A stretch of DNA of 60,063 bases from Candidatus Gottesmanbacteria bacterium. GTDB lineage: Bacteria; Patescibacteriota; Microgenomatia; 2-02-FULL-39-11. Below are positions 1 to 60,063 of this stretch, one piece after another (position 1 is the first letter of the stretch; the number at the start of each line of letters is the position of its first letter). The stretch is taken from contig JACPZE010000026.1 of assembly GCA_016195685.1 (NCBI GenBank), positions 1-60,063 of the forward strand, given 5' to 3'. The translations under genes were made by a program, and so were the position numbers. The notes beneath the pieces are model-generated. The model saw only the letters and a list, made by a program, of their open reading frames with translations, was not told where the DNA came from and ran no database searches.

Positions 1-780
1 GGTAATTAGGTACATTCTACCGAAAATCGATTAAGATAAATAGTAGAATGGATCGCCGGAAATGTATATTTTGTAGATACTACCGTGCACGGGGCAATTC
101 TTTGGGTAGAATTTACTGCCCGAGATGCAAAAGGAGATATTCCTTTAAGAGAGCTGAAAGACTTGGAAAGATCATTGAATACTTTGCTTTGGAGATACCA
201 GCTAATAAAGCCAGCAAAGTATTGCACCTTAACTACAAGACCGTATACAGAGTCTACCAAAGACTCAGAGAGAAGATCGCTGGAAAAACCAAAGAAGAGT
301 TTAGAAAACTTTCTGGAGAGATTGAGATTGATGATGCCTACTTTGGTGGAAGAAGAAAGGGAAACAGAGGAAGAGCAGCTTCTGGAAAAACTCTTGTTCT
401 TGGCATGCTGGAGAGAGATGGAAGAGTATTTACCACTCTCCCAGAGAATCTCGAACTTGGACAAGTACTTGATGCCATTAGCAGGCATGCCGAGAAAGGC
501 AGTGTATTCTATACTGATCAATTTAGAAGCTACAAGTCCCTGTTTATCTATGGCAGACATCTGAGTCTTAATCATGCTGAGAAGTTTGCCAATGGGAGAG
601 TCCATATTAATGGTCTTGAAGGTTTCTGGTCCTTTGCAAAAGAGAGGATGCTTAAGTATCATGGGATATCTAAGAAACACTTTGCTCTTTACTTGAAGGA
701 ACTTGAGTTTCGATACAATCATAGAAAACAAGATTTAATAAAAATATTTACCGAATTATGGTAAAAAGTACCTAATTACC
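1..780 (+). mobile_element. IS1595-family insertion sequence
   Basis: 21-bp terminal inverted repeats, 19/21 identical (ggtaattaggtacattctacc at 1-21; reverse complement of 760-780 is ggtaattaggtactttttacc), enclosing one transposase ORF. Left flank and target duplication lie outside the window. Confidence 0.93.
48..764 (+). CDS. IS1595 (ISXO2-like) DDE transposase
   Basis: N-terminal CxxC..CxxC zinc finger; motifs EIDDAYFGG, YTDQFRSY, HINGLEGFWS, YLKELEFRYN. Stop codon falls inside the right TIR. Confidence 0.93.
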   Translation: MDRRKCIFCRYYRARGNSLGRIYCPRCKRRYSFKRAERLGKIIEYFALEIPANKASKVLHLNYKTVYRVYQRLREKIAGKTKEEFRKLSGEIEIDDAYFGGRRKGNRGRAASGKTLVLGMLERDGRVFTTLPENLELGQVLDAISRHAEKGSVFYTDQFRSYKSLFIYGRHLSLNHAEKFANGRVHINGLEGFWSFAKERMLKYHGISKKHFALYLKELEFRYNHRKQDLIKIFTELW

Positions 781-783
781 AGG

Positions 784-977
784 GTGAATATGTGACGGAG
801 GCGAAACCGTAAAAGTCAGCAACGAGTGTCGGAAACGGAGCTCGTCAGAAACAAGATTTTCTTACTGACGTGTCCCGATTTGATCGGGACATTTTTGTAA
901 GACGATAAATCAAGGTGGCACCACGAATAATTCGTCCTTGAGTATCCCCGCTTAGCGGGGAGAAAGGGGATTTTTTT
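784..977 (+). promoter_or_regulatory. T-box riboswitch (trp), stem I absent
   Basis: T-box aatcaaggTGGCaccacg (908-925); caagg 911-915 pairs with ccttg 936-940. Alternative terminator ends in T7 at 971-977, directly before the trpE ATG. S-turn-like GAA 786-788 / AGCA 818-821, F-box-like CTCGTCA 841-847, stem III 861-901. UGGC fits a G73 discriminator. No UGG specifier between the IS and the T-box. Confidence 0.85.
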
Positions 978-2342
978 ATGGATAATTTATTACCGAAAAT
1001 TAAATTAGGAAAATACCAGGAAGAGAAACTAGATTTATCTATTTCTGCTTTTGAGGCATTCAAAAGACTTTATCCTTATTTTAAGGATATATTTCTTTTG
1101 GAGTCACTAGGGGAGGAGGGGAAATTTAACAGATTTTCCTATATAGGATTTTCTCCGAAACTTATCATTTCGGCCAAAAATAAGGAATTGTTTATAAACG
1201 GAAAACTGATAAGTATTGAAAACCCGTACTTCTTTCTTTCAAAGTTAATGGAAAAATTCAAAAGCGCTGGGAATGGTTACTGTGGCGGCTTGGTAGGATT
1301 TTTCACTCATGAAGCTACGAAATACTTTGAACTTGCATTTACCGGGTACGAAAATTACGATTTTCCGGATTTCTTATGCGGATTTTTCTTGGATGGATTT
1401 CGTTTTGATAAAAAAACTAAGGAGGCCTTTTATTTCCATCACGGTGAATCAAGGCTTAAAAAGGTTTATCATCTTTTTCATAAGGAAGGCAAATTAGACA
1501 GCTTCCAGTTTGAGAAGCTGCAAAGTGCTAAAACAGAAAGTGACCATAAAGATATGGTTTTGAAGGCAAAAGAACATATAAAAAAGGGAGATATTTTTCA
1601 GGTTGTTTTAGCACTTAAGACTTTCTATAAAATTTCCGGGGACATAAGAAGGTTTTATGCGGTCCTTCGGCAAGTAAATCCAGCTCCGTACACTTTTTAT
1701 ATTAAATTTGGGGAAAGGATAGTAATTTCGGCTAGTCCTGAACTTCTTATCGGGGTAAAGGGAGATAAAATTGAGCATTTTGGAACACTGGCCGGAACAA
1801 TCAGACGTGGGGGAAACGATTTAGAGGATAATTTGCTGGCAGAGAAACTTTTAGGAGATGAGAAAGAGAAAGCAGAGCATATGATGTTGGTGGATTTAGC
1901 TCGAAACGATTTGGGTAGAATTTGTGAATTTGGAAGCGTCACGGTGGAAAAGCTATCAATAGTGAAAAAATACAGCCATGTACAGCATCTATATTCAGAA
2001 GTCAGGGGGAAACTCAAAAAGGGCGAGAATGCCTTTTCGGCTTTGGCTGCCTGTTTTCCGGCTGGTACTTTAACTGGTGCTCCCAAGATTGAGGCGATGA
2101 AAATAATAAAAAATCTGGAAAAAGAAGCAAGAGGTCCTTATGGTGGGGTGGGCGGATATTTTTCGCTAAATGGTGAGGCCATGCAGGCTATCACTATTCG
2201 TTCTATTTTTATTAATGGTAAGACTGCCTACACACAGACAGGTAGCGGAATTGTAGCTGATTCTGAACCAGAAAAAGAATATCAGGAGATTATAAATAAA
2301 CAAAAGGCAATTGAGGAGGCATTAAAACTCGCTAGTATATGA
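978..2342 (+). CDS. trpE: anthranilate synthase component I
   Basis: Chorismate-binding motifs GDIFQVVL, SPELL, EHMMLVDLARNDL, FPAGTLTGAPK; first gene of the trp operon. Confidence 0.92.
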   Translation: MDNLLPKIKLGKYQEEKLDLSISAFEAFKRLYPYFKDIFLLESLGEEGKFNRFSYIGFSPKLIISAKNKELFINGKLISIENPYFFLSKLMEKFKSAGNGYCGGLVGFFTHEATKYFELAFTGYENYDFPDFLCGFFLDGFRFDKKTKEAFYFHHGESRLKKVYHLFHKEGKLDSFQFEKLQSAKTESDHKDMVLKAKEHIKKGDIFQVVLALKTFYKISGDIRRFYAVLRQVNPAPYTFYIKFGERIVISASPELLIGVKGDKIEHFGTLAGTIRRGGNDLEDNLLAEKLLGDEKEKAEHMMLVDLARNDLGRICEFGSVTVEKLSIVKKYSHVQHLYSEVRGKLKKGENAFSALAACFPAGTLTGAPKIEAMKIIKNLEKEARGPYGGVGGYFSLNGEAMQAITIRSIFINGKTAYTQTGSGIVADSEPEKEYQEIINKQKAIEEALKLASI

Positions 2343-2917
2343 GAACACTTATTATTGATAACTATGATTCTTTTACTTATAACCTATACCAGTATATTGG
2401 GGAGTTGGGAGGAGAGCCTGATGTTGTGAGAAATGATCAATTAACGTTGCAAGATATTCAAACTAGAAAATATTCTCATATTGTTATTTCTCCGGGCCCG
2501 GGGGACCCTTCTGACGTGGCATATTTTGGAGTCTGCAAAGACGTAATTTTGACCTTTGGTAAAAATATACCTCTTTTGGGGGTATGTCTGGGGCATCAAG
2601 GGATAATTTATGCCTTGGGTGGCAAAGTCATAAGGGCTCCACTTATCAAGCATGGCAAAACTAGTGTAATCAAACATAACCAAAAAGAAATTTTTGAAAA
2701 TGTCAAAAACCCGCTAGTAGGTATGCGTTACCACTCACTGATTGGAGAAAAAGTGAGTCTGCCGGATAGTTTGGAGATAATCGCAATTTCAGCTGATGAC
2801 AAAGCTATTATGGGCGTTGCACATAAAAAATTCCCCATATTCGGAGTACAGTTTCATCCAGAATCGATAGGAACAGAAGAGGGAAAGAAAATTCTTACGA
2901 ATTTTCTATCAATATGA
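2339..2917 (+). CDS. trpG: anthranilate synthase component II (glutamine amidotransferase)
   Basis: IDNYDSFTYNL, SPGPG, GVCLGHQ, QFHPES. Confidence 0.93.
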   Translation: MRTLIIDNYDSFTYNLYQYIGELGGEPDVVRNDQLTLQDIQTRKYSHIVISPGPGDPSDVAYFGVCKDVILTFGKNIPLLGVCLGHQGIIYALGGKVIRAPLIKHGKTSVIKHNQKEIFENVKNPLVGMRYHSLIGEKVSLPDSLEIIAISADDKAIMGVAHKKFPIFGVQFHPESIGTEEGKKILTNFLSI

Positions 2918-3924
2918 TCAATATACTTCTGAACAAACTAATTGAAACAAAAGATTTAACACAAGAAGAAGCCATATGTTTGATGGAAGAAATCTTGGAG
3001 GGAAATCTTACTTCGGCCCAGATTGCAGCCATTCTTGTAGCTTTAAGAATGAAAGAAGAGATACCCGAGGAAATATTAGGATTTATCAAAGTTATGAGAA
3101 AACATATGGTGAAAATTAAAACTAAGGGGTTAGTGATAGATACTTGCGGTACGGGTGGGGATGGGAAGGGAACTTTTAATATCTCAACCGCAGTTGCTTT
3201 TGTGATTGTCGGAGCAGGTGTTTCAGTCGCCAAACACGGCAACAGAAATGCCAGTTCTGCCTGTGGCAGTGCGGATGTACTTGAAGCATTGGGAGTCAAC
3301 ATCAACTTGACGCCAAAAGAGGCAGAAAAGATGCTTTCAAAAACTAAATTTACCTTTTTATTTGCGCCTCTCTATCATCCAGCCATGAGACATGTTGGGG
3401 AAGTCAGAAAAGAGCTAAAAATAAGGACAGTTTTTAATTTCTTAGGCCCGTTTGCCAGTCCGGCGAGTGTCAGGCGGCAAATCATTGGCGTTCCAAATAT
3501 AAAACTAGCCGGGAAACTAGCTAAGGTTGCCTCAAATCTGAATTACGATCATTTATTGTTAGTAACAAGTGAGGATGGATTGGATGAGATAAGTCTATCT
3601 TCCCCAACGCATATTTTTGAAGTTAAGGGAAAACAAGTTAAAAAAATGATTATTAATGGAAAGGACTATGGATTTGAAAAGTCCTCACTTGTCGAAATTA
3701 AAGGGGGAGATGCAAAAAGGAATGCTGAAATAATCAAAGATATTATGAAAGGTAAGAATGGACCTTGTAAAGATATTATCGTTTTAAATAGTGCAGTAGG
3801 ACTTTATGTAGCAGGTAAGGTAAAAAATATTGGTGAGGGACTTAAATTTGCTCAAAAATCAATAGAAGAAGGAAATGCAAAAAAAGTATTGGCAATGGTT
3901 ATCAAATATTCACGATATCTATGA
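2914..3924 (+). CDS. trpD: anthranilate phosphoribosyltransferase
   Basis: DTCGTGGDG, TFNISTA, KHGNR, RTVFNFLGP, GLDEIS. Confidence 0.96.
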   Translation: MINILLNKLIETKDLTQEEAICLMEEILEGNLTSAQIAAILVALRMKEEIPEEILGFIKVMRKHMVKIKTKGLVIDTCGTGGDGKGTFNISTAVAFVIVGAGVSVAKHGNRNASSACGSADVLEALGVNINLTPKEAEKMLSKTKFTFLFAPLYHPAMRHVGEVRKELKIRTVFNFLGPFASPASVRRQIIGVPNIKLAGKLAKVASNLNYDHLLLVTSEDGLDEISLSSPTHIFEVKGKQVKKMIINGKDYGFEKSSLVEIKGGDAKRNAEIIKDIMKGKNGPCKDIIVLNSAVGLYVAGKVKNIGEGLKFAQKSIEEGNAKKVLAMVIKYSRYL

Positions 3925-4661
3925 AAAACAAACTTACACAGATACTGGACAATAAAATGAAAGAAGTTTCCCAGAAAAAGAAAAAAAGAGATTTCTTAGG
4001 GGCAATAACAAATCCCAAAATGGGAGATATTTCAATAATTGCTGAGATTAAACTTGCATCTCCGACTGCCGGTAAGTTAGGAGAAGAAAAAGATATAGAA
4101 AAACAGGTATTAATGTATGAAAAAAGTTATGCTGATGGGATTTCCGTAGTAGTCGACAAAAAATATTTTGACGGAGAGTTGGAATTTATCAAACAAATTA
4201 AAAATACAGTTTCTCTTCCGCTCCTAGCCAAGGATTTTATCATCGATCCTTATCAGATTTATGAAGCAAAACTTTACGGAGCTGACGCAATATTATTGAT
4301 AGCAAAGATATTGACCAAAAAGAAACTCCAGAAATTTGTCAAACATTGTTTTGATGCTGGGTTGGAACCGGTAGTTGAAGTACAGAATAAAAAAGAGTTG
4401 GAAAAAGTGTTGAATATTGGTACTAGGATTATTGCTGTGAACGCACGAGGTCTGTCAACTTTTAAGGTAGACGTAGACGGAGCATGTCAGCTGATCAAAA
4501 GTATTCCAAAAGAGTTTGTAAGTTTGGGTTTTTCAGGAGTCTTGGGGATAAATGAGGTAGAACAATATAAGAAAGCCGGTGCAAAAGGAATATTGGTGGG
4601 AATAACCCTAATGAAATCAAAAAATCCCGGAAAAGTTATAAAGGAGTTTAAAGGATTATGA
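3921..4661 (+). CDS. trpC: indole-3-glycerol phosphate synthase
   Basis: IIAEIKLASPT, LLAKDFIIDPYQI, GADAILLI, VNARGL. Confidence 0.93.
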   Translation: MKNKLTQILDNKMKEVSQKKKKRDFLGAITNPKMGDISIIAEIKLASPTAGKLGEEKDIEKQVLMYEKSYADGISVVVDKKYFDGELEFIKQIKNTVSLPLLAKDFIIDPYQIYEAKLYGADAILLIAKILTKKKLQKFVKHCFDAGLEPVVEVQNKKELEKVLNIGTRIIAVNARGLSTFKVDVDGACQLIKSIPKEFVSLGFSGVLGINEVEQYKKAGAKGILVGITLMKSKNPGKVIKEFKGL

Positions 4662-5278
4662 AAGTAAAAGTAAAAATTTGTGGTGTCAAGACATTGGAAG
4701 CTGCACAGGCTAGTATTAACGCGGGAGCTGACTTTTTGGGATTTAATTTTGTGCCGACTTCAAAACGTTTAATGAGTAATGGAATCGCCAAGCAAATTAT
4801 CGATGAGTTGCCAAAAACAATAGCAAAAGTTGGAGTATTTATGGATGCGGATATTTTGGAAATCCATAAATTAATTAATTACTTGAAACTTGATTATGTT
4901 CAGTTGCATGGCAATGAATCACCTAAATACGTTTCATCGGTGCAGGGAGCTGGAATAATAAAAACTATTTCATTACCTATTGAGTTTGATGTCGAAAAAA
5001 CAAAACAGAAAATGAAAAAATATCAAGTTGATTATTTTTTATTAGACAGAGAAGAACAGGGAAGGGGAAAAATGTTAGATTTAGATATGGTAAAGGAGTT
5101 AACTTCAGCCTTCCCCATCATTTTAGCTGGAGGATTAACAGTTGAAAATGTTTCTCAAACGGTTAAATTAGCTCATCCTCAAGTCGTAGATGTGGCCGGC
5201 GGAGTAGAGGCAAATGGGGCAAAAGATAAAGAAAGAATCACCGAATTTATAAAAAACGCTAAACTTTATGATATTTGA
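4658..5278 (+). CDS. trpF: phosphoribosylanthranilate isomerase
   Basis: [32 protein letters not shown]. Confidence 0.94.
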
Positions 5279-6518
5279 TTTTCATACCAAATACGATGGT
5301 GACGGTAAAGGACATTTCGGAGAATACGGTGGCAGATTTGCTCCGGAAATGCTTATACCTGCCTTGGAAGAATTAGAGGCAGCATATAAAAATGCTAAAA
5401 AAGATAAAAAATTTGAGCAGGAATTTTTAGAATTGCTTCATAGTTTCGCCGGCAGACCTACTCCTTTAACTTTTGCCAAAAATCTCACAAAGAAATTAAA
5501 CGGCGCCAAAATTTACTTCAAAAACGAAGGACTAAATATAACAGGCGCCCATAAAATTACACACTGTTTAGGTCAGGCGCTACTGGCAAAAAAAATGGAT
5601 AAAAAGAGGATAATCGCAGAAACTGGGGCGGGTCAGCACGGAGTAGCTGCCGCCACAGTGGCTGCTAAATTTGGGTTTTCCTGCACTGTATATATGGGGG
5701 AAGTGGATGTTGCCCGACAAAGACCAAACGTTTTCTGGATGCAGCAGCTGGGGGCGGAAGTGATACCGGTGAAATTTGGCAGCAGGACTCTTAAAGACGC
5801 AGTCAATGCAGCATTGAAAGATTGGATAACGAATGTAGAGAGTACACATTATTTACTCGGTTCTACTGTAGGCCCTCATCCGTTTCCAACCATCAATCGT
5901 GATTTTCAATCAGTGGTCGGAATGGAAGTTAAAGAACAGATTAAGAAATCAGAAGGAAGGCTGCCGGATTATCTGATAGCCTGTGTGGGAGGAGGTAGTA
6001 ACGCAATAGGACTTTTTTACAGATTTTTGAATGATGGAAAAGTGAAAATGATAGGTGTTGAAGCAGGAGGTAGAGGTGTAGAAAAGATAGGAGATCATGC
6101 CACCAGATTTTACGGCGGAGAAACAGGAGTGGTAGAGGGGTATAAATCCGTATTTTTGCAGGATGAGTATGGCAATTTAGCACTAACTCACAGTGTCTCG
6201 GCAGGGTTGGATTATCCAGGAATAGGTCCGCAACTGGCATATCTGAAAGAGCAAGGCAGGGCCGATTTTACATATGCAACGGATAAAGAAGTACTGGATG
6301 CGTTTAAACTATTAGCAAAAACTGAAGGAATAATTTGCGCTTTAGAATCAGCTCACGCAGTGGCGGGAGCGATAAAACTTGTACCTACACTTTCTAAAGA
6401 CAAGATAGTTGTAGTAAATCTTTCAGGAAGAGGGGATAAAGATATTTTCATAGTGGCCGAGGCACTAAAAGATAAAGAGTGGAGAGATTTTATAAGGAGT
6501 AAAGTGTATGAATATTAA
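5268..6518 (+). CDS. trpB: tryptophan synthase beta chain
   Basis: GAHKI (PLP lysine), [37 protein letters not shown]. Confidence 0.97.
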
Positions 6519-6522
6519 TTTA

Positions 6523-6677
6523 CGGGTCTTGCATATTATTAAAAATATAAATTTTTCAGACTCTGCAGCTCGCGCTCGGTATATCCCTTACCTTCTGTCC
6601 ATGTACCTTATTATTCTCACGCTCAATTGCAGAGATCTTCAAAATTTCTATTTTTAAACATGATCTCGCGTCACCCG
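6523..6677. repeat. nested palindromic element: family A arms enclosing a family B element
   Basis: Arms cgggtcttg...ctcgcgtcacccg match copies at 39642, 43540 and 55562; inner 6545-6647 matches 26745-26853. Confidence 0.85.
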
Positions 6678-6694
6678 CTATTAAAATAAATGTT

Positions 6695-7495
6695 ATGAAT
6701 GCTATAGAAAAAAAACTAATTCAATTAAAAAAAGAAAATAGATTAGGTCTTATAGCTCATGCAGTTTTGGGTTATCCGAATATGGAGAAAAGTTTAGAGA
6801 TTATAAATAGTTTAATTTCAAATGGCAGCGATTTTTTGGAATTGCAAATACCATTTTCTGATCCGGTAGCGGATGGGGAGACAATTATGAAAGCTTGCGA
6901 AGTAGCCTTGAAAAGCGGAATGAATACAGATGAGGCTTTTGAACTTGTTGGTAATTTAAGAAGGGCTGTTAACGTACCTATATTACTTATGGCTTATTAC
7001 AATACGATTTTTCGATACGGAATAAAGAGATTTTGCAAAAAAGCAAAAGATTTAAGAGTTTCTGGGATAATTGTTCCGGATATTCCACCTGAGGAAGAGA
7101 TAGCAGAGAAATTTATAACTACTTCCTTAGAATATGATATTTATCCGATCCGTGTAGTTTCACCCTCAAGTAGTATTAATAGGTTGGAAATCAATGCACG
7201 ATTTGCCAGAGGATTTGTATATTGTATAAGTCATTTTGGGGTTACTGGAACAAAGACAGTAGTTGACGATCGGCTTACAAGATATTTGCAAAGAGTTAAA
7301 CAAATTATGAAATTACCCGTTGCAGTAGGATTTGGACTTTCAAAAGCAGAGCAGATAGAAGCATTAAAAGGTGTTGCAGATATTGTAATCGTGGGAAGCG
7401 CAATTATCAAAAATTATAATGAGGGAGGAATAAAGCAAGTAAGCTCGTTTATAAAAAGTTTAAAAGAAAGTACAATGGGGAAAGGATATATATGA
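6695..7495 (+). CDS. trpA: tryptophan synthase alpha chain
   Basis: LELQIPFSDPVADGETI, LLMAYYN, IVPDIPPEE, VGFGLS, VGSAII. Confidence 0.96.
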   Translation: MNAIEKKLIQLKKENRLGLIAHAVLGYPNMEKSLEIINSLISNGSDFLELQIPFSDPVADGETIMKACEVALKSGMNTDEAFELVGNLRRAVNVPILLMAYYNTIFRYGIKRFCKKAKDLRVSGIIVPDIPPEEEIAEKFITTSLEYDIYPIRVVSPSSSINRLEINARFARGFVYCISHFGVTGTKTVVDDRLTRYLQRVKQIMKLPVAVGFGLSKAEQIEALKGVADIVIVGSAIIKNYNEGGIKQVSSFIKSLKESTMGKGYI

Positions 7496-8193
7496 GAGGA
7501 TTAGGAACAATTTTCAACGTTATTACTGTACTAATTGGTGGCAGCCTGGGACTTCTTATCGGTTCACGATTTAATAAAGACTTAAATAAAGCAGTGATAG
7601 GGGTAAATGGATTCGTATCAATGGTTATTGGTATTCAGATGGCGTTTACCTCAAAGAATATTTTGATTGTTTTAATAAGTTTGGCATTGGGAGTAATTAT
7701 CGGTGAAATTATTGATATTGAAGGGCGACTGCAGAGGTTTAGTCAACATATGGAAGATAAATTCGGCCGCGGTGAGGAAGGAAAATTTGCCAAAGGATTT
7801 CTGACTACAAGTATCCTTTTTTGTGTGGGGCCACTCACAATACTGGGTTCTTTACAGGACGGACTTACGGGTGATATTAAACTACTTGCAACCAAATCGA
7901 TCCTTGATGGTTTTTCTTCTATAGTATTTGCTTCTGCATTTGGAGTAGGAGTGATGTTTACCATAATAACAATTATAGTCGTGCAGGGGAGTCTTACTCT
8001 TCTTGCTGGTACATTGAGTGGAATACTGACACAAGCAGTAATTGCCGAACTGACCGGAGTTGGTGGTATCATGGTAATATCAATCGGTTTGGGACTGTTA
8101 GAGATAAAAAAATACAAGACTGCCAACATGTTACCGGCACTTTTGATTGCGCCGATAATAGTTATGTTATTAACTTATTTTAAATTTATATGA
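7492..8193 (+). CDS. DUF554-family multi-pass membrane protein
   Basis: GTIFNVITVLIGGSLG start, LFCVGPLTILGSLQDGL, KSILDGFSS; mostly hydrophobic helices. Confidence 0.85.
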   Translation: MRGLGTIFNVITVLIGGSLGLLIGSRFNKDLNKAVIGVNGFVSMVIGIQMAFTSKNILIVLISLALGVIIGEIIDIEGRLQRFSQHMEDKFGRGEEGKFAKGFLTTSILFCVGPLTILGSLQDGLTGDIKLLATKSILDGFSSIVFASAFGVGVMFTIITIIVVQGSLTLLAGTLSGILTQAVIAELTGVGGIMVISIGLGLLEIKKYKTANMLPALLIAPIIVMLLTYFKFI

Positions 8194-9704
8194 CAGATCC
8201 AAAAGTAAAAAAATACAGTGAGGAGTTGAAAAAGTTGGGCATTGAACACGAAATTTTGAAACATCCACAACTGGTTTCAGTTGAGGCGGTACAAAAATAT
8301 CTAGGATATGGTTTGGAAGATGCTGGAGCAACGCTCGTAATTAAGGTAGATGATAAGTTTATTGCCATAATTAGAAGGGGAGATACGAAATTAGATAATG
8401 AAAGAGTAAAAAAATATCTGGGTGTTGCCAATCTTCGAATGGCAAATGAAGAAGAATTTACAAAACTTACCGGAGTTCCAAGCGGTGCGGCTAGCGTCTA
8501 TATTCCCAGTTTGCCGACATATATAGACAAAAAAATCTTTGAAAAAGAATACATAAACGCAGGATCAGGAAGTCTTCTCTATACTTTCCGATACAAGACT
8601 AGTGATTTGAAAAAAATTCCAGGTATCAAAGTAGTTGATTTCACATCGATAGAATCAGAAAAGAAGAGTTCTTTAATTGATATAAAGGGAAAAAGGATTC
8701 TCTCTGGCATAACACCAAGTGGTGATGGCACTTTGCATATCGGTAATTACTTGGGAGCAGTAAAGCAGTTTATTGAATTTGCGAAAAATGGTGATTGTTA
8801 TCTTATGGTTGCGGATCTGCATGCGCTTACAACCATACAAAATAAAGCACAACTACAAAAGAATACGGAAACGTTGATCTTAAACGAACTTGCTTTATTA
8901 GGAAACCTTACAAATATCGTCTTTTTTAGACAATCTGATGTGCCGATGCACGCGGAGTTGACTTGGATCTTAAATAACGTTACTCCTCTGGGACTTTTAC
9001 GTCGCGCTCATGCATACAAAGATAAACTTTCAAAGGACGTGATGGAAGATGAAATAAACTTGGGGCTTTTTAATTACCCGATTCTTATGGCATCAGATAT
9101 ACTACTTTATAAACCAGATTTTGTACCTGTCGGGCGCGATCAGAAACAGCATATAGAAATCTGTCGGGATATTGCGGGAAGATTAAATAAGACATATAAA
9201 TCTGACGTTTTAAAACTTCCGAAACCATATATCCCGGAAGATGTAGCAGTAGTCATGGGTACTGATGGAAAGAGAAAAATGAGTAAATCTTTGGGGAATA
9301 TCATAAGTATATTTGATGATGAAATTGTAATAAAAAAACAAGTGATGAGTACTTATACGGATCCTACAAGAATTCATTCGAATGATCTGGGACATATAGA
9401 AGGGAATATGGTATTTGCATACCTTGATTTCTTTGGTGAAAAAAACAAAGTTTCAGAACTGAAAGATTTATACAAAGAGGGTAAAGTAGCGGATGTGGAA
9501 GTGAAAAATTATTTATTTGAGTCGTTGATGAAAACATTTAAAGATGCGCGAGTCCGATATCAGGAGCTTAAAAATAACCCACAAAAAGTTACAAAGATAT
9601 TATCGAATGGAGCAGATAGAGCTCGAGAGGTAGCTGGAAAAACCATGATGGAGGTGCGGGATGCGATAGGGTTGACCAATAATTACTCGTTCTTCAAATA
9701 TTAA
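8190..9704 (+). CDS. trpS: tryptophanyl-tRNA synthetase with N-terminal YbaK/ProX-like domain
   Basis: HIGN and KMSKS motifs, VPVGRDQKQH. The first ~150 aa resemble YbaK/INS-type editing domains (LRMANEEEF, TGVPSGA, NAGSGS). Confidence 0.92.
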   Translation: MTDPKVKKYSEELKKLGIEHEILKHPQLVSVEAVQKYLGYGLEDAGATLVIKVDDKFIAIIRRGDTKLDNERVKKYLGVANLRMANEEEFTKLTGVPSGAASVYIPSLPTYIDKKIFEKEYINAGSGSLLYTFRYKTSDLKKIPGIKVVDFTSIESEKKSSLIDIKGKRILSGITPSGDGTLHIGNYLGAVKQFIEFAKNGDCYLMVADLHALTTIQNKAQLQKNTETLILNELALLGNLTNIVFFRQSDVPMHAELTWILNNVTPLGLLRRAHAYKDKLSKDVMEDEINLGLFNYPILMASDILLYKPDFVPVGRDQKQHIEICRDIAGRLNKTYKSDVLKLPKPYIPEDVAVVMGTDGKRKMSKSLGNIISIFDDEIVIKKQVMSTYTDPTRIHSNDLGHIEGNMVFAYLDFFGEKNKVSELKDLYKEGKVADVEVKNYLFESLMKTFKDARVRYQELKNNPQKVTKILSNGADRAREVAGKTMMEVRDAIGLTNNYSFFKY

Positions 9705-9768
9705 TACCCATTTCACTTCGCTTGGTTGTCATAGGACTGGAAGTAATATATAATGAATCACTTTCGAC

Positions 9769-10104
9769 ATGAAAGATGTTATTTCTTTTCCTGATTTTGA
9801 CAAATTGGACTTAAGAGTGGGGAGAGTGGTAAGCGCTGAAAGAGTAGAGGGGTCAGACAATCTTATAAGATTATTAGTCGATCTGGGAAAAGAATACGGT
9901 GAGCGGAAAATATTTACCGGAATTGCCAAATGGTATAAACAATCACAGCTTAAAGGGAAGAAATTTGTTTTCCTTGTAAATCTAGCTCCAAAACAAATGA
10001 TGAAAGAGATGAGCGAAGGCATGATTTTATGCGCTGATTTCGACCCAAAAGCAGTTATCATACCGGTTGATAAGAAGATACCAGAGGGAGGAGTTGTTAG
10101 ATAA
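9769..10104 (+). CDS. stand-alone OB-fold tRNA-binding protein (Trbp111/CsaA/MetRS C-terminal-like)
   Basis: FPDFDKLDLRVGRV, VDLG, VNLAPKQMM..SEGMIL. Confidence 0.88.
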   Translation: MKDVISFPDFDKLDLRVGRVVSAERVEGSDNLIRLLVDLGKEYGERKIFTGIAKWYKQSQLKGKKFVFLVNLAPKQMMKEMSEGMILCADFDPKAVIIPVDKKIPEGGVVR

Positions 10105-10130
10105 TTGATCTAATTAACCTCATTTCTAAA

Positions 10131-12026
10131 ATGCCAAATAATAAAAAAGTGAATCCAAAAAACGGGTATCCCAAAAACCTTAAGAAAATCTTCGAGTTTA
10201 AGGTCAACCTGACCCCGAAAAATATATTCCTGTGGCTGATAATTGGTTTTATCATACTTCTCATGTTTGTAGGAAGCCGTGATGTAACTAAACTTTTCCC
10301 AGAGAAGTCTCTTTCTACTTTAGTAGGTGATATTAAAAGTGGACAGGTGAAAAAAGTAGAAGTGATGGATACCAAACTATTGGCAACGTATAAAGATGAT
10401 AAGATTTATTCTTCGCACAAAGAAGGGCAGGATTCTTTTGACAAAACACTTTCAAACTTTGGAGTAGATCCAAAATCTGTGGAAATTAAAGTGAACGATA
10501 CTTCCGGAGGGGCTCTTTGGTTAAATATTTTATCCAACGTACTTCCATTGGTTTTGATGGTCGGGTTTTTCCTTTTTCTTATAAGACAAGCCAGAGGCGC
10601 ACAAGATACTCTTTTTTCTTTTGGGCAGTCCAGGGCAAAACTTTTCTCAAAAGATACTCCAAAAGTAACTTTTGCAGACGTAGCGGGTGTGGACGAAGCC
10701 AAAATGGAATTATCAGAAGTAGTGGATTTTCTGAAAAACCCCCAAAAATACCAAGCACTGGGAGCCAGAACCCCCAAAGGAGTGTTATTGGTAGGTCCCA
10801 GTGGTACTGGAAAGACGCTTTTAGCAAGAGCACTGGCCGGAGAAGCAAAGGCGCCATTTTTCTCCATGGCAGGATCGGAATTTATGGAAATGTTGGTAGG
10901 AGTGGGTGCTTCCCGAGTACGTGATCTTTTCAATACTGCCAAGAAAAATTCTCCAGCTATTATCTTTATCGATGAAATAGATGCAATAGGAAGGATGAGA
11001 TCTGTAGGAGTGATGGGCGGTCATGATGAAAGAGAACAAACTTTAAACCAGATATTAGTAGAGATGGATGGGTTTACTCAAAGTGAAAATGTGATAGTCG
11101 TAGCAGCGACCAACAGAGGTGATTTACTTGATCCGGCTTTACTTCGTCCGGGCCGTTTCGATAGAAGAGTAGTTTTGGATCTTCCCGATATAGAAGGAAG
11201 AAAAGCGATTTTAAATATTCATGTGAAGGGGAAGCCAGTGGCGAAAGATGTGGATTGGGACAAAGTAGCCAAAAGAACAGTTGGTTTTTCTGGTGCGGAT
11301 CTTGCCAATATGTTAAATGAGGCAGCAATTTTGGCGGCTCGTAAAAACCAGACGGAAATACTGATGGAGGATATGGAAGAAGCAGCGACGAAAGTCAAAC
11401 TAGGACCGGAAAAAAAGAGGTTGCAAACCGATTTAGACCGCAAAATGACAGCTTATCATGAAGCTGGTCATGCCATCGTGACACACATACTTCCGAATAT
11501 GGATCCTGTGCATCGAATATCGATAGTCTCTAGGGGTATGGCTTTGGGTTTTACCCTTATTCCTCCACAAAAAGACAGAATCCATGAGACCCGTACCCAT
11601 CTGTTGGAAGAGATTGCTTCCATGTTGGGTGGTCGTGCGGCAGAAGAGTTAATTTTTAATGAAATGACATCCGGAGCATCAAATGACATAGATAAAGCGA
11701 CCATGGTAGCCCGTGAAATGGTAGTGGAGTTTGGTATGTCAACACTTGGGCCGATAAACTTTGGACCAACTATGGATACTACTGAGTGGGGAGGCAGGTA
11801 TTATAACGAAACTCAGGTTTCCCAAGAAATGCAAAGTAAAATTGACCGCGAAGTGAAATTAATAATAGATGATTGTTATAAAAAGGCACAATTAATATTA
11901 AAGAAATTCAAAAATAAACTTGATTTGGTAGCTGAAGCACTCATCAAAAGAGAAACTTTGGAGCGTGAAGATTTCGAAAAACTGATTGGCTACCCCAAAC
12001 CTGCAATAATTCTTGCAAAAGCATAA
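10131..12026 (+). CDS. ftsH: ATP-dependent zinc metalloprotease FtsH
   Basis: Two TM helices, Walker A GPSGTGKT, Walker [24 protein letters not shown]. Confidence 0.97.
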
Positions 12027-12064
12027 AGTACCCCAAAAGCAACTTATGCTAAAATAAACCAACA

Positions 12065-13006
12065 ATGAAACGGCTTGTTGTAATCGATGGTCATGCTATT
12101 TTACATCGTGCCTATCACGCTCTTCCGCCTCTTACCACCTCCAAGGGACTGATTGTCAATGCAGTTTACGGGTTCGCATCGATATTGCTTCGGGTTATTG
12201 AAAGTTTACAACCAACCCATCTGGTAGTTGCTTTTGATACCCCGGAGCCTACTTTTCGAAACAAGTTATTTAAAGATTATCAGATACAAAGGCCGAAAGT
12301 AGATGATGAATTCATTCCTCAAATAAATCTTGTAAAAAAACTTGTACAAGAGATGGGTATCCCCACTTTTGAAAAAGTAGGATATGAGGCAGATGACGTG
12401 ATCGGTACAATTGCGAAGAAAGCAAATGCTGATGAAGTGATTATCGTCACTGGGGATCGCGATATTTTGCAGTTAGTCGATGATAAAGTAGGGGTTTATA
12501 TGCCCGTGAAAGGAATATCTGAATCAAAGCTTTACAAGAAAGAAGAGGTAGAAGAAAAATTTGGAGTAAGTCCATCACAAATAATTGACTATAAGGCTTT
12601 GGTAGGGGATCAATCTGATAATTACCCGGGAGTAGCAGGAATAGGACCTAAAACCGCAAGTACTCTTTTACAACGATTTCAGACTCTTGAACAGATTTAT
12701 AAGAACAAAAAAGATATAGAAAGTGAAAAGGTAAAAAAAGCCCTGGATGACTATCTGAAATCAGCCCAGATGGCAAAAAAACTAGCGACGATTGTTACCG
12801 ATGTACCGCTTGAGTTTAATGTAGATGAATGTAAATTACCCAATCTTGATAAACCCAATATTCATAGATTGTTTGAAGAGTTTGAATTCAGAACTTTGAT
12901 AACTAGGTTATCAGGAAATAAAACACAATCCCGCCGCAGCGGGATCCACGATGCTGTAATCCCGATTAAATCAGGAACAGCATCGGGACAAACGTCTCTT
13001 TTCTAA
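12065..13006 (+). CDS. stand-alone 5'-3' exonuclease / flap endonuclease (PolA N-terminal domain)
   Basis: IDGHAILHRAYHA, YEADDVIG, TGDRD, GDQSDNYPGVAGIGPKTA; no polymerase domain; ends QTSLF. Confidence 0.92.
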   Translation: MKRLVVIDGHAILHRAYHALPPLTTSKGLIVNAVYGFASILLRVIESLQPTHLVVAFDTPEPTFRNKLFKDYQIQRPKVDDEFIPQINLVKKLVQEMGIPTFEKVGYEADDVIGTIAKKANADEVIIVTGDRDILQLVDDKVGVYMPVKGISESKLYKKEEVEEKFGVSPSQIIDYKALVGDQSDNYPGVAGIGPKTASTLLQRFQTLEQIYKNKKDIESEKVKKALDDYLKSAQMAKKLATIVTDVPLEFNVDECKLPNLDKPNIHRLFEEFEFRTLITRLSGNKTQSRRSGIHDAVIPIKSGTASGQTSLF

Positions 13007-13009
13007 TTT

Positions 13010-14134
13010 ATGAAAGTTGCTATTGTCCACGACTACATTAAAGAATATGGAGGGGCGGAGAGGGTATTGGAAGTTCTACACGAAATATGGCCAGAGGCAC
13101 CTGTCTATACCACTGTTTATCTTCCGCAATTCTTAGGTCCTCATATGGAAAGATTTAAAGGCTGGGATATAAGGACTTCCTGGATGCAAAATATCCCATA
13201 TGTCGGGAAACTGATTAGTCCGATTAGACTTGTTACTCCTTGGTATTTTGACAATATAGATTTCCGTCAGTTTGATGTAGTGATAGTTTCTGCCACAGGT
13301 GCTTATTTCCCAAATTTGATTGTAAGAGACCCTGATACTTTACATATCTGCTATTGCCATACTCCCCCTCGTTATCTTTATGGTTATCCGACTGCCAGAA
13401 ACTGGCAAAATAGTGTAATCGGTAGGATTGCAGCAGGATTTTTCAATCACTCACTTCGTCAATGGGATTTTGTTTCTTATCAAAGGCCGGATTATATTAT
13501 TGCTAATTCCTATGAAGTGAAGAGAAGAATCGAAAAGTTTTACAGAAGAGACGCAATGGTAATTTATCCGCCGGTTAATGCTGAGTCAAAAATCAAAAAT
13601 CAAAAATCAAAAGTCCCAGGCAAAAGTAAAAATTATTTCTTGGCTGGAGGTAGATTGGCGAGGGCAAAAAGGATTGATTTAGCTATTGAAGTATGTAATA
13701 GACTCAAGTTTCCACTGAAGGTTTTTGGCCGGGGTTTTGCTGACTATGATAGTGAGCTTAGGAGAATTGCCGGTCCGACGATAGAATTTTTAGGAGAAGT
13801 AAGTGAGCAAGAACTTTCTAAGTTATACGCTGGTGCAACAGCACTTATTTACCCGTCTGAACAAGAGGATTTTGGTATCATGCCGGTTGAGGCGATGACT
13901 TTTGGTACTCCTGTGATCGCGTTAAACCAAGGAGGAGTGAAGGAAACAGTGATAGATGGTAAAACCGGTGTGTTTTTTGATGAACCAACGGTTAAAAGCC
14001 TAATGGAAGCTATGAAACGATTCAACAAACAAATAATCATGAGTGAAAACTGTATAGAACAAGCGAAAAAATTCAGTAAAGAGAGATTCAAGAAAGAAAT
14101 TACTAATTTTGTTAATTCGAAAATTAAATTATAA
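13010..14134 (+). CDS. GT4 glycosyltransferase
   Basis: KVAIVHDY..GGAERVL, EDFGIMPVEAM. Confidence 0.9.
   Translation: MKVAIVHDYIKEYGGAERVLEVLHEIWPEAPVYTTVYLPQFLGPHMERFKGWDIRTSWMQNIPYVGKLISPIRLVTPWYFDNIDFRQFDVVIVSATGAYFPNLIVRDPDTLHICYCHTPPRYLYGYPTARNWQNSVIGRIAAGFFNHSLRQWDFVSYQRPDYIIANSYEVKRRIEKFYRRDAMVIYPPVNAESKIKNQKSKVPGKSKNYFLAGGRLARAKRIDLAIEVCNRLKFPLKVFGRGFADYDSELRRIAGPTIEFLGEVSEQELSKLYAGATALIYPSEQEDFGIMPVEAMTFGTPVIALNQGGVKETVIDGKTGVFFDEPTVKSLMEAMKRFNKQIIMSENCIEQAKKFSKERFKKEITNFVNSKIKL
13586..13613 (+). repeat. heptamer tandem array (tcaaaaa x3 + tcaaaag) inside the GT4 CDS
   Basis: Read directly; encodes SKIKNQKSK. Confidence 0.85.
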
Positions 14135-14164
14135 TTTACTGATCCCCGAAGTTAAAATTAATGT

Positions 14165-15001
14165 ATGCCTGAACTTCCAGAAGTTGAAACACTAAAAAAT
14201 CAGTTTTCCCATCTTTTGATCGGACAAAAGATAAAATCTATCGATATAAAATCTTTAAAATCCTTTCAGGGTGGTAAAGATAAAGTATTGGGACAAGTGA
14301 TAGCAGATGTGAACCGTTTTGCCAAGATACTGGTTTTATCTCTCTCTAATAATAGATATTTAGCTATACATCTCAAACTCACAGGGCAACTAATTTATAG
14401 AGGAAAAAAACAACCGAAAAAATTAAAAATATTTGAAACTGATCTTTTACAACTGCCAAACATCTATACAAGAGTTATTATAAATTTCCAAAGCGGGGAT
14501 AAATTATATTTCAATGATCAAAGAAAATTTGGCTGGGTTAAGGTAGTCGATGATCTTGCCAGTCTAGTCAAGAAATTGGGACCTGACCCGTTGGCAAAAC
14601 TGGATAAAAAAAAGTTTTATGAAATTATTCACGCGAGTCGTAAACCGATAAAAGTTCTTCTTATGGACCAGGAGAAAATAGGGGGAGTAGGGAATATCTA
14701 TGCGAATGACTCCCTTTTTTTGTCTAAAATAAATCCCAAGGTGAAAGCGGACCAACTATCAATTAATCAGGCTGCGAAATTATTTGGAAATTTAGTGCGG
14801 GTTTTAACAGAGGGTATAAAATGGAGAGGTTCTTCGCAGGATAATTTCCGTGATGCATATGGTGTAAAAGGTGAGAAACAGGACCATTTTTATGTATATG
14901 GTAAAAGTAAAGAGAAATGTATCAATGGTTGTGGAGGAATCATAACTAGAATAGAACTTGGTGGCAGGGGTACCTTTTACTGCCCGATATGCCAAAGGTA
15001 A
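14165..15001 (+). CDS. mutM: formamidopyrimidine-DNA glycosylase
   Basis: N-terminal PELPEVE, H2TH GVGNIYAND, C-terminal zinc finger ending CPICQ. Confidence 0.95.
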   Translation: MPELPEVETLKNQFSHLLIGQKIKSIDIKSLKSFQGGKDKVLGQVIADVNRFAKILVLSLSNNRYLAIHLKLTGQLIYRGKKQPKKLKIFETDLLQLPNIYTRVIINFQSGDKLYFNDQRKFGWVKVVDDLASLVKKLGPDPLAKLDKKKFYEIIHASRKPIKVLLMDQEKIGGVGNIYANDSLFLSKINPKVKADQLSINQAAKLFGNLVRVLTEGIKWRGSSQDNFRDAYGVKGEKQDHFYVYGKSKEKCINGCGGIITRIELGGRGTFYCPICQR

Positions 15002-15025
15002 GATTTCTGCTATAATACGCTGTAG

Positions 15026-15772
15026 ATGGATATATCCCAACCTATTGTCCAGACTTATGACAAGTCCTTCGGATTATCAAAGGATAAACCTCTTGTAATC
15101 TCCCTAGGCGGATCATTGGTTATTCCCAATAGCGGGATGGATACCAAATTTTTGGCACAATTCAATAATTTCATAAGACAAAAAATCGCCCAAGGATGGC
15201 GATTTTTTATAGTAGTTGGCGGAGGAGCGACTGCCCGCCATTATATAGAAGAAGCGCAGAAAATTGCAGGTCATATAACCGACTGGGATTTGGACTTTTT
15301 AGGTATCCATGCAACTCGTCTGAACGCGCATCTTATGAGAACTATCTTTCAGGATGTTGCACATCCTAGGATCATAGCCAATTACGAAAAAAAGATTACC
15401 CAACTGAAACAACCTTTGGTCATTGCAGCGGGATGGAAACCCGGTTTTTCTACAGACTATGATGCTGTTATATTGGCAAGAGATTACGGTGCTCAGGCTG
15501 TAATCAATATGTCCAATATCACCCAGGTTTTTGAAAAAGACCCCAAAAAATTTCCGGACGCCAGGCCTCTACACAATCTGACGTGGGAAGAATTTGAAAA
15601 GATTGTAGGAAATAAATGGAGTCCGGGGAGCAATCTCCCTTTTGATCCTGTAGCTACAAAGTTAGCTAAGGAACTGAAAATATCAGTATACGTGGTGGGC
15701 AGTGATTTGAATAATTTAGAAAATGTGATTGCAGGAAAAATTTTTCTCGGCACCGTTATTTCTCCTTCATGA
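15026..15772 (+). CDS. pyrH: UMP kinase (archaeal-type)
   Basis: VISLGGSL, VGGGATARHY, PGFSTDYDA, DPKKFPDA, PFDPVA. Confidence 0.88.
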   Translation: MDISQPIVQTYDKSFGLSKDKPLVISLGGSLVIPNSGMDTKFLAQFNNFIRQKIAQGWRFFIVVGGGATARHYIEEAQKIAGHITDWDLDFLGIHATRLNAHLMRTIFQDVAHPRIIANYEKKITQLKQPLVIAAGWKPGFSTDYDAVILARDYGAQAVINMSNITQVFEKDPKKFPDARPLHNLTWEEFEKIVGNKWSPGSNLPFDPVATKLAKELKISVYVVGSDLNNLENVIAGKIFLGTVISPS

Positions 15773-16875
15773 TTTTATCCAGTCTTTCTTTACAAAATTT
15801 TCGCAAGTTTCCCAAAAAAATTTTTCATTTTTCATCAAATCAAACGATCATTATAGGGCCAAATGGAATAGGAAAGACCAATATTCTTGAGGCGATTTTT
15901 CTACTGGCGACAGGCAGAAGTTTCCGGGCGGAAAATGACAGGGAGATGATCGAATTCGGTAAAGAAACAGGAAGAGTATCGGCCGGAGTAAATATATCGA
16001 CTGATGAGAATACCGATCTGGAAGTTTTATTGACGTCCGGAATGGTAATAGGAATAAAGACCCAACTAAAACAATATAAATTAAACGGAGTGCCCAAGCG
16101 GATGTCGGATTTTGTGGGAATCTTAAAAGTCGTACTTTTCTGGCCGCAGGATCTGGAACTCGTGACTGATTCTCCATCTGTAAGGCGCCATTATCTGGAT
16201 TTTGTTTTAATGCAGGTAGATAGAGAATACAGAAGAAATTTACATTCATATGAAAAAGGATTGCGACAGAGAAATAAAGTACTAGAAGCTATACGGGATA
16301 CCGGTGCGCATCATCATCAGTTACTCTTTTGGAATCAATTGCTTATAAAAAGCGGGGAGCATATTATAAAGAAAAGAGAGGAATATATAGATTATATTAA
16401 TAACCATCAACGATCCCCGGCCTCGCCCGGCACGGGGCGAGTAACCATCAACGATCAACAGCTGCGTTACCAATTATTTTATGATAAAAGTATTATTTCC
16501 CAAGACAGATTAGATCAATACAGTCGAGAAGAAGTGGCGTCGGCAAATACTCTGGTTGGACCACATAGGGACGATTTTAGTTTTTCTCTGAGTTCAACCC
16601 CTGGGATTGAGGCTAGAAATCTTTCACACTACGGAAGCAGGGGAGAGCAAAGACTAGGTATACTTTGGCTGAAATTGAGAGAATTGGCATATATTAAAGA
16701 AACAACAAGAGAGAAACCAATATTACTTTTGGATGATATATTTTCTGAACTGGATCATGAACGCAGGAAAATAATTTTTGATATTATTGGTAATCAACAA
16801 ACTATCATGACTACAACTGACTTACATCTTTTGGAAAAAGCCAAAATTGAAAATGCAAAGATGATAGAATTGTAA
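15769..16875 (+). CDS. recF: DNA replication/repair protein RecF
   Basis: LQNFR, Walker A GPNGIGKTN, GPHRDD, GSRGEQR, LLLDDIFSELD. Confidence 0.95.
   Translation: MILSSLSLQNFRKFPKKIFHFSSNQTIIIGPNGIGKTNILEAIFLLATGRSFRAENDREMIEFGKETGRVSAGVNISTDENTDLEVLLTSGMVIGIKTQLKQYKLNGVPKRMSDFVGILKVVLFWPQDLELVTDSPSVRRHYLDFVLMQVDREYRRNLHSYEKGLRQRNKVLEAIRDTGAHHHQLLFWNQLLIKSGEHIIKKREEYIDYINNHQRSPASPGTGRVTINDQQLRYQLFYDKSIISQDRLDQYSREEVASANTLVGPHRDDFSFSLSSTPGIEARNLSHYGSRGEQRLGILWLKLRELAYIKETTREKPILLLDDIFSELDHERRKIIFDIIGNQQTIMTTTDLHLLEKAKIENAKMIEL
16401..16463 (+). repeat. heptamer array interrupted by a GC hairpin, inside recF
   Basis: taaccatcaacgatc at 16401-16415 and 16442-16456 flanks ctcgccc-ggcacg-gggcgag. 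Confidence 0.8.
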
Positions 16876-16878
16876 GTG

Positions 16879-17044
16879 CGGGTCCTGATAATTATAAGCT
16901 CGCATATAAATTTTTCTAGCTTACAATATTACAGTATTCCGTTAGTGCGTTGCCATTCTTATTTTATCTAAGAATCTTATTAGTTGATCCTGATTTATTT
17001 ACTTGATTTAAGCGTCCCGTGTGTGCGCTTCAAAAAATTCATAT
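16879..17044. repeat. degenerate family A/B composite element
   Basis: cgggtcctg at 16879, atataaatttttc at 16904-16916, gcgtcccgt at 17012, cttcaaaaaattcatat at 17028-17044. Confidence 0.6.
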
Positions 17045-17077
17045 TGCTGCGCTTCTTAACTTGGTTATGTAATAATA

Positions 17078-17935
17078 ATGTATATGGACAACTTTCTTAA
17101 AAATATTTATCTTCCCTCCAAAGATTCCCACAAAGGACAAAATGGGAGATTACTTATCATTGGTGGGTCGCATCTTTTCCATAGTGCTTCTTTGTGGTCA
17201 CTTAAAGTAGCCAGTCGTATTGTAGATTTGGTACATTACTCTTCAATTCCCGAGAACAATAAAATTGTTCAAAAGTTAAAGGAAGAGTTCCGGGATGGGA
17301 TTGTTGTCCCACGTTCGGAGATCGATAATTACATCCAAGAGGACGATTGTATATTAATTGGCCCGGGGATGGTCCGGACAGAAAATCCGAAATCCGAAAT
17401 CCGAAATCCGAATTTAAATGAAATATTAGAAATAGAAGATGAAGGATTACAGACTTATTATCTGACAAAATATTTACTGCAAAAATATCCACAAAAGAGA
17501 TGGGTGATAGACGCAGGAGCCCTGCAAATGATGGAACCGGCTTGGATTCCGGCAAATGCTATTCTTACTCCCCATCATTTGGAATTTAAACGATTATTTG
17601 GTAGAGATTACACACCGCAATTAGTAGGTGAAGAAGCGAAAAAACATAATTGCATAATATTAGTTAAAGGAAAACAGGATATTGTTTGTTCGCCTAAAGA
17701 ATGTAAAACAATTAAAGGAGGAAATGCCGGTATGACAAAGGGAGGCACAGGAGATGTTCTTGCAGGTTTGGTTTCCGCACTTTATTGTAAGAACGATCCA
17801 TTTCTGTCCGCCACAGCGGCTTCTTATATCAACAAAAAAGCAGGAGAAGATTTATTCAAAAAGATGGGTTATTTTTTCAATGCCTCAGATTTGGCTGACC
17901 AGATTCCCCAGACGATGAATAAATTGCTTTTATGA
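17078..17935 (+). CDS. nnrD: NAD(P)H-hydrate dehydratase (YjeF C-terminal)
   Basis: HKGQNGRLLIIGGS, IGPG, VIDAGAL, LTPHHLEF, GGTGDVLAG. Confidence 0.9.
   Translation: MYMDNFLKNIYLPSKDSHKGQNGRLLIIGGSHLFHSASLWSLKVASRIVDLVHYSSIPENNKIVQKLKEEFRDGIVVPRSEIDNYIQEDDCILIGPGMVRTENPKSEIRNPNLNEILEIEDEGLQTYYLTKYLLQKYPQKRWVIDAGALQMMEPAWIPANAILTPHHLEFKRLFGRDYTPQLVGEEAKKHNCIILVKGKQDIVCSPKECKTIKGGNAGMTKGGTGDVLAGLVSALYCKNDPFLSATAASYINKKAGEDLFKKMGYFFNASDLADQIPQTMNKLLL
17383..17410 (+). repeat. heptamer tandem array (aaatccg x4) inside nnrD
   Basis: Four perfect copies; encodes NPKSEIRNP. Confidence 0.9.
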
Positions 17936-18462
17936 TAGAAAAACGAGCAATAATTCTCCATGCCTGGTATGAAAATCCTAATAGCCAATGGTATCAGTGG
18001 CTAAAAAAAGAGTTGGAAAAGAAAGATTATTCAATATTGATTCCGGATCTTCCAACTATGAATTCTGATTTACCGGATATGGAGAAAATGATTGAAAAAG
18101 TTAAAAGCTTGGTTGATGAAAATACCATAATTGCTGGTCACAGTTTAGGTGCTGTTTTAGCCTTAAGAATCGCGGAGAGAATAAAATATAAGAAAGCAAT
18201 TCTTGTGGCCGGATGGGATTTTAATGACCTTTGTGAAGAGCACCGATTATTTTGGAAAAATATGATAGATCATAAAAAGATTAAAAGTAACGTAAGAGAA
18301 ATTTATTGCTTATCATCTGGTAATGATATTTTTTTTACCGCCAATCAAACGGAGAATATGAGTAAGAGGTTGGGGGCAAAATTTATTCTTATTAAAGGTG
18401 CTGGACATTTTACAAGGAAAGATGGGATTACGGAAGTTCCTAAGATTCTTCAGTTTATCTAA
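17932..18462 (+). CDS. RBBP9/YdeN-family alpha/beta hydrolase
   Basis: GHSLG nucleophile elbow, S..D, GAGHF. Confidence 0.85.
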   Translation: MIEKRAIILHAWYENPNSQWYQWLKKELEKKDYSILIPDLPTMNSDLPDMEKMIEKVKSLVDENTIIAGHSLGAVLALRIAERIKYKKAILVAGWDFNDLCEEHRLFWKNMIDHKKIKSNVREIYCLSSGNDIFFTANQTENMSKRLGAKFILIKGAGHFTRKDGITEVPKILQFI

Positions 18463-19304
18463 AAGAAATTTAAAAGAATTATGCCGAGCACACAGAGAAG
18501 GGAACCAGCTAGTTTTTTGCTGATGTTTTTTCTTTCTCCAAGAAATAGTATTCCTATCAACACACTAGATAGTAAAAAAACAGTCGTAAAATTTACATTC
18601 GCTACAGCTATTTTGCTTCTTTGATAGGTCCAAAGAAGAAGATAAAATGCCGATACCGCAGTAAACCTAGAGAGTATTATTTTTTTCTTATATTTTCCAA
18701 AAATTGTTTTAATATCCTTATAAGTTTTGGGAATAAAAAGCAGTATAGAAACGATAAAAAAATCAAAAATAAAAACAAAGGATAAAGGATCAACGAGCGA
18801 TAGCGCAAGTTTTTGAAAAACAGCTGAAATGCCAAAAGATAAACCAACAACCAATGCTAAGAAGAGTCCAAAAGAGAGTCTGAGCTTTTTGCCTTCATAG
18901 AAAATGATTAATATGCCACAAATTATTGCCAAAAAACCGACAATATTGATCATATTTATTTTTTCGTGTAAAAATACTATTCCCGATGTGAAGGTGACAA
19001 GAAGACTTGATTGTAAAAGTATTGTGATGTTGGATATATCTTCAGTTTTGTAAGCTTTGATCAGAGATAAATTTCCAAGGAATGTGGCTAGAACAGCAAG
19101 AAAAATATATAAATAGACAATAGATAATTTAGGAAATGATCCAAATAATAGAAAAGGAATTAGAAAAAGTAGTCCGTTGAGTGAAAGCTGAAGAAAAAAA
19201 TAGGAGAAAGAAGAATATTTTTTTTCAGTTATACTTTTATTTATGCTTTCTGTAACTCCTGAGGAAATACCAGCAAGTATTGAGACAAAATAGACAAAAA
19301 TCAT
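18459..19304 (-). CDS. EamA/DMT-family transporter
   Basis: About 10 TM helices in two repeats. Reads on the minus strand (CAT at 19302-19304; stop at 18459-18461). Confidence 0.82.
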   Translation of the reverse strand: MIFVYFVSILAGISSGVTESINKSITEKKYSSFSYFFLQLSLNGLLFLIPFLLFGSFPKLSIVYLYIFLAVLATFLGNLSLIKAYKTEDISNITILLQSSLLVTFTSGIVFLHEKINMINIVGFLAIICGILIIFYEGKKLRLSFGLFLALVVGLSFGISAVFQKLALSLVDPLSFVFIFDFFIVSILLFIPKTYKDIKTIFGKYKKKIILSRFTAVSAFYLLLWTYQRSKIAVANVNFTTVFLLSSVLIGILFLGERKNISKKLAGSLLCVLGIILLNFF

Positions 19305-19564
19305 TCATCCAGCCTTTCAACGATCTTGGTTAATTGGTAGGTGATAATTACTGCAAGGATAGTAATAAGGATTGCGTAGATAAGAAGTGAGATAACACCG
19401 CTACCAACTGAAAGATATTTTTTCACATATTCGTTCACGAATTCCTGTATTACATTATTCCAAGCCAAAGCGGCAACCAGTCCAAAACCTGATGTGGTCA
19501 AAGTAATCATTTGCTTCACAATTGCCGTATGAAGTTTTCTTTCGCTTGGATTTTTGTCCGCCAT
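19301..19564 (-). CDS. DUF5654-family small membrane protein
   Basis: TSGFGLVAALAWNNVIQ motif; two TM helices. Confidence 0.8.
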   Translation of the reverse strand: MADKNPSERKLHTAIVKQMITLTTSGFGLVAALAWNNVIQEFVNEYVKKYLSVGSGVISLLIYAILITILAVIITYQLTKIVERLDE

Positions 19565-19583
19565 AATGAGATAATTATACCAA

Positions 19584-20633
19584 ATGTACTCTCCAAAATT
19601 TTCAATTACGAATAAAATCCTAAAAAATATTGGCCTGATTGAGGCCTCCCGGGAAGTGATTATGAATGCCCCGCTTGTGCCTGCTTATGAAAAGAAGTTT
19701 CGGGAGGAAGCAATTGTAAGGACAGTCCATCATGGTACTCATATCGAAGGAAATGAATTAAATATTACGGAAGCCTCAGCTGTACTAAAAGGTGAACAAA
19801 TCGTCGGCCGTGATCGGGATATACAAGAGGTCATAAATTATAGAAATGTCATAAATTTTTTGGATTTTGTGGCGACAGGGGAGGTGTCACAGGGGAAAAT
19901 TACTGAAGCAGTGGTGAAGAAGATTCACGCTCTGACGGTCGATAAATTATTACCTGATGAACAATGCGGTGAGTATCGCAAGACGCAGGTTGTAGTAAAA
20001 AATTCAATCACAGGTGAAATTACTTTTCGTCCTCCGCCGGCTATTGAAGTACCTTATCAGGTGTCGGACTTTTTAGAGTGGATAAATAGCCTCAAAAAGG
20101 ATGAGATGCATCCAGTCCTTGCAGCCGGTATCACTCATTATGAACTTGTCAAAATCCATCCTTTTGTCGATGGAAACGGTAGGATGGCTCGTGCCACGGC
20201 TACTTTGGTTCTATTTTTGGAGAATTATGATATAAAAAAGTTTTTTTCTCTTGAGGAGTATTACGATAAAGATGCTTCTCGTTACTACGAAGCGCTCAAA
20301 TCAGCTTCCGGTGGTGATTTGAGTCACTGGACGGAATATTTTACCGAAGGCTTAGCAATTGAAATTACACGTGTAAAAGAAAAGGTATTGCGTCTTTCTA
20401 CAGATGTACATCTGAAAGAAAAGCTGGGTGGAAAGCAGGTATTTTTAACCGAGAGGCAGATTGCGATAATGGAATATATCCAAAGAGTGGGATATCTGAA
20501 TAATGAAGGTTTTACAGATCTTTTCCCTAAAATATCAGAGGATACAGTGCTTCGTGATCTTCATGATCTTTTGCAAAAAGGAATTATCAAAAAAGAGGGA
20601 AGGACAAAGGCAGCTAGGTATAGGTTAAGGTAA
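19584..20633 (+). CDS. Fic-domain protein with C-terminal winged HTH
   Basis: Fic motif HPFVDGNGRMAR; N-terminal GTHIEGN resembles the inhibitory helix motif; C-terminal SEDTVLRDLHDL. Confidence 0.92.
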   Translation: MYSPKFSITNKILKNIGLIEASREVIMNAPLVPAYEKKFREEAIVRTVHHGTHIEGNELNITEASAVLKGEQIVGRDRDIQEVINYRNVINFLDFVATGEVSQGKITEAVVKKIHALTVDKLLPDEQCGEYRKTQVVVKNSITGEITFRPPPAIEVPYQVSDFLEWINSLKKDEMHPVLAAGITHYELVKIHPFVDGNGRMARATATLVLFLENYDIKKFFSLEEYYDKDASRYYEALKSASGGDLSHWTEYFTEGLAIEITRVKEKVLRLSTDVHLKEKLGGKQVFLTERQIAIMEYIQRVGYLNNEGFTDLFPKISEDTVLRDLHDLLQKGIIKKEGRTKAARYRLR

Positions 20634-20634
20634 T

Positions 20635-22407
20635 ATGATTTTTAAACGACTTTCTGAATATTTAGGGAAACTTGAAGAAACCACTCTTCGCAACAAAATC
20701 ACACAGATTCTAGCGGAACTTTTCCATGAATCCACCCCGGATGAGATAGGAAAACTTTGCTATCTGTTGCAAGGGAGGGTAGCGCCACTTTTTACCGCAA
20801 TAGAATTCGGCATGGCTGACAAAATGATGATAAAAGCGATAACGTATGGAATGGGAGTTGAAGATGGAAGGGTATTAAAAGTATTTCAGGAGGAAGGAGA
20901 TTTGGGGAAAGCGGTGGAAAAAATCAAAAACCAAAAATCAACAACCAAAAATACATATAAAAAATTAAATATTAATAAAGTCTATGAAATTTTATATCAA
21001 GTTGCTACATCAGGTGGATCTGGTTCCCAGGATAAAAAAATTACTCTTCTTGGTAATTTATTACACGATGTAGATGCTCTCTCTGCACGATACATAGTTC
21101 GGATTACTCTAGCCAAACTGCGTATGGGATTTTCTGACATGACAATACTGGATAGTCTTTCCTGGATGATTAAAGGCTCCAAACAATTAAGACCGGAGAT
21201 AGAGAGAGCTTATAACGTCCGCCCTGATTTGGGTTTTATAAGTGAAACCGTGCAGAAACATGGTATCGAAGGGCTAAAATCTACAGAACCTAAAGTAGGT
21301 ATCCCCATACTTATGGCAAGAGCTGAGAGGATGGCAAACAGCGAAGATATAATATTAAAAATTGGCAAATGTGCTATCGAACCCAAATACGACGGGTTTC
21401 GTCTGCAAATCCATTACGACGGAAAAGATGTCAAATTATTTTCCCGAAATTTGGAAAATGTTACAAATATGTATCCGGATATAATTAAAGGCATAAAAAA
21501 ACAAATTCACAAGCCGGCAGTTATTGAGGGAGAGGCGATAGGAATAAATTTAAAAACAGGTGAATATCTGCCTTTTCAAGAAACAGTTCAGAGAAAGAGG
21601 AAATATGACGTTGAACTAAAAGCCAAAGAAATCCCTCTTCATCTTTTTGCTTTTGATTGTTTGATTGTAGGTAGAGAAAATTTGTTGGTTAAATCTTACG
21701 TTGAAAGAAGAAATTATTTGGAAAAGTTGATAGGTAAAGGAGAGACAGTGTATATAGCCCAGTTGGAAGTTGTTTCTAACCCAATTAGACTTGAGGAATT
21801 ATTTCAGGATGCGGTTACAAGAGGGATTGAAGGTGTGATGGCAAAAAAGCTCGAAGGAATTTATCGTGCTGGAGCAAGGGATTTTAACTGGATAAAATAC
21901 AAAAGAAGTTATTCCGGTAAACTTGCCGATACTATAGATGCAGTAGTGATGGGTTATGACTTGGGGCAGGGGAAAAGGTCCGGATTTGGGATAGGAGATT
22001 TTCTGATTGGAGTATATGATGAAAAACAGGATAAATTTGGTACTGTCACAAAAATTGGTACGGGTCTCACAGATGAGGAGTGGAGGGAAATAAAAATAAG
22101 AAGTGACAAATTAAAAGTCAAAACCCAGCCCAAAAATTATGAAGTGGATAAAATCATGAGTTGTGACATCTGGATTACACCTCAGATTGTGGTAGAGATA
22201 AGAGCTGATGAGATTACCCGTTCGCCTGTACATACAGCAGGAAGAGTTATGGGCCCGTCTGAATCTGGAAATTCCAAAGAGGTAAAAGTCGCAGGTTTTG
22301 CTCTGAGATTTCCCCGTCTTGAAAAGTTTCGAGACGACAAAAAGCCACAAGATGCAACAACCCTATCTGAAGTTGAAAAGATGTATAAACTGCAAGAGAA
22401 GAAATGA
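20635..22407 (+). CDS. ATP-dependent DNA ligase (archaeal-type)
   Basis: N-terminal DNA-binding domain, KYDGFR, EGE, FAFD, EGVMAK, WIKYK, LRFPR. Confidence 0.93.
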   Translation: MIFKRLSEYLGKLEETTLRNKITQILAELFHESTPDEIGKLCYLLQGRVAPLFTAIEFGMADKMMIKAITYGMGVEDGRVLKVFQEEGDLGKAVEKIKNQKSTTKNTYKKLNINKVYEILYQVATSGGSGSQDKKITLLGNLLHDVDALSARYIVRITLAKLRMGFSDMTILDSLSWMIKGSKQLRPEIERAYNVRPDLGFISETVQKHGIEGLKSTEPKVGIPILMARAERMANSEDIILKIGKCAIEPKYDGFRLQIHYDGKDVKLFSRNLENVTNMYPDIIKGIKKQIHKPAVIEGEAIGINLKTGEYLPFQETVQRKRKYDVELKAKEIPLHLFAFDCLIVGRENLLVKSYVERRNYLEKLIGKGETVYIAQLEVVSNPIRLEELFQDAVTRGIEGVMAKKLEGIYRAGARDFNWIKYKRSYSGKLADTIDAVVMGYDLGQGKRSGFGIGDFLIGVYDEKQDKFGTVTKIGTGLTDEEWREIKIRSDKLKVKTQPKNYEVDKIMSCDIWITPQIVVEIRADEITRSPVHTAGRVMGPSESGNSKEVKVAGFALRFPRLEKFRDDKKPQDATTLSEVEKMYKLQEKK

Positions 22408-23108
22408 AAATTTCAGTTGTCATTCCAGCTTATAACGAAGAGAAATATATTGCGAAAACCCTTGAATCGGTTAAAAATGCTGATAGGGATGATAATCCAG
22501 TGGAAATACTAGTTATAGATGGAGGGTCGGGAGATAAAACTGCAGAAATAGCCAAAAAATTTGGCGCCAAGGTAGTAGTAATTCCTCACCGTGGGATAGG
22601 TTTTGCTCGTCAGAAAGGTATAGAAAATGCATCAGGAGAAATAATCATCTATACCGATGCAGACTCAATAGTCCCATATGATTGGATGAAAGTACACGTT
22701 GATGCTTTATTAAAATCTGATGTCGTATTATCCTACGGGCCATTCAAAGTAAAAGACGGTAGTTTTGCCTATAAATTGTTCATCAATTATTTACAATATT
22801 ACGGATGGTTTATAACACATTATATTTTCAATACGATACTCTCTGTAGGTCAAAATACAGCTTTTTGGAGGGAAAAGGCACTGTTCGTAGGAGGATATGA
22901 CACTAAATTAGGAATAATGGAAGATATAGACTTTTCCCAAAGGTTGTCTAAGCAAGGTAAGGCGATATATCATCCAAACCTTATAGTTTACGCTTCAGGC
23001 AGAAGATCCAAAGAGGGATGGAGATTTTTTACCCGTACCGCATTGATCTCAATAAAATATTTTTTATTTGGCGATAAAAATTTGGGGGGTTTTCCCGATT
23101 TCCGCTGA
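22404..23108 (+). CDS. GT2 glycosyltransferase
   Basis: ISVVIPAYNEE, DGGSGD, TDAD, EDIDF. Confidence 0.9.
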   Translation: MKISVVIPAYNEEKYIAKTLESVKNADRDDNPVEILVIDGGSGDKTAEIAKKFGAKVVVIPHRGIGFARQKGIENASGEIIIYTDADSIVPYDWMKVHVDALLKSDVVLSYGPFKVKDGSFAYKLFINYLQYYGWFITHYIFNTILSVGQNTAFWREKALFVGGYDTKLGIMEDIDFSQRLSKQGKAIYHPNLIVYASGRRSKEGWRFFTRTALISIKYFLFGDKNLGGFPDFR

Positions 23109-23153
23109 ATTTTCTATATTCTCTTCCCTGTGATATGATTTAAACCAAATTTA

Positions 23154-24416
23154 ATGGCAAAAGTACTATTTTTCCCAGCTGGTGTAGGTCTTGCGCATGT
23201 TGGTAGAACTATTGAAGTGGCACATGCTTTACAAAAAGAAAACATTGATATCATATTTGGAGCAGGATGTGATGCTCCGGCTATTTTAGAAAAAGAAAAA
23301 TTACCGTATGAGATTATTCCGGAATTTGATCGTTCTACTTATGATAACAAAATTAAGCAGAATAATTGGTCAATCTATACCATCCGACTAATCAATAAAT
23401 TTGTTAAAAAAGAAGTGGAATTAGTTCGAAGTTATAAACCGGACTTGATTGTCAATGATGTAAGACTGACAGCAAAAATTACCTCAATTCTTACAGGTAT
23501 TCCTCTGGTATCCATAACCAATGTAGATGCATCAAAGTACTATGATTACTCCAAAATCAGAATGCCTTACAAAACTTATTTAGGTAAATTTTTACCGCCA
23601 AGAGTCCTATCATTTTTTGAGAAAGAAAAAGGTCAAAAAGTTTTAAGGAAAGTAAGTTTCAAGTTTTTGCAAACATTATTTTTACGTGAGCTTTTTAAAT
23701 TCAATATAATTCTTGGCAGGTATGGGAGAAGGCCATTTATTGATCCATTTGATCTTTTGACGGGGGATCTGACAATTCTCACTGATATACCACAATTTAG
23801 GCCTATTAGAAAGCTTCCTGAAAGCTTTAAACTAGTGGGCCCAATTTTTTGGAAAGGCGTCAAAAAATTACCCAAGTGGAGTACCGAAATCGATTCTAAA
23901 AAGAAAATTATCTACGTGACGGCTTCCGGTACGGGAGATAAAGATTTATTTATAAATATTTTAAAATATCTCAAAGATACTTCTTATACGGTTATCGCAA
24001 CATGTGGTAATACTTTGTCACAAAAAGAAGTAAAAATAAAAAATCCAAGACTGTTTTTGACAGATTATTTGCCGGGAGAGTGGATCATGAAACGAGCGGA
24101 TTTAGTAATATTTCCAGGCGGAAATGCTACAGCCTATCAGGCTCTTAGTTTTGGAGTACCACAAATAGGTACCCCCCTTCATCTGGATCAGGAGGACAAT
24201 ATGAATCAGTTAGTTCGGCTCGAAACTGGCATTATGTTAAATCCGAGAAAAGATTTTAATCGCAAAGTTCTTATAAATTCCGTAGAACATATTATGAGAA
24301 ATAAATCTTACAGAGATAATGCATTAAAGATAAGTAGGGAAATGAAGAAATATCATGGAGCAAAACAGGCGGCAAAAGAAATAATAAATTTTCTAAGGAT
24401 TCGTTCGTCCCGCTAA
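23154..24416 (+). CDS. GT-B glycosyltransferase (GT1/GT28-like)
   Basis: GVGLAHVGR, FPGGNATAYQALSFGVP, HLDQ. Confidence 0.8.
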   Translation: MAKVLFFPAGVGLAHVGRTIEVAHALQKENIDIIFGAGCDAPAILEKEKLPYEIIPEFDRSTYDNKIKQNNWSIYTIRLINKFVKKEVELVRSYKPDLIVNDVRLTAKITSILTGIPLVSITNVDASKYYDYSKIRMPYKTYLGKFLPPRVLSFFEKEKGQKVLRKVSFKFLQTLFLRELFKFNIILGRYGRRPFIDPFDLLTGDLTILTDIPQFRPIRKLPESFKLVGPIFWKGVKKLPKWSTEIDSKKKIIYVTASGTGDKDLFINILKYLKDTSYTVIATCGNTLSQKEVKIKNPRLFLTDYLPGEWIMKRADLVIFPGGNATAYQALSFGVPQIGTPLHLDQEDNMNQLVRLETGIMLNPRKDFNRKVLINSVEHIMRNKSYRDNALKISREMKKYHGAKQAAKEIINFLRIRSSR

Positions 24417-24478
24417 GCGGGACGACTACGGCCCTTTGTGCCACGCCGATATATTCAAACGATTATCGGATGCGGCCT
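24393..24478 (+). repeat. two-hairpin dispersed element (family E), copy 1
   Basis: Aligns along its length with the reverse complement of 51855-51939; supplies the last codons and stop of the GT-B gene. Confidence 0.8.
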
Positions 24479-24544
24479 AAGCAGTAAAAATATACATTAA
24501 TTCAGTACTGTTTATGGTAAAATAATTAAGTTTTTTCAAATTAC

Positions 24545-25354
24545 ATGAAGCCGTTTTTTTCAATAATAATTCCTACCCTTAATGAAGGAAAATATTTACC
24601 TACGATTCTTCAATCTCTAGCTAAACAGACGTTCAAGAATTTTGAACTTATCTTGGTAGACGGATACTCCAAAGACAAGACACTGGAAGTATTTAACAGT
24701 TTCAAGAATCGATTGCCTTTTTCAGTTTCTATTTTAAGTGACAAAACCAATGTGGGACTTCAGAGAAATATCGGTGCAGATAAGGCGAGGGGAAGTTATC
24801 TAATCTTCTTTGATGCAGATGTAGAGATAGGCCCTACATTTCTTGAAGAAATACATGTGCAAGCGATAAAAAAACCATTTCTGCTGGCTACGACCTGGAT
24901 GACTGCGGACAGTAAAAACCCTGTTGATCAGTTGATGGTGAAATTAGCTAACTTCGGATGGGAGATAGCAAAAAGCGTGAACCAACCATTTTTGGGTGGA
25001 TTTAACGTAATCATAAAAACTGAAACTTTTAAGATTTTAAAAGGTTTTCGTGAGGATTTAACTATCGGTGAAGATCGTGATTTAGCTAAACGCGCTCTTG
25101 CGAATAATATTGAATTGGCGATTTTAACTGAACCGAAATTAGTAGTTTCTCTTCGCCGATTTCGCTCAGAAGGAACATTAGAGGTATTACGCAAATATAC
25201 AAAAGCAGAAGTTTATGCATTTATAAATGGGCCTATCACAACTCAACTGTTTGATTACCCCATGGGTGGGCATGTACATAACAAAAAAAGAAAAAATAGT
25301 AGTTTTAAATCTTTGAAAAAAATTATAAAAAAATTCAATAAACTATTATCATAA
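24545..25354 (+). CDS. GT2 glycosyltransferase
   Basis: FSIIIPTLNE, DGYSKD, FFDAD, GEDRDL. Confidence 0.9.
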   Translation: MKPFFSIIIPTLNEGKYLPTILQSLAKQTFKNFELILVDGYSKDKTLEVFNSFKNRLPFSVSILSDKTNVGLQRNIGADKARGSYLIFFDADVEIGPTFLEEIHVQAIKKPFLLATTWMTADSKNPVDQLMVKLANFGWEIAKSVNQPFLGGFNVIIKTETFKILKGFREDLTIGEDRDLAKRALANNIELAILTEPKLVVSLRRFRSEGTLEVLRKYTKAEVYAFINGPITTQLFDYPMGGHVHNKKRKNSSFKSLKKIIKKFNKLLS

Positions 25355-25357
25355 ACT

Positions 25358-26725
25358 ATGCAAGTAATAACTGATCTGCAAATCCATTCCAAATATTCCA
25401 GAGCGGTTTCTCCACAGATGACAATCCCCTTTATATGGCAGTGGGCCAAAAGAAAAGGAATAGGACTTATGGCTACCGGTGATTGGACTCATCCTTTGTG
25501 GAATAGGGAGATCAAGGCAAATTTGGAGGAAACAGGGAATGGACTACTTAAATTAAAAAACAATGAAACAATGAAACAATGGAACAATGGAGAGATGGGT
25601 CCGTTATTTCTCCTAGCGACAGAAATCTCAAGCATTTATTCCCAAGGTGGGAAGGGCAGGAGAATCCATACCCTTATCTGGGCGCCCACTCTTGATACTG
25701 CTGATAAAATCAACAAAGAGCTTATAAGACGCGGTGCCAATCTGTATTCCGACGGGCGTCCAATAATAGGACTTAGTAGTATCCAGGTGGCAGAGTTAGT
25801 TTTCTCAATTGACCCCAAATGTTTAATAATTCCTGCTCATGCCTGGACACCCTGGTTTTCTATGTATGGTAGCCAATCCGGATTTGACTCGATAGATGAA
25901 TGTTACGGCCAATTTGGAGAAAATATCTATGCAATTGAGACAGGATTATCGAGTGATCCTTCTATGAATTGGAGGATAAAAGAGTTGGATAATAGAAGTA
26001 TTGTTTCTTTTTCTGACGCACATTCTGGTCCAAAGCTGGGTAGGGAAGCAACAGTTTTTGAATTGCCAGAATTAAGTTATAAAAACATACGGGAAGCAAT
26101 CATGAAGCCTGGCATGGATAATTCACAAATTTCCCAGGGAGCAAAAATTGCATTTACGACAGAGTTTTATCCGGAGGAAGGTAAATATCATTACACAGGG
26201 CACAGAGATTGCGGAGTAAAACAAACGCCTGTTGAAACGAAACAAAAAGGCACAACCTGTCCAGTTTGCGGTAGAAAACTTACCGTTGGAGTGATGCATA
26301 GAGTAGAGGAATTATCAGGAAGAAGCGAGGAAGATTTAAAACTTAAAACTTCCGAAATAGCAGGAACAAAACTGAAAGGCATTGTTTCAGCTTTGTTTCC
26401 AAATAGACCCGCCTTTATCAAACTTGTTCCCTTACAAGAAATAATAGCCGAAGTATTTGGAAGCTTACCAACGACACAGAAGACTCAAGATGAGTATAAT
26501 AAGTTGGTTGATAATTTCGGCAGCGAATTTAAGATTTTACTGGAAACTTCTCTTGAGGATATAACTAAAATATCAGGACCCAAAATCGCAGATGCCCTTC
26601 ACAAGGTACGCATAGGGGATATATTTATCGACCCAGGATACGATGGAGTGTTTGGGAAAGTGAAAATTTGGAGTGAAGAAAAAAAAGAAGAGGATTCACA
26701 GAAAGAGCAGATGAGTTTATTTTAA
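25358..26725 (+). CDS. endonuclease Q-family PHP protein
   Basis: DLQIHSKYSRA, TGDWTHP, HAWTPW, SDAHS, zinc ribbon HRDCG..CPVCG; ends QMSLF. Confidence 0.85.
   Translation: MQVITDLQIHSKYSRAVSPQMTIPFIWQWAKRKGIGLMATGDWTHPLWNREIKANLEETGNGLLKLKNNETMKQWNNGEMGPLFLLATEISSIYSQGGKGRRIHTLIWAPTLDTADKINKELIRRGANLYSDGRPIIGLSSIQVAELVFSIDPKCLIIPAHAWTPWFSMYGSQSGFDSIDECYGQFGENIYAIETGLSSDPSMNWRIKELDNRSIVSFSDAHSGPKLGREATVFELPELSYKNIREAIMKPGMDNSQISQGAKIAFTTEFYPEEGKYHYTGHRDCGVKQTPVETKQKGTTCPVCGRKLTVGVMHRVEELSGRSEEDLKLKTSEIAGTKLKGIVSALFPNRPAFIKLVPLQEIIAEVFGSLPTTQKTQDEYNKLVDNFGSEFKILLETSLEDITKISGPKIADALHKVRIGDIFIDPGYDGVFGKVKIWSEEKKEEDSQKEQMSLF
25561..25592 (+). repeat. octamer tandem array inside the EndoQ CDS
   Basis: caatgaaa caatgaaa caatggaa caatggag; encodes NNETMKQWNNGE. 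Confidence 0.8.
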
Positions 26726-26744
26726 TCTATTTATAAATAACAGA

Positions 26745-26853
26745 ATATAAATTTTTCAGACTCTGCAGCTTCCTTCGTCGCTTTTGCTCCTCAGGACAAG
26801 CGCGTTTACCCTGAGTTTTACGAAGGGCTCAATTGCAAAGGTCTTCAAAATTT
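26745..26853. repeat. family B palindromic element carrying an inverted pair of family C REP-like units
   Basis: Left arm 26/26 and right arm 25/27 identical to 6545-6647; the cargo differs. Confidence 0.88.
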
Positions 26854-26894
26854 ATATTTCTTGTTAAAATGAGCGCGAATCATTCATAGATTTT

Positions 26895-27860
26895 ATGTTA
26901 ACGATTAAAGAAATAAAGTTAGAAGATCATCTCTCTTGGGATGATTTAATTAAAGAAAGCAGTACCGCAACTTTTTTCCAGACAAAAGAGTGGTTAACGC
27001 TTTGGGTTAAGCATTGGTGCAAAAGCGGTGAAGTAGTGATATATGGTGTATTTGATAAGTATGAGTTGATCGGTATCGCCCCTTTTCATATCAGCGATAA
27101 AATTAATATATTAGGAGTCCCTGATCCATCTCTTGGTGGTTCTTTAAGCGATTTTGGAGATATTATCGCTAAGATTTCTTATGAGAAAATTATATGGCAA
27201 TCAATTTTAGCTAAACTCAACACTCATCCGTCAGCTGGCGGATCAAAACTCAAAACTGAACTGAATTATATAAGAGAGGAATCGCCAAGTCTTAAGATAC
27301 TTAGGGAATTAGGAGGACAGATAGAAAATATGGAAGTATCTCCATTTATAGATCTGCCAAAAACGTGGGATGAATATATGTCTTCACTTACTCGGCATGA
27401 TAGGCATGAAATTAGAAGAAAAACAAGAAAAATAGAAGAGGAGAATATCACAAAAATCTGCGATGAAATTAATCCTCAAAATATCAATGACTTTTTCAGA
27501 CTTATGGTTTCCTCAAAGGAAAAGAAAAGTGATTTCTTATCTTCCAAGATGAGAGTTTTCTTAAGCGAAATGATAATACAACTGGAACAGAAAAAACTTT
27601 TGACCTTGTGTTTTTTAAAGTATGAAAACGTAAATATTGCAGCAATCCTTTTATTATTCCAAAAAGATGAAGTGTTATTGTATAATTCCGGTTTTGAGAA
27701 GAAATACTCCTATCTTTCACCTGGACTTATATTAAATATTTATGCTATAAAACAAGCAATTGAAGAGAGGAAAAGTAGATTTGATTTCTTACGCGGAGGA
27801 GAAAAATATAAATACGATTTGGGAGGCAAAAATAGGAAGCTATATAAAGTCACTTTTTGA
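26895..27860 (+). CDS. GNAT-family protein (BcsL/FemAB-like)
   Basis: ATFFQTKEWL..W, LYNSGF..KY..LSPG, FDFLRGGEKYK. Confidence 0.82.
   Translation: MLTIKEIKLEDHLSWDDLIKESSTATFFQTKEWLTLWVKHWCKSGEVVIYGVFDKYELIGIAPFHISDKINILGVPDPSLGGSLSDFGDIIAKISYEKIIWQSILAKLNTHPSAGGSKLKTELNYIREESPSLKILRELGGQIENMEVSPFIDLPKTWDEYMSSLTRHDRHEIRRKTRKIEEENITKICDEINPQNINDFFRLMVSSKEKKSDFLSSKMRVFLSEMIIQLEQKKLLTLCFLKYENVNIAAILLLFQKDEVLLYNSGFEKKYSYLSPGLILNIYAIKQAIEERKSRFDFLRGGEKYKYDLGGKNRKLYKVTF
27214..27260 (+). repeat. heptamer array interrupted by an atccgtcagctggcggat hairpin, inside the GNAT CDS
   Basis: aaactca acactca [hairpin 27226-27243] aaaactc aaaactg; encodes KLNTHPSAGGSKLKTE. Confidence 0.75.
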
Positions 27861-28606
27861 TTTTTATGGATAAAAAAATTCTTGCAGTGTTTGCCCATCC
27901 GGATGATGAAGCTTTTGGTCCCGGAGGAACTCTTGCTCGATATGCAGCAGAAGGTACAGAGATTCATATTCTGACTGCAACGCGTGGCGAGGCAGGTTTG
28001 TGGGATGAAAACTCAAAACTCAAATCTCAAAACTCAAATCTAAAAATACACAATATTAGAGAAAAAGAATTACTTAATTCCGCAAAAATATTAGGAATAA
28101 AGAAAGTAGAATTCTTGGATTTTGTCGATGGGACGCTTTCTAACTCTATCTATCACAAGCTAGCAGATAAAATTATTCAAAAAATAGATGATTTTAAACC
28201 TCAAGTGATACTTACAACAGAAAGGTTAGGGATTTCGGGTCATCTTGATCATATCGCTGTTTCTATGACTACGACATATGCATACCTTCATTCCAAATAT
28301 GCCGCTAACAAACTTTATTACGACTGTTTGACAAAAGACAGAAGGACGAAAGATCTGAATGATTATTTTGTCTATTTCCCCGAAGGATACGACAAAGAAG
28401 ATGTCACTACCGTCATAGATTTCACTCCTTACTGGGATAAAAAAGAAGCCGCTATGAAATGTCATCAAAGCCAATTCCATGACGTGAGAAGGATATTAAA
28501 AAGATGGGAAGGACGAGAAAGGACAGATCATTTCATACTTCAATTCCATAGAGGTATAAACGTGCAACTTCCAGAAACTGATCTTTTTGCTGGAATTACT
28601 CATTGA
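27857..28606 (+). CDS. PIG-L family deacetylase (MshB/BshB-like)
   Basis: AHPDDE, TRGEAG, GHLDH, HQSQ. Confidence 0.9.
   Translation: MIFMDKKILAVFAHPDDEAFGPGGTLARYAAEGTEIHILTATRGEAGLWDENSKLKSQNSNLKIHNIREKELLNSAKILGIKKVEFLDFVDGTLSNSIYHKLADKIIQKIDDFKPQVILTTERLGISGHLDHIAVSMTTTYAYLHSKYAANKLYYDCLTKDRRTKDLNDYFVYFPEGYDKEDVTTVIDFTPYWDKKEAAMKCHQSQFHDVRRILKRWEGRERTDHFILQFHRGINVQLPETDLFAGITH
28008..28042 (+). repeat. heptamer tandem array (aaa(a/t)ctc x5) inside the PIG-L CDS
   Basis: aaaactc aaaactc aaatctc aaaactc aaatcta; encodes NSKLKSQNSNLK. Confidence 0.85.
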
Positions 28607-28657
28607 CTAAAAAAATCCAGGAGTGTTATTCTGAAATAAGAGAGTGGGTGATATTTT

Positions 28658-29005
28658 ATGGTAGATACAACAGGAAATAATGAAAAAATGATGGGAGCAG
28701 TTGCTTATCTTGTGGGTCCGCTGACCGGTATTTTACTGCTTGTGACAGAAAAGAAAAATGCTTTTGTAAGATTTCATGCTATGCAGTCTACTTTGGTTTC
28801 AGGAGGTTTCATACTGTTATATGTTGTGTTAGCAATTATACCAATCATAGGGTGGCTGATACTTACTATACTTTCGTTTATTATGCCTTTGTTATCATTT
28901 ATACTCTGGATAGTTCTCATGTGGAAGGCATATAGTGGTGAAAAATATAAACTACCTTATTTTGGTGATTTAGCTGAAAAACAACTGGAGAAATTGGGAA
29001 AATAA
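28658..29005 (+). CDS. DUF4870-like membrane protein
   Basis: AVAYL, FVRFHAMQS, KAYSGEKYKLP; three TM helices. Confidence 0.8.
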   Translation: MVDTTGNNEKMMGAVAYLVGPLTGILLLVTEKKNAFVRFHAMQSTLVSGGFILLYVVLAIIPIIGWLILTILSFIMPLLSFILWIVLMWKAYSGEKYKLPYFGDLAEKQLEKLGK

Positions 29006-29643
29006 TGTTTCAAAACAGAGAAGAAGCAGGGAAATTATTAGCGGCTGAACTTTCCAAGTATAAAAATAATCAAGATGCGGTTGTGTTGGCTATTCCCAGA
29101 GGTGGAGTAGTAGTTGGTAGACAAATAGCAGATAAATTATCTCTTCCTTTAATACTTGCTGTTGTAAAGAAAATAGGAGCCCCAGGAAATCCTGAATTAG
29201 CAATTGGCGCCTTAGCTCCATCTAATACAAAATTTATAGATTGGGATTTAGTATTTCGCAGCAATGTTGGACAAGACTATTTGGATGCAGAATTGGATGC
29301 AAAAAGAAATGAGATAGAAGAAAGGGTGCAAAAGTTCAAAATCCGCAATCTTAAATCCGTCATCCGAAACAAAAAAATCATAATATTAACAGATGATGGA
29401 ATTGCCACCGGTGCAACTACTCGAGCAGCAATTAATTACATAAAAATAATAACCAAAAACCAAGAAACAATAGCCAAAATCATATTAGCCATTCCGGTAA
29501 TTGCCAAAGAAACATATGATAAAATAAAAAAAGAAGTGAACAAAATCTTTGCTTTAGAAATCCCTCAATCATTTAATGCAGTAGGGCAGTTTTACAAGGA
29601 ATTTCCACAGGTCTCTGATGAGGAGGTAATGGAACTTTTATGA
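29005..29643 (+). CDS. type I phosphoribosyltransferase-family protein
   Basis: FQNREEAG, LAIPRGGV, DDGIATGAT, AVGQFY..F.QVSDEEV. Confidence 0.88.
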   Translation: MFQNREEAGKLLAAELSKYKNNQDAVVLAIPRGGVVVGRQIADKLSLPLILAVVKKIGAPGNPELAIGALAPSNTKFIDWDLVFRSNVGQDYLDAELDAKRNEIEERVQKFKIRNLKSVIRNKKIIILTDDGIATGATTRAAINYIKIITKNQETIAKIILAIPVIAKETYDKIKKEVNKIFALEIPQSFNAVGQFYKEFPQVSDEEVMELL

Positions 29644-30239
29644 AACTAATAGTAGGCTTAGGCAATCCCGGTCCCAAATTTGAGTACACAAGACATAATA
29701 TAGGTTTCATGGTAGCTGAGCGATTGGTAAAGGATAAATTCTCACTCTTACCATCACTTAAAGCTTGGAAAATGGAGAAAAGATATCCTGCGGAAGTGTG
29801 CAAAAAAGATGAACTAGTAGTTATAAAACCCCAAACCTATATGAATCTGTCGGGACTTGCGGTAAAAAGGGTTATGGATTTTTTCAAAATAAACATTGAT
29901 GACCTTTGGGTAATCCACGATGATATTGATTTGCCGATTGGGAAAATAAGGATAAGAAAAGGAGGAGCATCAGCAGGACATCATGGGATTGATTCAATTA
30001 TCAAAAATCTCAACAGAGATGACTTCGTCCGTTTCAGATTGGGAATAGGTCGAGGCAAACTTGATAAACCCCATGGTGAAGGACATAACTTACACCGTCA
30101 TGAAGTGGAAAAATTTGTAGTTTCACCATTTCGTGACAATGAAGGGGGAGAAGTGAAGAAACTGATAAAAAATGCGGTTACCGCTCTAGAAATAGCTTCG
30201 GATAAAGGAATTCATGCAGCAATGAACAGATTTAATTAG
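29640..30239 (+). CDS. pth: peptidyl-tRNA hydrolase
   Basis: LIVGLGNPG, TRHNIGF, KPQTYMNLSG, HDDIDL, GGASAGHHG. Confidence 0.96.
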   Translation: MKLIVGLGNPGPKFEYTRHNIGFMVAERLVKDKFSLLPSLKAWKMEKRYPAEVCKKDELVVIKPQTYMNLSGLAVKRVMDFFKINIDDLWVIHDDIDLPIGKIRIRKGGASAGHHGIDSIIKNLNRDDFVRFRLGIGRGKLDKPHGEGHNLHRHEVEKFVVSPFRDNEGGEVKKLIKNAVTALEIASDKGIHAAMNRFN

Positions 30240-30885
30240 GAAGATGTTTTTTTAAGGTTATAAAAGGAACAAATATTTTTTGTTTCGAAAGTACCTTTAG
30301 CATTGAAGTTAATACCACATAAGAAATAGAGATCCCTGCTGCCATAAGTGTTCTTTCGATTATTACCTGAGGAATCAAAGTAAGCCAAATTGTTTTGGAT
30401 AGTCCAAAAGCCCAAACCCACAAGGCTCCACCAACTGCATGGGCGGTAAATGTAGCCCCTAAACTTCTTGCAAAAATATTTTTATGAAAGAAATGGGCAG
30501 CAACTGGGATAAGCCAAAACATAGAAAACTGCCATGCGCTTCGGCCGATGGGATTAATGTTAAAAGCAATGATTGCAAGTATTGGGACTATAACATTGAA
30601 AGTCCGTTTTTTCGCAAAGTAAGCAACAGCAAAAAGGGTGGGGAAGAGTCTTATAATTCCTCCGATATCAAACTTGGATCCATGAACTAAGTAATTAATT
30701 CCCTGCATTAGAAATACTGAAATTACTCCGGGTAATGTACCTAAAAATGCTCCTGCAGTGGGAGCAAAGAAATCAAAAAGAGTAAATTTTACATTTGACC
30801 CAAGAAGACGGGTGAAGGGGATTTGTAAAGCAATAAGACCGAGGATAGTAAAAATGGAAACAAAAATAAGTTGTTGTTTTTTCAT
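30232..30885 (-). CDS. probable ECF-type S-component membrane protein
   Basis: About 6 TM helices in ~215 aa, with an S-component-like FTLFDFFAPTAGAFLG pattern. Start taken at MKKQQL; substrate unknown. Confidence 0.55.
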   Translation of the reverse strand: MKKQQLIFVSIFTILGLIALQIPFTRLLGSNVKFTLFDFFAPTAGAFLGTLPGVISVFLMQGINYLVHGSKFDIGGIIRLFPTLFAVAYFAKKRTFNVIVPILAIIAFNINPIGRSAWQFSMFWLIPVAAHFFHKNIFARSLGATFTAHAVGGALWVWAFGLSKTIWLTLIPQVIIERTLMAAGISISYVVLTSMLKVLSKQKIFVPFITLKKHLPN

Positions 30886-30966
30886 TTTCCCCATTTTAGC
30901 AAATACTTGCAACCTGTCAACCCCAAAATTCTATTATTGACAGCAATCGGCTATAATGCAAACGAA

Positions 30967-32289
30967 ATGATCAAAACGTTTCCAAATGCGGTCAAATTCT
31001 TGGAAAAATATATTCCCACTCCAGATAAAAAACATCCGGGAGAGTTGGGGCTGAAAAGAATGGAATATTTAATGGAATTGTTGGGTAATCCGCAGTTAAA
31101 ATATCCAACAATTCATGTAGGCGGAACATCGGGTAAAGGATCGACATCTACCTTTATTGCTTCAATGTTAGCCACCAAATATAAAGTCGGGCTGACTACT
31201 TCTCCACATTTGGTGAAGATAAATGAACGGATTAAACTGAATGGAATGGATATAACGGATACGGATTTTGTTAGATTAATTAATAAAATAAAACCACTTG
31301 TAGAAAAAATAGAGAAGAATAAATTAGGTGCGCCTAGTTATTGGGAAATCGTCACTGCAATAACATTTTTATATTTTGATCGACAAAAAGTAGATATTGC
31401 CATAATCGAAGTAGGACTAGGAGGTAAATTTGATGCGTCAAATGTGATTAAACCGGTAGTTGCAGTAATCACCAATGTGGGACTCGATCATACTGATATT
31501 CTTGGAGATACCGTTGAGAAAATTGCCAGAGAAAAAGCAGGAATTATTAAGCAGGGTATAAAAGTCGTTTCAGCCGCTAGGCAACAATCAGTAATAAAAA
31601 TTATTGAAGAAAAATGTAAGAAAGAGAAAGCAAAGTTATCTCTTCTTCACGGAGATTTTTCATATAAAGTTGAAAAGTTGACAGAGTCTGGGATTATCTT
31701 TGATTATTTCGGCAAATTGAAGCCGAAAAACTTAAAAATTTCCCTTTTAGGAGAACATCAAATCGAAAATGCCGCATTGGCGATAAGAGCAATTGAACAT
31801 TTAACATTTAACAATCAACAATTAACAATTGACAATATACGAAAAGGACTTTTGTCTGCTTATATTCCTGGGCGATTAGAGATTATTCAAAAAAAGCCGT
31901 TAGTTGTGTTAGATGGTGCGCATAATCCGGATAAAGTGAGAGCGTTGGTAGCCTCAATTAAGAAGATTTTTCCCGGAAAAAAAATTATTGCTATTATAGC
32001 CATCAAAAATGACAAAAATGCCAGAGAAATGCTCACTCAATTATTAAAGATAAGTCATAAAGTCATATTTACCAAATTCCAATTGACTGCAGATATCGGC
32101 ATTATCAACTCCTATGATCCAGAAGAGTTACTCAAGATATCTCAAACGATTGATAAAAAGAAACAGATGATGATTATTAAAAATGCCCAAAAAGCTCTTG
32201 AAAAAGTGATAAAATCTGCAAAATCAGATGATGTGATTTTAATTACAGGATCGTTATACTTAGTAGGAGAGATAAAAAGAGAGTATTAA
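30967..32289 (+). CDS. folC: folylpolyglutamate synthase / dihydrofolate synthase
   Basis: HVGGTSGKGS, TSPHL..INERI, EVGLGGKFDASN, DGAHNP, TGSLYLVG. Start moved to ATG 30967, 9 nt after TATAAT. Confidence 0.93.
   Translation: MIKTFPNAVKFLEKYIPTPDKKHPGELGLKRMEYLMELLGNPQLKYPTIHVGGTSGKGSTSTFIASMLATKYKVGLTTSPHLVKINERIKLNGMDITDTDFVRLINKIKPLVEKIEKNKLGAPSYWEIVTAITFLYFDRQKVDIAIIEVGLGGKFDASNVIKPVVAVITNVGLDHTDILGDTVEKIAREKAGIIKQGIKVVSAARQQSVIKIIEEKCKKEKAKLSLLHGDFSYKVEKLTESGIIFDYFGKLKPKNLKISLLGEHQIENAALAIRAIEHLTFNNQQLTIDNIRKGLLSAYIPGRLEIIQKKPLVVLDGAHNPDKVRALVASIKKIFPGKKIIAIIAIKNDKNAREMLTQLLKISHKVIFTKFQLTADIGIINSYDPEELLKISQTIDKKKQMMIIKNAQKALEKVIKSAKSDDVILITGSLYLVGEIKREY
31794..31835 (+). repeat. heptamer tandem array (6 degenerate t(t/c/g)aaca(a/t) units) inside folC
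   Basis: tgaacat ttaacat ttaacaa tcaacaa ttaacaa ttgacaa = 42 nt; encodes EHLTFNNQQLTIDN. Confidence 0.85.
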
Positions 32290-32305
32290 GTAATAAGTAT
32301 CAAGT

Positions 32306-32638
32306 ATGAAAAAAATAACTCAATCTTCTTCCATGCAAAAAGTAGGGGATGTCTTGGTGAAATTTAATCCTTTGGAGGATAAATACATTTCCCGTGAGTT
32401 TCAATCATATGGGTATTATCTGTCTGAGACGCTAAATGATCTAAAACATAGAGGTATCTATATGAGATTGGCCAAAACTATGCCCCGGGCTCTTTTGGAA
32501 AAAGCTTTATCCTATGTAAAGGATGCAAAAGTAACGAGAAAAGGGGCTCTTTTTATGTGGAAGTTAAAAGAACTTGGAGCATGGCCGAAAAAGGAAAAAC
32601 TTACCAAAAGAAAGCAAGTAGAAGATATACCTTTTTAA
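32306..32638 (+). CDS. hypothetical helical basic protein ending EDIPF
   Basis: 110-aa ORF in the same direction as folC; no family recognised with certainty. Confidence 0.75.
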   Translation: MKKITQSSSMQKVGDVLVKFNPLEDKYISREFQSYGYYLSETLNDLKHRGIYMRLAKTMPRALLEKALSYVKDAKVTRKGALFMWKLKELGAWPKKEKLTKRKQVEDIPF

Positions 32639-32793
32639 CTCCTCATTTACACTCTCTATCCTTATCTATTATGCTAAGGAGACGGGTCTAAATAACATAC
32701 TCATATTATTTAGATTGCGCTCCTTTGTGGCGCAAGGCAATAAGTAACATGGACTTACATTATTTACGTCAGCGCCCTAAATAGACAGGTATT

Positions 32794-33066
32794 ATGAACA
32801 AACGGGCCCATATTTTTATAAGAGGAGATGTCGTTGGAGTAGGATTCCGCTCCTGGATAGCGTCAAACGCAAAGGAATTAAAACTCACGGGCTGGGTAAA
32901 AAATGCTGACCAAAGATTGGTTGAAGCAGTTATTGAAGGGTCAGAGGAAAACGTGAAGCAAATGGTTGAGCGGTGCAATGATGGTCCTGAAGTGGCATGG
33001 GTGGAGAAAGTAGATGTGCAATGGGAAGAAGTAACAGATGAATTTGAAGGGTTTGAGGTAGAATGA
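32794..33066 (+). CDS. acyP: acylphosphatase
   Basis: GDVVGVGFR, GWVKN, VEAVIEG. Confidence 0.92.
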   Translation: MNKRAHIFIRGDVVGVGFRSWIASNAKELKLTGWVKNADQRLVEAVIEGSEENVKQMVERCNDGPEVAWVEKVDVQWEEVTDEFEGFEVE

Positions 33067-33070
33067 GAAC

Positions 33071-33124
33071 CAGCCTCGATATCGAATTATCTCGGGTCCT
33101 GTCACCCGTTGGTATCTTCGGCTG
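33071..33124. repeat. hairpin whose apex is the joined family A arms (empty-site form)
   Basis: cgggtcctgtcacccg at 33093-33108 inside a cagcc...ggctg stem. Confidence 0.7.
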
Positions 33125-33133
33125 CTTTGATAC

Positions 33134-33817
33134 TTGATACCCTATGATAAACGTGTTTACAATATAATTGTGAAGCATCAGGTTTTCATAGTCTGGTTTA
33201 TCATTTTCCTCGCTTGGGCATTTTATCGGGCCAATTTTTTCTTTCCTGAAGGAGTAGATGAATTTCTCATAAAGCCACTTATATTTGTTCTTCCCGTACT
33301 CTACGTTGTTTTAATCCGTGAAAAAAAGAAACTAGGTGATCTTGGGTTATTGCCAAAACAAAAAGATCTTTTTGTAGATCTTTATATTGGAGTAGTAATA
33401 GGAGTTTTATTTGCTCTTGAAGGTCTTTTGGTAAATTATCTGAAGTATTCAAGATTTTCTTTCTCTCCGATTATGGCGAGTAGGATCAGCGGGGGATTAG
33501 GATGGTTTTTTCTTCTGAATATGGCTACATCACTTTGGGAAGAGATTTTAGGTCGGGGTTATCTTTACCAAAGACTTTATAAATTAAGCAATAATCAGTT
33601 TGGAGCCGCTTTTACATCCAGTTTTCTGTTTCTTCTTCTTCATGTGCCGATACTTTTTACTAGACTTCATTTAACCGATACTTCTTTGATAGTTTATCCT
33701 CTTTCAATTTTAATCTTGGGGATTACAAATAGTTATATTTTTACCCTACGCAAATCATTAACACTTCCCATTCTCATCCATACCTTCTGGAATATGACTG
33801 TGGCGCTTTATTTATAA
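33134..33817 (+). CDS. CPBP (Abi/CAAX) intramembrane metalloprotease
   Basis: EEILGRG, FLLLH, HTFWN. Confidence 0.9.
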   Translation: MIPYDKRVYNIIVKHQVFIVWFIIFLAWAFYRANFFFPEGVDEFLIKPLIFVLPVLYVVLIREKKKLGDLGLLPKQKDLFVDLYIGVVIGVLFALEGLLVNYLKYSRFSFSPIMASRISGGLGWFFLLNMATSLWEEILGRGYLYQRLYKLSNNQFGAAFTSSFLFLLLHVPILFTRLHLTDTSLIVYPLSILILGITNSYIFTLRKSLTLPILIHTFWNMTVALYL

Positions 33818-33845
33818 TGTTATTCAGCGTATAATCTGAGTAAAG

Positions 33846-33899
33846 ATGAATCTGTGGACGATATTTTTAACAGGACTTCTTACAGGCGGACTGACTTAG
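33846..33899 (+). pseudogene. 5' remnant of a DsbD/TauE-cupredoxin paralog
   Basis: Encodes MNLWTIFLTGLLTGGLT*; the gene at 36176 begins MNLWTVFFTGLFTGGLT. Confidence 0.85.
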
Positions 33900-33916
33900 G
33901 CGCCAGGTGGAATCTA

Positions 33917-33954
33917 TTGACTTGAATAGAATATTGGTACTACAATATGTAGTA
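33917..33954 (+). promoter_or_regulatory. sigma70-type promoter with a BlaI/CopY-type operator
   Basis: TTGACT-18-TACAAT; palindrome TACTAC-AATAT-GTAGTA at 33938-33954 overlaps the -10 and the ATG. Confidence 0.8.
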
Positions 33955-34334
33955 TGAAAGCGAAATCTCTTGGAGAGCTTGAACAGCAGATAATGGATAT
34001 TGTATGGGAATACAAGCATTGTTCAGCACGAGATATTTTAAATAGATTAGAAACTGAAAAAAAACTTGCCTATACAACTATTGCTACTATTCTTCATCGG
34101 CTACATGGTAAAGGACTTGTTGAGAGAAAAGGAGATGGGCTAGCATATATTTATTCTCCTAAACTTACAAAAGAATCCTACAGTAAAAATCTTGCGCAGT
34201 CATTTTTAAAGAAATTCATCCACTCGTTTGGTGACGTCGCTATTGCTTCATTTGCTGCAAGTATAGATCGACTTCCTAAGGGAAAACGTGAATATTTTCT
34301 TACGCTCTTAGAAAAATATGATAAAACCAAATAA
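33954..34334 (+). CDS. BlaI/MecI/CopY-family repressor
   Basis: LGELEQQIMDIVW, LAYTTIATILHRL..KG, YIYSP; no CopY C-terminal CxC. Confidence 0.92.
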   Translation: MKAKSLGELEQQIMDIVWEYKHCSARDILNRLETEKKLAYTTIATILHRLHGKGLVERKGDGLAYIYSPKLTKESYSKNLAQSFLKKFIHSFGDVAIASFAASIDRLPKGKREYFLTLLEKYDKTK

Positions 34335-35310
34335 AAATCTACTTACATTTTTAAGTCTGGCACTTTTCTTAGGTTTAAGCGTTTTTACAGCATCACAAAG
34401 GATTTTACCTTTACTTCTAGAACATAGCGTTTATTATTGCCAAACTTTTATTCACTCTCTGTCTCTGCGTATACCCCATCAAATAGGACTTATTATTCCA
34501 ATACTACTTGCAGTATTGGTATCGGTCGCAGCAATGAAATTCTTTATCATTTATATCCAAACATATCGATTAAGAAAGAAATTGATTGCAAAATCTAAAT
34601 CACAAAAAGATTTTTCAGATCTTCTTAAAAAGTTAGGACTTGCCAATCAAGCATATCTTGTTAAAAGTGATAAACCCTTTGCTTTCTGTTTCGGGATTCG
34701 CAGACCTAAGATTTATGTATCAACAGCTACTGTTTCCCTCATGAACGAGGCAGAATTGGAAGCAATTTTACTTCATGAGAAGTATCATCTGGATAATAAA
34801 GATACTCTCACTATGTTGCTGGCCTCCATTTGTCAATCGCTTTTTCCTTTTTTCCCACTTATCTCGGATCTTTTACGAAATTTCCGAATTGAGCGAGAAA
34901 TTGCCGCAGATCAAGAAGCAATACGTAAACTTGGTGATTCAGAAGTGCTTATTTCTGTACTGAAAAAGTTTCTTACCGCGCCTTCGATTGCTATTGCTAC
35001 TGCACCAGCAATTGCTGATTTTGATACCTTAGAATTACGGATTAAGGCGCTTGTAAAACATGATTTTTATTTTAGAAAGTTTCGCATGGTTAACATAATT
35101 CTTAGTATAATTGCAGTGGTAACACTTAGTACTTTGATATTAGTGCCTGTACATGCAGTAGAACTTCATGCTGATAATCAGGATGTGATGATGGTTTGCC
35201 TACAAGGGGATGCATGTTCAGCATGGTGTAAAGACCATAACACGGTAAAACCATATTCTCAAATACAGAATGCTTCATATCCGTATACTCCTGTGGCACC
35301 TCGGATGTAA
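34318..35310 (+). CDS. M56-family (BlaR1-like) membrane metallopeptidase with a Cys-rich C-terminus
   Basis: PFAFCFG..RPKIYVS, HEKYH, EIAAD; ends CLQGDACSAWC; no penicillin-binding domain. Confidence 0.88.
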   Translation: MIKPNKNLLTFLSLALFLGLSVFTASQRILPLLLEHSVYYCQTFIHSLSLRIPHQIGLIIPILLAVLVSVAAMKFFIIYIQTYRLRKKLIAKSKSQKDFSDLLKKLGLANQAYLVKSDKPFAFCFGIRRPKIYVSTATVSLMNEAELEAILLHEKYHLDNKDTLTMLLASICQSLFPFFPLISDLLRNFRIEREIAADQEAIRKLGDSEVLISVLKKFLTAPSIAIATAPAIADFDTLELRIKALVKHDFYFRKFRMVNIILSIIAVVTLSTLILVPVHAVELHADNQDVMMVCLQGDACSAWCKDHNTVKPYSQIQNASYPYTPVAPRM

Positions 35311-35318
35311 TTTGACAC

Positions 35319-35358
35319 TTGACAAAACAAGCAAATCTCTACTACATTAAGTAGTAGA
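35319..35358 (+). promoter_or_regulatory. second promoter/operator of the same type, upstream of dsbA
   Basis: TTGACA-18-TACATT; palindrome TCTACTAC-ATTAA-GTAGTAGA at 35338-35358. Confidence 0.82.
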
Positions 35359-35395
35359 TATTATTTATTAGGGCGAAGTTAAGGAGACATTTCCT

Positions 35396-36166
35396 ATGTT
35401 AGAAGAAACAAAAAGTACAAGCAATTTCAATATGACAACTATCCTTATTGGTCTTCTTATCGTTGCTTCTTTTGTACTCGGGTCCTTGTGGACAAAAGTG
35501 CAAGTGTTAGAAAAAGGAAATGCAGCAGTTCCCAGCGCACAAGTGGGTACTGTGGGAAAAAACGCAGGTACAGGTGCAGCAGTAGCTCAACAACCTCCAC
35601 CTGCTCAGCAAGCTACTAAAAAGCCTGAACTTACAAGCGATGATCGTATACGGGGAAATAAAAATGCGAAGATTGCTCTCATTGAATATTCTGATTACGA
35701 ATGTCCATTCTGTAAACGGTTTCATCCCACTATGCAGCAAGTCATGAAAGAGTATGGCGATAAAGTGAAATGGGTCTATCGAGATTTTCCCTTAAACTTT
35801 CACCAAAATGCTCAGAAAGAAGCAGAGGGAGGTCGATGTATAAATGAACTGGGAGGCAATGATGCATTCTGGAAATACACTGATGCTATTTTTGACCGCA
35901 CCACCTCAAACGGTACAGGGTTTGCGCTTGATAAACTTGGACCACTTGCAGCTGAAGTGGGTGTAAATCAGGCAAAGTTTCAATCTTGTCTTGACTCTGG
36001 TAAATACACTAAAGCAGTACAAGATCAAGAAGCATTGGGATCATCAGAAGGCGTGACAGGTACACCGGGAACGATTATACTCACTGCCAACGGTGATACG
36101 CAGCTTATACCTGGCGCATTGCCTTTTGAGCAAGTGAAGCCAATGATTGATAAAGCATTACAATAA
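35396..36166 (+). CDS. membrane-anchored DsbA-family oxidoreductase
   Basis: N-terminal TM helix, EYSDYECPFC, YRDFPL, GVTGTP cis-Pro loop. Confidence 0.9.
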   Translation: MLEETKSTSNFNMTTILIGLLIVASFVLGSLWTKVQVLEKGNAAVPSAQVGTVGKNAGTGAAVAQQPPPAQQATKKPELTSDDRIRGNKNAKIALIEYSDYECPFCKRFHPTMQQVMKEYGDKVKWVYRDFPLNFHQNAQKEAEGGRCINELGGNDAFWKYTDAIFDRTTSNGTGFALDKLGPLAAEVGVNQAKFQSCLDSGKYTKAVQDQEALGSSEGVTGTPGTIILTANGDTQLIPGALPFEQVKPMIDKALQ

Positions 36167-36175
36167 GAAGTATCT

Positions 36176-37219
36176 ATGAATTTGTGGACAGTTTTCTTTA
36201 CAGGACTTTTTACTGGTGGTTTAACCTGTCTTGCTGTACAGGGAGGACTCTTGGCGGCAACATTAGCCCAGCGTGAAGAGCAACGACTGGAGAGTGAAAC
36301 AAAAAAAACTGGCAACGCACTTCCCATTCTTTTCTTTTTAGGAGCAAAACTCATCGCCTATACCATTTTAGGATTTCTTCTTGGAGGCTTAGGTTCAGTG
36401 TTCCAATTATCACTTACTGCATCAATAATTATGCAATTTGCAGTGATTATCTTCATGTTTGGTACAGCCGGAAATCTTCTCAACCTTCACCCAATCTTTC
36501 GCTACTTTGTGATCCAGCCTCCACGATTTTTAACTCGGTTAGTACGTGACCAGTCAAAAAGTAACGATTTTTTTGCTCCAGCCCTTCTAGGAGCGTTTAC
36601 CGTATTTATTCCCTGCGGTACAACACAAGCGATGATGGCGCTTGCCATAGCATCTGGTAAGCCAATACTTGGCGCTCTTATTCTGTTTATTTTCATTTTG
36701 GGAACTTCACCTATCTTTTTTATCTTAGGATATTTTACGACGAAACTGGGAGATGCGATGCACCAAAGATTTGTAAGGATTGCAGCATATGCAATTATCC
36801 TTATTGCTTTATTTAATTTAGATGGAGCACTCGCTCTTTCTGGAAGCCCTTTTACCTTTAAAGGGACATTTACTGACGTCTATTGCACAATCTCATGGTG
36901 TGATAATTCTATAGCATATGCAGCAAGCGGCCAAGCTGCTGGAGCTACGACTCAAGAAGCAACCATTAATATCGAATCGTCCGGATATAATCCTGCTCAA
37001 CTTGCAATAAAAGCAGGGTCTCAAGTTACTTTGAAACTCGTTAATACTGGCGGCGGTGGTTGTACATCAGCTTTCACGATACCAAGCTTAGGTATAAGAA
37101 AAATTGTTCCTATAGGCAGTTCAGATACAGTAACTTTTACAGCGCCAAATGAGCCAGGAGGAGAACTAGCATTTATGTGTAGTATGGGAATGTTTAGAGG
37201 TAAACTGAAATTGGTTTAA
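36176..37219 (+). CDS. DsbD/CcdA-like (TauE/SafE) membrane protein with a C-terminal cupredoxin domain
   Basis: TM cysteines GGLTCLAVQGG and FIPCG; C-terminal GGCT..MCSMGMFRG. Confidence 0.85.
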   Translation: MNLWTVFFTGLFTGGLTCLAVQGGLLAATLAQREEQRLESETKKTGNALPILFFLGAKLIAYTILGFLLGGLGSVFQLSLTASIIMQFAVIIFMFGTAGNLLNLHPIFRYFVIQPPRFLTRLVRDQSKSNDFFAPALLGAFTVFIPCGTTQAMMALAIASGKPILGALILFIFILGTSPIFFILGYFTTKLGDAMHQRFVRIAAYAIILIALFNLDGALALSGSPFTFKGTFTDVYCTISWCDNSIAYAASGQAAGATTQEATINIESSGYNPAQLAIKAGSQVTLKLVNTGGGGCTSAFTIPSLGIRKIVPIGSSDTVTFTAPNEPGGELAFMCSMGMFRGKLKLV

Positions 37220-37227
37220 ATGATTAT

Positions 37228-37455
37228 ATGACAACACAAAAAAAACTTCTTAAAATAAATGGTATGCACTGCACTAGTTGTGCTATGAATATAGACGGTG
37301 AGCTTGAAGATACAAAAGGAGTTATCCAGTCAAATACAAACTACGCAAAACAGGTAACAGAAGTAGAATTTGAGGTAGGTAAGATAAATCACGAGAAAAT
37401 AATAGAGATTATTGAAACTGTTGGATACGAAGCGAAACTCATAGATGAAAAATGA
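37228..37455 (+). CDS. CopZ-like heavy-metal chaperone
   Basis: GMHCTSC HMA motif. Confidence 0.9.
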   Translation: MTTQKKLLKINGMHCTSCAMNIDGELEDTKGVIQSNTNYAKQVTEVEFEVGKINHEKIIEIIETVGYEAKLIDEK

Positions 37456-38150
37456 ATGCGCAGGTGAAAAAATTACTAATTCTTACGGGATTACTCCTCG
37501 TTACTCTCGTGGTTGGTTACTTTATAATTGCCCCAGTACAAGTTCTAGAGCGCATAATTCATCCACAAGCTAGAAATAAATTTCAGACAATAGTAGATAA
37601 AATACCGACACAAGCTGGAAAAGCCTTATTTCTTCGGCAAAGCAATAACTTAACAAGAGCGGTTGATCCTGAGCTTGTTGACTTAGATAGTCAAATTATT
37701 TCATGTAACCCAGATGTGACAGGACTTTTCTCGAGTAATCCCACCATTGGTGGCAGTTGTCTTGCAGGGTCAACGACACTTCAGACAACAAAAGGCATGT
37801 ATTTAGGAGGACAGTGCTGTGGTGCTTTAACAGACACGAAAGAATATCATCAGCATTTAGAAGCACTACAAAAGTATAAAAATATTCCTGATATAGTGCT
37901 TGATCCTTATAAAACACCCATAACTCTTGCAAAAAAATGGATCGATTATGATAACCAAACTACACTCAGTGATAAAGATCAGCAAATATATAAACAAGCA
38001 CTTACAGTTTCTCATGAAGGGCCATGCTGTTGTAAATGTTGGCATTACTACGTCAATGAAGGCATTGCCAAGAAACTGATTAAGGATTATGGCTATTCTG
38101 CCCAACAAGTAGCTGATTTTTGGGATGTTTCAGATATTTGCGGGGTATAA
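37452..38150 (+). CDS. membrane-anchored Cys-rich hypothetical protein
   Basis: N-terminal TM helix; GGQCCG, HEGPCCCKCWH, terminal DICG. Confidence 0.8.
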   Translation: MNAQVKKLLILTGLLLVTLVVGYFIIAPVQVLERIIHPQARNKFQTIVDKIPTQAGKALFLRQSNNLTRAVDPELVDLDSQIISCNPDVTGLFSSNPTIGGSCLAGSTTLQTTKGMYLGGQCCGALTDTKEYHQHLEALQKYKNIPDIVLDPYKTPITLAKKWIDYDNQTTLSDKDQQIYKQALTVSHEGPCCCKCWHYYVNEGIAKKLIKDYGYSAQQVADFWDVSDICGV

Positions 38151-38214
38151 GATTTATATGTCATTATGAAGTATAACTGGATGGTTAACGAACGTTGATA
38201 CTATTGCTCGTAAG

Positions 38215-38280
38215 ACTCCGGGTCAATTGACATTTATGTGCGGGATGGGCATGTATAAAGGCAGGATACATATCATTTAA
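38215..38280 (+). pseudogene. 3' remnant of a cupredoxin-tailed gene
   Basis: Startless frame TPGQLTFMCGMGMYKGRIHII*, homologous to the end of the 36176 protein (GELAFMCSMGMFRGKLKLV*). Confidence 0.8.
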
Positions 38281-38282
38281 TT

Positions 38283-38504
38283 ATGCTCAAGAAATCTGTT
38301 TTTAAAATCAGCGGTATGCATTGCAATACTTGTTCTTTAAATATAGATTGGGAATTGGAAGAAACAGATGGGGTAAAGGAAGTAAAGACAAGCTATGCAG
38401 CTCAAAAAACAGAGTTGACATTTGACGACGACTTAATATCTTCAAAGAAAATTATAGAGATTATAAAAAAGACCGGTTACGAAGCTAATTTAATTAAAGA
38501 ATAG
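38283..38504 (+). CDS. second CopZ-like chaperone
   Basis: GMHCNTC HMA motif. Confidence 0.9.
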   Translation: MLKKSVFKISGMHCNTCSLNIDWELEETDGVKEVKTSYAAQKTELTFDDDLISSKKIIEIIKKTGYEANLIKE

Positions 38505-38515
38505 TAGTTCTTAAA

Positions 38516-39223
38516 TTAGAAGTCATTGGGATTCAATGGTGCGTAATTTCCCAAAGAATCTTTACACCGCAGTTCCTTACGAATATCCTGTGGACATTTA
38601 CCATCACCTCCACCGGTAAAGCCTCCGGAAGGAGAACAAAAATAAGTGCCATCTAATCTATATAATGGGTGCATTTGATCGCAACATGGTACTTGGTTAC
38701 GGAAATATAATTTCTCATTGTTATAGGTACATTCTTTTGATCCTCCCCAAAGAATAGATTTTAAAGCAAGAAGCATGCCTATTAAGACAAAGATAAAAAA
38801 AGTAATCAATGCCTTTACTGTACTTTTGATAAGTCTTCTGAGAGCTAATCCTCGTTTTTCGTTGTTTTTGATAAAGAAAACAAATGAGAATACGCAGAAG
38901 ATTAATTCGATAATGAACCAGTTGATTACGCAAAGAAGAAAAAAGACAATATATGTACTTTGATGAAGAAGACCTGATAATTGTCCTATTTCTTTTATTA
39001 TTGAAGATGAAAACCATATAATCCAAAAGACCGTGAGCACGATGAATATGATCAATGTTTTTTTGAGTCTTTTTATCAGAGAAAATTCTTCTTTCTTGAT
39101 TTTCGAGTAAATGAAGTGAAATATTCCAAAAAATATCTCTATAAATGACCAATTCCACAAAAATATAAGTGGGAAGAGGAAAATTCCTAACAAGATATCC
39201 ATCATGTCCAGTCTATTGCTCAA
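38516..39223 (-). CDS. hypothetical membrane protein with a Cys-rich C-terminal domain
   Basis: About 4 TM helices, then a tail with six Cys. Confidence 0.7.
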   Translation of the reverse strand: MSNRLDMMDILLGIFLFPLIFLWNWSFIEIFFGIFHFIYSKIKKEEFSLIKRLKKTLIIFIVLTVFWIIWFSSSIIKEIGQLSGLLHQSTYIVFFLLCVINWFIIELIFCVFSFVFFIKNNEKRGLALRRLIKSTVKALITFFIFVLIGMLLALKSILWGGSKECTYNNEKLYFRNQVPCCDQMHPLYRLDGTYFCSPSGGFTGGGDGKCPQDIRKELRCKDSLGNYAPLNPNDF

Positions 39224-39262
39224 GACTAATAATGTAAAGCTTTTGAAGATTAAAATGGAAGT

Positions 39263-41632
39263 CTAAACTTTCGATCTTTTCAGAAGTAGGGAATTAGATA
39301 CTACTGATATTGAAGAAGTAGCCATCGCAAGAGAAGCAAACATAGGATTTAAAAGTATTCCCCAGATAGGATAAAGGATTCCCATTGCTATAGGAATAAG
39401 TACTACATTATAAGCAAAAGCCCAAAATAGATTGAATTTAATAGTTCGCATAGTTTTTTTGGAAAGATTTATCGCTATAGCTACGGATTTCAATTCTTTA
39501 TTTATAAGTGTAATATCCGCCGCCTCGATAGCTACATCAGTCCCGCTACCCATGGCAATTCCTACATCGGCGGAAGCAAGTGCAGGTGCATCATTTATAC
39601 CGTCACCGACAAAAGCAATTACATTTTTAGATTTTAATTTACGGGTCCTGCCGCTCAGGTATCCCAAGCGACGATACATCTCCGCTTGGGACCCCTCCTT
39701 CGCGTCACCCGTAGTTAAAATTATTGTTTTATCTCTTAAATTCTGCACGATTTTCTCTTTCTCCTGAGGTAAAACTTCAGCAAAAACCTTATCTTTATCT
39801 ATTCCTGCAAGTTTTCCTATAGCTTGGGCTGTTTGAGTATTGTCTCCTGTGACCATATAAACATCGATTTTCATCTTCTTGAGTGTATTTACGGCCTCTC
39901 TTGCATCGGGTTTAAGAGTATCGGCTATAGCAAAGAGAGCAACATTTTTCTTATTGATAGCTACATAGGCTAAAGTTTTTCCTTCTTTAGCCCACAGATT
40001 TGCTTTTTTATCCAGTTCACTGCAACGCATGACTTTTTCCTTTTCCATAAGCTTCTTATTACCCACAAGAATATTGACTCCATCTGCCCTTCCTTGTATT
40101 CCATGTCCTTCAATTGCATAAACTTTATCAGTTTTTAATTCCCTGGCTTTATTTTTTAAATATTCAATGATAGCAAAAGATAATGAGTGCTCTGAGTGTT
40201 TTTCCAGAGAATAGATTAATGAAGAAATATAATCGTGAATTGATAAATTATTAGGGATATTAATACCTAAGTCAGTCCCAACATCATCAAGCTTTTCCAT
40301 GAAAGAGAAATCAGTGACTTTGGGTTTTCCGGATGTCAAAGTACCGGTTTTGTCAAAAATAACAGCGTTTATCTTATGTGCAAGTTCCAGACTTTCAGCA
40401 TCTTTAATAAGTATTCCATGTTGGGCACCTAATCCTGTTCCTACCATAATTGCAGTAGGGGTAGCCAGACCCATCGCACAGGGACAGGCAATGATCAAAA
40501 CTGCAATAGCATTAAGCATGGCAAATAGAAAAACAGGTGTTGGACCAAAAATGTACCATACAACGAAAGTAAAAATGGCCAGCATAATCACAATTGGTAC
40601 AAAGTAAGAAGATATTATATCTGCAATTCGTTGTATTGGCGCTTTACTTCCTTGGGCTTCTTGGACGAGCTTAATTATCTGGGCGAGCATGGTGTCGCTT
40701 CCGATTTTAGTTGCCTTGAAAGTAAAAGAGCCTGTTTTATTGATAGTTGCCCCAATTACGTTATCTTCTTTACCTTTCTCAACGGGAATACTTTCTCCGG
40801 TAACCATGGATTCATCGATCGATGATTGGCCTTCAATAATAATTCCGTCAACTGGAATTTTTTCTCCGGGACGAACGCGGATCAAATCTCCGATCATAAC
40901 TTCTTCTATCGGAATATCAATTTCTTTACCGTTTCGAATTACTCGAGCTGTTTTTGCCTGAAGGCCTATCAATTTCTTAATCGCTTCAGATGTTCCGGCT
41001 TTTGCCCGCGCTTCTAAATATCGGCCCAAGAGTATTAGAGAGATTATGATGGTGGCTACGTCGAAGTAGGGAAGGGGTTCTATACCGGTATTTTTTATAA
41101 ACTGTGGTAAAAAAGTTACAAATACCGAGTATCCATAGGCTACAGTAGTACCGAAGGCAACCAATGTATCCATGTTGGCAGTTCGATGACGTAGGGCTGG
41201 AATTGTAGCGCGGTAAAAGATGGAGCCGATCCAAAACTGGACAGGAGTAGCCAAAAATAATTGGAAGTAGAAATTTTTTAGGATAAATGGTGCAGTATCC
41301 ATGAGTCCCGGGAAGCTGCCCCAAAGTATAAGTCCTCCAATAATCAGGCTGAAAATTACTTTATCCCGTAATTCAATTAATTCCTTTTTCTTTTCTAACT
41401 CTTCCGAAGACTTATTATTTTCTTCAGCTAGTATCGCTTTATAACCGACATTCACAACTGCCGTTTCCAGATCAATATCTTTGACTTTTTGAGGATCGAT
41501 AGTAACTGTAGCTTTCTCGGTAGCTAGATTGACGTTGGCATCTGTGACACCAGCTACTCTCCCTAAGGATTTCTCCAATACTCTAACGCACGATGCGCAA
41601 TGCATGCCTTTGATGGTAAAAATTTTTTTCAC
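39263..41632 (-). CDS. copA: P1B-type copper-translocating ATPase carrying a repeat-derived insertion
   Basis: GMHCASC, TGES, CPC, DKTGT, GDGIND, YN; ~30-aa insert before NVIAFVGDG. Confidence 0.95.
39642..39711. repeat. family A palindromic element in frame inside copA
   Basis: 62/70 identical to the intergenic copy at 43540-43609. Confidence 0.92.
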
Positions 41633-41639
41633 ATTCGCT

Positions 41640-41683
41640 CCCTTCGTTCCTCAGGATAAACCCTTCGGTTGCTCAGTGTAAAC
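41640..41683. repeat. two tandem family C REP-like units
   Basis: cccttcgttcctcaggataaac then cccttcggttgctcagtgtaaac. Confidence 0.75.
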
Positions 41684-41689
41684 ATATTT

Positions 41690-42043
41690 TTATTTAACAA
41701 TAATTTTTCCATGAAACATACTCATACCGCAGGAGAAGGGGAACGTACCAGTTGATTTAGGCGTTATGACAACGCTTACTTTTTCATTCAGCGGCAGATA
41801 TTTTTTAATCTTAAACTCCGGTAAAATTACTTCCTCAAGACAAGAATTCTGGTCTTTTCTTATAAAATTTAGAGTCGTGGCTTGGTTTTGTTTCAATGCT
41901 ATATTGGAAGGATTATATCCGCCGTCAACTGTAATATCTATTTCATCTTTTGCCTCTACAGCTTCCTCTTTTTTGCCAAAGAAAAACCAGTAGGTGAAAA
42001 TTACTCCAATCAAACCGGTTATTATAACGATGAATTTATCCAT
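41690..42043 (-). CDS. membrane-anchored cupredoxin (CupA-like)
   Basis: TM helix, GGYNP, SCLEEV, FSCGMSM. Confidence 0.88.
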   Translation of the reverse strand: MDKFIVIITGLIGVIFTYWFFFGKKEEAVEAKDEIDITVDGGYNPSNIALKQNQATTLNFIRKDQNSCLEEVILPEFKIKKYLPLNEKVSVVITPKSTGTFPFSCGMSMFHGKIIVK

Positions 42044-42308
42044 TTTTTTGCGATTTTTTAAATACTGCCATCACTTCATCTATGACTTCTTTTGAGTTTC
42101 CCTTCTTGATGGCATCAACGACACATGTATTTAAATGATTATTAAGAACCAATGAATCAATTTCCTTCAGCGCAGCTTCTACCGCTTGTAGTTGATGAAG
42201 TACATCTATACAGTAAACATCTCTCTCTACCATTTCCCGGACTTTTTTCAGATGTCCTTCGGTGATCTGCAGTCTTCTGATAATTGATGATCTATTACCA
42301 TTTCTCAT
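42036..42308 (-). CDS. csoR: CsoR-family copper-sensing repressor
   Basis: RLQITEGHL, YCIDVLHQ, NHLNTCV (Cys-His-Cys ligands). Confidence 0.9.
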   Translation of the reverse strand: MRNGNRSSIIRRLQITEGHLKKVREMVERDVYCIDVLHQLQAVEAALKEIDSLVLNNHLNTCVVDAIKKGNSKEVIDEVMAVFKKSQKNG

Positions 42309-42312
42309 CTTA

Positions 42313-42366
42313 TATCCCCTAGGGGGGGATAGGGATAATATAACAGAGTCAACAACCGGATGTCAA
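42313..42366 (-). promoter_or_regulatory. csoR-cupA-copA promoter with a CsoR-type operator
   Basis: Minus-strand TTGACA-18-TATATT; G/C-tract palindrome TATCCCC-TAGGG-GGGGATA at 42313-42331. Confidence 0.78.
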
Positions 42367-42400
42367 GTATATACTTTATGCTTTATACTGAAAGTGAGAG

Positions 42401-42715
42401 ATGAATTATCTTATCTGGTTATTTATTTTCGTTTGGATCCCTACAATAGTTCTTTGGACATTTAAATTCCCACTACTTTGGAGATACAAAAAAACCCTTC
42501 TTTATGCCATGATTTTTGCTGTTGTATTTAGTTTCCCCTGGGATGTTATCGCTATACATCTCCGTATCTGGTACTTCCCGAATGGGAAAAATCTAGGAAT
42601 AAAAATATTTGAAGTGCCTTTGGAGGAATTGTTATTTATGATGACGGTGACATTATTGATAGGTTCAATCACCATATTACTTAAATATAAAAAGGACTAT
42701 AAAAGAGGGGATTAA
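42401..42715 (+). CDS. lycopene-cyclase-domain membrane protein (CrtYc/d-like)
   Basis: PWDVIAI..RIWYF..LGIKI..VPLEELLF. Confidence 0.8.
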   Translation: MNYLIWLFIFVWIPTIVLWTFKFPLLWRYKKTLLYAMIFAVVFSFPWDVIAIHLRIWYFPNGKNLGIKIFEVPLEELLFMMTVTLLIGSITILLKYKKDYKRGD

Positions 42716-42717
42716 TA

Positions 42718-43122
42718 ATGGTGAATATACAATTTGCATATCTTATATCTATAATGATTTTTGCCGGATTTCCATTAATACTGGAAATAATTTTTGGATA
42801 TCATTTGATTAAACAATTTTTGAGAAAATTGTTTGTTCCAATTATTATTGCTTTAATTCTTACCCCAATTTTGGAAAATGTAGCTTTCTTTTTAGACGTA
42901 TGGCATTTTAATCCTGAGAGAAATTTAAAAATAGTAATATTTGGGGATGTTTTGGAGACTTATATTTTTGCAGTTTTGGTTTTATCGGCAGTTTATTTTG
43001 CTGTCTGTTCCTGGACTTTTTATGAAGATAGGGGTAAACCGATTATAAGAACGAGTCTTTATGATTTATTCCATGGGACTTATGCGATTTGGAGAAAAAA
43101 TAAGACTTCAAAATGTAAATAA
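42718..43122 (+). CDS. second, degenerate lycopene-cyclase-domain membrane protein
   Basis: Same topology (LENVAF..DVWHFNP..LKI..DVLETYIF); PxEE motif altered. Confidence 0.55.
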   Translation: MVNIQFAYLISIMIFAGFPLILEIIFGYHLIKQFLRKLFVPIIIALILTPILENVAFFLDVWHFNPERNLKIVIFGDVLETYIFAVLVLSAVYFAVCSWTFYEDRGKPIIRTSLYDLFHGTYAIWRKNKTSKCK

Positions 43123-43191
43123 CTACTTTTCAAAAGGATCATTTTCTGATAATATTCAATTATGAATTCAATAAAGTAAAAGAGGGATTAT

Positions 43192-43515
43192 ATGTCAGAC
43201 GTTACAGTTACTGATTCCACATTTGATACAGAAGTCGTTAAATCCACTACACCAGTATTAGTTGATTTCTGGGCAGTTTGGTGCGGACCATGCCGTATGC
43301 AGGATCCGATTCTTGAAGAAATTATAAAAGAGTACAAGGGGAAAGTGAAAATTACGAAGTTAAATGTAGATGAGAATCCACAGTCAGCAGCAAAATATGG
43401 AGTTATGAGTATCCCCACATTGCTACTTTTCAAAAATGGAGAGATAGTCAAACAGATGATAGGGGTGCAGAGTAAAGAGACGTTGGTAGAGGAATTTAAA
43501 AAAGTTGTGAGTTAA
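43192..43515 (+). CDS. trxA: thioredoxin
   Basis: [17 protein letters not shown]. Confidence 0.96.
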
Positions 43516-43539
43516 TATTTAAGCTCGCATTATGATTTA

Positions 43540-43609
43540 CGGGTCCTGCCGCTCGGGTATCCCATACTACGATACATCTCCGTCTGGGATCCCTCCCTCG
43601 CGTCACCCG
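43540..43609. repeat. family A palindromic element (intergenic), followed by a degenerate heptamer run at 43627-43680
   Basis: 62/70 identical to the copA copy. Confidence 0.92.
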
Positions 43610-43682
43610 TTGTTAAAACTAATGTTTGAAAATTAAGCATTGTAAATTCATTAAAAATTGAAAATTTAAAATTAAAAATTGT

Positions 43683-44630
43683 GTGAATATGTACGACATA
43701 ATTATTCTCGGTTCCGGCCCTGCAGGACTCACTGCTGGAATTTATGCAATACGGGCGGGGCATAAAACTCTGCTTATTCCCGGCATCCGCTGGGGTGGGC
43801 AACTCATGTTGACAACACTGGTTGAAAACTATCCTGGATTTGTAGATGGTATCCAAGGACCAGATCTGATGATGGATATGCGTAAACAGGCAGAAAGGCT
43901 TGGAGTAGAGTTTTTGAATACTGATTTTACCCAGGCAGATTTTTCATCAAAACCCTTTAAAATTACTGCAGATGGGAAAGTTTATGAGGCAAAGTCGGTG
44001 ATTATCGCCACCGGTGCAGACAGTATTTGGTTAAATATCCCAGGTGAGATGCAACTGAGGGGAAGAGGAGTATCTACTTGTGCTGTATGCGATGCGTTTT
44101 TCTTCAAAGGGCGCGATACAGTGGTTGTAGGAGGAGGGGACAGCGCTATGGAAGATGCATTGGTCCTCTCTAAGGTAGCAAAATCGGTAACCATAATTCA
44201 CAGGCGTGATAAATTCCGCGCCTCCAAAGCGATGCAGGATAGAGTTTTTAAAGAAGCAAAAATTAAAGTTTTATGGAATAAAACAGTCATCAAATATATA
44301 GGTACGGATCATGTTGCCGGAATAATTTTAAAGGATATTCAAACAGGCAAAGAGGAAGAATTTAAAACAGATGGAGTATTTTTAGCAATTGGACATAAAC
44401 CCAATACGGAAAAGTTTGTGGGGTTAGAATTGGATAGTAAAGGATATATAGTCAGAAAAGAAATAAAAGATGAGTCAGGACTCCTGGGGTATAGAACGGG
44501 AACGAGTGTTCCTGGTGTATTTGTGGGGGGAGACGTACATGATTACCGTTACAAACAGGCGATTACAGCAGCAGGTTTTGGCTGCATGGCGGCTCTAGAC
44601 GCGGACCGATGGCTCCAGGAAAATAAATAA
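43683..44630 (+). CDS. trxB: thioredoxin reductase
   Basis: GSGPAG, CAVCD, GGGDSA, GDV..Y.QAITAAG; ATG at 43689 is the likely start. Confidence 0.95.
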   Translation: MNMYDIIILGSGPAGLTAGIYAIRAGHKTLLIPGIRWGGQLMLTTLVENYPGFVDGIQGPDLMMDMRKQAERLGVEFLNTDFTQADFSSKPFKITADGKVYEAKSVIIATGADSIWLNIPGEMQLRGRGVSTCAVCDAFFFKGRDTVVVGGGDSAMEDALVLSKVAKSVTIIHRRDKFRASKAMQDRVFKEAKIKVLWNKTVIKYIGTDHVAGIILKDIQTGKEEEFKTDGVFLAIGHKPNTEKFVGLELDSKGYIVRKEIKDESGLLGYRTGTSVPGVFVGGDVHDYRYKQAITAAGFGCMAALDADRWLQENK

Positions 44631-44650
44631 TCTTCTTCATAAACATGTAG

Positions 44651-44679
44651 TTGACAAAGCATTTTAAATGTTTTAATAT
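44651..44679 (+). promoter_or_regulatory. sigma70-type promoter
   Basis: TTGACA-17-TAATAT. Confidence 0.65.
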
Positions 44680-44685
44680 AAGTGA

Positions 44686-44763
44686 TGTATATCACACAAA
44701 GTTGTGTGAACAAGACTGAGAAGTCTTCCAACGGTCTGAGGAGACCAGAGGGAGATTTTTTTT
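44686..44763 (+). ncRNA. candidate structured RNA: three hairpins, twin UGAG(A/G)A loops, alternative terminator
   Basis: tcacaca-aagt-tgtgtga, agac-tgagaa-gtct, ggtc-tgagga-gacc; gtcttcc can instead pair with gggagat ahead of T8. Confidence 0.5.
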
Positions 44764-44823
44764 ATGCAATTTGGTATGTATTTAAAGAAATTTTTTCGCA
44801 TCGTACTTTGGATTCTTTTTTAA
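44764..44823 (+). CDS. candidate 19-aa small ORF MQFGMYLKKFFRIVLWILF
   Basis: ATG follows GAGGGAG plus a T tract; may be a relic or not translated. Confidence 0.3.
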   Translation: MQFGMYLKKFFRIVLWILF

Positions 44824-44870
44824 GAAATAAATGTCTTCTTCTGTCCTAAGACTGTCTTTTCTATTGGTCG

Positions 44871-44899
44871 TTGACCATTAAATCTAAAGTTGCTAAACT
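44871..44899 (+). promoter_or_regulatory. promoter of the ser operon
   Basis: TTGACC-17-TAAACT with extended -10 TG. Confidence 0.75.
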
Positions 44900-44905
44900 A
44901 GTGGA

Positions 44906-45119
44906 CAAATTATAAAGACGTATAATACCGAATTCCATCGGTAGAGTCGCTTTACGAAAATCCCGCTCAGCGGGAATTAAGTAAAGCCGGGTATTCCCGT
45001 TACAGAAGAAATAAGAAAGTAATCAGAAATAACTGATTATTTAATTTAGGTGGTACCACGGAAGATAACTTTCGTCCTGAAATTCCGAGTTTTATCGTCG
45101 GAAAGTAAGGACTTTTTTT
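44906..45119 (+). promoter_or_regulatory. T-box riboswitch (ser) with an ultrashort stem I
   Basis: T-box aatttaggTGGTaccacg 45043-45060 with 3' strand ttcgtcct; AGTA 44980-44983; F-box CCCGTTA 44996-45002; hairpin taccga-atTCCa-tcggta 44926-44943; terminator gtcct...aggac plus T7 abutting the ATG. Confidence 0.87.
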
Positions 45120-47009
45120 ATGGATAAAACATATTTCATCATCGATTTTGACAGTACTTTTGTACAGGTAGAGACGCTGGAAGTTTTAGCAGAAGTTGCT
45201 CTTTTGAAAAACCCGAAGAGAGATTTCATATTGGAAAAAATAAGAAAGATAACAGAGCAGGGGATGAATGGTAAGATCAGTTACGAGAAATCATTGGGAG
45301 AAAGGTTGAAATTATTTCAAGCCAGCCAAAAAAATGTGGATGATCTGGTAAAGATATTGAAAAAGAAGATCACTCCATCCATAACGCGCAATAAAGAGTT
45401 TTTCAAAAAATATAAAGACAAGATATATATCATTTCCGGCGGATTTAAGGAATACATGGTACCACTTTTTAAAACTTTCAAGATAGAAAAAGATCATATT
45501 TTGGCTAATAATTTTATTTTTGACAAAAAAGGTTACATCGTGGGTGTTGATAAAAAAAATCCCCTGTCTCATGCCAGAGGCAAAGCGGCAATAATAAAGT
45601 CATTGCAGCTTAAAGGTAAAATTTATGTGATCGGTGATGGCTACACAGATTATGAAATCAAAAAAGCAGGACTCGCAGATAAATTTTTTGTCTTTCACGA
45701 AAATGTGAAAAGAGAAGCTGTAATCGGTAAGGCAGATCATCTTTTGCCGAACTTCGATGAATTTTTGTACCAGTTGGATTTGCCAAGGGCGTATTCTTAT
45801 CCCAAAAGTAAAATAAAAGTATTATTGTTGGAAAATATCCATAAAAATGCTTTTGAAATATTTCAAAAGGAAGGATATCAAGTGGAGTCACTAACTGGCT
45901 CTTTTGACGAGGAAGAACTAATAAGGAAACTCCAAGATGTAAATATAGTCGGCATAGGATCCAGAACGCAGATTAGCAAAAAAGTGATAGAGGAGGTTCC
46001 TAGACTTCTATCTGTAGCAAGATTTGGAATAGGAGTAAATAACATAGATCTGAAAACCTGTGCTGGGGCTGGTGTTGCGGTATTTAACGCACCATATAGT
46101 AATACTCGCAGTGTGGTGGAATTAGCATTGGGTGAGATAATCATGCTTTACAGGCGTGTTTTTGAAAAAAGCGATAAGCTACATCGCGGAATTTGGGATA
46201 AATCCGCCAAAAATTGTCATGAATTGAGAGGTAAGAAACTTGGTATCGTGGGTTATGGAAACATCGGGTCACAAATTTCTGTACTAGCTGAGATGCTGGG
46301 AATGGAGGTATATTTTTATGATATTTTGGAGAGATTGCCTCTTGGAAAAGCAATAGTCTGTACTTCTTTAAATGAGCTTTTGCGAATTTCAGATGTCATA
46401 AGTATCCATGTAGATGGTAGACGTGAAAACACAAACCTTATTGGCGAGAAAGAATTTAAGTTTATGAAAGATGGAGTCTTGTTTATAAATACCAGCCGGG
46501 GGTCGGTAGTAGATTTAGAGGCATTAGCGAAGTTTGTAAAAAGTGGCAAAGTGTTGGGTGTTGCATTGGATGTTTTCCCCAAAGAACCCAAAAGTAACGA
46601 TGAGAAGTTTGTCTCGATAATCCAAGGGTTGCCGAATGTTATACTCACGCCTCATATAGGCGGCAGATCAGAGGAAGCCCAGGCAGATATGGGTAAGTTT
46701 GTGCCAGAGAAAGTTATAAGTTTTATCAACACTGGTAATACTACATTGAGTCTTAATTTTCCCAACTTGCAACTGCCGCAGCTTAGAAACGCCCATAGAC
46801 TTATACATATACATCATAACGTGCCGGGAGTTTTGGCAAAGATAAACAATGTTTTAGCTGCGAATAAGATTAATATCGAGGGGCAGTACTTAAAAACTAA
46901 TGAGGAGATAGGATATGTGATTACCGATGTCGATAAGTCCTACGACAAGGATGTTTTACAAAAATTACGCCAGATTCCCGAAACAATCAAATTCAGGGTT
47001 TTATATTGA
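45120..47009 (+). CDS. serA: phosphoglycerate dehydrogenase with an N-terminal HAD phosphatase (SerB-SerA-ACT fusion)
   Basis: DFDST, ISGG and GDGYTD HAD motifs; GYGNIG, NTSRG, TPHIGG; C-terminal ACT domain HHNVPGVL. Confidence 0.92.
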   Translation: MDKTYFIIDFDSTFVQVETLEVLAEVALLKNPKRDFILEKIRKITEQGMNGKISYEKSLGERLKLFQASQKNVDDLVKILKKKITPSITRNKEFFKKYKDKIYIISGGFKEYMVPLFKTFKIEKDHILANNFIFDKKGYIVGVDKKNPLSHARGKAAIIKSLQLKGKIYVIGDGYTDYEIKKAGLADKFFVFHENVKREAVIGKADHLLPNFDEFLYQLDLPRAYSYPKSKIKVLLLENIHKNAFEIFQKEGYQVESLTGSFDEEELIRKLQDVNIVGIGSRTQISKKVIEEVPRLLSVARFGIGVNNIDLKTCAGAGVAVFNAPYSNTRSVVELALGEIIMLYRRVFEKSDKLHRGIWDKSAKNCHELRGKKLGIVGYGNIGSQISVLAEMLGMEVYFYDILERLPLGKAIVCTSLNELLRISDVISIHVDGRRENTNLIGEKEFKFMKDGVLFINTSRGSVVDLEALAKFVKSGKVLGVALDVFPKEPKSNDEKFVSIIQGLPNVILTPHIGGRSEEAQADMGKFVPEKVISFINTGNTTLSLNFPNLQLPQLRNAHRLIHIHHNVPGVLAKINNVLAANKINIEGQYLKTNEEIGYVITDVDKSYDKDVLQKLRQIPETIKFRVLY

Positions 47010-47010
47010 A

Positions 47011-48087
47011 ATGAAAAATATATTTTTCACTCCAGGACCGACGCAGTTGTATCCTACCGTCGCCAGGCACCTTCAAAAGGCCATAAAGGAGGATATCGCC
47101 TCTATATCTCATCGAGGAGAGAAATTCCATGAAATTTATGATGATACTCAGAACGCTTTGAGGAAATTGTTAAAAATCCCAAAAGACTTCCAAATTTTCC
47201 TTCTTTCATCCGGCACGGAAGCGATGGAGCGGATTATAGAAAATACAGTTGGAGAAAGTAGTCTTCATCTTGTCGGCGGTGAATTTTCCAAAAGATTTTA
47301 TGAAACAGCGAATTTTCTACACAAAAAAGCCGAAAAAGTCGAGGTTGCCCCCGGGCTAGGATTTGATTTTGGTCAAATTGATATCGGCAGGCAAGTAGAA
47401 TTGGTTTGCTTTACCCATAACGAGACAAGTACAGGTGTAGCATTGCCGATGAATGAAATATATGGGATTAAAAAAAGATTTCCAGACAAACTGATTGCGC
47501 TGGATACCGTATCCTCATCTCCATACGTAGATGTAGATTTTGGATATGTTGATCTGTGTTTCTTTTCCGTACAGAAAGGATTTGGTTTGCCAGCCGGTTT
47601 GGGAATAGTGATAGTAAGCCCGACAGCAATGAAAATAAACGAGAGTCTGGAGCGGAAAAATTATATGGTAGGTACTTATCATAGTTTCGGTGAACTTTTA
47701 AAATATAGCGAGAAATTTGAAACTCCTGAAACGCCGAATGTCTTGGCAATTTATCTATTGGGGAAAGTAGCCCAGGATATGCTCAAAATAGGTATACAAA
47801 AGATAAGAAAGAATACCAAAGAGAAAGCCGATCTTTTGTATAATTTTTTCGAAAAACAAGAAGGATTTAGGCCATTTGTGAAAGAGAAGAAATATCGCTC
47901 AAATACTGTGATCGTAGTGGAGACGGATAATGATTCATCGGTGTTTATAGAAAAGTTGAAAAAGAGAGGGCTGGTAGTAGGGAATGGCTATAAGGATTTT
48001 AAAAACAAGCAGTTGCGTATCGCTAATTTCCCGGCACATTCAACAACTGATGTAAAAAGATTGATAAGAGAAATTAAAAATATATAA
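47011..48087 (+). CDS. serC: class V aminotransferase, probable phosphoserine aminotransferase
   Basis: FFTPGP, HNETSTG, DTVSS, SVQKGFG (PLP Lys), TPETP; lies between serA and serS. Start taken at ATG 47011. Confidence 0.82.
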   Translation: MKNIFFTPGPTQLYPTVARHLQKAIKEDIASISHRGEKFHEIYDDTQNALRKLLKIPKDFQIFLLSSGTEAMERIIENTVGESSLHLVGGEFSKRFYETANFLHKKAEKVEVAPGLGFDFGQIDIGRQVELVCFTHNETSTGVALPMNEIYGIKKRFPDKLIALDTVSSSPYVDVDFGYVDLCFFSVQKGFGLPAGLGIVIVSPTAMKINESLERKNYMVGTYHSFGELLKYSEKFETPETPNVLAIYLLGKVAQDMLKIGIQKIRKNTKEKADLLYNFFEKQEGFRPFVKEKKYRSNTVIVVETDNDSSVFIEKLKKRGLVVGNGYKDFKNKQLRIANFPAHSTTDVKRLIREIKNI

Positions 48088-48094
48088 TAAAACT

Positions 48095-49366
48095 ATGCTA
48101 GATATAAAATTTATACGGGAAAACTTAGAGCTTGTCAAAAAGGCAGCTGAAGATAAAAATCGCGAAGTGGATTGGGAGAAATTATTAGTGCTTGATGAGA
48201 AGAGGCGGAAATTGATTGTTGATATTGAAAGCTTACGCGCACAGCGGAATAAATGGTCAGATCTTAAACCACCAAATTTGAAAACAGGATTGACAGAGGG
48301 AAATAAAATCAGAGAGCAAGGAAAGAAATTAAAAGAGGAGATAAAAAAGTTAGAAGAAGAATTAAGTAGTGTTGAGAAAGAATTTACTACATTGATGCTC
48401 TTAGTACCCAATGTGCCCGATAAGAGCGTTCCAATAGGAAAAGATGCATCAGGAAACAAAGAAGTGAAGCAGTGGGGGGAAGTACCGAAGTTTGATTTCA
48501 AGCCTCTTGATCACATTGAGCTTGGTAAAAAATTGGATCTCATAGATTTTGAGCGAGGAGTGAAAGTGGGAGGATTTCGGACTTATTTTCTGAAAAATGA
48601 GGCAGCGCTTTTGGAAATCGCCGTATTAACATATGCATACCAAAAGTTAGCTAAAAAAGGATACATTCCGCTAGTTGCCCCATCACTAGTTCGTGGATTT
48701 ACTCTTTTTGGCAACGGCCAGTTTCCATGGGGTAGGGAAGAAGTTTATCATCTTGAAAAAGATGATATGTATATTGCAGGTACAGCTGAAGTCCCTGTGA
48801 CTGCTTATTTTGCCAATGAAATTTTAAACGAAAAAGAAATGCCTAAAAAATTTGTGGCATTTTCCCCTTGTTTCAGACGAGAAGCCGGAAGTTACGGGAA
48901 AGATACGAAAGGGCTTTACAGATTACATCAGTTTAACAAAGTAGAGCAGGTGATTATTACCACCAATGATTACGAAAATTCATTAAAACTCCACGAAGAA
49001 TTATTGGAAAACTCTGAAGAAGTTTTGCAGGATCTGAAGCTTCCTCACAGAGTGATGCTGATGTGTACTGGAGATATGGGTGAGCCTCAGGTGAAAAAAT
49101 ATGATGTAGAAACCTGGATGCCGGGAAGAAACGCATATGGTGAGACGATGTCTAATTCTTTCATGGGTGATTTCCAGGCGCGCAGATTAAACATTCGCTA
49201 CAAATCATCAGACGGTACTACTAAAGTTGCTCACACATTAAACAATACCGCCGTCGCCTCACCCCGAATTCTTATTGCCATCCTCGAAAATTATCAGCAA
49301 GCAGACGGCTCGGTAGTAGTGCCGGAAGTTTTACGGGACTTTGTGGGAGAAGAAGTAATAAAATAA
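48095..49366 (+). CDS. serS: seryl-tRNA synthetase
   Basis: MLDIKFIREN, GTAEVP, FRREAGSYG, HQFNKVEQ, HTLNNT. Confidence 0.97.
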   Translation: MLDIKFIRENLELVKKAAEDKNREVDWEKLLVLDEKRRKLIVDIESLRAQRNKWSDLKPPNLKTGLTEGNKIREQGKKLKEEIKKLEEELSSVEKEFTTLMLLVPNVPDKSVPIGKDASGNKEVKQWGEVPKFDFKPLDHIELGKKLDLIDFERGVKVGGFRTYFLKNEAALLEIAVLTYAYQKLAKKGYIPLVAPSLVRGFTLFGNGQFPWGREEVYHLEKDDMYIAGTAEVPVTAYFANEILNEKEMPKKFVAFSPCFRREAGSYGKDTKGLYRLHQFNKVEQVIITTNDYENSLKLHEELLENSEEVLQDLKLPHRVMLMCTGDMGEPQVKKYDVETWMPGRNAYGETMSNSFMGDFQARRLNIRYKSSDGTTKVAHTLNNTAVASPRILIAILENYQQADGSVVVPEVLRDFVGEEVIK

Positions 49367-49419
49367 TTCGAATCAAGCCATAATCAACCCCAGGGGTTAA
49401 AAACTGGCTGCGAGATATT

Positions 49420-50358
49420 TCATACAACAAGTGGAAGACTGGAAGGTCCAGCCGGAAGCACATGGCTGAAAGCCAGTTTTACTGCATGATTTTGCTCCAA
49501 TATCCTTTGCATTCCAGCCGGGTCGTTTAATAAATCGGCTATTGGCTGCATTCGACCGGCTGTGTATACTGTATGCGTTATGGCGTTAATATTATTTACC
49601 AATACTGGGTTTTTTGGGTTTCCACTCCCGTCAGGGGCAAGCGCATCCATCATTACTTCCCAGTCAATTGGAAGCCTGCCGCACATTCCAACCAGTCTTC
49701 CTAAGCCACCTAAAAGTGGATATTCATGTCTTTTCAGGACAATCTCTCTTTCGCCAATGTCCTGCGGGATGCCTGGGAGTTCAAGTCTCGTTTCAGGTTT
49801 AGGAAACAATCCAAACGCCACGATAAGATGAGGTAGACTGTTTCTGTCTTGGGGAGGAAGGTGTGAGATCCTATCTTGAATCAACGCATAAGCATCAGAA
49901 TACGCATCCTGGCTTCCTGCCATTATAGGAACAATGATATTAGAGATATCTCTATATTTTCCGTTTGAACCCATATGCTGCATCGCCTCAGCAGCATTTT
50001 CAAATACCGCATCGCAGACACCAAGATTTTTTGCAGTTTCACGCCGCCAGCCGGATTGTTCTATGCCAATTACAGGAAAACCGTAGTGATTGGCGATAAT
50101 AGCTAGGGGTAAACCGGTTGCGCCAAGACCCATAATAACCATAACGTTTTTATTGCCTTCACCTTTATATCCTCTTTCTTTCAATCCATTTATTATTCTC
50201 CAGAGATTTCCTAGACTTTCACATCTGTTTAGATCGCTAAAATAATTAAGCATCCGTTCATCTTCAACTACATGCCCAATTGCCGATGCTTCAACGTTAG
50301 CTACATTTGATCCGTAGCCGGGTAAGTGATAGGTAAAAATAGTTTCATCATGCGCCAC
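49420..50358 (-). CDS. C-terminal part of a split medium-chain dehydrogenase/reductase
   Basis: Rossmann motif VIMGLGATG, GIEQSGWRRETAKNLG; begins with a GTG 11 nt inside the upstream ORF. Confidence 0.7.
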   Translation of the reverse strand: MAHDETIFTYHLPGYGSNVANVEASAIGHVVEDERMLNYFSDLNRCESLGNLWRIINGLKERGYKGEGNKNVMVIMGLGATGLPLAIIANHYGFPVIGIEQSGWRRETAKNLGVCDAVFENAAEAMQHMGSNGKYRDISNIIVPIMAGSQDAYSDAYALIQDRISHLPPQDRNSLPHLIVAFGLFPKPETRLELPGIPQDIGEREIVLKRHEYPLLGGLGRLVGMCGRLPIDWEVMMDALAPDGSGNPKNPVLVNNINAITHTVYTAGRMQPIADLLNDPAGMQRILEQNHAVKLAFSHVLPAGPSSLPLVV

Positions 50359-50905
50359 GGGCTACTCTGGGTGTGACACCGGCTACAATAGTGTCGCAAC
50401 CAAGTGGAGCACATTGAGCATAGGAATCTGTATGGTATTCCAAATCGCCATCTTTCACTATAAAATGGTTTCCTGAAGCGTGCGAGTCCAAAATTACAAG
50501 TTTTTTATGCAATCTATTGGGAACATCTCCTCCCACACTTACAGCTACGCCATACCCTTCGTGAATAGTAACGACATCAGCAACATCTTCCCGTCTGCCT
50601 GCTTTAAACTCTTGGACTATACTAAGATCAGTATTACATACGCTGTTACCAAGCATAAAAAGAGTGACCTGATTGTCAAAAGGACGGCTAATAAATACCT
50701 GGTTCACAACCATTTGTCTTGGACCAAAACTGCTGAATTTGACAGCAGGGGACATTCCGAGAAATTCTGCGGTTACTAAACTATGTCGGCCTGAAAGATC
50801 AAAATCCGGCTGAGAATTGGCTCTTAAATGAGAAAGAACTTGTTGAACTGTACGGGCCTGTTTCCCGTCAAAAAAAACATCATGAAGTCGATTTGGCAAC
50901 TGCAC
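50348..50905 (-). CDS. N-terminal GroES-like part of the split MDR
   Basis: Catalytic-zinc motifs VCNTDL and HEGYGVAVSVG; ends in tandem TGA TGA. Confidence 0.7.
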   Translation of the reverse strand: MQLPNRLHDVFFDGKQARTVQQVLSHLRANSQPDFDLSGRHSLVTAEFLGMSPAVKFSSFGPRQMVVNQVFISRPFDNQVTLFMLGNSVCNTDLSIVQEFKAGRREDVADVVTIHEGYGVAVSVGGDVPNRLHKKLVILDSHASGNHFIVKDGDLEYHTDSYAQCAPLGCDTIVAGVTPRVARGA

Positions 50906-51061
50906 CCATATTCCAGGTCCAGACCGGTTCTCGGCATAATAGCTGATCTTGCGTGATATGTTCTTGTTTCTGCAATCATCGTCGTTAGCTGATTAGGGCA
51001 AGTATTGTCAGCGCGAATAATATACCCGAATTAGGAGATAAAGTCAAAAAGGTGAAAATCA

Positions 51062-51090
51062 TTGACATCAATGCATCATGATGCTATGAT
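51062..51090 (+). promoter_or_regulatory. vapBC promoter with a palindromic operator
   Basis: TTGACA-17-TATGAT; perfect palindrome GCATCATGATGC at 51073-51084; ATG 8 nt after the -10. Confidence 0.8.
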
Positions 51091-51098
51091 GATGCCAT

Positions 51099-51356
51099 AT
51101 GGACACAATTCGAACCACTATTAGTCTCCCTGTAGATTTACATGAAGAATTAAGACTGCTTTCCATCAAGAAAAAAAAGTCCCTTGGAGATCTTATTGAA
51201 GAGAAATTCAGGGGTAAAAAGAAAAAATCAAAGAAAATAAGTATTTCGGAGCAAATTAAAAAAGATTTTGCACTTTTTGATGCAACCGCCAGGTCATCTG
51301 TAAAATATGATGCTGTCCGCGCTGTAAGAGAGGATAGAGATAGGGATAATGCTTAG
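51099..51356 (+). CDS. VapB-like antitoxin (ribbon-helix-helix N-terminus)
   Basis: RTTISLPVDLHEELR; overlaps the PIN gene. Confidence 0.75.
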   Translation: MDTIRTTISLPVDLHEELRLLSIKKKKSLGDLIEEKFRGKKKKSKKISISEQIKKDFALFDATARSSVKYDAVRAVREDRDRDNA

Positions 51357-51783
51357 AATCATCATAGATGCAAGTGTCGTTTTGAAGTGGATTCCAGGGG
51401 AGGATGAAGAATTGGTTTCGGAGGCAAGACAAATATATGAAATGATGATGGATGATAAGTTGGAAGTTTATGCTCCCACTTTTTTGTTAATTGAGGTACT
51501 AAATATTTTGACTAGGAAAAGAAAAGCAAAATCTTCGTTAGTCAAAAAAGATATTAAACTACTAAGTGGCGGTAAAATAAAACTGGTAGATTTGAATGAT
51601 TATAATTTTAATGGAATAGTAGAATTAATATATAAATACAAGCTGACTGCCTACGACGGGCTTTATTGTTATCTAGCCAAAGTGAAGAACTGTAAACTTC
51701 TAACTGCAGATAAACAACTACTTAAGCTTCACGATTTAACAATTGATATAGGTCGTTTTTTGAAACTAATGAAATCCAATTAG
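51349..51783 (+). CDS. VapC-like PIN-domain toxin
   Basis: IIIDASV, EVLN, YDGLY, LLTAD. Confidence 0.88.
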   Translation: MLRIIIDASVVLKWIPGEDEELVSEARQIYEMMMDDKLEVYAPTFLLIEVLNILTRKRKAKSSLVKKDIKLLSGGKIKLVDLNDYNFNGIVELIYKYKLTAYDGLYCYLAKVKNCKLLTADKQLLKLHDLTIDIGRFLKLMKSN

Positions 51784-51854
51784 ATGAAACCTGAATTTAA
51801 ACCATCTTGACTTTCCCTATAGGATCTTTAATATATGATAAGATGAGAGTGTTT

Positions 51855-51939
51855 GGGCCGCACACGAAAAATATTGAAAATTCGGTGCGGCACAAAGAGC
51901 CGTAATTGTCCCGTTTAACGAGACAAACGAGCTCTTAGC
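51855..51939 (-). repeat. two-hairpin dispersed element (family E), copy 2
   Basis: Reverse-complement homolog of 24393-24478 with compensatory base changes; lies in the 5' UTR of the PP-loop gene. Confidence 0.8.
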
Positions 51940-51944
51940 AAAGC

Positions 51945-53324
51945 ATGAGTTTGAAAAACGGTCATATATACATATATAGGACTATCACTAGAAACGGAAT
52001 CCAAATCGATGTAGGCAGAAAATCATACGATATAAGTTATCCTACTCACATCTGGCAACTGTTCCCCGAAGTTTATCGCCAAACATTTGCTGACTCCCTG
52101 ACTTATTTTATGACTATGCATTTGGCACTTCTAAATAGTCATAAGATAGTTTATGATTTTCCACCACCTCCCACAGAACCGTTTTTCCTAAAGGGTCTTC
52201 TTAATTCTCTTCCAGAGACAGTACTTACAGATGAGAAGAAAACGGTGAAGATGAGTGATTTGGTAAAACTTTTATATAACAGCCAATACCGGACAGAGTT
52301 TGTGGGAAGGCCCAGATATGCCAGGTTTAAAAACGTGAACAGGAATAGTTGGACCCGCTCGATAATCCCTTTTTCCTTCGGTAAAGATTCACTTTTGACT
52401 TTTGCACTCTCACAAGAACTCGGGATAAAGCCTTATCCAGTATTTTTCCGTGAACCGAGACAACCTTTTGAAAATCGGCATAAAACTAGGTTGGCAGAGA
52501 GATTCTTTGATGAGTTTGACGTGGATGTGAACTTTTTCCCGCTCTCTGCCGGATGGCTGAGGCAAGTGGAAGATAAGTATTGGGGATGGGATCTTCTTCT
52601 TACACAATATACATTACTTCTAATCCCTTTTATATTTGGTATGAGGAGTCGTTATCTTTTTTGGGCACATGAACAAAGTTGTAATGAGACATTCATGGAC
52701 AAAGAAGGATTTATCGTAAATCCTGTATATGAACAGAGTGCCAATTGGTTGCTTATGTCCAACGCCACAGCCAGGATGCTCGGATGTAACGCGATATTTG
52801 CCTCACTTATCGAGCCTATTCATGAATTAGCAATTATGAAAATACTACACTCACGTTATCCTGAGATAGGTAAATACCAGTTATCATGTTTCGGAGACGA
52901 AGAAGTCGCCAAAAACAAGCGCTGGTGCGGAATTTGTTCTAAGTGTGCAAGGATGTACATATTCCTTTTAGCATTGGGTATATCTCCCAAGAGAGTGGGT
53001 TTTACTACAAACATGCTTACCCGGAGAAAGAAATATCTTTTTGCCGTATTTCCTGAAAGAAAAAGCAGGATGGACAGTGCTTTTGATCAAAGTAGCGCGG
53101 CTCGTGAGGAACAACTTTTGGCTTTTACCATGGCAACAAGAAGAGGAATGAAAGGAGATCTTATTTCCGAATTTAAGAAACATTATTATAAAGAAGGCAG
53201 AAAAAGGGAAAATAAACTCCGGGAGAAATATTTCGGCATCCATACCTCTAATTCCTTGACATATGAACTGAAGAAGCCCTTACTTTCTATCTTTGAAGAT
53301 GAGCTACGGGGAATGAGGAGGTAG
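51945..53324 (+). CDS. PP-loop (AANH) protein, MurL-like
   Basis: SFGKDS PP-loop, HEQS..VNPVYEQS, SC...WCGICSKC zinc motif. Confidence 0.6.
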   Translation: MSLKNGHIYIYRTITRNGIQIDVGRKSYDISYPTHIWQLFPEVYRQTFADSLTYFMTMHLALLNSHKIVYDFPPPPTEPFFLKGLLNSLPETVLTDEKKTVKMSDLVKLLYNSQYRTEFVGRPRYARFKNVNRNSWTRSIIPFSFGKDSLLTFALSQELGIKPYPVFFREPRQPFENRHKTRLAERFFDEFDVDVNFFPLSAGWLRQVEDKYWGWDLLLTQYTLLLIPFIFGMRSRYLFWAHEQSCNETFMDKEGFIVNPVYEQSANWLLMSNATARMLGCNAIFASLIEPIHELAIMKILHSRYPEIGKYQLSCFGDEEVAKNKRWCGICSKCARMYIFLLALGISPKRVGFTTNMLTRRKKYLFAVFPERKSRMDSAFDQSSAAREEQLLAFTMATRRGMKGDLISEFKKHYYKEGRKRENKLREKYFGIHTSNSLTYELKKPLLSIFEDELRGMRR

Positions 53325-53343
53325 TTAATTCTAGGTAAATCAA

Positions 53344-54840
53344 TCAGACTAAGGTAGGTACAACTCGCATAAAATTTTGTTGGGGATTTTCAATAGTATT
53401 TTTAGAAATCATCTGCTTATAATCTCCAAAGGTTGCTATAAGTTTACTTATAGAAAATCCCGCCGCCGCCGATGGTTCAACACCTTCTGTCACAGCAGTG
53501 TATAAAATCGGATTATTAAATTGTCCTACCAAAGCAAGTACGTTTAAAAGTACAGCACTTAGATCGCTGGCATGCATAAGTGAACCTCGTACAGGATGAC
53601 TTTTCATCGCTTCTTTAGCCTCTTTTTTATCATGAGTTGCATTTTCTCCTGCAAGGTAAGATTGTTCGCCTGTTCTAGTAGTGAAAATTGTTGGAACAAG
53701 GATGGATAATCCAAGCATTGCTGCCGCAGCTAAATCCATACCAGCTTCCTGAAATTTGACCGCAATTGATCCTCCCACTGCAGATGAGACAAGCCCGGTA
53801 CTGATTGCTTTCTTATATTTTCGCATAAGAATACTGCCTAGTTCTTTTAGTTTTTCTGAACGAGGTTGACCTTCTTTTACGTCAACCCAGGCAGCAGAAG
53901 CATTCGTAGCTAAATCTGCAATAACGATAGGAATAACCCTTTTTACTGCTTCCAAAAGCGCATTTCCAGAATTTTCTAACCCTGCCTGGGAAAGAATCAA
54001 AGCAACTCCTGCCGAGATACCAAGAGCTACTGTTGCCATTTGGACATCACCCTTCACCGCCTCTAATGTATGCTGCCATATCGCGTAATACTTTACTAAG
54101 TGCTTATCGATTAGTGAGCTTAACTCGTTATTCAAGGTAGTAGTTTGCTCGTTTGCTTCTGAGGATATAATTCTACATTTTATAAGATGACCAGAACCTG
54201 CTCGTATAAGATTAATATCTTCTTTTATGGTTTCGTCATCCTGTTCTTTTACTAAAACTTCTGGCTGTCCATTTTGTTCATGGTAAATTTCTCTAATCGC
54301 TCTATTTGTGTCTCCTTTATAATAATCGACTACCCGATGAAGAGCATTGAGCATATCTGGTGGCAGACGAGTTTCTTTAAGGAATACAAGATATCCATCT
54401 CTTTTCATAATCTGATGGACGTCATTAATGAGTTTTTCACCTCCAAGTCCTAAAACGATTTGCAACTCAATAGGAAGACTTTTCGCTTTCTCAAAAGAAT
54501 CTATAATAGTGATTTCTGTAGAATCTAATATTTTTTTAGCACCTTCTCCTACCGGAGTGTTATGATTGCGGCTTAGAGTATCAAAGAGATTCAAAAGCCC
54601 TTCTTTTCCTTTTGCCAAATTAAACCAATAATGGTTTTTATCATTTTTAAGAAATTTATCAATACCCTGACAAAATTTTTCACCTTCTTGTTTAGAAAAA
54701 AGTGGTAGATCACAGCATGCCTTAGCGAAACCAGAGATAAGTGGTCGGTTTAATGTAGTCCATCCGAATTCTTTATCTAAAATTTGATTAGAATTCAGAT
54801 CGACTCTAGGTTTTGGTTCTTCGGATGTCATCATATACAC
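53344..54840 (-). CDS. orphan 498-aa protein with a hydrophobic helical C-terminal half
   Basis: Long open frame; no family recognised. Confidence 0.75.
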   Translation of the reverse strand: MYMMTSEEPKPRVDLNSNQILDKEFGWTTLNRPLISGFAKACCDLPLFSKQEGEKFCQGIDKFLKNDKNHYWFNLAKGKEGLLNLFDTLSRNHNTPVGEGAKKILDSTEITIIDSFEKAKSLPIELQIVLGLGGEKLINDVHQIMKRDGYLVFLKETRLPPDMLNALHRVVDYYKGDTNRAIREIYHEQNGQPEVLVKEQDDETIKEDINLIRAGSGHLIKCRIISSEANEQTTTLNNELSSLIDKHLVKYYAIWQHTLEAVKGDVQMATVALGISAGVALILSQAGLENSGNALLEAVKRVIPIVIADLATNASAAWVDVKEGQPRSEKLKELGSILMRKYKKAISTGLVSSAVGGSIAVKFQEAGMDLAAAAMLGLSILVPTIFTTRTGEQSYLAGENATHDKKEAKEAMKSHPVRGSLMHASDLSAVLLNVLALVGQFNNPILYTAVTEGVEPSAAAGFSISKLIATFGDYKQMISKNTIENPQQNFMRVVPTLV

Positions 54841-54903
54841 TTGTATTACAGTAATGGGAAATCTCTACTATTTATATTCCTTTTTATTCTATAATAACAC
54901 CAG

Positions 54904-55968
54904 ATGACATATGATCTTATAATTATCGGTGCTGGTCCCGCAGGGTTAACGGCTTCTATCTACGCTTCTTGTTATCACCTTTTACATATAGTTATTGGTA
55001 GGGAATTAGGAGGACAACTTCAATTGGCTCCAGATATCTTAAATTATCCGGGTTTTGAAAAAATTTCCGGCAAAGAATTGACGGAAAGAATAATAAATCA
55101 ATTAAAAAAACGTGGAGGTGAATTAACTATTGGTTCTGTAGTTAAAATAAAAAGTAATAATGGTTTATTTGAAATAGAAATACAGGAGGGGAATAAATAC
55201 CAAGCAAAAGCCATTATTTTGGCTACAGGTACCGAGAGAAGGAAGCTAAACGTGCCTGGAGAAGGGGAATATACCTCTAAAGGAGTCCATTACTGCGCTA
55301 CGTGTGAAAAGTTTGACTATGAAGGGAAAGTTTGTGGAGTAGTAGGAGGGGCAAATAGTGCCGTACAGGCTGCTGTTGAACTCTCCCAAGCAGCAAGTAA
55401 GGTATACATTATATATAGGGGTACACAGCTTCGGGGAGATGCGGTATGGCTAGAACAGGTGGAGAAACACCCAAATATCGAGGCTATTTATAATACTGTT
55501 GTGACTGAGATTATAGGAGATGGAGAGAAGGTGACGGGAGTAAAAATAAAATCTACATCTGCGGGTCCTGCCGCTCGCGTATCCCAAGGTGACGCTTCAA
55601 GTCGCTCGCCTCAGGCGAGCTCTCCCAACGGTAGCGCATCACTTGGGAGTTCCTCGCTCGCGTCACCCACTGATAACTTGTTACAACTTGATAAGTTATT
55701 TATAGAAATAGGTGGAGTACCGGGGACAGCATTAGTGATACCTTTGGGAGTAGAAGTGGATCCGGGGGGATTTATAATAACTGATCAGAAATTAGCCACG
55801 AATGTGCCAGGAATTTTTGCAGCAGGAGACTTAGTGACTTTTGGTTATAATCTCGAGCAAATCTCATCTGCGGTAGGACTGGGAGCCCGTTCTGCTGCTT
55901 CTGCTTTTGCCTATCTTAAAGGCGACAAAGCCCCAACTGTCTGGGGAGGGAGTCAGATAAAAAGATAA
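54904..55968 (+). CDS. second thioredoxin reductase-like flavoprotein carrying a repeat-derived insertion
   Basis: GAGPAG, CATCE, GGANSA, FAAGD; Ser/Ala/Pro-rich insert SAGPAARVSQGD...SLASP. Confidence 0.9.
   Translation: MTYDLIIIGAGPAGLTASIYASCYHLLHIVIGRELGGQLQLAPDILNYPGFEKISGKELTERIINQLKKRGGELTIGSVVKIKSNNGLFEIEIQEGNKYQAKAIILATGTERRKLNVPGEGEYTSKGVHYCATCEKFDYEGKVCGVVGGANSAVQAAVELSQAASKVYIIYRGTQLRGDAVWLEQVEKHPNIEAIYNTVVTEIIGDGEKVTGVKIKSTSAGPAARVSQGDASSRSPQASSPNGSASLGSSSLASPTDNLLQLDKLFIEIGGVPGTALVIPLGVEVDPGGFIITDQKLATNVPGIFAAGDLVTFGYNLEQISSAVGLGARSAASAFAYLKGDKAPTVWGGSQIKR
55562..55668. repeat. family A element with expanded cargo, in frame inside the second trxB
   Basis: Same arms as 39642 and 43540; 57-nt centre that contains a gctcgc-ctcag-gcgagc hairpin. 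Confidence 0.9.
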
Positions 55969-57027
55969 TTAAATCAGCTTTTCCTGTAGATCCTTTTTCT
56001 TTTGGGGTTTACCCTGAGCGGAGTCGAAGGGAATATTTAGATGCTGGTAAGCTTTTTCTGTGGCTTCTCTTCCGCGAGGTGTGCGTTTGAGAAATCCTAT
56101 TTGCATAAGATATGGTTCGATAACTTCTTCCAAAGTTCCGATATCTTCGGATAATGTAGCAGCAAGAGTTTCTATCCCTACGGGTCCCCCTTCATGTTTT
56201 TCGATCAGTGCCTTCAGTAATCTTCTGTCTGAGTCATCCAATCCCATATGGTCTATTTCCAAAAGTCCAAAAGCATCTCGTAAAACCTGTTCGTCTACGT
56301 CTTTTTTGTTTTTCACTTCAGCAAAATCGCGGGCGCGTTTGAGAAGTTTCAAAGCGATTCTTGGTGTTCCACGGGCACGTTTGGAGAGAGAGATAAGGGA
56401 AGGGGATTGGATTTGGATCTTTAATTTCTTTGCCCCATTTTCAATAATTTTTTCTAACTCTTTTGGTCCGTAGAAATTAAGCCTTTGAATTATTCCAAAC
56501 CTGTCTCGAAGCGGAGCAGACATAAGTCCTATTCGGGTAGTAGCACCGACAAGGGTAAATTTTGGCAGATCCAACCTCAAAGTGCGGGCAGAAGGTCCTT
56601 TTCCAATCACGATATCCAGAGCAAAATCTTCCATGGCAGGGTATAAAGTTTCTTCTACTACTTTATTTAAGCGGTGTATTTCGTCGATAAAAAGAATATC
56701 TCCCGGTTCAAGATTGGTTAGTATCGAAGCTAGATCACCGGATCTTTCTATTGCCGGACCTGACGTAATGCGTATATTTACTCCTATTTCTTTTGCAATA
56801 AGATGGGCAAGGGTAGTTTTTCCCAATCCCGGAGGTCCATAAAGAAGTATATGCTCGATAGGTTCTTTTCTTTTCTTCGCAGCAGTAAGGGCTACATGGA
56901 GAGATTGCTTCACTTTTTCCTGACCATGGAATTCATTCCATTCAGACGCTCTTAAAGAAATGAAAAGTTTTTCCTCTTCTGGAGTTTCTGTAGAATTTGT
57001 TGATTTAATGTTTTTTACTTCTGCCAT
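55969..57027 (-). CDS. ruvB: Holliday junction helicase RuvB
   Basis: GPPGLGKTT, FIDEIHR, GATTR, RGTPRIA, RTPRGR. Confidence 0.97.
   Translation of the reverse strand: MAEVKNIKSTNSTETPEEEKLFISLRASEWNEFHGQEKVKQSLHVALTAAKKRKEPIEHILLYGPPGLGKTTLAHLIAKEIGVNIRITSGPAIERSGDLASILTNLEPGDILFIDEIHRLNKVVEETLYPAMEDFALDIVIGKGPSARTLRLDLPKFTLVGATTRIGLMSAPLRDRFGIIQRLNFYGPKELEKIIENGAKKLKIQIQSPSLISLSKRARGTPRIALKLLKRARDFAEVKNKKDVDEQVLRDAFGLLEIDHMGLDDSDRRLLKALIEKHEGGPVGIETLAATLSEDIGTLEEVIEPYLMQIGFLKRTPRGREATEKAYQHLNIPFDSAQGKPQKKKDLQEKLI
56007..56031 (-). repeat. family C REP-like unit in frame in the RuvB C-terminus
   Basis: cccttcgactccgctcagggtaaac; encodes PFDSAQGK. Confidence 0.8.
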
Positions 57028-57035
57028 AAGTTAAT

Positions 57036-57413
57036 TTATTTTTTCGAGATCTTCCGATAAACGACTTTAATAAATATAGATAAACCAGAACAAGTGATTA
57101 AATAGAAAATAAAATTGAGGAAAATAGCGAGATAATCATCACCCAGGATCATGCTAAATAATTCTTCATTAATATATGGAATAGGATATGTTGGAAAAGT
57201 AGTTCGTCCGCCAAAAATATCTTTTGTTCTGGTGTTTAGAGGAAATCCATAGAATGTCATCGGTGGAGGGCATACACCAGAAATCCCATTATCATAATAG
57301 CATTTTTGGGGGTTTCCAGTATAAATACTGATATTATTGGTGATTATAGTTAATCCCAAAGATATAAGGAAGATTACAAGTATTTTCTTCAATGAAAAAT
57401 GTTTTAAAATCAT
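57036..57413 (-). CDS. hypothetical small membrane protein between ruvA and ruvB
   Basis: Two TM helices around a loop containing C-x8-C. Confidence 0.65.
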   Translation of the reverse strand: MILKHFSLKKILVIFLISLGLTIITNNISIYTGNPQKCYYDNGISGVCPPPMTFYGFPLNTRTKDIFGGRTTFPTYPIPYINEELFSMILGDDYLAIFLNFIFYLITCSGLSIFIKVVYRKISKK

Positions 57414-57422
57414 ATTTTATTA

Positions 57423-57998
57423 TTACTTCTTCCCAAGATATTTCAGTGCTGATTTAATTTTTGTAGATGTATCTCCCTCAATATCTTTTATAAACTTCAG
57501 TGCGTCTTTGGCTTCGCTTTGCGAAAATCCAAAAGTTTTTAGTGCTTCAATGATTTCCTTCGATTCACTGCCTTCGGCGGTCAAATCCAAGTCAGCAAGA
57601 GAACCAAGTTTAGACCGCAGTTCTATAATTATTTTTTGTGCATTTTTTCTGCCCAGACGGGGGACAGTGGTGAAAAAATCCACGTCACCTTTCACAATTG
57701 CTTCTTTAATTTTGGCCAGTTTGCCATTGGAAAATATATTTAGAGCAGTTTTCGGACCAATCCCAGATACTCCCAAGAAAAGTTCAAACATAGCGAGGTC
57801 TTCTTGTGTGGGGAAGCCATATAAATCCAATGCATCTTCTTTTACGTGAGTATGGATAAAAAGAGAAGCGGGTTTATCTAAAAGTGCCGATGTAATAATA
57901 TCGGCAGGTACAAATACTTTGTAACCTACTCCATTTATTACAATAATGAGATTGTTAACGCCTTTAAATTTTAAAATGCCTTCAAGGTAAGAAATCAT
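57423..57998 (-). CDS. ruvA: Holliday junction DNA-binding protein RuvA
   Basis: MISYLEG, GVGY, VSGIGPKTA, VPRLGRKNAQKI. Confidence 0.96.
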   Translation of the reverse strand: MISYLEGILKFKGVNNLIIVINGVGYKVFVPADIITSALLDKPASLFIHTHVKEDALDLYGFPTQEDLAMFELFLGVSGIGPKTALNIFSNGKLAKIKEAIVKGDVDFFTTVPRLGRKNAQKIIIELRSKLGSLADLDLTAEGSESKEIIEALKTFGFSQSEAKDALKFIKDIEGDTSTKIKSALKYLGKK

Positions 57999-58501
57999 GA
58001 TTGGAAATTTGTATGCAGTATACTGCTTTTCATCTTATATGAAAAGCAATGAGTGAGAGCTATAGCTGCAGCATCTGCTACATCATCCGGGGTGAGGATT
58101 TTTGGCAAATTCAAAATGGTTTTTACCATCTGCTGAATTTGATTTTTATCCGCCCTGCCATAACCCGTCAGGGCCATTTTCACCTGCAGGGGAGTGTATT
58201 CTATGATGGGAATTTTTTGTTGTGATAGCGCCAACTGTACTACCCCGCGTGCTTGGCCGACTATGAGAGCAGTTTTGGCATTTGTGTTGAAAAACAAACT
58301 TTCCAAAGAAGCTGCATCTAACTTTTCTTTCTTGATAAGTCTACTTAGGTTTTCAGAGAGCATTTCCAATCTTTCTGCGGTAGAACTCTTTGAAGTAGAA
58401 GTGAAAGCTCCACTTGATAGTAGTTTTACTTTGCCTTTTTCCTCAGAAACAATTGCCCAACCTGCTATGGCAATTCCTGGATCAATCCCAAGTACGATCA
58501 T
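57995..58501 (-). CDS. ruvC: Holliday junction resolvase RuvC
   Basis: LGIDPG, ESLFF, GYGRADK, DDVADAAAIA. Confidence 0.96.
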   Translation of the reverse strand: MIVLGIDPGIAIAGWAIVSEEKGKVKLLSSGAFTSTSKSSTAERLEMLSENLSRLIKKEKLDAASLESLFFNTNAKTALIVGQARGVVQLALSQQKIPIIEYTPLQVKMALTGYGRADKNQIQQMVKTILNLPKILTPDDVADAAAIALTHCFSYKMKSSILHTNFQS

Positions 58502-58566
58502 ACAAAGGGATTATAGCATGCAAATAAGATGGTATTTTTATTGGGGAAAAATATATAATTAAGTAA

Positions 58567-59427
58567 ATGAATTGGCAATCAGCACTTATTCTAAGTATAG
58601 TTTTTGCTGTAATCAGAGGCTTTTTGGAAAAGAAATTGGTAGCAAAAGTCCCACCTTTTCTCACATTTTTCTACGTGGTTTTCTGGAGTACGATCATTTT
58701 TCTTATCTTTTATTTTATCCGACATTTCAGCTTGCCAGTTGTCTATCCTGAAATGATGCTTCTGGGTATTCTTTTCGCTTTTGGCTATGGTAGCTTTCTT
58801 GAAGCGATGAAGATAAACCTTTCACAATCTGTGATTGCTGCTTCTTTTTACTTATTAATACCTTTAGTTCTCTCAGTTTTTTATCTTTCTGAATGGAAGT
58901 TATTTGATCCAATGACATTAGTTGGTCAAAAGAACATTATCGGTATTCTACTGACATTCGTCTCTATGTATATGTTTGTCAAACAAGATAAAAAGAAAGG
59001 AATAATAAACAATAAATGGTTATTTTTTATGATTGTAGATGTAATTTTAGTTGGTATAGGTACTTTTTGGGGAAAAACGTTTATAGACAGTCATGGCCCG
59101 CTCGAGACCCTTATATCACAATCTCTGGGTGGATTGCCTGTATTGTTTATCATAAATGTATTAAAAAAAGAAAATTTTAAAATAGGCAATTTTAATCAAA
59201 TACTGGCTGTAATTGATGGATTAGTAATCGTAGGAACTGTTACTTTTTTCTATGTAGCGTTAAAAAACGGTCCTCTATCAGTGGTCTTACCAATACAGAC
59301 ACTGGTAATTACTATAGCGATAACTTTAGTAGGTCTTTTTGCTTTTAAAGAAGCACAAAATATGACAAGAAGGAAAATTGCCGGGATGGTATTGGGGATA
59401 TTAGGAGTAGTACTACTTATGATTTGA
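58567..59427 (+). CDS. EamA/DMT-family transporter
   Basis: About 10 TM helices in two repeats; GPLSVVLP. Confidence 0.8.
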   Translation: MNWQSALILSIVFAVIRGFLEKKLVAKVPPFLTFFYVVFWSTIIFLIFYFIRHFSLPVVYPEMMLLGILFAFGYGSFLEAMKINLSQSVIAASFYLLIPLVLSVFYLSEWKLFDPMTLVGQKNIIGILLTFVSMYMFVKQDKKKGIINNKWLFFMIVDVILVGIGTFWGKTFIDSHGPLETLISQSLGGLPVLFIINVLKKENFKIGNFNQILAVIDGLVIVGTVTFFYVALKNGPLSVVLPIQTLVITIAITLVGLFAFKEAQNMTRRKIAGMVLGILGVVLLMI

Positions 59428-59942
59428 TTATGACAACAACCGACAACCAAAATGAAATATTTGATATCGTGGATGAGGATGATAATGTGGTGGGACAAGC
59501 AAAGAGGGGAGAAGTGCATAAAGATAAAAATTTAATCCACAGGAGTATCGGGGTGGCGGTATTTAACGGTAAAGGAGAATTATTTTTGCAAAAAAGAAGT
59601 ATGACTAAAGATACAGAACCAGAAAAATGGACTATATCTTGTTCCGGACATGTAAATTCCGCTGACACGTACGCAAATACTGCAAGAAGAGAATTGCAAG
59701 AGGAATTAGGAGTAGATTTGGTAATTAAACCATTTGCCAAATATATCTGCCGTGCACCACACGAAACGGAAATGGTGATGCTATTTAAAGCTTATTGTGA
59801 AGGTCCTTTTCAATTACATCTTCAGGAAATCAGCGAGGGTAAATTTATTACCCGAATACAGTTGAAAACGCTCGTCACATCGAAAGAAATAGAGTTGAGT
59901 TTTATGGGAAAATTAGCTCTTGAGAAGTTGGGATGGTTATAG
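59424..59942 (+). CDS. NUDIX hydrolase (IPP-isomerase type 1-like)
   Basis: DIVDEDD, HRSIGV, LQKRS..K..P.KW, SGHV..ARRELQEELG. Confidence 0.82.
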   Translation: MIMTTTDNQNEIFDIVDEDDNVVGQAKRGEVHKDKNLIHRSIGVAVFNGKGELFLQKRSMTKDTEPEKWTISCSGHVNSADTYANTARRELQEELGVDLVIKPFAKYICRAPHETEMVMLFKAYCEGPFQLHLQEISEGKFITRIQLKTLVTSKEIELSFMGKLALEKLGWL

Positions 59943-59954
59943 TATAGAAAATAT

Positions 59955-60063
59955 ATGAGTCGTAAGGTATCGTACAAACCTAACCTTGATGGGATGCGTG
60001 CAGATATAATAGTAGTAGGAGGGGGAGCGGCTGGGTTTGGAGTTGTCGCCGCTTTGGAAAAAA
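59955..60063 (+). CDS. FAD-dependent oxidoreductase, 5' part only
   Basis: DIIVVGGGAAG dinucleotide-binding motif; runs off the window. Confidence 0.7.
   Translation, partial: MSRKVSYKPNLDGMRADIIVVGGGAAGFGVVAALEK

Follow-up and report, generated by a model that had tools for sequence, protein, structure and literature searches.

A BlaI/M56 repressor and protease with matching operators at a disulfide and copper operon in a Patescibacterium

In a stretch of 60,063 nucleotides from a Candidatus Gottesmanbacteria bacterium (hereafter the window), a BlaI-family repressor and a BlaR1-type M56 membrane protease are encoded upstream of an operon for disulfide exchange and copper handling, with matching palindromic operators at both promoters. 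The architecture of this BlaI/M56 disulfide-copper operon is well supported. Well over 100 stretches of sequence from uncultured Patescibacteria show it too, with gene order, operator and promoter register conserved in dozens of their genomes. A first-pass annotation had described a BlaI-M56 switch tied to a disulfide/copper module and not to a beta-lactamase, which is sustained by the cassette's own operators and by the synteny kept in relatives. We consider, with a probability of roughly 55%, that this is a self-contained, horizontally mobile BlaIR-type regulatory cassette that works like the PetR/PetP pair and is triggered by Cu(I) or copper-driven thiol oxidation.

The repressor and its two operators

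The repressor gene (33,954-34,334; + strand, as are all features below unless stated) encodes a 126 aa protein of the BlaI/MecI/CopY family (PF03965, E 2.7e-25) that matches the MecI and BlaI structures 1OKR and 1SD4. CopY_TcrY is its best NCBIfam match, below the cut-off of that model, and the C-terminal CxC motif of the CopY type is absent from the repressor and its 43 orthologues. Its S99-F100 aligns with the N101-F102 cleavage site, F100 being placed on the near-invariant P1' Phe of BlaI (PMC9834060), and the segment SFGDxAIASFAESID is kept across 44 orthologues.

The palindrome TACTAC-N5-GTAGTA occurs exactly at 33,938-33,954 (operator O1, TACTACAATATGTAGTA) and at 35,340-35,356 (operator O2, TACTACATTAAGTAGTA), and nowhere else in the window with 0 or 1 mismatch; shuffled sequence held a mean of 0.04 sites, and two sites were reached in 0 of 100 shuffles. 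Both lie on promoter-like sites of the form TTGAC(T/A)-18-TACA(A/T)T, with the -10 hexamer inside the palindrome. The blaI promoter (33,917-33,946) consists of TTGACT at 33,917-33,922, an 18-nt spacer and TACAAT at 33,941-33,946, matching the consensus at 10 of 12 positions in a consensus scan, and the promoter of the dsbA operon (35,319-35,348) of TTGACA at 35,319-35,324, again an 18-nt spacer, and TACATT at 35,343-35,348. The two palindromes over the -10 boxes of matching promoters that had been claimed before blaI and dsbA are, then, exact and unique in 60 kb. O1 overlaps the blaI start codon as well: its last base is the A of the ATG (33,954), which stands 7 nt past the -10 box, so the blaI mRNA is probably leaderless. 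The dsbA-like ATG has an AAGGAG ribosome-binding site 9 nt upstream.

The same 6-N5-6 sequence as O1 is found before blaI in eight related loci (L006, L010, L020, L023, L025, L027, L045 and L061), and the blaI promoters of relatives keep the promoter-to-operator register seen at 33,917-33,946. Before dsbA, TTGACA-N15-TACTACA(A/C)T..GTAGTA is kept in nearly all relatives. Across 1.05 Mb of loci, 91 exact operator sites were observed against 0.1 expected.

The dsbA operon, its edges and its relatives

The four downstream genes have the order and domains first described for them. The operon opens with a membrane-anchored DsbA-like thiol-disulfide oxidoreductase with a CPFC active site (35,396-36,166; PF13462, PF01323) and a single predicted TM helix at its N terminus, whose nearest solved relatives include the copper-resistance protein ScsC (6NEN, 4XVW, 6MHH, 4GXZ). 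It may repair or protect thiols, oxidising, reducing and copper-binding roles being indistinguishable by sequence. The second gene (36,176-37,219) fuses a six-helix DsbD_2 (CcdA-like) domain (PF13386) to a CupA-like cupredoxin (PF13473, Cupredoxin_1); this C-terminal domain aligns with Streptococcus pneumoniae CupA (2MRY, 4F2E) and keeps the C...CxMxM copper ligands. Relatives carry HMA-TM-DsbD_2-cupredoxin fusions, in which the copZ counterpart is joined to the DsbD_2 protein, and the one additional TM helix of these fusions argues for a cupredoxin on the outside. The third gene encodes a CopZ-type HMA copper chaperone (37,228-37,455; MHCTSC, PF00403), with NCBIfam matches of the CopZ and MerP types, all below cut-offs. 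Its stop is overlapped by 4 nt by the start of the last gene (37,452-38,150), for a membrane-anchored Cys-rich protein of 232 aa with nine invariant cysteines and a PCCCxCWH motif. This protein has 385 homologues, no family match in Pfam or NCBIfam, and no PDB match for its AF2 model (pLDDT 86); its gene recurs downstream of operator-controlled dsbA and adjoins DsbA genes in Thaumarchaeota. Together with DUF3105 proteins it is a recurrent neighbour of DsbA that also belongs to the regulon.

The cassette appears to have been inserted into an older locus. At its left edge a 5' remnant of an older dsbD_2-cupredoxin gene (33,846-33,896) runs for 17 codons to a stop, with 76% DNA identity to 36,169-36,219 (tblastn 82% over 17 aa, E 8e-5), and at its right edge a 3' remnant of that older gene with the CxMxM end (38,197-38,280) shows 81% DNA identity to 37,170-37,200 (tblastn E 0.002). 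A second copZ (38,283-38,504; PF00403), resident in the older locus, encodes a protein 54% identical to the cassette CopZ, and no operator was seen before it. The adjacent CsoR circuit lies on the - strand (39,263-42,330), with the CsoR box at 42,314-42,330, csoR at 42,036-42,308, a cupA-like chaperone gene at 41,690-42,043 and copA at 39,263-41,632; its csoR promoter reads TTGACA-18-TATATT followed by ATCCCCCCCTAGGGGAT, and has no BlaI-type operator in the window. The claim that the two circuits are separate holds within the window, where the CsoR-type box is confined to the csoR promoter and the BlaI-type operator to the two cassette promoters, but fails in some relatives, which are cross-wired: the operator stands in csoR promoters, beside the CsoR box, in L007, L009 and L016, and also before copA in L016, before dsbD_2 in L010 and before cupA-copA in L097.

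The module is kept in relatives. Among 46 related clade A loci, dsbA follows the M56 gene in 41 of the 44 that could be evaluated, and an operator identical to O2 lies between the two in 42 of 44. Of the 46, 34 have copper genes close by, vs 3 of 19 in sister clade B, where the operators precede unrelated small membrane proteins. The gene most consistently under the operator is dsbA, and in a metagenome scan by operator alone 45 of 82 sites were followed first by a gene for a DsbA-like protein. Neither in the window nor in ~160 related loci do the operators precede a beta-lactamase or PBP gene.

The M56 protease, a proposed mechanism and its rivals

The M56 gene (34,318-35,310; PF05569, E 5e-19; PF01435) shares 17 nt with blaI and encodes a membrane zinc protease of 330 aa, which by sequence and AF2 model matches Staphylococcus aureus BlaR1 (8EXP, 8EXR; Foldseek probability 1.0). 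Its catalytic residues (H153-E154-x-x-H157, E194 and D198) are invariant, and a domain search found no transpeptidase/PBP domain, as had been claimed. TM helices are predicted at ~8-26, 62-80 and 260-278, and the positively charged side is the one that bears the protease domain; the catalytic domain would lie inside, a predicted topology in line with both the positive-inside rule and BlaR1 homology. Past the last predicted helix there are only 52 residues. The predicted-outside cysteines are C41 in the first loop and C294, C300 and C304 in the tail, a pattern present in 153 of 191 sequences; the C-x5-C-x3-C motif of the first-pass annotation is real, but it does not end the protein, which continues for 26 residues. 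C41 and C294 form the invariant pair; a few dsbA-linked proteases retain just these two, a short tail with C294 as its one Cys being seen in 7-9 of the dsbA-linked members. An even count of outside cysteines would be just as consistent with structural disulfides.

Around these cysteines, clade A proteases often carry further candidate residues: a Met at 290-293 in 141 of 157 (vs 2 of 17 in clade B), His36 in 118 of 155 and Trp303 in 84 of 149. All three are frequent, not invariant. As the Cys triad is common to sister clade B, which controls genes other than dsbA or copper genes, the triad alone does not specify copper. The would-be sensor region (residues 35-53 and 277-330) has pLDDT <50 in the AF2 model, which is unreliable there. 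C124, part of the cytoplasmic protease domain, never varies among the Patescibacteria members and is kept in clade B and Chloroflexi.

Judging from sequence, we postulate that at rest BlaI-like dimers would occupy both 17-bp operators, other BlaI-family proteins being known to bind 6-N5-6 dyads (PMC8457756). Since the operator covers the -10 box at each promoter, RNA polymerase would be blocked both at blaI-M56 (autoregulation) and at dsbA-dsbD_2/cupA-copZ-cysrich. The outward segments of the M56 protein would be the first loop (H36, C41) and the 52-residue tail (H284, M291, M292, C294, C300, W303, C304); in BlaR1 the loop and the C-terminal extracellular part carry the signal (PMC9834060). 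Here Cu(I), or copper-driven oxidation of loop and tail thiols, might alter the interaction between the two and open the protease site, upon which the repressor would be cut near S99-F100 and both promoters would fire. The output could be an Scs-like envelope defence with four parts: the DsbA-like oxidoreductase as a putative guardian of thiols, the CcdA-like membrane protein with an outside CupA-type Cu(I) site, CopZ as its presumed cytoplasmic partner, and the Cys-rich protein, companion of DsbA in many genomes. Cytoplasmic copper would be left to the neighbouring CsoR-cupA-copA circuit. Of the signalling interpretation first offered, the repressor-protease pair with its own operators on a disulfide/copper operon stands; the signal, copper or copper-linked thiol stress, we infer, as we do repressor binding, repressor cleavage and the biochemical roles of the outputs.

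A tentative alternative, distinctly less probable than the PetR/PetP-like reading, is an oxidative-folding homeostat in which copper would not act directly as the signal and the DsbA-like enzyme would have the protease's outside cysteines as its substrates. With too little DsbA capacity these would stay reduced or become mis-paired, whereupon the protease would cleave the repressor and more DsbA would be made. Such a loop would account for dsbA being the one gene almost always under the operator, for four outside cysteines able to make two disulfides with an invariant pair among them, for the same cysteines in clade B, which lacks copper genes, and for the Cys-rich and DUF3105 proteins in the regulon. 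It sits less easily with the enrichment of copper genes around clade A, the operators before csoR, copA and cupA in relatives, the clade A-specific Met, His and Trp that flank the cysteines, and the copper-responsive precedent of PetRP. The two models nevertheless share ground, since copper stress also stresses thiols. We find it unlikely that the signal is sensed in the cytoplasm or membrane, e.g., as CopZ-delivered Cu(I) at C124 beside the active-site strand or as a membrane state, with the outside cysteines structural. The position and invariance of C124, the presence of copZ in the operon, and the copper requirement in extracts of PetP, whose sensing site is a proposed one (bioRxiv 10.1101/2020.07.31.226407), are in its favor; however, a cytoplasmic copper sensor, CsoR, already adjoins the cassette, clade B and Chloroflexi keep C124 without copper context, and the BlaR1 signal comes from the extracellular loop and C-terminal domain (PMC9834060).

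Two further explanations carry little weight. It is very improbable that the palindromes are intrinsic terminators or repeat elements and that the M56 protein is a housekeeping protease with no bearing on transcription of the genes downstream: a terminator scan listed O2 as a weak hairpin with a T-rich stretch after it, but the stem contains no more than 3 G-C pairs, what stays invariant across phyla is the sequence itself and not just its pairing, compensatory changes being absent, the site lies at a fixed 15 nt from TTGACA with the -10 box inside, and the same site precedes blaI, where there is nothing to terminate. Moreover, 96% of M56 proteins adjoin a BlaI-like gene in an InterPro survey (bioRxiv 10.64898/2026.04.08.717257). 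A classical sensor of beta-lactams or cell-wall damage like BlaR1/MecR1 is scarcely credible, the family membership of repressor and protease being outweighed by the missing transpeptidase/PBP domain, the mere 52 residues after the last helix and the lack, across the window and ~160 related loci, of beta-lactamase or PBP genes under the operators.

Comparison with known systems

The PetR/PetP-like cassette that we favor is not new in kind, given that a copper-activated BlaI/M56 switch is known as PetR/PetP and most M56 proteins are without a beta-lactam sensor. In Synechocystis sp. PCC 6803, PetP degrades PetR in response to copper (Garcia-Canas et al. 2021; bioRxiv 10.1101/2020.07.31.226407; PMC7896320). 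As here, overlapping genes encode a BlaI-family repressor and an M48/M56 membrane protease with no penicillin-binding domain, and the half-sites are 5 nt apart (PetR core GAC-N5-GTC vs TAC-N5-GTA at the site centre here). Both regulons are small and comprise copper-related extracytoplasmic proteins, and plastocyanin is a cupredoxin. Compared by description, PetP has four predicted TM helices, and its proposed ligands, absent here, are two conserved Met in a 14-residue loop, whereas the M56 protein has three predicted helices, a ~35-residue loop with the invariant Cys and no Met, and the 52-residue Cys/Met tail. PetR additionally activates petJ, and the output of PetR/PetP is a photosynthetic electron carrier switch rather than a DsbA/DsbD_2-CupA/CopZ module.

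With staphylococcal and Bacillus BlaI/BlaR1 and MecI/MecR1 the cassette shares the repressor and protease folds (8EXP, Foldseek probability 1.0), HExxH plus a downstream Glu, the Phe at the P1'-aligned position, and a palindromic operator over the promoter with autoregulation; unlike them, it lacks both an acyl-serine sensor domain and a beta-lactamase or PBP2a target, and its operator has 6-bp arms and a 5-nt spacer vs the reported staphylococcal core TACA/TGTA. Firmicutes CopY/CopR belong to the same repressor family and control copper genes including CupA or CopZ and CopA, but CopY itself binds Cu(I)/Zn(II) via a C-terminal CxCx4CxC and needs no protease (PMC11672702), whereas the repressor here is without CxCx4CxC and paired with a protease. 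The output resembles Scs (ScsC with ScsB), a copper-linked DsbA-like protein and a DsbD-superfamily membrane protein guarding envelope thiols (PMC10907172, PMC5524982, PMC8900818), although a DsbD_2/CcdA-type protein with a fused CupA-like cupredoxin, and not ScsB, serves as membrane partner, the host belongs to the monoderm-like Patescibacteria, and the regulator is a BlaI/M56 pair in place of the envelope copper-stress regulatory pathway that includes scsABCD in Salmonella (PMC10907172).

M56 proteins as a rule have no PBP domain (bioRxiv 10.64898/2026.04.08.717257), and Mycobacterium tuberculosis Rv1846c/Rv1845c, Clostridioides difficile CenIR and Pseudomonas aeruginosa PvmSR likewise set a transpeptidase-free M56 protein beside a BlaI-like repressor with a non-beta-lactam regulon (bioRxiv 10.64898/2026.04.08.717257; 10.64898/2026.08.03.742534). 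What they regulate is related to cell envelope hydrolases, energy metabolism or virulence, and neither control of dsbA or copper genes nor a Cys loop and tail is reported for any of them. For one group of sensor-less proteases, the present case offers a testable guess at the signal, namely copper or thiol stress.

The cassette and its operators

The cassette (33917-38150, +) opens with a repressor of the BlaI/MecI/CopY family (33954-34334, +; PF03965, E 2.7e-25, 89.4 bits against a cut-off of 22.6) and an M56 metalloprotease (34318-35310, +; PF05569, 69 bits against a cut-off of 31, and PF01435) whose start lies inside the repressor gene (17-nt overlap). These are followed by genes for a membrane-anchored DsbA-like protein with the active site CPFC (35396-36166, +), a DsbD_2 membrane protein with a fused cupredoxin (36176-37219, +), an HMA/CopZ chaperone (37228-37455, +) and a Cys-rich protein of 232 amino acids that has nine cysteines and matches no family (37452-38150, +). 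With spacings of 9, 8 and -4 nt among them, these last four genes make up a single operon. Two exact copies of the palindrome TACTAC-N5-GTAGTA are present in the 60,063-nt window, at 33938-33954 (O1, blaI promoter) and 35340-35356 (O2, dsbA promoter), and no further site with zero or one mismatch was found in the 60,063 bases; shuffled sequences held 0.04 sites on average, and two sites were reached in none of 100 shuffles. Within each copy lies a -10 hexamer, that of the sigma-70-like promoter TTGACT-18-TACAAT for blaI and TTGACA-18-TACATT for dsbA, so that both the palindromes over the -10 boxes and the gene contents are as described in the first-pass annotation. From its position, the dyad predicts repressor binding at both promoters. 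The blaI ATG starts on the last base of O1, 7 nt past the -10 box, and the blaI mRNA is therefore probably leaderless, while an AAGGAG site lies 9 nt 5' of the dsbA-like ATG. The motif of Mycobacterium tuberculosis BlaI is TAC(G/T)AC-N5-GT(A/C)GTA.

The repressor matches the structures of MecI, BlaI and M. tuberculosis BlaI, and in the alignment its S99-F100 coincides with the MecI/BlaI cleavage site N101-F102. The best-kept segment of its C-terminal half among 44 orthologues is SFGDxAIASFAESID, with ASF conserved; the P1' Phe is nearly invariant among BlaI-type repressors (PMC9834060). The C-terminal half of the repressor is devoid of Cys, no CxCx4CxC or CxC metal site was found at the C-terminus, and the sole conserved Cys (C23) belongs to the DNA-binding domain. 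Without a C-terminal CxC, the repressor is thus not a direct metal sensor of the CopY type (PMC11672702).

Reading the palindromes as terminators is ruled out, because the operator sequence is invariant with no compensatory changes, keeps a fixed register to TTGACA and has a copy before blaI too, where nothing needs terminating. No RNA family reached its Rfam gathering score across the whole 60,063-nt window, i.e., there is no detectable tRNA, rRNA or riboswitch in these 60 kb.

Conservation and mobility of the regulon

The M56 protein has more than 220 close homologues (ca. 239 clusters at 50% identity, E 1e-30 or better), and a scan of one genome per species recovered 80 loci, most of them from Gottesman-, Woese-, Levy-, Roizman- and Daviesbacteria, WWE3 and other Patescibacteria. 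ORFs were called in these loci and then compared with the proteins of the window, with CopA, CopZ, CsoR, a cupredoxin or a DsbD_2-cupredoxin counted as a copper gene. Within the M56 clade of the window (clade A, 46 loci), dsbA stands straight after M56 at 41 of the 44 evaluable loci, an exact operator immediately follows M56 at 42 of 44, and a copper gene is present at 34 of 46. The corresponding figures are 0/19, 15/19 and 3/19 for its sister clade in Patescibacteria (clade B, 19 loci) and 0/13, 1/13 and 3/14 for the 14 loci from Chloroflexi, Firmicutes and others. Altogether, 91 exact operators were counted in 1.05 Mb of loci, versus 0.1 expected from base composition, and the aligned sites share a fixed promoter, TTGACA-N15-TACTACA(A/C)T..GTAGTA, in which positions 7 and 9 of the supposed spacer, being the A and T of the -10 box within it, are kept as well.

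We also scanned metagenome contigs for TTGACA-N15-TACTACANTNNGTAGTA, i.e., with no protein query. Among the matches listed (at least 82 operator sites), the first downstream gene was DsbA-like at 45 or more, unclassified at 25 or more (ca. 14 of these being a small membrane protein whose last residues are PQSMVGGC), blaI at four or more and cupA-like followed by copA at one or more, with the contig ending first at seven or more; an M56 gene was found just 5' of the operator at 52 or more.

In clade B pairs (Daviesbacteria, WWE3), the same operator precedes a membrane protein of 80-105 amino acids with a conserved VLRVPKPN...LFQTFQL helix and the C-terminal PQSMVGGC (L051 8973-9286; L052, L053, L055, L060, L063, L095, L100, L125, L132-L135, L139, L140, L148, L151, L153, L158). 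The operator also occurs 5' of a membrane protein of ca. 150 amino acids (SGWNFTWEQFTQFWYY). Many contigs that resemble Patescibacteria in gene content and best matches (L002, L004-L007, L014-L017 and others) are titled "uncultured Gammaproteobacteria bacterium". These titles, which probably arose from mislabelling in the submitters' pipeline, do not fit the gene content and were left out of the taxonomy. Second DsbA-like proteins (375-395 amino acids) found under the operator in WWE3 were considered as VKOR fusions and rejected, only DsbA/thioredoxin domains being found.

The surroundings of the cassette bear traces of its arrival. Just 5' of the blaI promoter are 17 codons followed by a stop (33846-33896, MNLWTIFLTGLLTGGLT) that share 82% identity with the first part of dsbD_2-cupredoxin, and just 3' of the Cys-rich gene, 38197-38280 matches the last 31 codons of dsbD_2-cupredoxin and is followed by a second copZ (38283-38504). 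These flanking fragments indicate that the segment 33897-38196, nearly the same stretch as the cassette, took the place of the middle part of an older dsbD_2-cupredoxin gene. This older gene had its own copZ and stood next to csoR-cupA-copA. In G+C content, the segment is like its surroundings (0.38 versus 0.36). In the closest M56 relative (85% identity; L081-L083), the blaI-M56-dsbA-dsbD_2 block is flanked quite differently, by a Fic gene and a Ca-type ATPase, and thus the block travels as a whole, regulators included.

Candidate sensor, output proteins and the copper locus

The M56 protein matches Staphylococcus aureus BlaR1 in sequence (8EXP, residues 103-257), and BlaR1 is also the top structural match of its AlphaFold2 model (mean pLDDT 73.8, confident core; Foldseek probability 1.0 to 8EXP and 8EXR). 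H153-E154-x-x-H157, E194 and D198 are invariant in 191 relatives; judging by these catalytic residues, the enzyme should thus be active. Hydropathy and charge give helices at ca. 8-26, 62-80 and 260-278, with Lys/Arg-rich stretches after the second and before the third, and this charge pattern, taken with the BlaR1 alignment, predicts a cytoplasmic protease domain and an outside location for the loop 27-61 and the tail 279-330. The transpeptidase sensor domain of BlaR1 is missing, which bears out the earlier claim that the protein lacks a penicillin-binding domain: PF00905 has no match, 52 residues follow the last transmembrane helix and the NCBIfam blaR1 models score far under their cut-offs. 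Beta-lactam sensing was therefore rejected, there being neither such a domain nor, in the window and about 160 related loci, a bla or pbp target.

What the outside segments offer instead is a set of cysteines. The C-x5-C-x3-C motif that the first-pass annotation placed at the very end of the protein does exist (C294, C300, C304), albeit with 26 more residues after it, and a fourth conserved Cys (C41) is found in the first loop. All four occur together in 153 of 191 M56 sequences, short-tail variants retain C41 and C294, and the outside cysteines are common to clades A and B. Clade A surrounds them with residues of the soft-metal type (Met, His, Trp): a Met at 290-293 is seen in 141/157 sequences of clade A versus 2/17 of clade B, His36 in 118/155 versus 3/19 and Trp303 in 84/149 versus 1/16, while His284 is present in 73% of clade A and is not the commonest residue at that position in clade B. 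Deriving the geometry of these cysteines from the AlphaFold2 model was dropped, since the loop 35-53 and the tail 277-330 fall below a pLDDT of 50.

Downstream, the DsbA-like protein matches 6NEN, 4XVW, 6MHH and 4GXZ (E 3e-12 to 3e-9), the best match being a generic disulfide isomerase (4N30). Its nearest solved relatives include ScsC of Caulobacter, Proteus and Salmonella, and ScsC proteins are copper-resistance factors (PMC10907172, PMC5524982, PMC8900818). Its membrane partner in the cassette is neither ScsB nor DsbD, it is a PF13386 DsbD_2 domain with a cupredoxin that aligns with the pneumococcal Cu(I) chaperone CupA (2MRY/4F2E) and keeps its C...CxMxM ligands. Some relatives encode triple HMA-TM-DsbD_2-cupredoxin fusions (L003 5701-7455 and L018 4704-6077, minus strand, the only two checked against Pfam), and similar ORFs of 450-640 amino acids occur in L019, L020, L023, L026, L028, L030, L032-L034, L037, L042 and L046. 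With its extra helix, the triple fusion has the HMA domain on the inner and the cupredoxin on the outer side, and such fusions link the function of the window's separate CopZ to the DsbD_2 membrane protein. They imply that a Cu(I) chaperone domain in the cytoplasm, a CcdA-like membrane domain holding two conserved Cys and a CupA-like site on the outside act jointly, and instead of purely conducting electrons, HMA-DsbD_2-cupredoxin may relay copper.

The Cys-rich protein has nine invariant Cys, a PCCCxCWH motif and 385 homologues (55-70% identity), which come from Patescibacteria as well as from Thaumarchaeota and Pacearchaeota. Its AlphaFold2 model is confident (pLDDT 86), and nothing significant was found for it in Pfam, NCBIfam, a profile search of PDB sequences or Foldseek against the PDB. 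The gene (in relatives, L204/L205 5001-5708; L206 5001-5699; L207 5001-5663) is nearly always third, after a DsbA-like gene and one for a membrane protein of 173-188 amino acids with a CxxC in a helix or a DUF3105 domain, and the product looks like an uncharacterised DsbA partner or client.

The adjacent csoR, cupA-like and copA genes (39263-42330, -) have the order of pneumococcal copY-cupA-copA, but with a repressor of the CsoR family. Between csoR and copA, the cupredoxin that stands alone has a CupA match at E 7e-21 and keeps the copper ligands; at the CupA site, it has NSC and CGMSM, and the fused cupredoxin has GGC and CSMGM. The matched positions in CupA are Cys74 and Cys111/Met113/Met115. 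The copper locus holds a further Cys-rich envelope protein 3' of copA (38516-39223, -), a five-helix membrane protein with a DUF6970 domain whose tail, predicted to lie outside, has six Cys. In the window, the csoR promoter reads TTGACA-18-TATATT followed by ATCCCCCCCTAGGGGAT; no BlaI-type operator is present there and no CsoR box at the cassette promoters, and so the two circuits share no boxes and are separate, just as initially proposed. In contrast to the window, the copper circuits of some relatives (L007, L009, L016, L097) are cross-wired. A BlaI-type operator lies in the csoR promoter spacer beside a C4-N-G4 CsoR box in L007 (12744-12760), L009 (1675-1691) and L016 (1314-1330), between csoR and cupA-copA in L097 (524-561), before copA in L016 and before dsbD_2-cupredoxin in L010.

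A putative envelope copper switch and its relation to known systems

The original proposal, i.e., a copper or thiol switch driving a disulfide- and metal-handling operon, is strongly backed in its architecture, and the nature of the signal is what we infer from comparative analysis. A copper-activated loss of the repressor, as in PetRP, would fit the gene context, with copper genes at 34 of 46 clade A loci and the operator before csoR, copA and cupA in relatives. By analogy with BlaR1 and PetRP, we postulate that the repressor, when bound to O1 and O2, would block both promoters. Binding of Cu(I) by the outside Cys, Met and His residues, or copper-driven oxidation of these thiols, would shift the contact between loop and tail, upon which the protease would cut the repressor near S99-F100 and both promoters would open. 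The output would be Scs-like and comprise the DsbA-like protein, a membrane protein of the CcdA type that bears a CupA-type site on its outer side, CopZ and the Cys-rich DsbA partner, with cytoplasmic copper sensed apart by CsoR.

As the chief alternative, the sensor may report the thiol-disulfide state of the envelope, i.e., the sufficiency of DsbA, rather than copper, a reading that does not exclude the former and that would agree with dsbA being the constant member of the regulon and with a Cys scaffold extending into clade B. The copper gene context and the clade A-specific residues speak against it. A bolder reading would make a thiol switch of the four outside cysteines of the M56 protein, a switch with the DsbA/DsbD_2 pair under its control acting on it as on a client, and would take the Cys-rich protein for an unrecognised redox partner of DsbA (e.g., a stand-in for DsbB or VKOR) and not a mere substrate. 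We regard this combination as unlikely; if it holds, the extracytoplasmic thiol and copper chemistry of Patescibacteria would be kept in balance by a closed-loop homeostat.

Related switches are on record. BlaR1 cuts BlaI directly; the signal reaches its cytoplasmic protease by way of the extracellular loop and the C-terminal domain, which is extracellular as well (PMC9834060). The PetRP pair of Synechocystis needs copper, as only then does the M48/M56 protease PetP degrade PetR, a BlaI-like protein. PetP has no sensor domain, and its short outside loop was put forward as the copper site (bioRxiv 10.1101/2020.07.31.226407; PMC7896320; PMC13421787). Around 94% of BlaR1-like proteases in an InterPro survey (bioRxiv 10.64898/2026.04.08.717257), and most M56 proteins according to the CenIR and PvmSR preprints, are without a beta-lactam sensor, and their signals are largely open.

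The cassette bears on this question, i.e., on the signal of sensor-less BlaR proteins, as well as on regulation in an uncultured phylum. It offers a testable package for a sensor-less M56 subfamily (operator, fixed-register promoter, small regulon, candidate ligand residues and candidate signal) and would be among the few defined transcriptional circuits of Patescibacteria. These bacteria cannot grow alone; as the cassette brings its own regulators, it lends itself to being rebuilt in a heterologous host. Should copper be the signal, the principle of PetRP would reach past cyanobacteria, and an envelope copper sensor would be seen to coexist with a cytoplasmic one (CsoR) even in very small genomes.

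Compared with named systems, the M56 protein resembles BlaR1/MecR1 in its zinc-protease domain, its HExxH with a downstream Glu and its gene adjoining blaI, but the penicillin-binding sensor domain that defines BlaR1 is missing. PetP is described as having four transmembrane helices and, in the short loop between TM2 and TM3, two conserved Met, and the cassette protein has neither: three helices are predicted, its loop 27-61 is without Met and carries the invariant Cys, and its Met are in the tail. Lacking these features, it is placed in neither system. CopY is a copper sensor of the same repressor family, and the Scs system shares the ScsC-related CxxC protein, its ScsB-type electron transporter being replaced here by DsbD_2-cupredoxin. 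We found no literature on this system in Patescibacteria or on a link between M56, DsbA and copper. The kind of system is already known from BlaIR switches, the copper-responsive PetRP and CopY, and PetRP in particular reduces its novelty, so that this is not a new principle. As far as the searched literature shows, what is new relative to these systems is a large M56 subfamily of Patescibacteria with a Cys loop and a Cys/Met tail, its exactly conserved operator and promoter, and a regulon centred on a DsbA-like gene with CupA, CopZ and DsbD_2 copper proteins.

Follow-up and report, generated by a model that had tools for sequence, protein, structure and literature searches.

Leader RNAs targeted by ANTAR-domain proteins carry two mini-hairpins with hexanucleotide loops, in which A at loop position 1 (A1), G at loop position 4 (G4) and the base pairs at the apex of the stem are sequence-specific, and in which the second hairpin, P2, overlaps an intrinsic terminator (PMC3369931, PMC8934654, PMC8164766). 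Matches to this target have already been reported in front of genes for ammonium transporters, for PII and for enzymes of glutamate, glutamine and arginine synthesis (PMC3369931), and the surveys of the target that we consulted cover Firmicutes, Proteobacteria and Actinobacteria (PMC8164766). The natural spacing of the two hairpins in the eut leaders is 5-12 nt, and spacings of 3 nt or 14 nt impaired induction (PMC3369931). GAF-ANTAR proteins were uncharacterised as of 2012 (PMC3369931).

We report an element of this kind at positions 44651-44823 of the + strand of a 60,063-nt stretch of DNA (hereafter the window) from Candidatus Gottesmanbacteria bacterium (assembly GCA_016195685.1, contig JACPZE010000026.1). 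Very probably, the element is an ANTAR-type antitermination leader that has been orphaned by the loss of amtB. In common with the EutV/eut (Enterococcus), NasR/nasF and AmiR/amiE leaders it has two mini-hairpins, each with a 6-nt loop that carries G4 and is closed by AC/GU apex pairs (A1 being present in the first loop), its P2 hairpin shares a 3' arm with an intrinsic terminator and termination would be the default. As for known ANTAR targets (PMC3369931), the genes concerned belong to nitrogen metabolism and include ammonium transporters, and an ANTAR-domain gene adjoins many of the copies. Unlike the known systems, the host here is a CPR/Patescibacteria lineage, the P1-P2 linker is very short, a third G4 hexaloop is frequent and the window copy is without a gene. 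What appears to be new is an ANTAR-target leader in the CPR phylum, the kind of RNA and its ammonium-transporter targets being known already (PMC3369931); our literature search found no paper linking ANTAR to CPR/Patescibacteria.

Architecture of the element

An earlier note on this DNA had described a promoter, three hairpins, an alternative terminator ending in U8 and a 19-codon ORF, and all of these are present (Table 1). The promoter is the best + strand match within 43000-46000, though the match alone is within chance, since 9 promoter-like sites were found in the scan against 9.1 expected for this AT-rich region; TTGACA-17-TAnnAT is nevertheless conserved, at an equal distance, in homologous leaders. 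The segment GAAGUCUUCC (44720-44729) can pair with GGGAGAUUUU (44750-44759) and thereby enclose the third hairpin. The GUCU of P2 falls within GAAGUCUUCC, such that the 3' arm of P2 is shared with the 5' arm of the terminator and the two folds are mutually exclusive, which bears out the proposal of a promoter-driven leader with alternative antiterminator and terminator. As RNA, positions 44686-44770 fold at -30.9 kcal/mol (RNAfold; z = -5.2), an energy that none of 200 shuffles equalled, into P1 and a long terminator that is tipped by hairpin 3; in P1, A1 can also pair with U6, and RNAfold consequently draws a tetraloop. The terminator alone contributes -18.9 kcal/mol, against -1.8 for P2. A simple terminator scan missed it because of the internal loop and tip hairpin.

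Table 1. Features of the leader element and its flanking sequences, numbered by position in the window
Feature	Position	Strand	Remarks
trxB (thioredoxin reductase)	43683..44630	+	Upstream neighbour; order in relatives trx, trxB, leader, amtB
Sigma-70-type promoter TTGACA-17-TAATAT	44651..44679	+	TTGACA 44651-44656, TAATAT 44674-44679; 10/12 match
P1 hairpin UCACAC-AAAGUU-GUGUGA	44692..44709	+	Hexaloop 44698-44703, A1 and G4
P2 antiterminator hairpin AGAC-UGAGAA-GUCU	44713..44726	+	Hexaloop 44717-44722, G4 present, U not A at position 1
P3 terminator tip hairpin GGUC-UGAGGA-GACC	44733..44746	+	Third G4 hexaloop; hairpin 3 of the earlier note
Intrinsic terminator	44720..44763	+	Lower stem GAAGUCUUCC/GGGAGAUUUU, 3x3 internal loop, tip hairpin, U8 44756-44763
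19-codon ORF MQFGMYLKKFFRIVLWILF	44764..44823	+	ATG 44764, TAA to 44823; downstream of the terminator

Set against the published ANTAR targets, the window copy has two tandem hexaloop stem-loops (P1 AAAGUU, P2 UGAGAA) with G4 in both (AAAG, UGAG), the overlap between the 3' arm of P2 and the 5' arm of the terminator, and the apex pairs, which are A-U then C-G in the eut leaders and here give AC-loop-GU in P1 as in P2. The A1 feature is found in P1, P2 having U1; U1 also occurs in P2 of one relative in which amtB is intact (L066; homologous loci are given by number). The linker between the hairpins is 3 nt (ACA), compared with 5-12 nt in the eut leaders, a spacing requirement that is known for EutV only. 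The element, which the earlier note had thought might be new, therefore matches a known family, the published ANTAR dual-hexaloop target (PMC3369931, PMC8934654).

The searches of Rfam found no ANTAR-target family there, and no Rfam family reached its gathering score in the whole window. At E values up to 10 (44500-45250), the only model to touch the element was the JA04 sRNA, below threshold; this identity was rejected (the match, driven by the U-run, has 25.6 bits where the gathering score is 81).

Homologous leaders and genomic setting

Upstream of the element lie genes for a lycopene-cyclase-like protein, an unknown protein, thioredoxin and trxB, the last of which is 83-84% identical to its counterparts in Candidatus Gottesmanbacteria MAGs (CPR/Patescibacteria); downstream there are a T-box leader and then a serB/serA fusion, serC and serS. 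The window is present, as DNA, in four groundwater metagenomes. In related Candidatus Gottesmanbacteria loci (L031, L063, L064/65 and L066; genes assigned by Pfam) the same module, consisting of TTGACA-17-TAnnAT, P1, AGAC-NNNGAA-GUCUYC and the terminator, stands directly upstream of amtB. The L064 contig is collinear with 42401-44650 of the window, a stretch that runs from the gene for the lycopene-cyclase-like protein, by way of trx and trxB, as far as the leader, and beyond the leader amtB is found in L064 only; there is no amtB anywhere in the 60-kb window, and the amtB-less join was confirmed on independent contigs from four groundwater samples. Because the collinear relative has amtB, the window is without it and the four samples agree, we conclude from gene order that amtB has been lost or deleted in the window genome, leaving its promoter, leader and terminator orphaned. 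The suggestion of the earlier note that the element had lost its gene is thereby upheld, relatives carrying amtB directly after the same leader.

The 19-codon ORF has no significant similarity to anything. A stretch in common with the amtB of L031 (TTTGGATTCTT) gave a first impression that the ORF was a remnant of amtB, which was unsupported: local DNA alignments of the ORF with four amtB 5' regions scored 22-24, against shuffle null maxima of 29-32, and a tblastn search with the AmtB N-terminus found nothing in the window. Since the similarity is no better than that of shuffles, the loss of amtB is claimed from synteny only. In the glnA leader L165, UUUUUUUUAUGCA can likewise be read after the terminator, where there is no gene. 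The ORF is probably fortuitous or a decayed remnant and not a conserved gene; the micropeptide gene that had been proposed is not conserved. Attenuation by a leader peptide was likewise discarded, the ORF sitting after the terminator, not before it, and lacking conservation.

Several other features of these loci were observed. None of the amtB genes of L031, L063, L064 and L066 is followed by a gene for glnK/PII, the usual partner of amtB, and the amtB of L067-L069 (P0008, 74% identical) has no ANTAR leader, with AGATTTG repeated four times in tandem about 175 nt upstream of its start codon. A copper-handling cluster on the minus strand of the window (39263-42308) comprises genes for a P-type ATPase that contains an HMA domain, for a cupredoxin-like protein and for a metal-sensing repressor of the CsoR type. 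The T-box leader (44871-45119) matches the Rfam T-box model with 69.2 bits (E 7.5e-15), under the gathering score of 93 because its Stem I is reduced to a single 6-bp hairpin, UACCGA-AUUCCA-UCGGUA, whose loop carries the Ser codon UCC followed by A. It has a promoter-like site of its own, TTGACC-17-TAAACT (44871-44899), and a terminator, GUCCU...AGGAC-U7, that runs up to the ATG. With its ultrashort Stem I, this terminator-type T-box of a CPR bacterium may merit attention of its own.

The family was collected by scanning metagenome contigs for the exact pattern AGACNNNGAAGTCTYC followed, after 13-43 nt, by GAYTTTTTT, which gave 86 loci, about half of them with the full architecture; together with separately found amtB- and GAF-ANTAR-anchored leaders they make up 41 distinct full leaders. 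The downstream genes are glnA (13 loci), amtB, the glutamine-dependent NAD synthase nadE, a sigma-70-like gene and a small ORF, and the search for homologues that the earlier note had recommended thus points to amtB in relatives and glnA in many metagenome contigs. Aligning the full leaders with MAFFT broke up the 3' arm of P1, and an ungapped alignment of 16-mers and a seed of 7 equal-length leaders were used instead.

The stem and G4 of P2 are fixed by the scan pattern, and the covariation statistics accordingly cover P1. Among 34 distinct sequences, 95.9% of the P1 cells are paired, compared with 65% after shuffling, with double changes at 5/5 pairs, figures in which the inner pairs are partly paired by construction, P1 having been located by a hairpin search. 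When the longest upstream hairpin was picked blind to loop sequence, its loop was of 6 nt in 30/41 leaders, with G4 in 29 of these 30; a hexaloop with both A1 and G4 was found in 27/41 leaders against 0.9% of shuffles. The apex pairs of P1 are AC/GU or GC/GC across the family. In each of the 41 leaders the fold consists of P1 and the terminator, whose 5' arm overlaps the 3' arm of P2, and the median energies are -19.2 (terminator), -6.5 (P1) and -2.3 kcal/mol (P2). The AGAC-NNNGAA-GUCU core recurs in leaders that were found independently of the pattern (L156, L163 and L168, with variants in L160 and L165), in which the 5' arm of P2 reads AGAC, GGAC or CGAC and G4 of P2 is also present. Position 1 of the P2 loop is mostly A, often G and occasionally U across the 41 leaders. 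The P1-P2 linker ranges over 0-12 nt in the family, most amtB/glnA leaders having 0-5 nt. When 7 other loci were used to seed a covariance model, with the window left out, the model matched 44693-44728 (27 bits, E ~4e-4) and nothing else in the window; this score is among the lowest, and is the lowest for the amtB-type leaders.

The twin loops described in the earlier note were those of hairpins 2 and 3. Both hairpins are present, but the conserved hexaloop pair is formed by hairpins 1 and 2. Hairpin 3 is a variable terminator tip, yet more than noise in the amtB/glnA subgroup: 12/19 amtB/glnA leaders have a G4 hexaloop mini-hairpin (3-4 bp) inside the terminator, where shuffles lead one to expect 2.5, and 7 have one with A1 and G4 (0.7 expected), counts that come from related sequences and hence do not represent independent events. 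The P2-P3 linker is 4-6 nt. Among the other 22 leaders such a G4 hexaloop shows no enrichment, and L165 and L168 are without the third hexaloop.

Further variations on the arrangement were noted. In L083 (4701-4746), L112, L131, L139, L140 and L081 the leader precedes a protein of about 175 aa that resembles sigma-70 region 2 (weak Pfam match). L083 has a 35%-identical GAF-ANTAR paralogue immediately before the leader, and L112 and L139 have one at a greater distance from it, which suggests a sigma factor under ANTAR control. L099, L130, L144, L148 and some 15 similar high-GC soil contigs have a conserved ORF of 60-74 aa (MVLIKVQWDAYNRQFKLLDRELA...) after the leader, without a Pfam match. In L093, L104, L106, L110, L113 and L146 a second element (~...GAC-AACGAC-GUC...) about 20-40 nt past the first terminator suggests tandem ANTAR sites, an arrangement reportedly found in Desulfotomaculum.

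The GAF-ANTAR regulator and a proposed mechanism

Directly upstream of the leader and on the same strand, a GAF-ANTAR gene was found in at least 11 loci by tblastn and context look-ups (the leaders so adjoined are L151, L072, L088, L073, L071, L090, L121, L120, L079/L107, L156-159, L160, L163/164, L165/166 and L168), the usual gene order being murT, gatD, GAF-ANTAR, leader, glnA. The protein of L151, of 240 aa, ends 44 nt before the motif and has Pfam GAF and ANTAR domains (PF03861, 59 bits); Candidatus Gottesmanbacteria RBG_13_37_7 encodes an identical protein, and close homologues occur in many Gottesmanbacteria. Regulator and two targets are present in one genome, the related MAG GCA_016204905.1, where contig JACQJU010000055 carries GAF-ANTAR, leader and glnA (L165) and contig JACQJU010000058 carries trxB, leader and amtB (L063). 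The 60-kb window contains no ANTAR gene according to two crude regex scans and a tblastn search with the L151 protein. The Gottesmanbacteria locus L161 (2501-3700; also L162) has a GAF-ANTAR gene in the murT-gatD context that is not followed by a leader or glnA, their place in L161 being taken by an unrelated ORF of 114 aa (cut); this may be another case of regulon erosion.

The ANTAR part of the regulator matches EutV, Rv1626 and NasR, and its GAF part is most similar, among solved structures, to the GAF domains of PtsP/EI-Ntr (3ci6, 3trc). [quoted passage not shown] A one-component GAF-ANTAR protein of this type differs from the known regulators, which are REC-, NIT- or AmiC-controlled. A protein-binding attenuator, one of the possibilities raised in the earlier note, is predicted to be the most likely function, from the match to the ANTAR motif and the adjoining GAF-ANTAR genes.

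We propose the following mechanism. Transcription would start about 7 nt past TAATAT, and P1 would form first in the nascent RNA, to be followed by either P2 or the much stronger terminator, both of which use the GUCUUC segment. In the absence of protein, transcripts would terminate at U8 by default; we expect read-through to need protein because P2 is worth about -2 kcal/mol and the terminator about -19. Under nitrogen limitation, a GAF-ANTAR dimer, whose gene would lie elsewhere in the genome, would bind the hexaloops and keep P2 closed, so blocking the lower stem of the terminator and allowing the polymerase to read into amtB or glnA. The third hexaloop would be compatible with both folds and could help the dimer to hold P2. 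To judge from the amtB and glnA genes that follow it there, the leader is probably a nitrogen-limitation switch in the relatives. Our analysis shows the structure with its conservation and covariation, the gene contexts, the adjoining GAF-ANTAR gene and the absence of amtB; we infer that a protein binds, which ligand is sensed, in which direction regulation runs and whether the orphan copy is still active.

Alternative readings and biological meaning

A small-molecule riboswitch that senses a nitrogen metabolite directly was the leading idea of the earlier note. The terminator/antiterminator architecture, the position upstream of nitrogen genes in relatives and the lack of a match to any Rfam family would all suit it, but the conserved part amounts to only two or three mini-hairpins, the bases conserved outside the P2/terminator segment being those at positions 1 and 4 of the loops and those of the apex pairs, and there is no aptamer-sized core, junction or pocket, P2 alone being worth about -2 kcal/mol. 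The ANTAR motif match and the adjoining GAF-ANTAR gene suffice without a ligand-binding RNA, and we consider such a riboswitch very improbable. Glutamine riboswitches (glnA RNA, RF01739, and Downstream-peptide, RF01704) are similarly placed upstream of nitrogen-assimilation genes and sometimes have a short ORF after them; unlike them, the element has no three-stem junction or pseudoknot and follows a protein-dependent logic, and neither Rfam model matches within 44500-45250 at E values up to 10. The analogy that had been drawn with T-loops and guanidine-II (mini-ykkC) RNAs, which also have two small hairpins with similar loops, fails in the same way: no Rfam match appears even at E up to 10, and the ACGR tetraloops of guanidine-II are absent, AAAGUU, UGAGAA and UGAGGA being hexaloops with G4. 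It is likewise very improbable that we are dealing with a plain intrinsic terminator of trxB, accompanied by a promoter and extra hairpins that arose by chance. This is the first strong terminator past the trxB stop codon, 90 nt downstream, and may also stop trxB transcripts, and promoter-like hexamers are no commoner than chance in this AT-rich region; yet P1 covaries, and the module of promoter, P1, P2 and terminator recurs after unrelated genes (GAF-ANTAR, lapA-like and others) and before nitrogen genes. Support is thus poor for a riboswitch that responds to a small molecule, for a plain trxB terminator and for a micropeptide gene alike.

The remaining alternatives concern the fate of the orphan copy. 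The leader could still be functional, either as a decoy sRNA of about 80 nt that titrates the GAF-ANTAR protein or as a nitrogen-gated promoter that feeds the T-box-serBA-serC-serS operon. The promoter, P1, P2, P3, terminator and U8 are intact in spite of the loss of amtB, the next genes are on the same strand with no terminator predicted by a simple scan from 44764 to the T-box, and an sRNA with ANTAR sites that sequesters EutV is known (EutX/Rli55; PMC8934654). As a stand-alone transcript that has a promoter and terminator to itself and carries ANTAR-type hexaloops, EutX/Rli55 resembles the window copy; it is, though, a long sRNA that includes a B12 riboswitch and is proven to sequester EutV, whereas a decoy role here is only a possibility. 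Against continued function stand the promoter-like site of the T-box itself, the score of the window copy, which as the lowest of its type is consistent with early decay, and the fact that we found no further orphan copy; that the element is intact could be explained just as well by a recent deletion, and we regard a functional orphan as decidedly unlikely. Also unlikely is a fuller version in which the family is a three-hexaloop ANTAR variant read by a one-component GAF-ANTAR glutamine sensor and the gene-less copy is a working RNA of about 80 nt, titrating the regulator or adding nitrogen control to the T-box serine operon.

Read as an ANTAR-type leader that has lost amtB, the window copy shows how, in nature, a regulatory leader can persist after its gene has gone. 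The recurrent third hexaloop in the terminator bears on the current debate as to whether hexaloops are read singly by ANTAR dimers (PMC8934654). In this CPR lineage, whose genome is very small and of whose regulation almost nothing is known, the GAF-ANTAR protein, the glnA and amtB leaders and their conserved promoter would together make up a compact nitrogen regulon.

What the first reader, a model, noticed from the sequence alone, without database searches (positions are those of the whole stretch)
44871..45122. Serine T-box with an ultrashort stem I and the specifier in the apical loop
Seen: only about 40 nt separate the predicted start site from stem II. They form gac/gtc, an asymmetric internal loop and taccga-AUUCCA-ucggua, which puts the Ser codon UCC plus a 3' A in the terminal loop, ahead of serA-serC-serS. 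The AGTA box, F-box and UGGU bulge are present. The final helix pairs the AGGA next to the ATG and is followed by U7, so it could act on both transcription and translation. Known: ultrashort stem I T-boxes are described mainly for actinobacterial ileS leaders. Inference: a compact T-box of this class for another amino acid, another lineage and a biosynthetic operon.
Basis: partly seen in the sequence, partly recalled or inferred. Interest (0 to 1): 0.8.

Follow-up and report, generated by a model that had tools for sequence, protein, structure and literature searches.

The report
Minimal serine T-box riboswitch, CPR bacterium
This is a real tRNA-sensing T-box riboswitch for serine whose codon-presenting arm is cut down to one small hairpin; it belongs to a conserved, apparently undescribed family in Gottesmanbacteria (candidate phyla radiation) that pairs this minimal arm with a transcription terminator, a pairing the field regards as unusual.

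Summary
Rfam's T-box model matches 44912-45082 in full (69.2 bits, E 6e-15), but below its 93-bit cut-off. The reason is that 74 stem I model positions are replaced by the 6-nt loop AUUCCA.

The window comes from a Gottesmanbacteria-like (CPR/Patescibacteria) genome. I found 18 distinct homologous leaders ahead of serS or serine-pathway genes. In all of them:
- UUCC is invariant in the apical loop.
- The specifier hairpin, stem II, stem IIA and the IIB pseudoknot covary.
- A conserved promoter lies only about 25-35 nt upstream of the hairpin, which leaves no room for a canonical stem I.

Trp leaders of the same lineage have the same design, with UGG in the loop.

Unlike the actinobacterial ileS ultrashort class, which is translational, 15 of 16 Ser leaders end in a G+C-rich hairpin followed by U6-8. 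In some of them the start codon lies 37-95 nt further downstream. In the window the hairpin's 3' arm carries the SD AGGA, and U7 is the spacer to the ATG, so control of both transcription and translation is plausible.

This is a new variant of a known kind. tRNA binding and the mode of action are untested.

The parts
44871..44899 (+). Promoter-like site: -35 TTGACC (44871-76), 17-nt spacer, -10 TAAACT (44894-99). Predicted start about 44906.
   Evidence: A promoter of the same type sits at the same distance in relatives.
44917..44948 (+). Ultrashort stem I: base helix GAC/GUC, internal loop GUAUAA/GA, and the specifier hairpin 44926-44943.
44934..44936 (+). Specifier codon UCC (Ser) in the apical loop AUUCCA (44932-37), followed by A44937.
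   Evidence: TTCC is invariant in 16 of 16 aligned leaders and in L105 and L110.
44949..44987 (+). Stem II: lower helix 44949-55/44981-87, upper helix 44961-66/44970-75, with a GAAAA / AUUAAGUA (AGUA box, S-turn-type) internal loop.
   Evidence: All 4 counted lower pairs covary.
44988..45008 (+). Stem IIA (44988-91/44996-99), F-box CCGUUA (44997-45002) and the stem IIB pseudoknot partner AAG (45006-08), which pairs with loop nucleotides 44993-95.
   Evidence: The pseudoknot covaries in the family. In the window one of its three pairs is an A-G mismatch.
45020..45039 (+). Stem III: UAAUCAG-AAAUAA-CUGAUUA.
45043..45078 (+). T-box sequence and antiterminator: helix A1 45048-50/45076-78, bulge UGGUACC 45051-57 (UGGU pairs with the tRNA NCCA end), helix A2 45058-64/45069-75.
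45074..45112 (+). Terminator/sequestrator: switching helix GUCCU 45074-78 / AGGAC 45108-12, 4x4 internal loop, and a hairpin 45083-88/45098-103 that forms in both states.
   Evidence: -17.6 to -19.4 kcal/mol against -12.9 for the antiterminator state.
45108..45111 (+). Shine-Dalgarno AGGA, inside the 3' arm of the terminator and 8 nt before the ATG.
   Evidence: The same layout occurs in L094, L102, L138 and L142.
45113..45119 (+). U7 tract: terminator tail and SD-to-AUG spacer.
   Evidence: A U6-8 tract is conserved in 15 of 16 Ser leaders.
45120..47009 (+). Regulated gene 1: HAD (SerB-like) + D-3-phosphoglycerate dehydrogenase (SerA) + ACT fusion, 629 aa.
47011..48087 (+). Regulated gene 2: serC-like class V aminotransferase. 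The longest ORF starts at 46927; the probable start is the ATG at 47011.
48095..49366 (+). Regulated gene 3: serS (seryl-tRNA synthetase).

Best explanation
The leader at 44906-45119 is a serine-specific T-box riboswitch with a minimal decoding arm.

Shown by sequence and comparison:
- It has every T-box module except the long stem I. The UCC specifier sits in the apical loop of a 6-bp hairpin on a 3-bp base helix.
- Stem II (S-turn type) and the IIA/B pseudoknot follow directly.
- The T-box bulge UGGU lies in an antiterminator that competes for GUCCU (45074-78) with a downstream helix. That helix contains the SD AGGA and is followed by U7 and the ATG.

Inferred from established T-box knowledge:
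- Uncharged tRNA-Ser(GGA) pairs its anticodon with UCC. The stem II/IIA-B module clamps that duplex and substitutes for the missing elbow-binding platform.
- The free NCCA end pairs with UGGU and stabilises the antiterminator. RNA polymerase then reads through and the SD is exposed, so serB/A, serC and serS are expressed.
- Charged tRNA-Ser cannot do this. The more stable terminator/sequestrator then forms, ending transcription at U7 and masking the SD on any full-length transcript.

The family evidence points to transcription termination as a real output, with SD occlusion as an added layer in this particular leader.
For: - Rfam T-box full-length match, E 6e-15; a window-wide scan gives E 6e-13.
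- 18 distinct homologous leaders found.
- TTCC is invariant in the loop.
- Structure counts: 92.9% of cells paired against 79% in shuffles (0 of 500 shuffles as high). 12 of 17 pairs show compensatory changes across the specifier hairpin, stem II, stem IIA and the IIB pseudoknot.
- RNAalifold independently predicts the same helices.
- Promoters lie 23-37 nt from the hairpin.
- The genes behind the leaders are all serine-related: serS, SerA/SerB fusions, HAD and His_Phos_1 phosphatases.
- The bulge is UGGC in 17 of 18 leaders. This fits the G73 discriminator of bacterial tRNA-Ser (established knowledge).
- The terminator state is more stable than the antiterminator state: -17.6/-19.4 against -12.9 kcal/mol.
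- 15 of 16 leaders carry an 8-13 bp hairpin plus U6-8.
- In L123, L132 and L130 the start codon lies 47, 37 and 95 nt past the U-run. L123 and L132 have their own SD there, so for them only transcription can be controlled.
- Trp leaders of the lineage use the same design with UGG.
Against: - There is no experimental evidence, and no tRNA-Ser gene was found in the window or in 54 related loci. The anticodon and discriminator of the ligand therefore rest on general knowledge.
- The window has UGGU, not the UGGC of its relatives, which implies a G-U wobble with G73.
- The window's terminator is atypical: 5 switching base pairs and a 4x4 internal loop. The simple terminator scan did not call it.
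- The 5' GA of a canonical K-turn is UA here.
- The closest homologues of the fusion gene (L081, L084, L087) have only 37-60 nt upstream and no leader.
- Only about 20 of 80 serS loci carry the element.
Confidence: 0.8

Rival explanations
1. Purely translational T-box, like the actinobacterial ileS ultrashort class. The final helix would be only an SD sequestrator, and U7 merely an A/U-rich spacer in an AT-rich genome.
For: - So far, ultrashort stem I is known from translational T-boxes. The review PMC7583486 argues that transcriptional T-boxes need the elbow-binding platform for fast tRNA capture.
- The SD AGGA lies in the 3' arm, 8 nt from the ATG.
- The window's switching helix is weak for a terminator.
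- Relative L112 has no U-run at all.
Against: - A U6-8 tract directly after a G+C-rich hairpin is conserved in 15 of 16 Ser leaders and in the Trp leaders. A sequestrator does not need one.
- In L123, L132, L130 and L177 the start codon lies 37-150 nt beyond the hairpin. L123 and L132 show their own SD there.
Confidence: 0.15
2. Decayed or non-functional T-box remnant that has lost stem I by deletion.
For: The match is below Rfam's gathering score. A second T-box in the same window has in fact lost its stem I to an IS element.
Against: - The short stem I is conserved and covaries in 18 leaders. The codon is invariant and the promoter keeps its position.
- All other modules are intact.
Confidence: 0.03
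3. The loop specifies another amino acid: UUC (Phe) or CCN (Pro) read from UUCCN.
For: UUC is as invariant as UCC. CCA, CCG and CCC are all Pro codons.
Against: - Every downstream gene set is serine-related.
- The base after UCC varies (A, G or C), which would require different tRNA-Pro isoacceptors.
- UGGC matches a G73 discriminator. That fits tRNA-Ser, not the A73 of tRNA-Phe or tRNA-Pro (established knowledge).
Confidence: 0.02

Closest known systems
Ultrashort-stem-I ileS T-boxes of Actinobacteria (Mycobacterium ileS; Sherwood et al. 2015; structures 6UFG and 6UFM, as cited in PMC7583486)
   Same: The specifier is mounted in the apical loop of a short stem I. There is no elbow-binding double T-loop platform. 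Stem II and the IIA/B pseudoknot are present right next to stem I. The SD lies within the alternative helix.
   Different: - Amino acid: Ser (and Trp in relatives), not Ile.
- Lineage: CPR Gottesmanbacteria, not Actinobacteria.
- Targets: biosynthetic operons as well as the synthetase gene.
- The alternative helix is followed by a conserved U6-8 tract, and in several relatives it is far from the start codon, so it is terminator-type.
- The base after the codon is not always a purine: A 8, G 2, C 6 among the 16 aligned leaders.
- Many relatives insert a hairpin 3' of the specifier hairpin.
Canonical Firmicutes Ser T-boxes (serS and serA leaders, Rfam RF00230; for example Paenibacillus polymyxa serA, PMC8002221)
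   Same: Same ligand logic, same gene class, the same T-box sequence, stem II, IIA/B, F-box, stem III and terminator/antiterminator switch. I recall UCC as the Ser specifier in Firmicutes too, but did not check this.
   Different: About 74-90 nt of stem I are missing: the internal specifier loop with its S-turn, the AG bulge and the distal loop. Scores are 30-69 bits against a 93-bit cut-off. The SD lies inside the terminator arm.
glyQS T-boxes (another natural minimal form)
   Same: They show that whole T-box modules can be dispensed with.
   Different: glyQS keeps the long stem I and loses stem II and IIA/B. This family does the reverse.

Membership tests
T-box leader (Rfam RF00230) | Conserved T-box sequence with a UGGN bulge inside an antiterminator helix | tested here: met
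   AGGUGGUACCACGG at 45048-61 aligns to the model with high posterior probability.
T-box leader (Rfam RF00230) | A mutually exclusive terminator/sequestrator that shares a strand with the antiterminator | tested here: met
   GUCCU 45074-78 is used by both helices. Terminator state -17.6 kcal/mol, antiterminator state -12.9.
T-box leader (Rfam RF00230) | Specifier codon that matches the amino acid of the regulated genes | tested here: met
   UCC is invariant. The downstream genes are serS and serine-pathway genes.
T-box leader (Rfam RF00230) | Stem II with AGUA/S-turn, stem IIA/B pseudoknot, and F-box | tested here: met
   Covariation is seen in all three helices.
T-box leader (Rfam RF00230) | Long stem I with an internal specifier loop and a distal elbow-binding platform | tested here: not met
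   74 model positions are replaced by 6 nt. The promoter leaves only about 20 nt before the hairpin.
T-box leader (Rfam RF00230) | Score at or above the curated gathering threshold (93 bits) | tested here: not met
   The window scores 69.2 bits. Relatives score 30-52 bits or are undetected.
T-box leader (Rfam RF00230) | Binds uncharged cognate tRNA and switches in response | not testable with these tools
   No tRNA-Ser gene is present in the sequence held. This needs biochemistry.
Ultrashort-stem-I (class II, translational) T-box | Specifier in the apical loop of a short stem I that lacks the platform, with the stem II domain present | tested here: met
Ultrashort-stem-I (class II, translational) T-box | Expression platform is an SD sequestrator with no intrinsic terminator | tested here: not met
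   The SD is sequestered, but a U7 tract follows. U6-8 is conserved in 15 of 16 leaders, and some relatives have remote start codons.
Ultrashort-stem-I (class II, translational) T-box | Match to the TBDB class II covariance model | not tested
   That model is not available here. TBDB ran it only on Actinobacteria and on class I hits with a truncated stem I.
K-turn at the base of stem I | 3-nt bulge followed by tandem G.A / A.G pairs | tested here: inconclusive
   The 3' GA is present (44944-45), but the 5' side reads UA, not GA. A canonical GA/GA arrangement is seen in Ser leaders L102 and L098 and in the Trp leaders.

The most novel reading that the evidence does not exclude
CPR (Patescibacteria) T-boxes form a distinct class in which a platform-less, ultrashort or short stem I is routinely coupled to an intrinsic terminator. 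If so, the tRNA-elbow contact is not a general requirement for co-transcriptional tRNA sensing, contrary to the current generalisation. The class serves at least Ser and Trp, and Rfam-threshold annotation does not detect it.
Probability: 0.45. Interest if true: 0.75.

Novelty: new variant of a known kind. Interest (0 to 1): 0.65.

Why it matters
- It extends apical-loop-specifier T-boxes beyond actinobacterial ileS to other amino acids (Ser, Trp), to biosynthetic operons, and to the candidate phyla radiation. I found no T-box paper for that lineage in the library I could search.
- It challenges a current view. A 2020 review holds that T-boxes acting on transcription need the long stem I platform to capture tRNA fast enough. 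Here the minimal arm sits in front of conserved terminator-plus-U-tract platforms. That gives a compact natural system, about 215 nt, for testing the kinetic argument.
- It has a practical consequence. All members score 30-69 bits against Rfam's 93-bit cut-off, so standard annotation misses them. The regulatory RNA content of CPR genomes is therefore underestimated.

Tried and rejected
- The default Rfam gathering scan of the window found nothing. Only the E-value mode showed the T-box.
My model R1 finds nothing credible in them. They serve only as a negative control.
- The three closest homologues of the fusion gene (L081, L084, L087) have no leader. The leader therefore tracks serS and serine genes in the lineage generally, not this particular gene.
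- ARAGORN found no tRNA-Ser in the window or in 54 loci. The ligand could not be examined.
- The Sherwood 2015 and 2018 papers are not held. The comparison with the actinobacterial class rests on reviews.
- A canonical K-turn reading of the window's internal loop was considered and left inconclusive.
- I first read the hairpin UUUACC-GAAUUAU-GGUAAA near 748 as a second apical specifier. I rejected this: it is the terminal inverted repeat of an IS element.
Those gap values are not used.

Full report
**1. What is there**

- A sigma-70-like site, TTGACC-17-TAAACT, lies at 44871-44899. It predicts a start near 44906.
- The RNA then forms a 3-bp base helix (GAC 44917-19 / GUC 44946-48).
- An asymmetric internal loop follows (GUAUAA on the 5' side, GA on the 3' side).
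- A 6-bp hairpin (UACCGA 44926-31 / UCGGUA 44938-43) carries the loop AUUCCA. UCC is at 44934-36 and is followed by A.
- Stem II starts at 44949, about 43 nt after the predicted start.

The default Rfam scan of the window finds nothing. The E-value scan gives a full-length RF00230 T-box alignment at 44912-45082: 69.2 bits, E 6e-15, against a gathering score of 93. In that alignment 74 consensus positions of stem I are replaced by 6 nt, while the AGUA box, stem IIA, the F-box, stem III and the T-box sequence align with high posterior probability. The minimum-free-energy fold of 44905-45125 reproduces all helices with a z-score of -5.5.

The downstream ORFs are as follows:
- a HAD(SerB-like)-SerA-ACT fusion at 45120-47009
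- a class V aminotransferase (serC), probable start 47011, ending at 48087
- serS at 48095-49366

**2. Which organism**

The best named relatives are Candidatus Gottesmanbacteria (Microgenomates, CPR/Patescibacteria):
- fusion protein: 71% identity
- SerS: 73-79%
- TrpE: 61-66%

**3. Is it conserved**

The three closest homologues of the fusion gene have only 37-60 nt upstream and carry no leader.

A metagenome scan with the window's SerS returned 80 loci. Motif searches and a covariance model built here (R1) give:
- 18 strong hits at 70-98 bits, which collapse to 15 distinct leaders (the window scores 76.6)
- L112 at 38 bits
- two divergent minimal variants, L105 and L110

In the 16-sequence alignment A2 the four loop bases TTCC are invariant. 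The loop is 5-10 nt long, and the codon always sits at its 3' end. One base (A 8, G 2, C 6) separates it from the stem.

Counting pairs on A2 gives:
- Specifier hairpin: 6 pairs, 100% paired, 4 with compensatory changes.
- Lower stem II: 4 of 4 pairs compensatory.
- Stem IIA: conserved.
- IIB pseudoknot (IIA loop nucleotides 2-4 with AAN after the F-box): all three pairs covary.
- Overall: 92.9% of cells paired against 79% in shuffles (0 of 500 as high), and about 50% when partners are slid.

RNAalifold predicts the same helices on its own.

In 12 of 16 leaders a TTGAC[AC]-N17/18-TAnnnT promoter ends 23-37 nt before the hairpin. The distance is 59-68 nt in two leaders that carry an extra 5' hairpin. 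A canonical stem I of about 90 nt cannot fit.

The window's TATAAT at 44921 corresponds to non-promoter sequences in relatives.

Many relatives insert a hairpin between the specifier hairpin and the 3' strand of the base helix. The window, L123, L133, L140, L142, L105 and L110 are the minimal form.

**4. What the leaders control**

The genes behind the leaders are:
- serS alone
- a 20-codon ORF plus serS
- His_Phos_1 phosphatase plus serS
- HAD phosphatase plus serS
- SerA-HAD fusions plus serS
- unknown proteins of 292-316 aa plus serS

Every set is serine-related, which fixes UCC as the specifier rather than UUC or CCN. The bulge is UGGC in 17 of 18 leaders. This fits the G73 discriminator of bacterial tRNA-Ser (established knowledge). 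The window has UGGU.

**5. Expression platform**

In the window, the antiterminator (A1 45048-50/45076-78, A2 45058-64/45069-75) and the downstream helix compete for GUCCU 45074-78.

- The downstream helix is 5 bp (with AGGAC 45108-12). It stacks, through a GAAA/AGUA internal loop, on a hairpin (45083-45103) that forms in both states.
- It is followed by U7 and then the ATG.
- The SD AGGA (45108-11) lies in its 3' arm.
- Energies: terminator state -17.6 kcal/mol (MFE -19.4), antiterminator state -12.9. The default state is therefore OFF, as in other T-boxes.

Across the family, 15 of 16 Ser leaders carry an 8-13 bp G+C-rich hairpin followed by U6-8.
- The start codon abuts the U-run in the window, L094, L098, L102, L138 and L142.
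- It lies 47, 37 and 95 nt further on in L123, L132 and L130. L123 and L132 have their own SD there. In those leaders only transcription can be regulated.
- L112 lacks a U-run and looks like a pure sequestrator.

My reading is that termination is a genuine output of this family. The window's leader adds SD occlusion, and its terminator is weaker than most.

**6. Generality in the lineage**

The window holds a second T-box (RF00230, 32 bits, at 746-942) ahead of trpEGDCFB.

Trp leaders of relatives (L174, L175, L176, L179) have the same ultrashort stem I. An example is AGC-UUU-GA-UCCGG-[AGGGUUGGAA]-CCGGG-GA-GCU, with UGG plus A in the apical loop and a canonical K-turn signature. All end in a terminator plus U6-7 followed at once or after one base by an ATG. 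In L174 and L179 that ATG lies upstream of the trpE start.

Parcubacteria and Kaiserbacteria Trp leaders (L177, L178) have a short stem I. It consists of a small distal hairpin with UGG on the 3' side. There is again no platform-sized stem, and again a terminator with a U-run.

**7. Comparison with what is known**

[quoted passage not shown] It says these ultrashort forms are translational and mostly actinobacterial. [quoted passage not shown]
- TBDB applied its class II model only to Actinobacteria and to class I hits with a truncated stem I.
- Full-text searches for T-box together with CPR, Patescibacteria, Microgenomates or Gottesmanbacteria returned no paper.
- Relatives score 30-52 bits on RF00230, and four of them are not detected at E <= 0.01.

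The window's element works like a T-box and carries the T-box core. It fails two membership criteria of the curated family: the long stem I and the gathering score. It also fails one criterion of the actinobacterial class, which has no terminator. I therefore file it as a new variant of a known kind.

**8. Limits**

- Nothing was tested biochemically.
- The tRNA ligand was not found in any sequence held.
- The transcription start is predicted, not mapped.
- The K-turn reading is inconclusive for the window.
- I cannot exclude that some of these leaders are already listed in TBDB without comment.

Noticed in passing
window 1-977: A second T-box (core GGTGGCACCACG at 914, terminator + U7 + ATG at 978) precedes trpEGDCFB. 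Its stem I is missing. An IS1595-family element (transposase ORF 48-764, terminal inverted repeats 1-37 and 744-780) ends at 780, and homology to intact Trp leaders (L175, L176, L179) begins at about 783. The IS appears to have cut off the riboswitch's specifier arm. The contig starts exactly at the IS end.
   Followed up: partly
window 44651-44824: A separate small unit lies upstream of the Ser T-box. It has a promoter-like TTGACA-17-TAATAT (44651-79), three small hairpins, and a terminator-like hairpin (UCUUCC...GGGAGA) plus U8. An ATG directly after the U8 opens a 19-codon ORF (44765-44824, MQFGMYLKKFFRIVLWILF). The same peptide family (KKFFRxxIWxxF*) sits between the Ser T-box terminator and serS in L092, L094 and L101. 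Function unknown; there is no significant Rfam match.
   Followed up: partly
L174 1110-1400; L175 1115-1370; L176 1745-2003; L179 665-950: Gottesmanbacteria Trp T-boxes have the same ultrashort stem I as the Ser family. UGG plus A sits in a 10-nt apical loop, and the base of the stem has a canonical GA/GA K-turn signature.
   Followed up: partly
L177 1095-1360; L178 190-415: Parcubacteria and Kaiserbacteria Trp T-boxes have a short stem I made of a base stem CAGG/CCUG, a small distal hairpin, and UUGGG on the 3' side. A terminator plus U6 follows. In L177 the start codon is about 150 nt further on.
   Followed up: no
L112 1395-1646: A Ser leader of the family (hairpin AUGGU-UUCCA-ACCAU) has no U-run after the alternative helix. 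The serS SD GGAG lies close by, so this looks like a purely translational variant within the same family.
   Followed up: no
L094 4155-4190; L101 1546-1620; L102 1384-1425; L123 4385-4435; L132 4406-4445: Many relatives carry a conserved insertion in antiterminator helix A2 (for example CCAUGGUUCGGCAAGCUCACCACAAGCGGAACCGUCC). The window lacks it. Its role is unknown. One possibility is an extra tRNA contact, like stem Sa of staphylococcal glyS T-boxes.
   Followed up: no
L089 3162-3244; L094 4310-4360: A conserved hairpin-forming element (CCCAUUUCUUUGCUUGyCCAArGAAAUrGGUAGGAAAGAAAA) lies just upstream of serS in two loci, downstream of serC or of the small ORF. It is not present in the window.
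   Followed up: no
window 45120-47009; L089, L098, L130, L137: SerA and the SerB-like HAD phosphatase are fused in two opposite domain orders in this lineage. The window has HAD-SerA-ACT; the relatives have SerA-HAD. The closest non-CPR homologues of the window's form are in Cytophagales (58-60% identity), which hints at lateral transfer.
   Followed up: no
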